Positions 1 through 64,000 of a stretch of 64,000 bases of DNA are shown here, piece by piece. The stretch comes from Paragordius varius (Eukaryota; Animalia; Nematomorpha), in assembly GCA_964247055.1 (NCBI GenBank), contig OZ176051.1, forward strand, positions 5,022,001 to 5,086,000, read 5' to 3'. Both the position numbers and the translations under genes were made by a program. Numbering within the stretch: position 1 is the first letter of the stretch; every line of letters begins with the position of its first letter. Below the pieces are notes generated by a model. It searched no databases, was not told the DNA's origin, and was given only the letters and a program-made list of their open reading frames with translations.

Positions 1-189
1 CAAAAGAAACGAATATTTTAATCCGGACAAGGTTTTAACAAGATTGATCTGTAAGACGCCTACCTCTCAGGCCGAGCTAAAGAGTCGCTACACCCCCTCT
101 ACGATTTCGATGCAAAGAGGATGTTTCCGTTTCAAAAGAATACGGTTCAGATTCCCCACAGCGCCGATAATATTTCAGTGCCCTGGCGG

Positions 190-662
190 TTGGGTTTTTC
201 GGATTTGCAATTGCGGCAGGCGGGACATTTGCTTAGCCCATGAATACTCGCATAACCCTTGCGCGAATGTGTCCGAGGTTTTGATTATTGTAATCAATTA
301 AAATTAATACCATTGTTATAATTGGTATTATCATATATTTTCTTCTCTTCAAATTAACATCTAGTAGCCAAGCGAATCCGAACTAATTTAACAACTAATC
401 TAACATAACAGTGGGACTCCCACCGAGTTCCAAACTCGGATGGTGGATAAAGAGAAAGTGCAACAACCATGACAATGTCAATTGCCAATATCACCAGCAT
501 GTCCATCAAAAAATATATGATAATACCAATTATAAAATGGTAATAATTTTAATCGATTACAACAATCAAAACTCGGACACATTCGCGCAAGAGTTATGCG
601 AGCATTCATAAGCCAAGCAAATGTCCCGCCTGCCGCAATTGCAAATGCGAAAAACCCAGCCA
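190..662. repeat. Long inverted repeat (about 150-bp arms, about 170-bp spacer), MITE-like
   Basis: 190-341 (tgggtttttcggatttgcaattgcggcaggcgggacatttgc...tcatatatttt) is the imperfect reverse complement of 510-662. The spacer contains small hairpins (gtggga-c-tcccac; ccgagt-tccaa-actcgg). No TSD was identified. Confidence 0.8.
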
Positions 663-2904
663 GCGCAGTCAAATTATATAGATATGTTTTAATAGTAATT
701 AAGCGTTTTTATACCGTATCATCATGCCTCCAAATAGTATGAAGTATGCAACAAAATTTTTCTAAAAATTTATTTTTTGAAAAAGTCTCGATTTATCCCA
801 TATTTAAAATTTTTATCGTACAAGCTCGGCATTTTTGCGTCTAAGTGATCTAGCCCATTTTAGAAAAGCAAAACATTCAAGTTTCATCTGGGAATCGGTA
901 ATGGGGACGTGAATGAACGTGCAATTGGGAAAAGCTTGCTGATCCTGAGGTTAGATTTAGGTCGATGGTCACAGGCTATCTCATACCTTGACCGCTATCG
1001 TAACACACTACTGGTTGAGAAGATTGGCTTAAATAACTCTTTCGATTTTTGTTTGATGGGCAAGCTCAAACTTGGGAGATTGATTGTGGATTAACACTTA
1101 TTGGGGTGTTTTTCCTACAATTTGGTAACTCGTGGGAGAACAAGCTTGATTATGCGTTTCACTTTCATTATCTTTGTGATGACTTTTTTGTGTAATTGAC
1201 TGTTGTTTGTGAATAAGAAAACATTTTCTCTAAAAATCAACTTTGTTATTTAAAGACTTGTTTTTTCAATTATGTGTTAGCGGGTTGTTCTCAACTCTCT
1301 GATGAGCGGACAGTTCCTCTTTTGGGAAAAGATAGTATATATTCAAATGTGTAAAGGAGGTTTGTATTAAAAATAACGTTATATATATTCTGATAGCAAA
1401 ATACATCAGGATAATCATGGTGCTTTTGGTTTTGTCCCTACGAGTGATATAAGAAGGTTATTTAAACTTTTGTGGTAAAAATCCTATCAGAAAATGGTAA
1501 AATTTGGGCACATTTTTTAAAATAATTTTTTTTGGTGAAAGCTAATAGGGGCTTCAATTTGAAAAATATTACTAAAAAATATTATAACCACATATAAAAA
1601 GCAAAACAATATTTTGAAATAATTTTAATTCTTAGATGTGGGCTCCGAAGTCCCAAAGTTTTTGCTCTTTTAAATGAACTAGATTTCCAAAATAAACGCA
1701 AAAATGCCGGGATCGCGCGAATAAAATTTTATTTTATAAAAAGTTGAAAAAAATATTTTTTAAAGTTTATAAGGTTAAAACCTGCAAATTTTCATTCTGA
1801 TTCCATAAATTTAATAAAATGTAATTTAAATCTGTATAACCGGCCTTTTTACCAAAATTTCATGGTTGATAAAGACCTATTTAAGCTCTAAACTATATTT
1901 CAAATTTGAAATGAAGGATCTGAGGTTGTGATTGAATGGGCAAGGAATCAATCGCATAAGATTTAATTTTTATCTATTTATAAATAAATCAAGGTTAAAT
2001 TAAATTTCGGCAAAACTTTTAAGATGCGCGGTTTTTAGACAAGTCTCCTTCTGAATGAATATCTATCCCCAGCTCAAAAAGGCAAGTACTATTTGAATAT
2101 AAACAATCAATTAGAATATTTTGGAGGCGTCGATCACGGTTAGCCACTTTTTTAAATTTTAGCGAATTCAAGCTTATTTTGGTATATAACGCATATATTA
2201 AAATTTGACAAGCTTTTAAATCATATGGGCTACATTAGGCGCTTGACCCTTATTTCAGATTTTTATATTTATTTTATAAGTTTTTAACTTACCCTAAAAA
2301 TCTATACATAGAGACAAATAAAGACTAAAAAAATATATATAATAACAATATTTCCCCAGAATAACCTTGTTTAAGCCCATCAACCTAAATTTATCAGAAA
2401 ATAAAGATAATCAAACATGTAATTATTTATAAATTTGTCATTCAAAAATATTAATTTTATATAATTTGATAAACTTTTACAATGATTATGATCATATAAT
2501 TAGTAATTAAATCACATAATAAATTAAATATATGTTACACATAAACAATGTTAATGAAATCTAATGATCCCCCCTCAAATAAAAAGGGATGATAACATTT
2601 GATAAAACAGCGGAATGATTATATATAAAAAAGGAGAGAGAAAAATGGATTAAATCACAAAATCTATATATATATATATAATAATAAATATTACAATTTG
2701 CTATTAGTTCACAAAATGCTGTCTGTAATATATAGTATAGTCAAACACAAATAATAAAATTATTTTGATTAAGTTTTGATTCCATATCCTATTAAAGTGT
2801 TATAAACCACACACCCAAAAGACGAAACGAAATAAATAATTTTTTGAGATTTTAATTAAACACTTTGATTTTGCGCATAAAAGTTAATAATTTTTGTTGA
2901 TTGT

Positions 2905-5900
2905 TTAAGGCCCACGAGAGGTATGATCTTCAATCGAAGCCCCTGCATTGTTGTGTTGAGATATTGCACTAGCAGCTGATCCACCAAGCGGTACTAAAAC
3001 ACTAACATAAGTTTTTGGAAAATATCCAGTTTTACCACGTAACGTACCTTCATACCTAAAAATTAATATATGTATGGGTTAGCAATGATCGCACAAACCA
3101 TTTTGGGTGACTGGATCTAATTGAGATTATAATGCACGGATAATAAAGCTTTTGGTAAGCATTTTAACTTTTACTTGAGAACACTCCGATTACATATTAG
3201 AAATCGTTGTTTAATTTTAATTACAAAATAAAAAAAAATTGAAAACAAATACCAATTTTCATCAATGTCTTTGGTCAAATTTATGATATCATTTTCCTTG
3301 AATTCCAATTCGCCTGGGTTCAGAGCTTCAAAATCGTAAAGAGCCTTACATTGAGGAATCATTTTAGAGTTGGGATACATTCCGGCACCCCCGTGCTGCG
3401 CTATTACAGGCGGTCCTCCAATATGATGTCCACCTGCACCATTTGCTTTACATAAAAAAACATTAGGTTTTAAAAATTACTTTAGTCTTTAAAGGAACAG
3501 TAAACAATATTGACTAAAAATTAATGAAAATTGCTTAGGATGTAGGTTCAAAAAAATGATAATTAATATTGCAAATATAGAGTACAATAAAATAGTTGAA
3601 ATTAAAAAGTAAATTAGGGTATTATGAAAGAAAATAGTTTACGATAACATTTAAGCGAGTAAAATCTCTATCGTTGTACAACTGAATAATCAAGCAATAA
3701 ATATGGGATAAAGAACAAATAAACAATTCTAATATGAAAGTAAGTAAAAAGATGTGAAGACAAATATAATATTACTTGATAAACCTTCGACCAAAAAGTG
3801 GGGCTGAGCCATTCTCGGTTTCTCATTTGCTTCTTGTTTTCTATTTTAAAATAAATCAATAAAACATATTTTTTACTCAATTTCCAAAATTATTGAAAAA
3901 AATGGTTACGAATAAAAATAATATACTTTTTCTGCAACTTTTCAACCAAATCCTCATAACTAGCAAGGCATTTCTTGTGATAATCTTGCATGGCTTCGGC
4001 GAAGGCACATAATTCAGATATCAATTCAGCCTAATATAGCGGCATGATATATATTTAATTTTTTGAAAAATAATAATTACAAATATCATATAACGACGAC
4101 AAATGTAGAGTTTAAAGGAAAAAATTTCATTTTTTTCATTGAAAGAAAAAACAATTCCTTATTTTTATTGATGTCGTAGACTTATCATAAAAATGCCAAA
4201 AATTGTATGATATTTAAAAAACTTAAATAATATAAAAAAGTAATACATCATTCGATAATAGGTATTGCATGGCTTGCGTTGCTTGACTTTTTGATTCAAT
4301 AAACTTGGCTTCAGCTTCAGCCAATTCAGAATCTAAATGAAAATTATAAGCTAACAAGCTCATATAATTTATTTCAAGATTAATTATGTAGAAAGATATC
4401 TAGATATGTATATTATTTCAAATAGGTGCTTATTTAACATTTCCACAGATCAGGGTAGATATCCTTAAATTTTAATTAAATAGATAAATATTAGCGTCTG
4501 TGTAACCTATTGACAGATTAGTTAGACAAGTTTTTATTAAATAATTTAATGATGTTATAAAACCAAACCTGTTGTTTTCTTTCTTTTCTTGGCATCAAAA
4601 TCTAAACGTCTCCCATAAGTTTTCTTGCAAAGATGCTATAGCAAAATAAAAAATAACTCAATTTATGTAAATACAAACACATAATTTCGTAAAATAGTAA
4701 GATATACAAAACGTAAAGGACTATGATACGATATGATATTTGTATCTTTCATCTCATTTAATTAATTAATTTTTTTATACAGCATTTAAAATCAATCGAT
4801 TACACACAGCGTGATATTAGACCTTTCAAATAGGTAAAAAAATTTAACAAGTAAGCTCATATAGATATAAAATGAATTAATATTTTGATAAAGAAACCGA
4901 AAAATATATACCAGCACATCTTTAACATCCTTTTCTTGGAGATTTTTGAACGGTTCCAACACATTTTGCCTCACATTATCCTCCAAACCGTACTTTATGT
5001 CAGCCAAATGTTTCATCGTTTCACCCGATTGAACAAGGGCTTGTCCTGTATTTACAATAAAAATGTTTGATAAGAAAAGTGCTTGATAGTAAATTAGAGG
5101 CAAAAATAACGCGGATGAAAGAAATTTTGTTGGCTTAAACGCCTTTTCAATTGGTTAATAAAATTGTTGTCCAAATATAAAAATAGTTTTAGTTTATAGC
5201 TGGAATCGTACATAGATATGGATAAATTAAACGAAAAAAAAGCGAAAACACATCTTGCTTACAAGGGCTTTTAAACAGTTATATACTCAATTAATCTAAC
5301 AAATAAATTTAAGAAACAAAACAAAAAACTAAAGCTAAAAATTGGAAAAAAAATTACCAAAAATGGAATCATAGCCCAAGCTTTGGCCATACTTTATCAT
5401 GGAGTTGCCAAGCTCGCCTTCCGGTTGCGGATAAACTGAATTGTATTCTTGTCCCTTCATTTTTTGGTAAGCACTTAATGCACCCAGTTTAGCTCTAGTT
5501 GCTATATATATATATATATATATATATAAAGACATGTAAAATTTATTTTTGGTAATTTTTTGATAAAGCAGATATATTCTTTTTGCCGATTTTATTTAAT
5601 AAATTATGCGAAAAATATTATATTATAATTCAAACATGTGTTCGCCATTAGATTTAAATATGGAAATTTTTAAATAGCTGAATATCACAATAATATTAAT
5701 TTTGTGTAAAAAATGTATAAATTTACCAGGATTAGGTTGTAAAAATTCTTTGGTTTTAGTTGATACATCTTCCAAAAGTTCAGCTGTAGTATTACATTTC
5801 TAATATATTAAATAATTATTTATAAAAAATATTAGACATTAAAATAACGCTAATGTTGTTTTTTTATATGCTGCCGATAATTACACTATTTATTAAATGT

Positions 5901-8257
5901 TAAAACTATAGTTATAATTTACAAGATTAACACTTGAATACAACACATTCATTTCAGTCCTTCGATTCAAATTGGGGTAGTTGGATACCCCAGGCCTGTT
6001 TAAATTAATTACAATATGAAGGAATCAAAACCATGGCAAAATTTTGCACTTATATAACATTAATAAACCAATATATAAAAATTTTATTCAAACTTATTTT
6101 AATGTAAAACCCAAAGATAAAAATTTAGTCAACGTAACATGTGTGCATTGGCTAAATTGAAAAATAATACAAAATAAACCACTTTTTCTATTTCTATCAA
6201 TGTTAGATGTATTTTAAAAAAATTAGCTGTAATTTTACCTTTAAAATTAAATGAACACGATATGCAAAAATTTGGTAAAAAATAAAATGGCCTCGAAATA
6301 GTTAGACATGGACCTTTTTAAAACTGAATTTTAGATATTTTAGCTTATTTATATAATTTTTATTAGGGTAGAAGCATAAATTTAAATTTGGACCGTTTCC
6401 TTCAGTAGTGTTTTAAAATTATCAATTTAAATTCTGGGGTATTCACATTACCTTAACAGTGTTAATGATATCAAAGAGTTATAAAAATCCTAATCCTTAT
6501 GTGGCTAAGCGTTTTAGAAATACAGACTTTTTTTAGTTATACTATATATTTATTTTTACAATCGATATCGATTCAATTTATGTGAATTTATTGAAAAAGC
6601 ATATGATGAGTATACAATTTACTATTAAAACATTTCTGACGTATAGGAAATATTTTTTATAGCTGTGTAAGCATTTTATCTATCCTATACTAATTGCTTT
6701 GATCATTATAAATTGTCATTCACATATACATACATACATAATTACTTTAAAAAAACGTAAAATATTAAAAACGAGTAAACAATTAAGATATTTAAAAAAG
6801 TATAGATAGCTTTTGTATACGATATCGCGACATCAACTTTTAACAAAAAAGATAGTCATTATTTATTTGTATGTAATATATTTAAAATTTAAATAATTAT
6901 TCTTATTAGTAGTGTTAAAACATTGGAAACTACCTGTTGAGGCAAAAAAATTTAATTACTATATATGTATATAATATTTTTAATTAAGAAATGGATAAAA
7001 AATTTGGTTTGCAAAAACGATATAAAATATTATTTATAGGATCCTAGTATATATATATATATATATAAATGCAAATCATGTAAATATGAATATCTCGCTG
7101 CCAAAAAATAAATTTATTCTAAGTCTCTTATACAAGATAATACATATTGAATATAAAACTAACACGGTAACATTTCAAACAAAATGTTATATATAATAGT
7201 CAATCATTCAGAGTTATGGAAAAAAATGTTGGCATACATAACTTTAAAGGACACATGAAACAATGTTTAGACAATAAAAAATGTTTAAAAGTATTCAGCC
7301 GTTAAAAAAACTTAAATCTCTAAGGTAAAGCAGAAAAGAGTTTAGAAAATACATTAAATTTTTTGAAAATAGCAAATAGAGATATTATTTTAATGAATTA
7401 ATTAATGATATTTTGCATTTTTTAAAAAATTTAAATATAGAAATACAAAAAATAATAATAATAAGTAATTAAATATAAATTGATGAAAATGTAATTTTTG
7501 CGCTAAAATCAATAGAGTTGTGAATACATATTTAATGAGTTTTATATTGCACGGGCCCCAATAAAACTTATTGTAAAAAATGAAAAAACTTATAAAACCT
7601 AGAACTTTAATTATAATTATAAAAATACATATTTTATAAAATGTTTCGATAAAAAATTATTTATGTCCATATGGTTTTTAATTTAAATATTTTTATGTTG
7701 CAATTACACCGTTGATCAATGTAAAAAAATATAATAATGAAATTTAATTAATTAGCAAAAATACTAGTATGTATTCCAAAGTATGATTTTGAGCCAATAT
7801 TTTGAAAGATATTTTTCCGTGCAAAATATATATTGGAGAATATAAAATTGTATTAATAAAAGCTATGTCTTGTGCATAAAATATTGAATTTTTTGTCAAT
7901 CGATATAACATACAACTTATTCCAAATGTAAACGGTTGAAAAAAATTACGAAAAAATAAATGTCCAAACTTTACGAATTTTTGATGCATTAAAATAAAAA
8001 AATTCTTTATATAATTGATAGGAATAAAAATAATGTTCCATCCGTAAACAACTAAGTTAATAAGTAATATATGTTAAAATTTTACAAAAGAAAATTAGGA
8101 ACTTAATAAAATAGATTACCTTCTCCATTTCAACAAACTCGTCTTCCATTTTTGTGCTGTCGGCAGCTCCAAGCCTTTCTCGCAGATACTAATACTTTAA
8201 ATATAATAATACCTGATCTGCCTTATTCATTTGTTTTTTGAATCCAGTTAAAGACAT
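2905..8257 (-). CDS. SH3GL: Endophilin A (N-BAR + SH3), 11 exons, about 373 aa
   Basis: Exons 8213-8257, 8120-8188, 5727-5799, 5358-5501, 4912-5045, 4569-4635, 4247-4332, 3927-4030, 3785-3840, 3253-3445, 2905-3055. All GT-AG and phase-consistent (sum 1122 nt). Motifs: MSLTGFKKQMNKADQ, EFLQPNPATRAKL, YPQPEGELG, GRRLDFDAKK, and SH3 CKALYDFEALNPGELEFKENDII...ENWYEG...GYFPKTYV. Confidence 0.95.
5931..6461 (+). mobile_element. piggyBac-like non-autonomous element (family A), copy 1, in endophilin intron
   Basis: TTAA on both sides (5927-5930, 6462-6465). Ends CACTT.../...CAGTG. Subterminal CGATTCAAATTGGGGTA-N7-TACCCC motif at the left end, partly deleted at the right end. Confidence 0.75.
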
Positions 8258-8319
8258 TTGAGCTTCCTATTTTTAATCTGGATAAATTACTGTGGCGTAA
8301 ATTGAATAAATTAAAACAT

Positions 8320-11300
8320 ATGATGCCAATTAATTTTATATATACGCGAGGTAAGTTGCAAAAGTCGTATATGTGTTTATATTAAATGTGAAATGTTAAT
8401 ATGTTATTTTAAGCAATTTAAACCGTCATGAACCATTAGAATTAAAAGAACTTTAAAATAATAAGTCACCATAGGCTCATCCGTATCTCCCTTAAAATAT
8501 GATTTTTTAACAAATAATGGTTAAAGCAACTTCTCTGGGAAATATTAGACATTTTAAATTTGAATGGATCTATTTTTTTACAAATGCCCCGATGCGCATT
8601 TCTCGGAATAACTCCCTTAATAAATCCCCTCCCCTTGAAAATGTTTTAAATATTAGTCAAGCAACATATAAAGTGTGAGCCCATATGAATAGGAAAGTGA
8701 AAAAAATTTGGTATATTGACACTTCGATTTAAATTGTGGTATCTAAATACCCCAGACAAAATTTAAGTTGATATTTTAAAAATAGACTGAAAGAAACGGT
8801 TCCAAAATGAATTTAAATTCCGTAACAAAAATTACATAAATAGGCCAAAATATCCAAAAAAGATTAATTTTGGAAAAATGTTTCATAAATTACTTCGGCG
8901 CCATTTATATTTTGCATTTTTGCAAAATATCGTGTTTATTTGATTCTAAGCCTAAAATAAAGTTTACTTTTTATTGTAATCGCATTTAACATTATAAACA
9001 GAAAATGTCGTATATTTTGTATCATTTTTATATTTTATTCACATATGTCATGTTGGTTAAGTTTTTTTTTTACCTCTTATAAGTTATATATAAAAAATTC
9101 AATTAATTTTTTATTATACGGTTTATTAATGATATATTAGTGCAAACTTTTGCCCTGGTTTCAATTTATTCCATGTTTTTTTAAAATATTTAATTTTAAC
9201 GAGCCTGGGGTATTTACCTACCCCAATTTGAATCAAAGGACTAAAATGATTGTGTTGTTTCCAATTGTTAATAGAGATAAAGGATTAATAGTTTTAAACA
9301 AATATGGGCTTTGAAACGATTTCCGGAATACGTATCTCAAAATATCTTTTTTACAAATGCTCCAAATGTTACACAGCAATTTCTCATGATTCGTCCTTCA
9401 GTTGAAAGCCAACTCCTGAAAAATGGTAGGTTTTAAAGAAACTTAAAAACTTTTAGGTCCTATAACATCAAAAAAATTGGTTATATTAACGAATGAGCGG
9501 GTAACTAAGTGATATTTTAAAACTTTTCTTGTTTGACCCCTACCCGTTTGATAAAGATTTATTAACAAATTGGGCTTTGAAGTAATTTCGCAGAAAAGAT
9601 GTCGGACTATTCAAAATGATGGTTATTTTTATACAATAAGAATGCGCTAGGCAATCTGCATCATATTATTTTAATCCGACTCAACTCTTCCTGATAAATA
9701 AAATCTCGATAACACTTCGATTCAAATTGGGGCATCTAAATACCCCAGACTAAATATGAGATAGGATTTTTAAAAATATTGAAGGAAACGGTCCAATTTA
9801 AATTTATGCCCCTATCCTAATCTATATATTTATAAAAATGGAAAATGGTGGCTTTGTGATCTGTTTCCGGAAAACCAGTAGACCCATTCAAATCCAAACA
9901 CCGAAATATAATCATTAATGAATGCCCCGACAATAGCTTCGCCTTTTTTGATTTAGGCCCCCAGTTCGGGTCCATCCCATATAAAAAACGGGTTTTTTTG
10001 AAAACACAAGTTTACCAAAACGTGTCTTTGAGACAATTTTCCGGAGAACGTGTTGGACCATTCAATTTCAAATATAATTTCTGTTTAGTTATTTTCGATT
10101 GCGCCGAACATAGTCGGCTCGCATTTTTAATTTAGGCCCTCTTTTTACCCGCTCCCCCCGTAAAATGCCATTTTTTTCAAAAAACAAAAACCGAAAAATA
10201 GTTTTTTGAATCTATTTTTCCCCGAAGTAAACAATATATTATTAGCATGAATGCACCGTTTTAAAATTCCTAAGAGATCATAGCTATTAAATAATGTTTT
10301 ACTTTTTATATATAGTTATATGTTTTAATATTTTTTGGAATAAACATAGCTTTGACCCGAAAAGGTTTTTAGCAAAACGTCCGGATGACATTTTCTATTG
10401 GAGAGGTTATCACAAAAGTGATATTCTTATATTTCTCGTATGGCTGAAAACAAAAGTATCATGATAATTCTGGTAAATTTTGCTATTAGAAAATATATAT
10501 TTCATCACATTATATTTTTTGTGTGACACTGTGTAATTTGAGCTCTATTTTCTCTTTAATAAAAGCCACAAAGGTATTAATAACTTTTTTAAATGACTCA
10601 CAAGGCCCTAAAGCACCAGGAGGATCCTGATATATCCAATCTAAGATTATATATTTCATTAAGAGATTATTATACCCCCTGGTGTTAATCACTTATATAA
10701 TGCCAAATATTATAACACTAGTCGACAAATTTGGACATTTTTAAGCACCACCACTCAAACCTTTTAAATTATGACTAATTTCAGTGTTTTAAAACCGAAT
10801 TTGAAAAAAAATTGATCCCGCCAATCAGAATTTTGAAATTTTATAGGTTTTTTAATTTTTCAAAAACAATAGAAAATCGAGAGAAAATTAAATATAACTT
10901 TATAATAAAATGTTATTATATTATAAACTTAATATCATTTAATAAAGCGTTTTAAACTCTATCTTTTGAATATAAATATGTCATTTAAATATCAGAGAGA
11001 AAAAAATAGTAGGGACTTAAACGTCAAAATTTAGTCTTTTTTTTTTCAAGTGAATTTTTAACACATATAAAATTTTTTTAAAAAATACTAAAAAAGGCAT
11101 TCTATGGTTTAAACCTTCGGCTTTCAGATAGGCTATATTTTTTTGTTAGATTTCGTTCTTTGAGTACTTATTAGACTTTTTCTCTTGAGTTGGTTCTTAT
11201 AAAAAATCCTTTATTTATACCTTATACCTTATTTTTTTAAGATTATTGGTTGTTTTGTATTTTGAATTTCAGATGGATGTTGTGTAGCCACTTTTAGTAG

Positions 11301-11561
11301 AATTTACTGTTATGGGGTTGGACCATTTGTATTTACCTAATTTATATTCAATTTAATTGTAGAATTTATCTAACTTTATTCTGTAAATTGGTTAATTTGA
11401 CATGTCAATTTGCCACGATTTTGCTTGCAGGTCTCTCATATCGGGCTTTACGATTACTTATTGTTATCTTAGCCATATCTGGCATAATTGGATCGCTTGG
11501 GGGATATGCAGAGCTTGTGCAGCCGCCCGGATCTATCACACTATACATAAGCCCCTTTTAG
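8320..11561 (+). CDS. Candidate small membrane-protein gene, head-to-head with endophilin (speculative)
   Basis: ATG at 8320 gives MMPINFIYTR, followed by a consensus donor GAG|GTAAGT at 8350. Phase-compatible acceptors at 11272 and 11297. A 34-nt intron (11329-11362) leads into an open hydrophobic exon ...ALRLLIVILAISGIIGSLGGYAELVQPPG...SPF* ending at 11561. Confidence 0.25.
8720..9267 (-). mobile_element. piggyBac-like MITE family A, copy 2 (inverted)
   Basis: Reverse complement of the family A ends and interior. Flanks are ttga / ttaa. Confidence 0.7.
9290..10400. repeat. Degenerate tandem/satellite-like array interrupted by family A insertions
   Basis: Recurrent blocks ggctttg..tttccgga..ggaccattcaa..gatttaggccc..ccc at about 9305, 9570, 9850, 10030 and 10370. 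The two best-conserved units are about 180 bp apart. Confidence 0.55.
9713..9815 (-). mobile_element. Truncated family A end
   Basis: cacttcgattcaaattggggcatctaaataccccagac...gaaggaaacggtccaatttaaatttatg matches the family A right end. Confidence 0.7.
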
Positions 11562-12629
11562 ATTTTTAATACTTTGGCTCTTAGCTTGTTTAGTATCTTA
11601 TTTAATGCCTGGAATTTGTTGTCCTTTGAATATTTAAACATATGTACACGAGGAATGATTGTTATTTTTGAATTAAATACAAATTTAAAAATTAAATTTT
11701 GGAAAAATCCTATTGGTGGCCTCAATTTTCTTTTTTGTTTGGGCCTTTCCATGCCATTAGGTATCAGAAAATGCAAAAATAATGGGGTGGTGCAAAACCT
11801 TGTTGAGCAGTGTAATTTATATTTCCTAATACATTATATTTTTATCCATTTTAACACTTCATTTCTCAAAAAAATTTAAATATCCTAATAAATATATATA
11901 TTATTAAGCCGAATTTAACACTATGACCTTTTAAAGTAGTTAACGCAGAGCGAAATTTGAATATCTTAATAAGTATTTAAGGTTTTAAGCCAAATTTTAA
12001 AATATGCTTCTTTAATCATTTAGAATTATAAAAAAGTATTGTAAAAATCTTACTTCTAACGCAGAAATGATTTTTCAAATGGCTAATGAAAAACACAAAT
12101 AACTATATTATGGTTAAAAAATGTAAATAATTAATTTAAAAAGCTTCAGACTACATTTTACCGGCAAAAACTTGATATATATTGATTAATATCAGCTGGT
12201 CCTTTCAATTGTGTTTAGACTGTCCAATTTTGAACTCTAGAAGCCATGAAACTGTAAAATAAGCTTTTTAATTAATACATGAGAACAAAGTTTGATAATT
12301 AAATTTTAGTTTATTTACAAAAGTCATTTCTGTGATATAAAATAAAAGGTAAACTAGTGCGAAAAGGTTGAAGTTTTAACGCGTTAAATTTTTTTCAAGA
12401 TATTTAATTATTACTTTGAGATATAAAACTACCCCAAAAGGTAATGGAGTGATAATTTTTAAATGGCTACTCCTAAAGGCAAATAAATATTTATGGTTAG
12501 AAAATGTAAAATTAAACTTACTGGTTCCATTTTACTAGCAAAAACCAAATATGGATATAAAATCAGCTGTTTGATAATATGTGTTTAATTTAGACTAAAA
12601 GTCAGAAAGCAAAAATATAAGGTTTTTAG

Positions 12630-13127
12630 CATTTGGAAACAACGCATTCATTTCAGTCCTTCGATTTAATTTGAGGTAGTCAGATACCCTAGGCCTGTTA
12701 ATAATAATTAAATACTTTAAAAATTGTGGCATGAATTAAAACCATGGCATAATTACTTATAAAACATTAATAAACCGAAATAAAAATACTATATATTACC
12801 TAATTTTAGGTGAAACCCAAAGGTAAAAATTTATTCAACATGATATGTGTGCATTAACTAAATTTAAAAATAATATAAAATATCTCTTTTTCTGTGTATA
12901 TCAATTTTAGATGAAGTTAAATAGAAAATTAGGTTTATTTTAGCTTAAAAACAAATAAGCCCGATATTTTGTAAAAATATACTAAATAATAATGGTGTCA
13001 AAGTAGTTTCATATGGAACTATTTATCAAAACTTTATTTATCTCGGCCTATTTATATACCGTTTCATTCATTGGCTTTTAAAATTAAAATATAATGGGGG
13101 ATTTAAATACCCCAATTTAAATAAATG
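12630..13127 (+). mobile_element. piggyBac-like MITE family A, copy 3
   Basis: Colinear with 5931-6461. Right flank TTAA (13128-13131), left flank ttag. Confidence 0.7.
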
Positions 13128-13339
13128 TTAATCTAATAAGGATAACAATGTTTTATTAGATTTTAACCAAAATAACTTTCAAAACTGTATTAAGTTTACA
13201 TAAGTGAGCTTTAGGATAAGAAATATATATATATATATAATATACAAAATAAGCCCTTATTAAATATAATATTTATTAAATTTACTTAAATATTCTTAAA
13301 ATATCTCTTAAATATTTTACCATATGTAAAATTGACATT

Positions 13340-26746
<13,407 letters not shown>

Positions 26747-27306
26747 GGATAGATTGTATCATACTCTTATTTATACATCATAATTAAACGGAATTAATAC
26801 TCAATTCAATTGGTGTTGTTATTATGTGCACATCAGGATTTTAATTTAAAAAAATGCTAAATTATTTTTCCATTTGTATGATTATATTATTTGCTATTCG
26901 CATACATATATTTGATATTTTATAATAAATAAGCAACTAGTCATAAAATTGTTTTTTTTTCAATGCTATGGTTCACCTAATATAAATTTATGTTTTAAGT
27001 TAATTTTGCGATATAGGGGTAAAGTATATTTGAATAATTTTTATCCATTATTGAATCACTTATTTTATAACTATCCAAAAATATATATTTTACAATTTTC
27101 TTTTTAAATACTTTGTTTCTGTTTAATGGTTTATTTTCTAACAAATCTCTCTTTTTTATACAGGTAAGGGGGACTGCCTATTTTTTATCAGAAATCACAA
27201 AGTTTTGAACACTAGCCCAACTGGGGCTATTATGCGATATAATTCCACAATTAAATTAAATTGTACCATGCGTGAACACCAACAATATTTCTCTAATTAA
27301 GATATT

Positions 27307-27585
27307 ACAGTAATAATTAAATTTATACGGACATAACGTAAAAGTATAAAGAGAAATATTTAAAGACAACTGTATTTTCTTAAATATTTAATGTATAAAT
27401 AATTATTTAAAATGCAAATTTTAAGAGATATGTATTAGTTAAACAATCAATTATATATTTTATAATTGGAAATAAATAATTTAGATTGGAAAAATTTAAA
27501 TTTGTAAAAAATATGGTTGTCTTTTGGAAAAAAATTTTGTCTTATATTATTAATTTTTGTCCATATAATGGCAATTTATAATTTT
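27307..27585. mobile_element. MITE family B, copy 2
   Basis: Arms tacagtaataattaaatttatacggac...aaagacaactgta / tatggttgtctttt...tttgtccatataa. Confidence 0.5.
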
Positions 27586-27874
27586 TAAAGGGGAATGTTA
27601 TTCTTGTTTTTAGAATCAGGACACGGCAAATATTTGATATAACCCTATTTTAAGGCCTTAAGCTGGTTTCATCATAGCCAGTGTATTTTGCTGCAAAATG
27701 GTCAAATTACTCGGTTTTCAAAATTTTCGCATCCATATTCTCAAACATATATTATAATAAATGAAAAGAAAATCAAAAATTAGCTATTGTCCCCATAATA
27801 TTGATTAGTTAGGTATCTTTCAATCGAATTAATCTATTTTATAATAGTAATTTTTCTGTGTGTGTGTAATCACA

Positions 27875-30800
27875 TTAGGCCATACAATCAGCTAATTGGA
27901 AGCTTAATGTATGAACATTTAATGAATCAAATCCCGAAGGAATATTCCAAACTTCGGTATTAATGGCCAAAATGAATGCGTTTGGAGTTTGAGTGACAGT
28001 TCCATTCCCATACGTATTTTCAATCGAAAATTCTCTTTGTGAAATTCCGACCTAAAAAATTAGAATAAAACTAAAAATAATGAAATTAAAACATTTTAAC
28101 CATACATTTATGATTAGTTTTAAAAACTAAAAACTACACAAATAAAACATTTTAACAATACATTCATGATCAGTTTTAATTAAATATGTTAGGAAATATA
28201 AAACACTAGATATACCAATTTAAACCATAAATGTCCATTTTAAAAAATCCTTTATAATTTTTAATCGTCAACTTTAAAATGTTTATAATGTGCTCGGTTC
28301 GGCGCAGTTTGAGGCTAAGAGGTATAAAACAAACCATGCCCGCTTTGCATAAAAATCTTTGCCAACCCGAAATATATCTTAAATATTTATTCATACCTGC
28401 TCAATAACAGATTAAATTGGAGGTGATATAAATGTAAAATAATATTTTAAAAGACGTTTAGTTGAAAATTGCTTTAACTGACCGGGGGTAGTTTTATAAA
28501 CTGTTCGAATATCTTAAAAAATATTTGAGGTATTAAACCGAATTTAATATCCTTGTTTTAGCCTTTTAGGCGCATCATTAACTTTTTTTAAAAAAATGTA
28601 AAATTGAAAAAAATCCCCATCTCAAACCTTTTCGCCTCCATTTTTTTCTTTAAATTTTTATATCTGGCTAAACAATAGGCAAATTTATGTATATTAGGTT
28701 TAGAATATCTTGGATAAATTAAGTAAGCTTTCAAGTTGCATTTTACCAGCAAATAATTTATATTGAAATCAACTGTTTAGTTCATTTGTGATTTGCAGCT
28801 GTCTAATTTATATTCTAATACAAGATTTTTAAATACAGAAGTACATTGATAATTAAATTTTAACTTAAAGAACTCAAAACAATAGCTCCAAGACTGATCT
28901 CAGGGATAATACCTCAATATGTCATCGCGCACTAAAAAGTGAAAGGGTCATGAAGTGTTAAAAATCGTCCAAAAATATATAAGACATTCAAAACGCACTA
29001 TAGTATAATTGTTTGTGGTTCAATATAAGTGCCTAAATGTAGATCTGCAGGGCGAATTCAATTTTTTGAATTGTCCAAGTCGAGTCGATGATTAAAGAGG
29101 TATTTATTCGAGCATTTGATATTGTATTGATTACATAATGTAGGTTTTATATAAGTCATAATGATTGAAATAAAATTAAAAAGGAAATAAAATAAAAATA
29201 CCAATTTTTTTTAACATTTTTTGGGAAACAAATTTATTTTTAGTTATCTAATCTACGGTTTAATCGGCACGCCAACAGCTAAAATCGCTCTTAACATCGA
29301 TTAAATGTTTGCAATCGCGCAACTTGATGACTTAAAATGGTAACACACTGAACCGCGGCTTTTAAAATTTTTACTATCAAATAAAATATTATTCGCTATG
29401 TTGAAAAATATACCAATTGTTTATCGTGATAAGTGCAATTCAACTCAAGATATGGTAAAATGCTCGCAAACGAAGCATTCTTTTCGCCTTCGGCTACATT
29501 AGCGGGGATTTGAAGGTAACACAAAGTAGGCTCATATGAAATAGAATCAGGAATTGCATCAAGACTCAACTATAATTGTTGATAATGAATTAAATTTTTG
29601 TTAAAAATATTTATCTTAAAACTGTTTTTATCTCCAAATATTGGTATTTTCTCACATAGATATTAACTTACACGTGATTGTATGATAGGGCCCGAGATTT
29701 TATAATTCTTTGCAAACCAAATTATCTGCAGAAGAATATTTCCAGCATTTGTAATTTTCGTATTTGTTTTCAATTCTTTCACAGCATTCCAAAAAATTTG
29801 ACCCTTTTCATTGCGTTTCAAATCGACATCTCCGCTATTTATCAATCAGATTTAAAAAAATTATGTCATATTAAAAAATGTTTAAAACACTAGAAAAGTA
29901 TAGGAAAACTTTGGATTTTTATTGCAATGAATTGGATTATATAGTTTAAATTAATATATCAATATTTTCAAAGTATTAAAAATTGCATTATTTATTGCAG
30001 GGTGATTTTTCAGATATCTAACGCTTAAATAATTTAATGATAACAAACATTTCAAGCAAATATCAAGATTGATTCAAAATATATTTACTACATAGCTAAT
30101 ATAACTCGCCATATTATATATTTACTACTACACCCTTATTACGTAATACCAGATATACCATTTACACTTCAAGAGTGTCCTTGAACAATTCAAGTTGGTC
30201 CTTGAACAATTCAAGTTGGTCCTTGAACAGTTCAAGTTGGTCCTTGAACAATTCAAGTTGGTCCTTGAACAGTTCAAGTTGGTCCTTGAACAATTCAAGT
30301 TGGTCCTTGAACAGTTCAAGTTGGTCCTTGAACAATTCAAGTTGGTCCTTGAACAATTCAAGTTGGTCCTTTAACTTTTTTGTTTTGTTTTTAACTTTTA
30401 TCAATCAAATCGAAAATAATTCGTCTATTTTATTGTTTTAACCTATTTTCTATTATTTAACATAAATTTTAAATCGATATCAACTTTTAATCTTTGAAAA
30501 ACCGTATATATTTATTAATTTCTTAAAATAAATTTAGATATTTATAAGATTTTAACACGAAATGAAAAAATATATAAGTTTTCTGGGTTATTAATTAAAA
30601 TTTTTCATTAAAAACATTTAAAAGTCAATAATTTTGTTCAATTGAAAAAAAAATAGTTTTAAACAAAAAAAGTGGTTTTTCAATAAACATTTTATTTTTA
30701 AATGAATAAATATATAATAAATAAAGAAAATTAGGTTAATAAATAATTAAATAAAAAAATAAATGCAAAAATTATGGTTAAATCAAAATTTATAAATTTT

Positions 30801-33800
30801 AAGGACCAACTTGAACTGTTCAAGGACCAACTTGAATTGTTCAAGGACCAACTTGAATTGTTCAAGGACCAACTTGAATTGTTCAAGGACCTACTTGAAC
30901 TGTTCAAGGACCAACTTGAATTGTTCAAGGACACTCTTGAAGTGTAAATGGTATAACATAGAAAAACGCCTTTTACAGCGAAGCACAAAAGATCTAGTTC
31001 TAGTATTTGTGTTAAATATAAGTTTGTGCATTAAATTATTTTTGATTAAATTTATGTTAATATAAGTGTAAATAATAATCTAAAAAAATATATTTGATAT
31101 ACAAAGCTAGATTTTTTACCTGAGAACACTATTGTCCAACAATTGATGAAGCTGATAACTTCCAGATTTTTTAACAATTTTGCAAATGTTAACTAATATC
31201 ACATTTATTTGAATAATATATAAAGTTTCCAAATAAATAAGAATATATAAAAATGTGTTTTACCATTGGATTGCCCAGTTTTGCATGAACGTTCTAATAA
31301 ATTAAATAATTTTTTTGAAAACCAATTCACAATTTCGAATTTGAGTGTATCAAATATCGGAAAAATGTTCTAAATTAATTAAAGATAACTTAACTGAAAT
31401 TGCTTTAAATATATAATTTACGTAAGTAATTGCAGTTGCGGCCTAGTTTATATCTTAGGGTGTGTCGGGTCCCTTTTACATTGGTATCAAGGGGTGATTG
31501 TTTGATCGACATGACTTTATAAATAAAAGCATAAATTTTGGAATCCTTCATCAGGAGAGTGTTTGTTTTCAAATCGGTCACTTCAATTTCAACTCCATAG
31601 TTCGTTTGATAAACTAACAACTGTCGCGTTTTAAATTAATTAATTAATTAATTGAGGTGTACATATGAAATTTTATGTGTGACAATTAAAATATGGATAA
31701 TAACTGTATACAACTTTTATGATTAGTGTGCCGAATTATATACAGCATGAGTAAAAAGATTATAATTATTAAACATTTCCAGAAAAATGATATTGGTTTA
31801 AAGTTGGTGCACGGGAATAAGAACCGTATTTTTAGCTTTTTTGTGCTTTGGGCCAATAATTATCTTTGGGGAAAATAAAAAACTAGATTAATTATTTTTC
31901 GCTAATCTTCATTACATTTTCTTAGCAAACAACTCCTATTAACAGAGTATAGATTAGAGGAAAATTTTAATATTACGCTAAAAACTTAATTTATAATATG
32001 TAAAAATTGAAATTTTATGGACAAAATGTAAAAATATGAAAACAAATATTTTTTTCTAAAAGACAACCATATTTTTAAAACTTGATTTTTTATAAATATA
32101 ACTCATTGTTTTTAACAATGTGTGATATATAAATGTCAATTGGTAAAACAATTAATTGTGTTTTCACGATTGTAATTAAATTTTTTATATAACAAAAATT
32201 AAGGTTATATATAAAAAGTATGGTTGTTTTGTGAAAAAAATCGTCTTTATATTTTTACGTTTTTTCCGTATAATTTCAGTTTATACTGTAAGTATTACCC
32301 TGATTATTTTACATCGCATACTAAAAATCATGAAAAAACTATTTATGTGGTTAACAAGGGTGTCCAATTCAAATAGCTTCATGGGTCGCATTTTCGACTT
32401 AAAAATCTCGGCAGGCCTGCATACACAAATAACACTATAAACATAAAACTATGTTTAGGAAACAGTAAAAATTGAAATTAAATGAACAAAACATAAATAT
32501 AAAGACATTTTTTTCAGAGGACAATTATTTTAACCTTCTAAAAAATATTTTACAATCATAAAATACATAATTGATTGTCTTAGCAAATTATATTATATCT
32601 ATTTCATATTTTGCAATTCAAAACAATCGTTATTTTTTTAAAAACAATAAGATTTTAAAAATATGGTTGTTTTTTGGAAAAAAAAATTTTTTTATTTATA
32701 TCTTTATGTTTTGTCCGTATAATTTTAATTTTAAAGTAGTTAATAAATATTAACTACTTTTATGCTGAAATTTGGAAATGTTTTTGAATTTTAATTCTAA
32801 CACTCGCATATTTTAACCAATAAACACAAGCTGGTTATCTTAACGGGTTTGGTCCAAGTATGTGAATTTAAATCATGAAAAAAGCCCATTTTTTTTGGTT
32901 ATAAAACAATGACCCGTAGAATACATAAAAGACAAAAATGTGTTAATGTTTAATGGTATATCTTTTTTATGCCAAAAAATTATTTGCTTATTTAATTTTA
33001 CGGCAATACATATTTGCTTTAAAAATATCTCAATAACGATTCAAAAAAGTTAATATACCGATTTTCCAACAGTGGTCATATTGATGCATTCATTTTTTTG
33101 ACCCCTTGTCATAAAACACACTACGGTAGGGTTTGGATTATCTACGCTAGAAACAACCAACTAAAAAATAAAAATATAACCCACATATAAAATATATATA
33201 TAATTCTTTAAAAATGAATTTCAGCCCCCAAGTAATTTTTCGAAAAACGGTACTGATTATATTGTTTTTGGGGATAAATTCCCAATAAATATATGTATTA
33301 TAGCCAAATATTTCAAAAAAATGAATTGGTAAAAAATTTATAATACAGTATGCATTTTAATGGTTGCTTATTTCACAGTCAACACAGCAAGGTATGGAAA
33401 AAAGAAAGGAAATAATTATTTATTCAACATTTTGTTGTTTTTTCCATACACTGCTTGCTGTGTTGCAAATTTCCCTACTATAGTGTGAAATAAGCAACCA
33501 TTAAAAAGCATACTGTATATGATTTTATTTTAAAATTAAAAAATACTTTTAATATATTTATAATTGGCAAACAAAAAAGAAAAAAATAGAAATCAATAAT
33601 TTTGGATAGTTATATTAAATGTATGGTCCGGTCAGTTCTATTATGATTTATGGCCGTGACTACATATGTGAACATCATATACGATCGCCTGAAATTAAAG
33701 TGCAAATAAATTATAGATGTATATATATTTTCCAGTTTGGATAATATTTTAGATTTATCTATAACAGTGAATTATTTCGTTTTGGATTTGATAGAGCATT

Positions 33801-35360
33801 TCAAGTTTATGCATTTTTTATAAATAACATGTATTATTTAAAATAAAGTGTGGTGTTTGTGCAATTTTGTTAAACAATATTTTTAACAAACGGCCTGTTG
33901 AGGCACAATTAGGCGGTAAAACCTCTCTAGAAATGCTAATAAAATATATTTCAAATTCATATTTTTATTGTTAAATATATTGTTAAACTTTTCCATAAAT
34001 TTCATAAAATACGCTAATAACCCATGAGCTAATCCATAAACCCCACTAAAATATACAGACATGTATTATACATTTGTATTACCATTTGCACTTCAAGAGT
34101 GTCTTTGCACTCTTCAAGTTGATCCTTTAACATTTCAAGTTGGTCCTTGAACACTTCAAGTTGGTCCTGGAACATATCAAGTTAATCCTTTAACATTTTT
34201 CGTATTGTTAACTTTTATCAATCAAATTGTGTTTCATTCAAACAATTTTAAACATATACTTTAAAAATATCAAGTTTTAATCATTCAATATATCTTTAGT
34301 ATCTTATTAAATATTTTCATATTAATAAAATTTTTACACGTTAATCAAATTTGTTTAATGAATTATTTACAATTTTATGTTAAAACATTTATAAGTTAAT
34401 ATTGTTAAAATGGAAAAAATTAGTTTGAAATAAAAAAGTAATTTTCGTTTAAATCTGTTTTTTAATGAATAATAAAAAAAATAGGTTAAAAAACAATAAA
34501 ACAAAAAAATACAAAAATTATGATCAAATCTAAATTAAAATTTTAAGGACCAATTTGAACTGTTCAAGGACCAAAGTGTTCAAGGACATTGAAGTGAAAA
34601 TGGTATAGTATATGGTAGTATAAATCACATATCGGAATATTATTTTTATCAACTTTCAAAACTTTCTTTAACCCTATGATATGGCAGAGTATGATTTTGC
34701 ATAAATAAAAATTTAAATTTAAAGCAGCAATATAAATACATCACTATCAAAATCGATTTGGTCGATCTCTCTTCGATTTTTTATGCATTTTTCATGATTG
34801 ACCCAACGAATAGCATCAATTTTAGCATGTTCCACGCGATAAAGATCAAACAGCATCTTGTTTTCCATACGTGCTTCAGGGCTAACAAATATTTCTGGTG
34901 CTTGAACATGCCAATATACACCCGTTTTGTTGCGGTTCATTGTGAATATAGTAGGTACACTACAAAAATAAATGTTTATTAATATATTTCATTTTACTAA
35001 CATCATTGTTCATTATATAATTTCCCTGAAATTATATATTCAGATTCATTTCTCTAGTGTCTAAAACAAGGGTACCCTAAACTAGATTTGGGCTCCATTC
35101 GAAACATATATGGGCGTTTGAAATTTATAACCATGCAAAAAATTACTAACATAATATAAATAATATTTATTTCACCAATTTTGGCCAGTTCGTTGCCAAA
35201 ACTAAAACTTATTCAAAAAATTTGTTTAAAAAATATAATTCTAAAATTATGTTTTATAAATAGCATAGCAAACTATGTATGTAATTATTTGGTATAATTT
35301 AATGCGGACCTATCAAAGGGCCGCAGGCGTCTTGATAATAATATAATCAATTTCCCGAAA
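27875..35360 (-). CDS. Unidentified multi-exon protein (more than 400 aa), 5' end unresolved
   Basis: Phase-consistent GT-AG chain 34740-34959, 33059-33160, 31422-31620, 31264-31293, 31120-31192, 29672-29834, 29414-29569, (28999-29032, 28913-28931, 28335-28377), 27875-28051. The bracketed small exons are less certain. A hydrophobic upstream exon probably ends at 35310. No family recognised. Confidence 0.7.
30158..30951. mobile_element. Foldback-type element (family C), copy 1: arms made of 21-bp tandem repeats, TA flanks
   Basis: TA|CCATTTACACTTCAAGAGTGTCC... and ...GGACACTCTTGAAGTGTAAATGG|TA. Nine units of TTGAACA(A/G)TTCAAGTTGGTCC on the left (30181-30369) and about six reverse-complement units on the right (30801-30927). 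Confidence 0.85.
31995..32292. mobile_element. MITE family B, copy 3
   Basis: Arms gtaaaaattgaaattttatggacaaaatg...aaaagacaaccata / tatggttgttttg...tttccgtataatttcagtttatactgta. Confidence 0.55.
32355..32745 (+). mobile_element. hAT-like left end followed by MITE family B copy 4 (32463-32745)
   Basis: caagggtgtccaa...gggtcgca resembles the 36407 element end. Family B arms follow. No right hAT end was seen. Confidence 0.45.
33346..33515. mobile_element. 170-bp Tc1/mariner-type MITE
   Basis: TA|CAGTATGCATTTTAATGGTTGCTTATTTCACA ... TGTGAAATAAGCAACCATTAAAAAGCATACTG|TA. Inner segments caacacagcaag/cttgctgtgttg and gtatggaaaaa/tttttccatac also pair. Confidence 0.8.
34082..34603. mobile_element. 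Foldback family C, copy 2
   Basis: TA|CCATTTGCACTTCAAGAGTGTC...GAAGTGAAAATGG|TA. Degenerate 21-bp units. Interior colinear with copy 1. Confidence 0.8.
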
Positions 35361-36406
35361 AATATTATGAAAGATTTCTCCTGCCAATAGTCCACGATAA
35401 TAAAAATAATATTAAATAAGGTATTATTTACCGTTATTTGTTAAAGGTAGTATCTATAAAATAGTGCTATAGCCTTTTCGTAATTCAAACTCTGACATAC
35501 TCATAGGCATAATGTAATTCTTACCCTTTAATCGATTTATATTTTTTATTACAATTAAATTAATTAATGAGAAAAATTTAAAATTTAGCAAAATTAGATA
35601 AAAACGCAAAAACCAAGCCTATAATTTTTATAAAAAAGTCAATAGTTTTATTAATATCCGCTTTTGGCGCTAATGCATGACCGTAACTATAACGCTTTTA
35701 AAAATAATCAGACAATTTAAAACATCTGTTTATACGCATGTAAAAAAATTTAGAATTTAAGTTTTAATTTTTTTTATTTTTTATTTATATTGAAAGATGG
35801 TATAGTAATAAGTGGACTCGTACACTACGGGCATGAGTAAAGTACACCCCAAAGATTTTTAATCTTCACTGTTGGTCCTAAATAGGCGAAGCTTCTCGGG
35901 GCCAGTTATAAAATAATATATTTAATCTTGAAAGGGAACGGACGACTTTAAACATAATTTTATCATTAAAATATATTTAATCTTTTTAAAAAAACAAACT
36001 TAGAATACAACTTCTTTTATATTAAACGGACGTATTAGGATTCGCAGGTCAAAAATCAACTAAGTATGACAAAACTATGTATGCTCTTTGAAAAGGTGAT
36101 TATTTATTTTTTAATGTTTAATCATTTTTAAAAGCTGTCTTACTTTTTAATAATTTAAAAGCAAAATGATAAAAAGAATTGCTTTTTTCATTGGATACAG
36201 TGATTGCCGAACTTTGTTTAAGTAAAAAATATAGCTAATATATCACATTCGTCCCTTTTTACCCCTTAAACGTTTTTATAATTTATATGTGCTCTAACAA
36301 AACATTATGTCAATATTTGGGTAGTGAATGAATAATTGATGACTTGTATTATATTGAATGTAAAAATTGGCCTTTGTTTTAAATGATGTAACTCAAATAT
36401 TTAAAC

Positions 36407-36619
36407 CAGGGATGTCCAAGACAAATGACTTCGGGCCGCATTTGATATATATTTATACTTAAATTTAAAGGTATTACAGTTTTTTCTAGTACGTTACCTG
36501 TTGGATATACTTATTGAGAAAATTTGTTTAAGAAATATAAATTTTACGAAGATTTTGTTCCCATTTTTTGCAAACCATGGATTTACAAATTTTTTGCGGG
36601 CGTCTCATGGACACCCCTG
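36407..36619. mobile_element. 213-bp hAT-type MITE
   Basis: TIR cagggatgtcca / tggacacccctg (11 of 12 match). Flanking 8-mers atttaaac / ctttaaac (7 of 8 match, TSD-like). Internal gggccgca. Confidence 0.75.
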
Positions 36620-37940
36620 CTTTAAACGATAATGGATGGCAATTTAAGTTTTAAAAATATAAAACAATGATTTTAATATGACATGAAAAAGGTTATAATA
36701 CCTTTGCATAAAATTAGGTTTTTCCACATATTCGCCAAACACTTGCTCAAACGTATAATTTTTTAGCTCCTCCGATTTAATAAAGCTGCATCCATATTTA
36801 GCTAAATATATTAATTGTGCATGATTATTTTATTATAAAAATTAACATTTAAATACTTTTTGTAAATAATTATAATTTCAATCACGACAATGTGATATGG
36901 TAAATTTCGGGGGTCAAAATGCATCACAAATGATAACATAAAAAGTTATATTATTTTAAAAATCAAATTTCAATGAAAATAAATCGGTATCACAGAATAT
37001 TTATATTTCGATTAAATATTTTTTTTTCGATTTAAAATCAGGATTCCGCCATATCTTAAATAAATAAAGAGCCATACCCCTTTTCTGCCCAGATTGAGAT
37101 TTGCAATGACAAAATAATCCAATTAAAATCACAGAGGCAAAAATTTTCATTGGGGGTTTTTAAGTGCAAAAAAGACAAAATAAATGCTTTAAATTTGCAA
37201 AGTGAAAATAGATTAAAATAGAAATTTGTAAATATTTGCTTAAAACAGGTCTGTATATGTGACACAAAACTGGTTGTCATGTTTGACAATTGTTATATAT
37301 AATACTTAAGGGGTTAGTTCTTATTGACTTAAATTACAAATGAGTATTAATTAACCAGCCTATGATACTTTATAGCCAAAAAATATACTCTGTATTTTGT
37401 CTCTAAACCCAAAAAATAAAAATATTCAATATTGTAAATATACATTAACGATTATATCTGATTCATCTGAAGTAAAACAGTTTATGTTTTACTACATAAA
37501 ATAAGCTTTGGCTTGGATCATTAAAGATTTACAAAAATATAGAGTAAATAGAAAATTATTGTATAAAAATGGTGAAACTCAAATAAATGTTTTGTAAATC
37601 AAGTATGACACCAAAGGGTTTATAATTAATTTTAGAGTAAGCCACACTATTTATCGGGCTATTTTTGTCCACATACATCATGCCATATAAATTTAAAATT
37701 AAATATATTATTTATTGTGTAAAATATTTGCAATATAACCATGTATAATAAAAATAATAATTATAAATTATTCAAAAGGAAACACCAGAGATACAAACCA
37801 TCTATGTATATGTGAAATACACAGTTATCAAGTGCAAAAAAAGTTTTGTGTGCAGTGTAAAAATGTATAAGGATCATTCATGTACAATTTGATATATTTG
37901 TTGGCTATATGCAAAAATTATTGATAAAATATGAAGTTGT

Positions 37941-37979
<39 letters not shown>

Positions 37980-38145
37980 TTATTAAAAATTAACTAATCA
38001 AATTTATGTTAGTAACAGCAGTAAAATAATAATTATAAGTGGTCTAAAGAAAAAACTTGTACATATTGTAATGTAAAATGCCGCATATATAAAACTACCA
38101 TGATTAAGCAAAAAAACGGGGGGGGGGACAACAAATTTTTTTTGT

Positions 38146-41100
38146 TTAAAACAAACAGGTTTCCGTCAATAAATATCCCAATTCTCGGCTAATAGCAGCT
38201 CTTGTGGATCGAACAGTCAAGCGATACATCTAAAAAATAGAGTGTAAAGGTAAAGCGTAAAATAATTAACTATTTTTTTAATATATATTTGTTCATTATT
38301 TATCATATACTACTAGTTTACCTCATAAGAAGAAAGCATGGCAAATTTGGTTAAAAAAATTATTCAAGCCATTTAAAGGCAAAATTTTAAACAAATAACA
38401 TTGTCTCATTAAAAAAACTTTGCATACGTAATCGCAAAATTCAGGTTAATTTTTTTTAATATAAATAAATTTAATTATACAAGAAATGCTAAAAGAATAT
38501 CTTATTGCAAATTATTGCAAAAAAAATCCATACATTTGTTTTTCGATTCGGTTCAAGTCTGAGTAAACAGCCGATTGGTTGACGAGATTCGGTTGATAAA
38601 ATGCCAGTGGCCACTATATTATCTACATTTTGATCTATATCATCCAATAGCGTCAATCCAAACTGAGAAATCTATCGGAGAAATAATGATTAAAAACCCT
38701 TTAGCTTCTAATCCATATATTTTACAGCAATATACCCTATCGAGGGAGTCCCTTAAATATATTTACAATAATCCAAAAATTTTGAATAAGTAAATCAAAT
38801 CCAATGAGTAAAAATGAAAATGCATGTTGGATGTTCGACTTTTTATTTAATTTACAAAATAAAAAAAGGCAATCATTCTTACATAAAAATATATAAATTA
38901 ATGTAGATACTTTAAGTCTATTGTCTGTAGTATCGATAGGGAGTTGGGCATTGAATATCTTTTGAAATTCTTGGCCAGGACTAACCAAAGCTTTCCACCT
39001 TAAAACGAAATTGTAAACACATAAGATTAAAATTATTAAAACAAAAGGTCTAAGAATTTTTTTCATAAAAATACTTTTCTACCTTGTTATTTTAACCTTT
39101 AAGTGTGGCAATGTATAATGATGTAAACGAGAACACTTTATTTCTTTCATGCGTAATATTTTATATATATAAAATCAATAATGTTTTTATTAATTATTTT
39201 ACTTATTATATTTTGTAACAACACAAAAATTTACAATATAATATCAGAAATACTATAAAAAAATTGACAAAATCAATCGTTATCCAGTAAAATTTATCAT
39301 TTTTTCCCTTGAAGAAAAAAAAAACCTTTGAAAAAAAGCCGGTTGATCCATTTGTGTTTGTGGTGTTTGCGTATCAAAAAATTTGTTTATACACAGGGGT
39401 AAGTAGGTAGAAACGCAATGTAAAGCTGAGATATCAGTTGACAATGCAGGATTCACATCAAAATTATTTTGGTTCCCAGGGCTAAATGGATCAAAATCGA
39501 CAGTTGCAAAAGGGTCAACTTTTTTATTGTCATAATTGTTGGTGGTTTTGTTAAAGGAAACTTCTAACATTATACGAGGTATTGCATATTCACCTTGGGT
39601 GGGTGGAGTTAAAAATTTGAGTGTTGCCTTCTGTTGAACCTGAGATAATGGCTCAATAATGCTGGTAGTTGACGTGTTCAGGGTAGAATTTGTCATAGGT
39701 TCCATTTCACATGCAAAATGTATAATAATTTTGAGGGGGGGATTGATGATAAAAAGTTTGAGTTAAGGAAATAATGTTAAGAAAAAATAGATATGTCCAT
39801 ATATAGAAATCGTAAAATTAATACCACGCAGTTCAATTAAGTAATGTATTTACCCCAAGAGAAAAGGAAATAGCTTGACAAACTAATAATTTCAATGATA
39901 CTGCTAATTTAGCGTAATATAATTTTTTAGTTCTACAATCATGTTTCAAATTATTAAGATCCTTAAATCTTATATATCAGATATTATTTCAATTCCAAAA
40001 ATTATTCATCAATATATTTATAAAAACTCTCTAAATATGTTCTCTCATTCTATCCATCTATACATACACCTATATATATATTATGAATAACTAAAAAGGA
40101 TATAATTATCAGTAACAGTTTGGGCAGATTTCATATTTTGTACATCTATTCCATTGTGCAAATCTAAATTATTTGTTAAGTTTGAGTCAGGTTGATTTGA
40201 CCAAGAGTAACCGCCGGGAACCAATTTAAGTCCCGTTTGAAATGCCGTAATACGTGTGCTTTGAGATTTATTACCATAATATAGCGTGAGTGAAATGGTG
40301 TATGACATTGAAGAAATTGAATTAGGTAATGTACTTGAGATATTTAATTTTGCCCCAATTTGTATAATGTCATCTTCGTAAAGTATGCCAGCATTTTTGC
40401 ATACAAATTTGCCAGCAATCTCGGTGAATGGGATAGATTTCGTCATTGTTAGGGTAGTAGATGGTGACGTTGTTGATTGAGCAGCTAAAAAATAAAAATT
40501 TTACAGTTTTTTTCTCATCAAAAACAATTCCTAACCATAATTTTTGTTTCAGGTTTTTTTTGGAAAGCAACATCAGTTAATTGTTTTATGAATAATAAAC
40601 TTTGAATGAAAAAATACGTAAAGAAAAAATTTCGTATTTAATGAAAAAGTGTTAACGTTAACAAAGTAATAGTAAAAAATAGATTTCATATGCGATGAAA
40701 AAAATATAAAAACCCTTAGATTATTAAATAAACAAAATATAAATTATTATATGTTTTCGTAAAAAACCCATAATATTCAACCTTTGGTAGTAGAATCGTT
40801 TCGATCTGAAAATCGCTGTGCAAATAAATCATTTTCCTGTTTGTTAGAGTTTTGAGAGGAAAAATCTGATATCGTTGTGGTCGGTGCAAATATTTTGGAT
40901 AAAATTTCATTTTCAATCTCTTGTTTTTGATGTGGTAGTATGTCTTTGTCTTTTTTCGTAGGGTCTGTCATAGTAACCATACTGCTATCAAAATCATGAT
41001 TAGGCAAATCATCAGTAGCATTGGGAGAACTGATATTCTATATAACAGTTTGTTTAATTTTTAAAAAGTTGAAGTTAAATTTAGATTTGTAATTAGTTAT

Positions 41101-44100
41101 GACGTAAAATACTATTATATGAGAGATATATTCGTAGAACAAGCCAAAAAAGTCTTATAAAAATTATTAAAATACAAAAATAACATTTTTTCGATCCGCC
41201 TAAAAAAACGTTTTTGTATAAAATAAATCCAAATTAACAAACATCAATACATTTTAAATTTGCAAACTCGGAAATGGTGAATGTTTTGATTAAAAAGTGG
41301 AGATATCGCATATTTAAAAAATAAATTATTAAAGCTTAAATTTTTTATAGAATAAATTTCTATGATATATATATAAAGTACCAATAAATCCTCGGCGCCA
41401 TTCTGATGGCTTGTAGGTATGATCGTTTTCCCAGAAATCGGTGATTTGTGACTTGAACTTATTTTCCTTTGATTGATTGGGGTGCTGCCACTTACTATAT
41501 ATTAATTACAAAAAAGTAAAACAATTATTTAAGGTTTGTAATTTAAAATTTAAATTATATAAATATATATATTATATATATCATATATATAATATATATA
41601 TTCATATAATTTAAAACAATCAATTTTATTTCAAATAAAATACGATATAACCATATTACAATCAATTTTATTTCAAAAATAATACGATACATCATAAAAA
41701 TTAAAAAAAACCGTACGACTATATTGGTTCAGGGTTCCATCAAATAAAAATCAATTAAATGGTTATAAAATTATTATATAGCTAAAAACATAACTATAAA
41801 GTGGCTAAGTAGTCGTAAAAAACAAACTTGATAATTTCTTTTTTCTAAAATATTTGCATGAAGAGTAATGTTGTCAATGTAAGGTTGAAAAATCTTTGTA
41901 AAAAATAGAATTACTGGAAAACAAAATTAGCCTCCGATTCCAGCTGTTACGCCTGAAAAATCCCAAAATTATTATCATAATTAAAGTATAATAATAAGGC
42001 AATATATCCCGCATTTTTAGCCAGATATTTTTTTCCTTGCTACGACTCAATTAGTTGGTTAGTTAGTTAGGTTTGCCTTACATTGCTTTATTAAAATAAA
42101 ATTTAGAATTTTTGTTGTTTTAGCAGCAGAAAGACTATTAATAAAATATCGTTATTCCGTCCTTTTCCCCATTATTTTTAATAATATTTATATATAAAAT
42201 TAATTTATTTTTTTATCATTCTACTTGCCACTCAATTAATTAGTTTGCCTTACATTTCCTCATATTTTCTATATATTATATAAATCAAATTTAGAATATT
42301 TTGTTTTTTGCACATTTTCTATTCCTTATATATATATATATATATAAAATAAATACTTACCTTTCACTCTAACATTAATATTTCGATCACATAATACGCT
42401 TGAAATTTCTTCCAATTAACCCAACTGCTCTTTATTCTTAATTTAATATGGTCGGCCAACAATCCATCTGAACTTAACATTGCCCCTAAATTTTTTCACC
42501 TTTCTTTACTTGGTACTTAATGTATGCAAATGACATAATCATCTTGTCTGATTCATTGGTTGAGTTAAAGCGAACGGTATACATATGGGTTATTAGACTG
42601 AATCAATACGCGGTGTGAAAGTAAACCAAGCAAAAACTAAATTTATTACTTTTGGGGGTCCACAATGAGTCAAAATTTAGATCAAGAAAATCAGGATAGT
42701 TGGCTTTTGAAGGGTAAAGAAAGTTGCAAATATTTGGGAGCTATGTTAAGTTCAGATGGTTCGTTGACCGAAGATATTAATTTAAGAATAAAGAGCAGCT
42801 GGGTAAATTGGAAGAAAATTTCGAGCGGGTTATGCGATCGAAATATTGAAAGTGAAAGGTAAGATTTACAATTTTGTTGTATAACCCTCAATGATGTATA
42901 ATTCACAGACGTGGGGCGTCAAAAAATCCGAAGAAAGACATTTTAACGTGACTGAAATGAAAATGCTCAGAATGATGTGTGGGGTAACAAGAAAGGACAG
43001 AATTGAGAATAGATTTATTCGTGGAAGCACAGATGTTAAACAAACAATGGAAAGAATTTCAAAAAATAGGGTAAGTTGGTTCAAGGACGTGGGCGGCCTA
43101 AAACAAAATGGATAGACACATTAAAGCTAGCAGAATGAAAGTTTAATGCATAAGACGCCATAGATAGAATATGGGACAGGTTTAACCGCTCTCACAAGTG
43201 AAAACATGTAATGTAATAATAATAAATTTTCCCTAATCCCGGTTTTTTTCTGTTGAATATTTCATCTTAAATCAAAAAGTCTTTGGAATTTTACGCTAAA
43301 TATTTCTCCTTGTTACTCAATTTGTTAGTTAGTTTGCCTTACATTTATATCAAAAATTGAAAAAATTTATTATTTTGTTGTTTTCGCAGATAGTTTCTAC
43401 ATTTTGCTACATAAAATTCTAATTTCGATATTCCGCATTTTTCACCAAATTTTTGTTTTTAGCAGTTCTTTTTATAAAAAATTGATAAAATTTAGATATT
43501 TTGTTGTTTTTGCAGATGGTTTTTCGCACATTTTGCTATATGGAATTATTTCGCTATTCCGCATTTTTCACCAAATTTTTGATTATTAGCAGCTCTTTTA
43601 ATAAAAAATTGATAAAATTTAGATATTTTGTTGTTTTAGCAGGTAGTTCGTACATTTTTATATATAAGATTCTAATTTCGCTATTCCGCATTTTTCACCA
43701 AATTTTTGATTATTAACATCCCTTTGTCTAAAAAAATTAATAAAATTTAGATATTTTGTTGTTTTCGCAGATAGTTTTCGTAAAACTTTGCTATATAAAA
43801 TATTACTTTCACAGTTCCGCATTTTTCACCAAATTTTTTATTATTAGCAGTTAAAATTAATAAATTTTTTGCTATTTTTCACCCTTCAAAAGAGAATTTT
43901 GCCTTACATTTTTTGCTATTTTGGGCGTTACTACCACTAGCATTCGACATAAGCTTGGAGAGCAATGATGCCGATGAAGAGTGTTGAGGGAATGGGGGCA
44001 TTTCCTCCAACACGACAGCCAGCACGTCAGGGGAAACGCTTTCACACAGCTTGACATACTCTACGGCACGTTGTTGGATCTCAGGATCCGATGATCGTAT

Positions 44101-47100
44101 GTTGGCGTCACTGTTTAGGACCTGTTGTTGAATTGTTTAAAACATTAATACATGTTTATATGATTATTTGTATTTAAAGTATTATATACCATTTGCACTT
44201 CAAGAGTGTCTTTGAACACTTCAAGTTGGTCCTTGAACATTTCAAGAGTGTCCTCGAACACTTCAAGTTGGTCCTTAAACATTTCAAGAGTGTCCTCGAA
44301 CACTTCAAGTTGGTCCTTTGACTTTTTTGTTTAGTTTTTAACTTTTATCAATCAAATCGTATTCGTTAATCTATTTTATCAGTTTTAACCTATTGTCTAT
44401 TATTTAACATAAATTTTAAATTAATATTAATAATCATTCAGAAACCGTATCTCTTCATTAATTTATTATAAATTATTTTAAATATTATGATTTTAACATG
44501 TAGTTGAAAAACATTTTCTGTGTTTTACAATTTTTTATTAAAAACATTTAAAAGTTATAATTTTGTTAAATTGGAAAAAAATAGTTTAAAACAAAAAAAA
44601 GATATAATAAATACAGAAAATTAGGTTGAAACATTATAAAATAAAAAATAAATGCAATAATTATGGTTAAAAAATTTTAACCAACTTGAAGTGTTCAAGG
44701 ACAATCTTGAAGTGCAAATGGTATATTTGACGTGACGTATTATATTTATATGGTATTATTATTTAAGAGACGCATTACATCTAATCGTAATGCAAGTTAA
44801 AGCACCATTTATTATATGTAAAAAAGGAGAAAATATCATATAACATGGTTAAAATTAAAGTTAAAGTTTGGGACTTAAAAGTAATTTGCGGGTAAAACAC
44901 ATAAGGCCATAAATTACAATTGATTTTAAGTAAATCACAGTGAATCACCCTTCGCCTAATTGAATTACTCTTATACTGATCTGCACTGAAAATAAAAAGA
45001 TCCTAGCTTTTGAAAGCTGTTTAAAGTTAGGTGTATGTTTGCGGGTATTTTGGATCCCTCATAACAAGTGGGTTATTGTGAAAAGCTGAATATTCAAATG
45101 TGATTTTAAGTGATTACAATACCATTTGCATTAAAAGTAGATATGTGATTACCAGCAAAATTTCATCCTTAATTTCAGGGAATAAATTGACAAATTTGAT
45201 GTAGGTAGAGAGAAGCATGGCACGAGTACTATTACTGCACAGTGGGAATTTGGAATGGAGAGCTGTGAATTGTAAGCTAGGCGCTGACCTAGGATCTCCT
45301 GCGATAAGGTTCCCAAACTCACCGAGTATATAGCTAAATAAATTTGAGAAAAAATGATAAATTTTATTGTTTTATGAATTATGTGGTTGTTGATTTTTTG
45401 TTTGTATCTTTGCATTTTTTGACTATGTAATCCATAATAAAAATTTACTAAGTACGATAAAATAATTAATTAATATAAAAATTAATCTAATTTAGCCATA
45501 AAAACATGCAATTAAAAAATTTAGATATATTTTTGGCTCTTAATCTAATTAAAATACCATACAAAAACTGTTCATAAGTTAATGGAATCGATATTGTATA
45601 AATTATGACTACATCTTATATGATTAAAAAACAAATCCAATCTTTTATCGATTCCAGCTTGAAAGCTTTAATAAATCAAAATATAAATTTTTAAAGTAAA
45701 ACCCAAACATATTCGACGTATTATTGCATTTTGCGTCTAATTAAATTAATATTTTATTTAAAATAATAATTTATTTGGAATTTTATAATTATATAAAATT
45801 ACCCAGCGACTTTAATCAAATTTTCATGGCAATAAAAGTAATCCACAACTTTGGCAGCATTGGCAGTTGATGCGGTATTATTTCGAGACTTTATAGGAGG
45901 TCGAACTAAAGCTTCGTAAACAGCTTTCGCCGCATATCCCTGTAATTAAAATAAGTTGAAATTTTTAAAATACGTTGTAAAACTGGGCAAAAATCCTTTA
46001 CATAAAAAATTATTTTTCGGATGATGAATGTTATTGATATAAATTAAAGGTCTCTAACTATCACTTTATTGCGCTAACAATCAATTATTGTTTTATTTTA
46101 AAGAACAGTCATTGCAGGTCAGAAGCAAAGTTAAATTGTCGTTATTTTTTTCAAACTTATAACTATAATTGTAACTCATTTTTTAATTTAACATTTTTTA
46201 CCTTACCCATAAAAATGACATCTTAAAACACTTGGATACAACACATTCTTTCAGTCCTTCGATTCAAATTGGGGTCGTTTGATACCCGAGTCTTGTTTTA
46301 AATGTTCAAGAAATATGAAATGAATTGAAACCATGGCAAAAGTTTGCATTTATATAACATTAATGAACCAAAATATAAAAAAATTCATTCAAAAATACTT
46401 AATATTAATTAAGGTAAAACCCAAAGGTAAAATTTAATCAACATGACATGTGTGCATTGGCTAAATTTAAAAATAATACAAAATACACCACTTTTTCTTT
46501 CTATTAAAGTTAAAGGTGATTTAAATAATTAGTTTTAATTTTAGCTTTAAAATCAAATAAACAAGATAATATGTTAAAATGTTGTAAAATAAAAAGGGGC
46601 AAGTAGTTTGATATGGATTTTTTTCAAAGCTAAATTTTATTTAGATATATAATTTTTGTCAATAATAAAAACAAAAAAACTAACACCGTTCAGTAATTTT
46701 TGTTTTATCAACTTAAAATTGTCCGCGGTATTTAAATCCACAATTTAAATATAAGTGTTAATACATTATAACATCATTTTTTGCGAAAGTGATACTATTT
46801 TTCATAAAAAAACAATATTTTTCAATTACAATTATAAAAAAATTTTACATCCAAAAACAACATTAAAATACTTTTTATTATATAACACACGATTTTTAAC
46901 ATTATTTTTACGTTTATTTTTGATGATGGATGCCTTTGGGCAAAAATTTGAGTTTTTTTATAAATTTATTTTTATCTTTCCTACATTATTCATCCGCGTT
47001 AATACAAATCATCTTATAAAAAAAAGTTAAAAAAGCGTATGGAACAAACGAGATTACCTGTAAATCTTCATGGTTTACAACGACCTGGACGGCACGAAAC

Positions 47101-47485
47101 CAAACCTCATCGGAAACATGATCGCCAGCCATACGGATGAGATTAAGTATAGTATCCAAGTACCAACGCCTATCACTCCCATACCTCTCAGCTAAATCTG
47201 CCATCTTGAGTACGGTTTCTTCGCGTGCCACGTAATCTGCTGGAGCGATACAACCTTCGCCTGTACATATATAAAAAATTATTCTTTTTTTGATTCATAG
47301 CAAATTGGAAGAAGGTAAAATTTAAAAGGCTTTAATTGATATAAGATTTGTTTTTTTTTCGGTTAAAAAAACAAGAATGCATTAATTAAATGTCTAAACA
47401 TAATTGCTTACTTATTGAAAACAATGTATCAAAAAAGTTTTAATAATCATTAAAAAGTAAATACTCACACATTTCCCTATCCAAA

Positions 47486-47525
<40 letters not shown>

Positions 47526-50500
47526 AAAAATCCATCCTTTAAATCATCACAAAAATCAAATAAAACCACACACCTGTCAAATAATCGGACAATTGTTCGC
47601 AAACAAATTCACAATCTGTACCACCTTGAGCACTGCAAGAAGCATAAAGGAGATCAGCAGCTCCACGTCTAACACTGGGATCCCTTTCGTTTCGGAGCGA
47701 GCTTACGATAACATCTCGATTGGAGGACAGATATTTGGATATCAATTCGTTACTCGCTGTATGCAAAAAAAAGTTAAAAAAGACAAAAAAAGTAAGGAAT
47801 CACGCATTTATAAATCAAGTTAAAGTAAATGGCAATAACGTCAATTTTTAAAAATCATTTATATGCGTTATTGCCATTTACTTTAAGTAAAAAAGACGAG
47901 TTTTAACTTTGCAGGATTTAAAGAAAACGCATCATTGCGTAGCTAGGATATGTATGAATCATAAGGTTTAAAAAGTATGCAATAAAAAACATAAAATTGC
48001 ATAAAGAGCCGATAATCTAAACATACTACATAGTTATTTTTTAAAAAGTTAACCATATCATAAAGATATTAAAGGTAATAAGAGTGTTTATAAACTATAT
48101 TCTACCTAAATATGTGCGTAATTCAAAAAAAACGTGAAGATAGATTGTTTTTATTAAAAAGACAACATTGTAAAGAGGTAGGAAATCTTTTTTTTATACT
48201 TGTAACTGATTCCGGATCATTGTTGGAATTATCAATGGATGTTATGAGCCTGAGTAAATTACCCAAACTTTCAAGAGCCAAAAAGCGTAAATTAGTTTCT
48301 CGATGTGATAAAAATTTGGTTAACATTTCACAGGCTCGACCCATTAGGGTTAAATCGGTACATGTGACAGTTCCATTGCTTATCTGGAAGGCACAAAAAA
48401 TTAATTAGTTTTTCTATTAAACTATTTTAAATATTTTTGTGGAAAAAAAACATATTCAAAATAAACAGATCTTTGGAAATTAAAAAACGATTTGCAAACC
48501 TTATTAAATTAATATTAATCATATACAATCAAAACCAGAGATAAAAACTGCGTTTAAAACAGAAATCAAAAAAATTAAGGTTTTATCTGTAAAAATTTAA
48601 AAAAAATAAAATGTTCAAGCCCAATATTGTTAAACATTTAGGAATGTAACTAAAACGCTTACATTTTGGAATAAAAAAACGCATATATATTGCACAATCA
48701 AATAGTTTTTATTTTTTAATTATCAGTTATTATCTATTAAATTAATTTACCAATATGTTATTTAATTTCACTAACCTCATTATTTTTGTCCCATCTCATA
48801 CCATCAGACGTGGCATAACAATGTGCAATCAAATCAATCGCTTCAAACAAAACTGCATTTCGGGCATTACTGTGTTGAACCTTTGTTAAGATTATAGATA
48901 TAAAATCTATTATTTTACTTATATTTTTGTAATTATAAATAACAGATAAATTTTGTTGGTTATATATTATAAATTGTTTTATAAGTGTAACTATTTTAAA
49001 AGATTAATTAATAAATAACTTCTCTAAATTCAATCAAAAAATATTTTGAACATTTTATAATGAATTGGTTAATAAAATAGCTTTTATTGAAATTATATCA
49101 ATATTAAATAAAGAGCACACTTTTTTAGATTTTGCTGGTTCAGCAGCTTTATTGAGCAAAGTTTCCAAACATTCTAAAAGTTTAATTCTGGTGGCGGCAT
49201 CAAAATATGTCGGTGTTTGAAGTGGCCAATTTTGTAGCAATCTAAATGTAAAATAACAGGATTACAAAATTATATGGTAAAACTTTATATTTAGAGTAAA
49301 CTTTAGTGTAATTACATATGACTATTAAAATATCAGGATAAAAATAATTAAATAGGGTTTTAGAAAATAAATTAAATACACGTATCAAACATGGCGTAAA
49401 AATCATTTTTGAACACACATAAATAAGATTTTATATATACTATAATCAAAAAAGTTATTTAGAAAAATATTTTCCCGCAATCGTCACATTTAATTTAATG
49501 ATTTACCTTAAAAGTTGGACACAAAGCCAAGGTGCCGGAACAAAATAGTATGTGTAATCTTGTAAGTCCGTATAAGAGGCTGTCACGATACGTGAAAGTC
49601 GGGAAACGGCCAAGCTCGCACATGCTGAATAATAATATGAATTTATGTTTAGATGTGAGTAGTGTTTTAAAGAAACATTTTTTCTACCAAAACCAATATT
49701 TATTAATAAAGCAAAAAAATTTTCTTTCAAAAAGAATAACAATATGTTTATTAATCAAAATTTATAACCAATATTTTTTTATATTAAGCAGCAAAATACT
49801 TTCATTTAACACTGATTAACATACATATAAAATTAATATCTATTACATTGAAAAATAATTTTGAGTTTTTATTTTAGTTTTTAGTGTAAAATTATTGTCT
49901 TTAAAAATAAAAGCGAAACATTCGCATTTAAAAAGAAACATATAAATCCAATATATAGCAATATTTAAGATAAAGTACTTTTTTAAAAACAATATTTAAA
50001 AAGTATACATATAAAATTAACACTAATTACATTGAAAAATAATTTTGAGTTTTCATTTTAATTTTTAAGTAAAAAACAATTTTGAGTTTTAGTCATGTCA
50101 TTTTTAGTGTAAAATTAATGTCTTTAAAAATAAAAGCGGAATATTCGCATTTAAAAAGACATATAAATCCAAAATTTAGCAATATTTCAGATAATAATAA
50201 ATATTTTCCAAAAACAATATTTAAAAAGTATACATATAAAATTAATACTAATTACATTGAAAAACAATATTGAGTTTTAATTTTTAGGTAAAAAAACAAT
50301 TTAAAGTTTTAGTCATGTCATTTTAGTGTAAAATTGATGTCTTTGAAAATAAAAGCGAAATATTCGCATTTAAAAAAAGACATATAAATCCAATATTTAG
50401 CAATATTTAAAGTTGATAAAAGTAATAACTTTTATATTCGATCGGGTTCCGTGATACCAGTTCATTTATAAGGCTACATGCGGCAGTAACCACACCCAAA

Positions 50501-51884
50501 TGTTGGTCATTAAGTAAATGTATTACACGATTACCCCATTCACTTATATTCGTGCCTAGGGCATCAGAATGTTCCCTAAGCAGTTTAAGTAGGCAAAGAG
50601 ATGCACTTTGCTTGATGGAATCTGAACTTTCACCTAAAAATATGGATAAAACTTTAATTTTTTGTGTACTTAATTGTCATAATGTCGATAGGTATTAATA
50701 TAAATATTTGATATCTATCACGTTTGAAATAAGTTGGGTAATTGTATAAGCAATTTTTATAATCATTTAAAGAGCTCGCTTTTAAATACAATTTTGCAAA
50801 AAATGCTTGTCCTGTGATAACGATTCTTGTAAAAATTATGTATACTGAAAAAAAGGTTATATATTCTATATTTAATTGTGGCTAAAAAAATACTTGCTTA
50901 CATACCTCCAAAAATTAAAAACAAAATAGATATGGGAAAATATTTTTATAAAACATCTGTAAAAACGGTTAAAAATATTTAAAAAAATTTATATTGACTC
51001 CTATCATTTAAAATATATGTACATTAAAGCAAAACATAAGATTTTTTAACCTGATGTAAGAAATTTCGGAATGTCCTGTCCAAATGCTTCTGCCATTTCC
51101 CTGGAACTTCCGAGATTGGAAATGCAATTAAGAGCAAGGCACACAAATATTGGGTTTCGACTTTTTAAATCATTTTTAAGCGATTGTACGACAAGTTTCA
51201 TTAAATCATTATCGGGGCTTATGAGTACAGATATAAATAGGTATCCAATGTGCTTTTCCGTGTACCTAGGGTTAACAAAATTATACATTTAATTAACAAA
51301 AAAAATTTTTAAACAAAGTTGTGAGAAGATTCGTTTTTACACTATTATATTTGTTCTAAAATACCCCTAAAAGGATAGCCTAATATTTTTTTAATTCGAT
51401 CATATTGTAAAATCAGAAAATTTATAAAAATTAAAATATATGGATGTCTATACTTGTTAGAGCTGAGTAAATTGACTGCTTCCATATATCCAAAATCTAT
51501 GTCATGTCCCAGGAGAAATATGAATAGCAGTTTGCAAACATATTTCTTTTTCTGGTAACCATCAAGCGTTTTATCACCCTTAAACTTGTTTCGTATGTTG
51601 GCCAGCTCTTTGTTTATACGTTTTATTTCAGCTTCGCGTGATTTACAATTCCGAATATCACTGATAAAAAGAGCCAATCCGCGCATTCCATCACTGTTCG
51701 AAGCGGAAGCAGCCGAACTCAAAGCCGAAGCCCCGGATAGGACACCCCCAGCCGCTCCAGTCACGTTTCCAACGACACTCCCTATAACGGATGAAACGGT
51801 GTTTCCAGCACCTCCTGTAATGCTACTGCCTGTTCCGCTATTTGTTGCGTTTGTACTCCCATGCCCCATTTTGATAGCGGGCAT
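38146..51884 (-). CDS. AP2A: AP-2 complex subunit alpha (alpha-adaptin), about 19 exons
   Basis: Exons 51454-51884, 51051-51265, 50430-50633, 49507-49624, 49121-49241, 48776-48880, 48200-48383, 47574-47756, 47058-47260, 45803-45939, 45153-45333, 43908-44121, 41382-41494, 40782-41037, about 40120-40484, 39326-about 39700 (boundaries uncertain), 38911-38998, 38534-38671, 38146-38229. Motifs: [97 protein letters not shown]. Confidence 0.95.
42355..42510 (-). pseudogene. Inverted, diverged fragment of the adjacent RTE reverse transcriptase
   Basis: Its reverse complement matches 42714-42861 (gtaaagaaag...atgttaagttcagatgg...aagaataaagagcag...gtgaaaggtaag) with scattered substitutions and indels. 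Confidence 0.8.
42590..43226 (+). mobile_element. 5'-truncated RTE-clade non-LTR retrotransposon remnant (RT C-terminus), in AP2A intron
   Basis: [95 protein letters not shown]. Frameshifts and stops present. Ends in a (TAA)n-like tail. Confidence 0.85.
43345..43870. repeat. Tandem repeat, unit about 127 bp, about 4 copies
   Basis: tagatattttgttgttt...attccgcatttttcaccaaattttt recurs. Anchors at 43493, 43620 and 43748. Confidence 0.85.
44189..44721. mobile_element. Foldback family C, copy 3, in AP2A intron
   Basis: TA|CCATTTGCACTTCAAGAGTGTC...CTTGAAGTGCAAATGG|TA. The left array alternates gttggtcc and gagtgtcc units. Confidence 0.85.
46229..46757 (+). mobile_element. piggyBac-like MITE family A, copy 4, in AP2A intron
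   Basis: cacttggatacaacacattctttcagtccttcgattcaaattgggg... ends ...aagtg|TTAA. Colinear with copy 1. Confidence 0.75.
47820..47886. repeat. Perfect 21-bp inverted repeat with 25-bp spacer
   Basis: ttaaagtaaatggcaataacg (47820-47840) / cgttattgccatttactttaa (47866-47886). Confidence 0.9.
49822..50410. repeat. Tandem triplication (units about 184, about 225 and about 180 bp) in AP2A intron
   Basis: tacatataaaattaa...attacattgaaaaa restarts at 49822, 50006 and 50231. Each unit has a gcgaa-ata-ttcgc-type hairpin. Confidence 0.85.
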
Positions 51885-52035
51885 GTTTGAATATTTGATA
51901 TAAAAATAAAATTAAGCACTAATAACAAATATTGATAATCGGGATTAAAAGAATTAAGCCAAAAAATATTTCCACATAAACAGCATCGAAGAAAATGATG
52001 ATGTTAATGAATGAACAAAAATATTTTATCTAATC
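51885..52035. promoter_or_regulatory. Putative bidirectional promoter AP2A/ABCF1
   Basis: Only 151 bp separate the two divergent ATGs. Inferred from geometry; no motif was identified. Confidence 0.6.
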
Positions 52036-54141
52036 ATGCCGAGAAAAAATCGCAGTATAGCAAAGCAAAAATTTGCAGAAAATCAAACAGCCACAGAAGA
52101 AGAGAAAAAAATTACTGATAAAATTAATTTACTAGCCATTGATAATGACGAAGATTTGGAAAATGATATTATAAATCATAAACAAACATCTAAATTTAGC
52201 ATGCTTACTGATTCTGAAGAAAACGACGATATTGCAAATGAAATTAAACAAGGAAATGGTATAATTCAATACTAAAATATAGAAATTAAAAATACCATGT
52301 CTGAAGACAAACCCTCAAAGAAGACGCTTTCCAACAAAGAAAGGAAAAATTTAAAGAAAAAACAGGAAGCTATGATGGAATCATTGCTCGAAAATTCCAA
52401 TGACATGTCTCAATTTTCCCTCACTCAATCATCAATCACAGATACAAAACAAGTGTTAATGGAAACTTCACAAGATATAAAGGTTGAAGGATTTTCCATA
52501 TCCGCCAAAGGCAAAATATTATTTGACAATGCAACTTTAAACATTGCTCATCACCGTCGTTATGGGTTAGTTGGTCCTAATGGGATGGGAAAAACCACTT
52601 TGTTAAGGCACATAGCTGCCAAGCAACTTGCAATACCCAAACACATTGATATTTTGTTGTGTGAACAGGAAGTTGTAGCAGACGATACTCCAGCCGTCGA
52701 TGTTGTGTTAAATGCTGATACCAAACGCCTAGCCCTTTTAGAAGAAGAAAAAATTCTTTTAAACAAACTTGAATCATCAGACGATATGACCATTAATGAC
52801 CGTTTAAAAATTGTTTATGAAGAACTCAAAAGTTGTGGGGCCGATGCTGCTGAAGGAAAAGCTAAACGCATTCTCTCTGGGTTAGGATTTACACCTGCTA
52901 TGCAACAAAGAGCTACTAAACATTTTTCAGGTGGTTGGAGAATGAGGGTTTCCTTGGCCCGAGCATTGTTTTTGGAACCAACCCTTCTGATTTTGGATGA
53001 ACCCACCAATCATTTAGATTTAAATGCCGTTATATGGTTAGACAATTATTTACAAAATTGGAAAAAAACGTTATTAGTAGTTTCTCACGATCAAAGTTTT
53101 CTTGACAACATATGCACAGATATTGTACATTTGGATCAGCACAAACTATTCTACTACAAGGGTAACTACAGTTCCTTTAAAAAAATGCACATACAAAAGC
53201 AAAAAGAATATCTTAAGGAGTTTGAAAAACAAGAGAGGCGCCTAAAAGAGTTGAAAAAGTCTGGTAAGTCCACCAAATCAGCCGAAATTGATCAAAAATC
53301 GCTAATGAGTCGCAATAAGAAAGGAGGATCTAGTGGAAAACATGAAAAAGCAACGGGCATGAATGCTACAGAGGAAGGTGCCCCAGCACCTATTCTTCTT
53401 ACCAAACCAAAAGAATATGTCGTGAAATTCAGAATCCCACAACCTCCTCCTCTAAATCCACCCATTTTAGGTGCACACAATGTAACTTTTGGGTACCCTG
53501 GACAGGCTCCTTTGTTTGAAAATTTAGAATTTGGTATTGATATGTCATCCCGTATAACGATAGTTGGGCCCAATGGGGTTGGTAAATCTACGCTTCTTAA
53601 ATTACTTCTTGGTAAAATTGAACCTCTGAAAGGTGAAATACGCAAAAATCATCGCCTTCGAATCGGCTATTTTGATCAACATTCAGGTGAACAACTAACT
53701 CCAAATGAAACGCCAATCGAATACCTGCAAAGATTGTTTAATTTAGATTATCAGAGTGCCAGAAAAAATTTGGGTATGGTAGGCTTAGTTAGTCATGCTC
53801 ACACAACCAAAAACAAAGAACTTTCAGGCGGTCAAAAATCAAGAGTCGCACTTGCGCAATTAGCACTTAGCGCCCCTGACTGCCTGATCTTAGATGAACC
53901 GACCAATAATTTGGATTTGGAATCTATAGATGCTCTTTCAGAAGCCATAAATGAATTTGAGGGTGGGGTCGTCATCGTTAGCCATGACGAAAGATTGATA
54001 CGAGAAACGCAATGTGATTTATGGATAGTTGAGGATAAGGGAATTTTCAAAATGCAAGGCGATTTTGATGATTACAGAAAAGAAATTTTGGATAGTCTTG
54101 GTGAAACAATCACTCATCCCGGTAACATTGGAGCGCAATAG
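52036..54141 (+). CDS. ABCF1: ABC-F family translation factor ABCF1 (ABC50), about 693 aa, one 24-nt intron
   Basis: Exons 52036-52258 and 52283-54141. Two ABC cassettes ([27 protein letters not shown] and [27 protein letters not shown]), no TM segments, KEYVVKF linker and a K/E-rich N-terminus. Confidence 0.93.
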
Positions 54142-54534
54142 TTACGCATAAATATTTGATGTTCCATTCAATGTTTATATTTATATGGAATAAATTTTTT
54201 ATTTTTGTATGAATATATGACTGTCGAAAATTTAGTTTATATAGCACTCATAAAAACGAAAAATTATTTTTAAATATAAGCATAATTGATATATATTCGG
54301 AAATAGTTAGTCATCAATTTTAGTTTAAGCTTCTATATCTGGTATAATTAAATGCAATACATATTAATATAATCACGGTTTATTTTGGTTAACATATATA
54401 AATACTATAATAATAAAATATACATTAAATAACAAAAGACACATATCATTATCATCATTCTCGATAAAACTCATTTGCTAGCAAACACTTTTGATTTATT
54501 GGAAGAATTACAACTGTTAAACAATTTCTCGCTG

Positions 54535-55391
54535 CTATTTCCGAATCCATGATATTAGTTTAGTTAGGGCATATATTGCTACTAAGCCATAAAGCGTAAC
54601 AATATGCATTCGTTTTTGTCGTAATAACTCATCACGTAAAATGTTGATGTCAATATGATTGGCTACAATTTGATTTTCTAGCAAATGTATCCGTTGACTT
54701 AGGGGTAATTGAGGCGATCTATATGAGTTGGTGAAAAGTTTGATATATGCTGTCATAAATGTAAAAAAAGTATAAAGACAAAAAAATCTTAGCAAAAGTT
54801 AAGTATATTTTTAAAGCAAAACTTATTTTTTATTCCTGGACTTTAATATAACCCAAAGTTTTAGGATTCAAAATGAGGATTTGAATTTTTAAATAGTTTT
54901 ATAGGAAAAATCATTATTAATATAACTAATTTTTGTGTTTATATATTTAAATTTTGACTGTTTCTGTGATATTTAATAGCAAACCCAACGGTAATCATTT
55001 ATATTCCCATACAAGTGATGATGATGATTTAGTAACAAAAATGTTTAATTTGATAAAAACAGACCTGTCAAATGCTGAAATCGGTTTAATTTTTGATGGT
55101 AAGTTAGGAGGTTTTGATATCTCGCCATTGGGTATATTGGGTTCCTTAACATCTAATATTAGCTAAAATTTAACTTGAAACAGATAAATGTTCAGGAACA
55201 TTCATGTCGGATGCTCTAGAATAAATTGGCCGTTTGTAAACGTTATCTCCATGTCCTGCTGTCAAGTCTAACGATATTTTGGGGGGAACTGTCATATCTT
55301 TTCTAATTTGTTCAGCGTATTCAATCGATTGTTCCGTATCTTCCTCTAAACCGTTTTCCATACCATTTTTGAAACTGGCAATTTTATCCAT
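54535..55391 (-). CDS. MFF: Mitochondrial fission factor-like tail-anchored protein, about 162 aa
   Basis: Exons 55175-55391, 55065-55152, 54535-54718. Two N-terminal repeats (YAEQIRKDMTVPPKI; MNVPEHLSV), a coiled-coil-like segment, and a C-terminal TM ending ...ISWIRK*. Confidence 0.75.
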
Positions 55392-55517
55392 TCAAAATCA
55401 TTGACGATATTATTGTTAAGGCATCAAATGTGTTTGTGATAGTGTGGCAATTCATACGCCTACCAATTTCTCATCTGTATTTTTGGAGCGAAATTTTAAA
55501 TATCTTTGACATATCTA
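55392..55517. promoter_or_regulatory. Putative bidirectional promoter MFF/CHAF1A
   Basis: 126 bp between the divergent ATGs. Confidence 0.55.
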
Positions 55518-58500
55518 ATGGTTGAAACATGCCTTGAACCCGATGATTTGGAAATCGTTTCAGATTTCAGCAAAACACCCAAATTTAATCGAAAATTAGG
55601 GAAGAAAGAGGGCTTTTTGCAGCTAAAAAATGTTGCTAAAGCAGAAAAAGACAATGTTAAACAGGAACGTCTTAAGAAAATTGAGTAAAATAAAATATTT
55701 TTATGTTTTTAGGGAAAGGAAATTAGAAAAGGTAAAACGGGAAGAGTAATAATTTATACATAATTTTAAGGGACCGAAACTTAAAACGAGCCAAATTAGA
55801 GGAATTAAAACGCGAACGTGAAGCCTTAAAAGAATCAAAAATTAAGGAGAAAATGGATAGGGAAGCCGAACGACTTAAGCAAAAAGTTGAGAGAGAAAGT
55901 ATGAAACTCAAAGAAAAACTCGAAAAAGAATTAGAAAAACAAGAAAAAGAACGATTGCAACAAGAAGAACAAAATAAAATTTGCAAAATAGTATTTTTCC
56001 ATTTAATTCTAAACTTTGTATTAAAATGTATTATTGTGTTAATTTTAAAATGCAACCATCATTTCAATTAAAACTTTATAAACATACAACAATGTTAAAT
56101 TTTTATGTAATACATTAGATATTCATATAATATTTTTTGACCATATGTTAATATGGTAATCTATACTAAAATTTGATTATATATATAGAAAGAAAAGCAA
56201 AAACAAGTTTTTGAAAAGTTTTTCATGAAAACTACAACCCCCTTAAATTCTAGCGTTCAGTCCGAAAAAAATAGTTCATCCACCAAAATAAACAACACTG
56301 TTATTGAAAATAAAAATGGCTTTTTCAAACCGTTTGTGGTTAAAAAATTTGTTTCATTGGCCCCTCTGAAAAAAACGATTAAAACATTGGATTCCAATTT
56401 CGATATAACCATAAACAAGGTAGGTAAATCGATTAATTCACATATACATTATATAATATAGTTAGGATGCTCATAAAAATAATCAATCATAAACTTTTAA
56501 ATATATGTTGTAAAGTTATTATTAAAAAATGAAAATAAATTGTGAGATTTCAATTTTATATAAAGATTTTTTATTCGTATTAAGACCAAGGTGATATATT
56601 CATTTTATTTCAGTTTAATTACAAATATACCATGAAGACTGCGTTTATAACCTGTCAAAATAATTTTTATTCTTAAATCAGACGGTAACCCAACCCAAAT
56701 TACAGTTGAATATATTTTTGATTATTTATTTATATATATATATATATATATGTTAAAAAATTTGATTATAGCAAAATACTCTGAAAGAAGATCTTTACCT
56801 TAAAAGAACGGACAAAGGATTAACTTTAAGTGATCAAAATTTAACTGCTCTCCCAAAAACAGCCACAATTCCAAAATCTAAACTTAGTATCCTGAATAAA
56901 GATTATCAAGCTATTTATTCGGATGAATGTTTAAAAAAAGTATCACCCCAAAAAAATGAAAGTGATGATGTAATTATCGAGGATTATGTCAATTTTCAAA
57001 AATATTTTAATGCTACACAAACTTCTATACCCACTAACAACAGATATAAGGTATCATAATATTTTTTGTATATGATGATTGAATGTTAGTTTTTTTCATT
57101 ATTTTATTAATATTTTATGTTTAGACAAATTTTAGGGTGGATTATATGTTCATTGTTAGTTTTATAATTTTATTCATTTCCAATTAATCTCGAGTTTAGA
57201 TATGCTAGTTTTTTTCAAAAAGTTATTTATGTATGTTTAACCAGTATTTTAGACTTTTAAATATATCATGTATTATCGAATAAAAATTTTAAACAATTTT
57301 TGATTGATATATTCTTTTCAAACGTTTTAAATTATTCTATTTAAACATCAATGTTATTATAGTCTTTTGCAATTTCAACAAAATTATGTTTATAAAAAAA
57401 TTTTTCCTAAACCAAAATTATATCATCTTTAATATTTTATCATTGTTTTTGGAATTTCAAAAACAAGTTTAAAACACACTTTCTCGATTAATAACACACA
57501 CTATTTAACTCTTGTATTGGGAAGAAAATTGTTTGTGATCAAAGTAAATTTTACACAAAAAGGTTTATCATTTTATCTAAAACCTAAACATCTTTTCACA
57601 GGTCAAACTTTTGCAATTTCATGAAAACCATCGACCAGCTTACTATGGAACGTTCAAGAACAAAACATTCATACAAAGGCAACTAAACGCTTCACGCAGA
57701 GCTGAGATTGAAAATGCTTTATTTGATCCAGAAACAAACGATAATAATGTTACAAACAACAATTTTGAGGGTCAAAGCCAGAATGGTGTTACTATATTGC
57801 CCATAAGAATAAAACCAACCCTAGTTATAAATAGTATGGGCAATTGTAATTTGGAAACCCCTGAGAATGTACCTGAAAACGTTGATGACAACTTAAAAGG
57901 CGTCATTGATAAAATGGAAACTTGCAGCGAAAATGGTGGAGAAAATGGTTATGATTTTTTATCATGTTTTGTAATTAAATGTAAAATAGAGATTGAGTTA
58001 TTTAACGTATTTGTTTTCAAAAATTTATCATTCACTCTCAAAAGTGTGTGATTAGCAAAGGTGTTTTTAGATTTATAAGTTAATTTTCCATTGGATTTTT
58101 ATTACACCTTATTAATTATACAAATTTAAACATTTAATATATAAAATTTGGATATAATTGTTTCAATTAATTGAAAATGCATGATTTTATACGAATTTTT
58201 ATTTAGGTGCCTTGGAAATGTTACCGAATAAAGTTAATAACAATACAACATCGAATATAAGCCAATATTTGCGCTGTATAAAGCGAATGGCCAGAAACCC
58301 GTTTCTAAAACTAGATTCAGTAATTATTTTCATTTTTTTTATACATAAATATATTTTTCTATGTTTTTGATTATTAAATTTATTCAATATTTTTTTAAAA
58401 AGGAAGTGCTATATTTATATTGGTTTATCAAAAGCTAAAACCTAAAATATGTTTATAGTTCTCTATTATCCAATTGGTTTATATATGTAATTCTTAAAAT

Positions 58501-58743
58501 AATACAATAAAATATTGTAAATTATTTAAAATAACCAATTTTTTTATTTATTTAACAAATTTTTTTAGCCAATCATAGATTACAGCTATGACAGTGATGA
58601 TGATTGGGAAGAATGCGACATGGGTGAAAGTTTGCATTCTAATGAAAAGGTATCTAAAATTTTCAGTTTAATTTCCATAAATGTCAATTAAATTTAATTT
58701 AAAATTCGTATAACCACTGCATTTATACCAAAATTGCAAAGTT

Positions 58744-58783
<40 letters not shown>

Positions 58784-59247
58784 GAAATCGATATGTGAAA
58801 ACCCCAAGTCAAATAGTTGTGTCGTACTGATGAGTGCTAACAAGCACGATAGTCTGCGATTACTATTGACGAAGGGTTTCACATATAATTTCTGTTAATA
58901 ATTATCTTTCTATTAATTTTTTATTTAATTTCCGATTATTATTATATAACGGATTTTACAACTGTTACAAAACATAATCAATCCTTCATTTACCATTACA
59001 AATCACATAAATATATCAATTTTTATATCACAGAAAAGTATACCCTTTTAAACTATGTTTTAAGTTTATAAGATTTTTTTTAATTATATCAACTATTCTA
59101 TTTTTCCTTGATAAATCTTATGTATACTATAGGAGGATGATGAAGAATTGGATGAAATACTTTATAGTTTGGAGGAAAATCCGGATGAAAAGTTAATTTT
59201 ATTATAAATTTATATGTTTAAAATAAACTGATCATAAAGGATTTAAA

Positions 59248-59311
<64 letters not shown>

Positions 59312-61741
59312 CCCCAAAGTTAAGAATGGTTAATTGATACAAGAATAGATTTTAGTGTAAATATCAACCTTTTTTAAATGATAATTTTGGATTAATTTGC
59401 TTTATTTTGGTGAAAAAAATGTTTAAAATATTTTGTCTTAAACGTAATTATATTTGGACTTTACTAAAAATAGTTTATTTATTTTAACATTTATTCCTCA
59501 ATTTATAATCAATGTTATCCAATAATTATCTTTTGCCACAGTGTACAATTGATTAAGAAAGTGAGACAACGTAAACTTCAACACAAACAACGCACAGCAG
59601 GGCTCGGGCGAAAAGACGCGTTCTTCAAAGTCCCCAAAAATATTAGTAATAATAATTCTGAGGCAGATGAAAATAGTAGCGAATCAGATTACGAGAGTGA
59701 TGATGGATTTATCGTTGAACATGGTTACCTTTCAGTCGATGAATTGAGTTGTCATTCAGATAATATGGCACCACAGCCAAATAATGGAATTAAGCCAAGC
59801 GACATGACTACAGCGATGACAAATACTGAAGAAATTTATGATGAAAACGGTCTAAAAAATTCTTTGGTATGTGTGGCATTAATTTTATTATTTAAGGAGA
59901 TATTTGTTTGCTCATTTTTATTTATTAAGTTACTAGCGTAAATCTCGTGCTTCTACGCAGCCCGAGGAAGTCCCTCGGACTTCTGGGGGGATTTGAATAA
60001 TGGGTTTACCGGTTTCCCGGAAACAGATCACAAAGCCAGCATTTTCCATTTTTAGAAATAGCTAGATTAGTAAAATCGTAATTATTGGGGGCGGGCGTGT
60101 ATTTATCATATTTTTTAGTTTTACTGAATTTTTGTAATATCAACTAATAAGACATAGAAAGAAGTTGGCACATACATTTTCCCTAATATATGTTTTTCAA
60201 AGATTAATTTATAAGTATATTTTTAGGTGAAAAGCAACAACACCCCGAATCACGATATGGATTTAATACGGGCCCAACAGAAGCTAAAGTTACAAGAATG
60301 GAAAGACGCCCTTAATAAAAAATATAATAATAATAATAATTTACTGGGTAAAGCAAATTCATCCGGCGATGCTAAAAATACTGGATACAATGCTAAATTG
60401 ATACCTAAGGTTATAGGACCAATACGTTGTGTTAATCCTTACCAAATCTCCAAGATTGATTGCGCTGCGCATTTTACCGACCATGAATTATGTTTTCAAG
60501 AAGTTAAAAACCTACAAGTATATCCAACATCTTTCATTTATTTTATATTTTTTATTTTTATTATTTTTTCTTGGGAAATAGAGTGCATTCCCATCTATAA
60601 TAATCCCGAATGTGGGAAAAAATACATGGGTCATTATAAACATCGTGACCCTTTATATAAATATATAAAAAAATATCCAAAATTTAGTTAATATATATAT
60701 ATATATGTATATAAATGATATTTTTCAGATCTTTAAAACTGGCCCACATGTCTTTTTAATATATAAGATTGAAATAGTTTAGTTATATTTTTGATTTTTA
60801 CTAGGCATGTCCATTATATGCCTTACCATTGGATTTATCAGCTCGTATTTCCAAAAAGACTTATCAAATCTTAACAACAAATGATAGTACACCAAACAAG
60901 ACATCTGCAAAACAAATTAATAAGCTTGAAACAAATACTAATTCACCTTCTTCTTGCATTAAACATTCCGCAAATAGTTTAACTAATGGATTTCATGATG
61001 AAAGCATCTCAAATGGCAATTTAAGTGTAGTGGGAAATGCGAAAAAACTTATTCCAGAATCGGGTAAATACAGTAAATTTGAAATTATAAAGACAAAACT
61101 TAAAATTCAAAGACTGACCATTTTTTTTATAAAGATGACCATATTTTTTAACGTTAATTTTCTTTATAACATTACTTTTGGTTGCAAAATAAGGCATAGA
61201 CATATTAATTGGTAACATATCACATTTTAAAAAATTTTAATTGTCTTTATCATTTTATTTTTTTGCTAAAATTGGGAATCCAATAAATATTTTTCCATAA
61301 ACTTTTCTATAAAATATATTTTAATCTTAGCTATTCCATATCTGGCTAAATTCGTGCATGGTAATAGTAAAAGCATTATTAAAATTGTGTCCGAATTTCA
61401 AGCTCTTTGGTGGAAAAGAGAAGCCAAATCCGATAGTTTGCTAAATGATAATGGTTCCGATTTTGCAGATATTCAAGTTACTTTTAAATAAATTTTAAAA
61501 TTTTCATTATTCAATGCACATTATTTTCTATATACATGTTCTTAATTTATAGCCAATTCCAAGTTTACCTAATCTCTTGTGCAAAAAACACATTGAAAAT
61601 ACTATAAAACACATTGCGACATATTTGAGTTCAGATAAAAATGCATTTAATCGAGCCTGTTGGATCCTGAAGGATGAATTTTATCAACAATACCATGATG
61701 TTTTTGAATCAATTGACATACATTCACAAATTATTAATTGA
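55518..61741 (+). CDS. CHAF1A: Chromatin assembly factor 1 subunit A (p150)
   Basis: Exons 55518-55684, 55713-55745, 55771-55990, 56189-56419, 56772-57050, 57602-57947, 58207-58319, 58569-58649, 59133-59191, 59542-59866, 60227-60517, 60805-61063, 61331-61476, 61553-61741. KER coiled coil, QVFEKFFMK, FFKPFVVK, KLLQFHENHRPAYYGT, IDYSYDSDDDWEE, DDGFIVEHGYLSVDE, FVHGNSK, RACWIL. Confidence 0.88.
58791..58886 (+). ncRNA. Type I hammerhead-ribozyme-like RNA with minimal helix III and GAUA core variant, in CHAF1A intron
   Basis: Helix I tcgta/tgcga, extended by aatag/ctatt, gtc/gac, ccc/ggg and atatgtgaaa/tttcacatat. Core CTGATGA (58827-58833). Helix II gtgct-aaca-agcac. Then GATA, then GTC (58852-58854). 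Confidence 0.6.
59252..59309. repeat. (TA)n microsatellite, the longest of many in the window
   Basis: About 29 uninterrupted TA units. Others at about 5503, 7027, 14803, 22166, 37944, 42327, 47495, 56733 and 58747. Confidence 0.95.
59932..60110. mobile_element. Dispersed repeat related to the 9.3-10.4 kb array, with an ACTAG-type start
   Basis: 59990-60070 is the reverse complement of about 9815-9895 (ccggaaacagatcacaaagcca...cattttccattttta). Begins ttactagcgtaaatctcgtgcttc. Confidence 0.5.
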
Positions 61742-61899
61742 TTAATTTTGATTAAATTGCATATATTTTAAATCATGTAATTTTTTGCATTTAATATGGT
61801 ATTCAACTCTCTAAATTTTTTCTTATAATAAATTTATTAAGGTGAAAAGGCGGAAATATAAAATTTAAATCATTATAACACACACACACATTCCAAATA

Positions 61900-62200
61900 T
61901 TAAATATGTTTTGATGTTGGCGATTTTCCGGATGTTTTTGTTTGAGCAGTAGACTCATGAGTTGGCTTTTCGTGTTTCACGTCACTTATTGGATATGCCG
62001 GTCTAATTGATATTTTTCGAGATTTTTGTGGTTCTCCGCTTCTTTCATAAATACGGAAATCCTTAACATAATTTGATAAATCCTGGCCCTGTGATATTTT
62101 AACAAAATTGTTTTTCCATTCATATTTATATTTTTTAGGGGTTGGAAATAAACCCTTATTTGGTTACGATTCCATATAATCAAAGAGGGTTCCGAACTAA
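61900..62200 (-). CDS. Possible terminal exons of an unidentified gene convergent with CHAF1A
   Basis: cacag|GGC CAG GAT...CAT ATT TAA opens a 62-aa exon (61900-62088). A phase-compatible short exon (SEPSLIIWNRNQIR) lies just upstream. No recognisable homology. Confidence 0.35.
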
Positions 62201-63589
62201 ATTCCATTAATTTCAAAGTATTACCAAAAATTTTGATTTTAGATTACAAAAAAATAGACATGCAATTATCGCTTCTCTCTAAATAATTCAAAAAATCTTT
62301 AATATAAAAAATAATTATACATTTTAAAGTTCTTTTCCTTTTAAAAGGCTGACAGTGAGAATGAAAAGTGTGGAATTTAGGGTAAGGAAGTACGGTACAC
62401 TAACACGCATAGTGCACGTGTTCGACGCCTTAACCTTTTAACCACCACGCTTTCTATTAAAAATTTAAAAAACAATTATTAAACAAAACTTGTAATCATT
62501 TAAAATTTTTCCTTTGTTTTAATCGCTAGGATAAAATTTAATAACGATTTCAGACCCGATTTAATTTTGTTCTAAAACGATTAAAAAAGTTATTGGTTTT
62601 TTAAAAAAACAGGTCTCTGCAAATCCCTATTTTAGTATTTTTATAAACTATAAATTATAATCATTTTGTTTAGAGGCACACAAAACTTTATTAAATGCAA
62701 TCTTGCACATTAATTACGAACAATCATTCCTAATTATGGATTACTGAGAAATGTAATTATATATTGGGATAAGTATATGTAGTCAATTCATAACCCCCAT
62801 ACCTCAAACTAAATGATGAAAATAATGATTTAATTCAAAATAAAAATTTACAATCCATCTTTGTTGCCAAATACGTAAGGCTTCTTGCTCATGAACCAAT
62901 TTGTGACAATTAGTGGTTGGGTCCAATGTAAACTAAAAAATATATGCAAAAATAATATTTTTGAATCATAATTAAAAAGTAATACGCCTTTTTGTATAAT
63001 GAAATGTAAGAATTATGAAAATACATATATTAATTGTGTCAAATTGTTTTTGATTCATATTTTTAGGGAGAGTGAATGTTTCATCCGCAAAATACTGAGG
63101 TCAAACATCATTAGGAGAAAAAAATGCTATAATTTAAACGCTATAAACATGAATAAAGATTTTGGCTAAAACTTTTAACCCATAAACGTTTAAAATTATA
63201 TAATTATAATAAAAATAGGTAAAATACTCAAGGATGTAATAATATTAAAACTTTACCAAACACATTTTTTGTTTTTCCAAAACTTTGAAATACTTATAAA
63301 TATATATAATACAACTTTTATATAATCCATTTTTTTGAAAATCATTAAAGTTTTAAAACTGTGCTCTCGTACCTAGTGGGATATCAAAAAGCATGGAGCG
63401 TATTCAAAGGCTTTAATATTGTTTATATGTTTACTCGATAATAACTATAATTTTACCGAGAATTTTAAATAGTGTGGGTATATCCTAACATATTTTGACG
63501 AGTTTTTAATAAATAAATTGCGGAATATACAATATAATTTGTGTTTAACTATATTTTTCAGTGTATTGATTTTGGTTTTAACATGTGAA

Positions 63590-63830
63590 ATTAGGACTAA
63601 ACCACAAAAACAGATTAAGTTAACTTTTTCCGAGGTGTCACTGCTGGAATGTACATTCGCAACAGCTAGCCTACTTTGACCACATTATGAGATTTAAGTC
63701 AAGTCTTTGATGTTGGGAAAGGTTAGCAGTGCGTGTAAAAGGGACTGAAGCAGGATAAGGGGCATGGACTATATTTTATAAGAAACCAATGCAACCTTGG
63801 CAGAACTCAACATTAAAATAAAAATCGCAA
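63590..63830 (+). pseudogene. Degenerate 3' remnant of an RTE-clade LINE
   Basis: QQLAYFDHIMR..SSL / MLGKVSSACKRD*SRIRGMD resembles the RTE RT C-terminal motif (LxYFGHxMR...MLGKxEGxRxRGRxRxRWxD). Stops and a frameshift present. Confidence 0.55.
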
Positions 63831-64000
63831 TCTATGGGGAAGTTATATTTACCATATTACAAAAAGTCGAGCTCGACTTACATACACATTTTTTTGTGTA
63901 TAGATGTTTTGGTTATTCGATATTTCTTTTAGTATTAAAAATATATCGTGAAAAATTTGACGGTTTGCATTGTAAATTGTTATAATAAAAACATGAATGG

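Follow-up and report, generated by a model that had tools for sequence, protein, structure and literature searches.

A hammerhead-like hairpin with a GAUA core in a CHAF1A-like intron of Paragordius varius is most likely a dead relic within a truncated copy of a 445-nt hammerhead retroelement

Introduction

The HH9 and HH10 hammerheads of amniote introns are single-copy, deeply conserved and equipped with a stable helix III. In metazoans, canonical type I hammerheads carry a helix III of 1-2 bp with a palindromic loop of 2-4 nt; their monomers are unstable, while dimers are active (Cervera and de la Pena 2014, PMC4209133). For Newt satellite 2, Sm-alpha of Schistosoma and HHR_Amex1 of the axolotl, the monomers are poorly active and the dimers active (PMC7229834, PMC4209133). 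The non-LTR retrozymes of metazoans are low-GC tandem repeats of 150-450 bp with one type I hammerhead each, and are accompanied by target-site duplications of more than 4 bp (Cervera and de la Pena 2020, PMC7229834).

A preliminary description of a 64-kb stretch of P. varius DNA (called the window throughout the paper; unless a locus is named, all positions refer to it) had pointed out an intronic hammerhead-like hairpin with a GAUA core and without a real helix III. Two readings had been offered, a new natural variant of the core and a dead relic. Here, the hairpin was compared with its relatives in the same genome and with the systems named above. We assign a probability of about 0.92 to the reading that positions 58657-59005 represent a single 5'-truncated, non-coding copy of a hammerhead retroelement of approximately 445 nt, with the GAUA core being a dead relic. 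The window has a GC content of 27% and belongs to an AT-rich assembly of 110.6 Mb in 44 contigs.

Results

The GAUA hairpin and its core

Direct reading of positions 58791-58886 gave the letters as first described, and the corresponding RNA folded into one nested hairpin with a minimum free energy (MFE) of -37.4 kcal/mol (z -6.8), a stability reached by 0 of 200 shuffled sequences. The opposite strand was less stable when folded (-31.5 kcal/mol). The claimed order of helix I, CUGAUGA, helix II, GAUAGUC and helix I was found as well (positions 58827-58854). All features are summarized in Table 1. The helix II 14-mer occurred 189 times in the genome in exactly this form. A cleavage triplet of the NUH type was present (GTC, 58852-58854), followed by TGCGA paired to TCGTA, and both ends of the motif exit through the long helix I, which is the type I topology. 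The GAAA box (G12 A13 A14, then A15.1) was broken, with GATA at positions 58848-58851. Likewise, a helix III closed by A15.1-U16.1, be it in cis or by a dimer palindrome, was absent, and a single nucleotide only was left between the candidate A and U of this helix. A residual self-pairing of GAU with GUC was calculated for the variant (-4.4 kcal/mol), which would bury G12, A13 and the cleavage-site C17. The complementarity of the UUGUG internal loop to the AACA loop of helix II, proposed earlier as a tertiary contact, amounts to 3 bp (UGU:ACA) by sequence reading and received no covariation support from the family.

Table 1. Positions of the hammerhead-derived motifs, copies of the 445-nt unit and host-gene exons in the 64-kb window
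Feature	Position	Strand	Basis or remark
CHAF1A-like exon end (...DYSYDSDDDWEE...; ...DYSYDSDDDWEECDMGESLHSNEK)	58596..58649	+	translation
Single 5'-truncated copy of the 445-nt unit (unit 277-445, then 1-150), full 3' tail, 'older subfamily' tail type	58657..59005	+	blastn vs unit trimer + pairwise alignment
(AT)18 microsatellite shortly 5' of the hairpin, grown from (AT)4 in the family unit	58746..58781	+	
Degenerate hammerhead in long helix-I hairpin	58791..58886	+	96 nt vs 99 nt in the family
CUGAUGA box (C3-A9; C3 U4 G5 A6 N7 G8 A9), intact	58827..58833	+	direct sequence reading
Helix II GUGCU/AGCAC with G10.1-C11.1 pair and AACA loop, intact	58834..58847	+	direct sequence reading
GAUAGUC, remnant of GAAACUAGUC	58848..58854	+	alignments + pattern counts
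Second, more decayed copy of the 445-nt unit (unit 394-445, then 1-88; 73% identity)	25056..25186	+	blastn
Peptidase_S9 exons around the second copy	25329-25490, 25929-26228, 26330-26530	+	Pfam
Third fragment of the 445-nt unit (unit 276-360; 78% identity), hammerhead part absent	1785..1868	+	blastn

A repeat family with a canonical core

Using the hairpin as BLAST query against its own genome, 342-435 first-look candidates were obtained (44 scored matches from 342), and the hairpin is present in several hundred copies. Thirty copies were fetched. A length of 99 nt was observed for 28 of the 29 copies other than that of the window, the exceptions among the 30 being the window copy with its 96 nt and L015. 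The aligned copies read CUGAUGA, GUGCU-AACA-AGCAC, GAAA, C-UA-G and UC, followed by UGCGA. Helix III of the family consists of A15.1-U16.1 and C15.2-G16.2 only and lies within the palindrome ACUAGU, for which a self-duplex of 6 bp with -6.2 kcal/mol was calculated. All core boxes, the G10.1-C11.1 pair, the three helices and the type I order were found in the consensus copies (124 exact). Judged by its letters, the family motif is a canonical metazoan type I hammerhead with a palindromic helix III of 1-2 bp (ACUAGU). It shares the type I order, the single base-paired helix III stem and the palindromic loop with Newt satellite 2, Schistosoma Sm-alpha and axolotl HHR_Amex1, but it is unrelated to them in sequence and has a loop of 2 nt (UA within ACUAGU) in place of their tetraloop. 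The very short palindromic helix III, implying action as a dimer, is likewise seen in the hammerheads that Penelope-like elements and their pLTRs carry (Cervera and de la Pena 2014, PMC4209133; Craig et al. 2021, PMC8557442). Different from the min-HHR of these elements, which lacks helix III or loop 3, the family combines a helix I of 5 bp plus internal loop with a helix II of 5 bp plus a 4-nt loop.

In a pairwise alignment with young canonical copies, the hairpin of the window copy showed zero substitutions. The sole difference was a deletion of 3 nt, namely of AAC between positions 58849 and 58850 (GA[AAC]UAGUC versus GAAACUAGUC of the family), by which A14, A15.1, C15.2 and the ACUAGU palindrome were taken out. 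What had been described as a motif with GAUA core and without helix III is thus this deletion relative to the family sequence. The exact pattern of the canonical core, CUGAUGAG-N12-CGAAACUAGUC, occurred 124 times in the genome, while its GAUAGUC version occurred twice, in the window copy and at G000:C1:13497083; reversed-pattern controls for these counts gave 0. For the stretch bounded by helix II and the 3' strand of helix I, 74 of the first 100 of 155 copies listed were canonical. The remaining 26 of these 100 carried approximately 18 different defects, including G-to-A changes at a CpG, single substitutions and deletions of 1, 3 and 5 nt. Because of this variety, GAUA is regarded as one item of a sporadic damage spectrum.

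A tree of the copies was built without the deletion columns. The window copy grouped with L048 and L049 (support 89/86), and the cores of both are intact. The other GAUAGUC copy (G000:C1:13497082-13497257; L055 / L032) fell into a different group. Joining both GAUAGUC copies cost 14.3 log-likelihood units, with a marginal p-value of 0.038 in the AU test. This other copy is truncated exactly at CUGAUGA, its flanks are unrelated, and it cannot fold, as the 5' strand of helix I is missing. The tree and the alignments suggest for the GAUAGUC deletion either two independent origins or a very minor source lineage; either way it would not define a subfamily. In view of the second locus, GAUAGUC could stem from a minor source copy instead of an accident after insertion.

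These data bear directly on the view that the GAUA motif without helix III is a genuine natural core variant which is active by monomer or dimer cleavage. The motif retains an intact CUGAUGA box, helix II, GUC triplet and helix I in a very stable fold, GAUAGUC is found at a second locus, and hammerheads with a minimal helix III do exist (PMC4209133). Opposed to this are the 2 copies versus 124 canonical ones, the canonical cores of the nearest relatives and the inability of the other GAUAGUC copy to fold. Moreover, the established requirement for A14 and the A15.1-U16.1 pair in all studied hammerheads argues against activity. A single nucleotide cannot close a hairpin, the dimer palindrome ACUAGU is destroyed and no second motif is found nearby. 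We consider an active variant very improbable; the numerous other sporadic defects equally speak against the idea of a new natural core. The alternative of a dead relic, already contained in the preliminary description, gained support from the private nature of the deletion and from the canonical relatives.

Independent of the window copy, some core variants were seen to recur in 2-4 of the listed copies, e.g., a G12-to-A change at the CpG of CACGAAAC. Loci with recurrent variants are for instance G000:C1:2311761, C2:1598007, C2:4802886 and C5:6338154. They may reflect repeated CpG decay or small sublineages that went on transposing with a damaged hammerhead.

Rfam scores of window and family copies

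No Rfam family reached its gathering score anywhere in the 64-kb window. In E-value mode, the best match on the motif at 58791-58886 was Hammerhead_HH9 with 20.5 bits at a gathering score of 52. Canonical family copies scored higher against HH9 (26.7-27 bits) than the window copy and were likewise found below the gathering score of every Rfam hammerhead. As canonical copies miss it too, the gathering score is a weak criterion for motifs with a short helix III. With the amniote intronic hammerheads HH9 and HH10 (Rfam RF02275) the window copy has the sense-strand intronic position and type I in common, besides HH9 being the best-scoring model; unlike them it is a member of a repeat family with a broken core.

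The 445-nt unit and its mode of insertion

Tandem Repeats Finder (TRF) detected an array with a period of 444, comprising 2.4 copies with 97% matches, at G000:C4:11694500-11698500. Successive GUC cleavage sites were 444-445 nt apart, and further direct pairs of hammerheads were spaced by 443-455 nt. The unit has a GC content of 26.5% and lacks an open reading frame, with the longest stop-free stretch being 61 amino acids even across a trimer. Its RNA folded with -92.2 kcal/mol (z -5.8), both ends being paired via the long helix I. In order to define the ends of the insertions, 30 loci were mapped on a trimer of the unit. The 3' ends fell into two clusters, at ~142-154 and, secondarily, at ~112-118 of the unit, while 5' ends were found anywhere from unit position 26 to 373. 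Some inserts exceeded one unit, with lengths of up to 727 nt, and approximately half of the mapped loci contained an inverted arm in head-to-head arrangement with a different truncation point. At 8 of 21 loci checked (L003, L006, L007, L011, L013, L017, L018, L025), target-site duplications of 13-16 bp were found, which enclose the whole insertion including the inverted arm.

By analogy, this anatomy is that of target-primed reverse transcription as known for Penelope-like elements, with which the family shares variable 5' truncation, inverted 5' arms, partial tandems and target-site duplications, next to the occurrence of a reverse transcriptase plus GIY-YIG in the same genome. Different from Penelope-like elements, no reverse transcriptase reading frame was found between family hammerheads among the 100 listed positions, where direct pairs at kilobase spacing were missing. 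The 445-nt unit fits a non-LTR retrozyme with a Penelope-style mode of insertion. In common with the metazoan non-LTR retrozymes (PMC7229834) are the short low-GC tandem unit without reading frame, one type I hammerhead per unit, target-site duplications of more than 4 bp, a species-specific family sequence and a highly self-paired unit RNA. Differences were observed in the arrangement, the insertions here being mostly dispersed, single or head-to-head and 5'-truncated rather than organized in long arrays; furthermore, the window copy comprises a single fragment of the unit, and its core is broken. Overall, the hammerhead derivation of the hairpin and its link to the reduced-helix-III hammerheads of Penelope-like elements and retrozymes, both put forward beforehand, agree with the 445-nt tandem unit and the Penelope-style insertions.

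Subfamilies and conservation of the hammerhead

The repeat family comprises at least 2-3 subfamilies. Between them, the 99-nt hairpin differed by 1-4 substitutions, while the adjacent 120-nt tail showed 13-17 substitutions and a further 8-10 gap columns. Between subfamilies, conservation of the complete hammerhead core was approximately 4-5 times better than that of the neighbouring sequence. This lower divergence of the hairpin compared to the tail argues, at the level of sequence comparison, for a need of the hammerhead in source copies and for selection on it. The covariation among genomic copies called for by the preliminary description was almost absent, owing to the youth and excessive uniformity of the family. 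The sole support came from one G/A difference opposite a U in helix I, by which the pairing is kept: the young subfamily has U.G at this place, the older subfamilies have U-A.

With several hundred copies of a near-perfect palindromic hairpin of 96-99 nt, a MITE-type DNA transposon with the terminal inverted repeats AUAUGUGAAA...UUUCACAUAU had to be considered as well, the likeness to a hammerhead then being due to chance. Such a transposon is at odds with the conservation, which extends beyond the hairpin by ~170 nt on the 5' side and ~150 nt on the 3' side. We rejected it on account of the fixed 3' end combined with variable 5' ends, the direct tandems of 445 nt, the target-site duplications that flank the long insertion rather than the hairpin, and the conserved core, and we see next to no chance for it.

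The window copy as an insertion

The locus of the window copy consists of one truncated unit only. Against a trimer of the tandem unit, the copy was 80% identical over 360 columns (blastn). Between approximately 58700 and 58886, identity to young canonical copies was interrupted at three places only, the AT expansion, the core deletion and a 7-nt deletion just 3' of the hairpin. The value of 80% is explained by subfamily differences in the tail, the expansion of (AT)n and the two small deletions. As the hairpin has no substitutions, the term 'old decayed copy' would overstate the age of the window copy. A target-site duplication was not recognisable around 58657-59005, where a 6-nt chance match was the only one observed. 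The sole other hammerhead-derived motif of the window (blastn) is located 33 kb away and is broken too.

This second copy had been placed at 25047-25130. A copy of the unit was indeed present, with its true extent given in Table 1; its hammerhead is strongly damaged. The CUGAUGA box reads CUGAUGU, GAUAUCAGCA replaces GAAACUAGUC at equal length by five substitutions with loss of the GUC triplet, and helix I carries further deletions. No Rfam hammerhead match was obtained for 25056-25186 even at E<=10. By comparison of the two sequences, the 'GAUA' of the second copy arose in a different way from that of the first.

Host genes and the intronic position

The exons of the host genes were searched singly. 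Pfam assigned CAF1A_dimeriz to the upstream exon from 57611 onward, and the GT at 58650 is taken as the 5' splice site behind the CHAF1A-like exon ending at 58649, with the element starting approximately 8 nt after it. The next downstream open reading frame on the + strand (59549-59941), containing ...DDGFIVEHGYLSVDE, gave no Pfam match. The second copy is flanked by Peptidase_S9 exons; its host gene, proposed earlier as DPP8/9, was assigned here at the level of an S9 peptidase. Both hammerhead copies were therefore found in introns of genes on the + strand and in the sense direction, as originally proposed.

This position raises the question of co-option by the host, either as a stable intronic hairpin that affects CHAF1A splicing or by selection of the core deletion, since a sense-strand ribozyme would be harmful. 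Proximity to the splice site, sense orientation and a substitution-free hairpin with a core-killing deletion as its only change would suit this idea. With ~10 private changes in 181 columns, a stretch of 96 nt free of substitutions is only slightly out of the ordinary (rough p about 0.04), and similar small deletions occur in many other copies, counted regardless of their gene context. We see a slim chance for co-option.

A candidate mobilising enzyme

Matches to GIY-YIG were obtained at seven places in the genome. One of them is a candidate Penelope-like element, L043 (G000:C1:4911000-4920500), with an intact open reading frame of 787 amino acids (3346-5709, minus strand), for which the genome search returned a GIY-YIG match of 27.4 bits. 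At E<=0.01 no Pfam family was found on this reading frame; in this element, GIY-YIG was assigned by Pfam solely to the inverted partner, a head-to-head, 5'-truncated copy with a 185-aa GIY-YIG reading frame at 5841-6398. The features of the 787-aa protein resemble clusters of reverse transcriptase plus GIY-YIG (HTH_animal, RVT_1) with a score of 0.98, on account of which Penelope-type machinery is taken to be present in the genome. L043 also contains 133-nt direct repeats 2485 nt apart, and its style of insertion is that of the hammerhead element. A hammerhead was not detected at E<=0.1 in L043, the single element of this kind that was inspected, and its similarity to the 445-nt unit was limited to AT-rich chance similarity.

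Discussion

A possible cycle for the family was drawn from published retrozymes. Tandem units would be transcribed, and two type I hammerheads would pair via the palindromic ACUAGU to form a dimeric helix III, after which each would cleave behind its GUC. An RNA of 445 nt would be set free with its ends clamped by the long helix I, and could then be circularised. The proposed unit-length RNAs (~445 nt), linear and circular, would carry the junction ...CUAGUC to UGCGAUUAC... Provided in trans, a Penelope-type reverse transcriptase may copy multimeric or unit-length RNA into the genome starting from the fixed 3' end, which would result in variable 5' truncation, inverted 5' arms and target-site duplications of 13-16 bp.

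For the window copy, with AAC gone from GAAACUAGUC, neither a cis nor a dimeric helix III would form, and a second hammerhead would not be available nearby. Even if the remaining A served as A15.1, a cis helix III would not be obtained, since a single G cannot close a hairpin. Established hammerhead biology holds A14 and the A15.1-U16.1 pair to be invariant and essential throughout the motifs studied. From the loss of A14, A15.1, C15.2 and the dimer palindrome, the window copy is predicted to be catalytically dead and functionless, a passenger in a CHAF1A-like intron. That a GAUAGUC core without helix III still cleaves site-specifically to some extent, for example by a non-canonical rearrangement of the core or together with a canonical copy in trans, is in our opinion very unlikely, including the milder form that the deletion was selected to silence a sense ribozyme in an essential gene next to its 5' splice site.

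With the window copy read as a relic of the retroelement, a false lead is removed: there is no new hammerhead core at 58791-58886, and the copy carries no new mechanism. What is added is one more species-specific retrozyme family of an already known kind, with clean Penelope-style insertion footprints. The family could serve as a natural series for the hammerhead defects that are tolerated in source copies and for a preferential inactivation of sense-strand ribozymes in introns.

Two minor observations were made on the sequences of other copies. The junctions of inverted arms (L007:1231-1357 and the head-to-head junctions of other loci) form long perfect hairpins with weak matches to plant miRNA families of Rfam, e.g., MIR781 with 37.5 bits at a gathering score of 88; these matches are artefacts of the inverted repeat. 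Finally, at the site of the (AT)18 microsatellite of the window copy, the length of (AT)n differs among other copies, too. The retroelement unit seeds a microsatellite at this spot.
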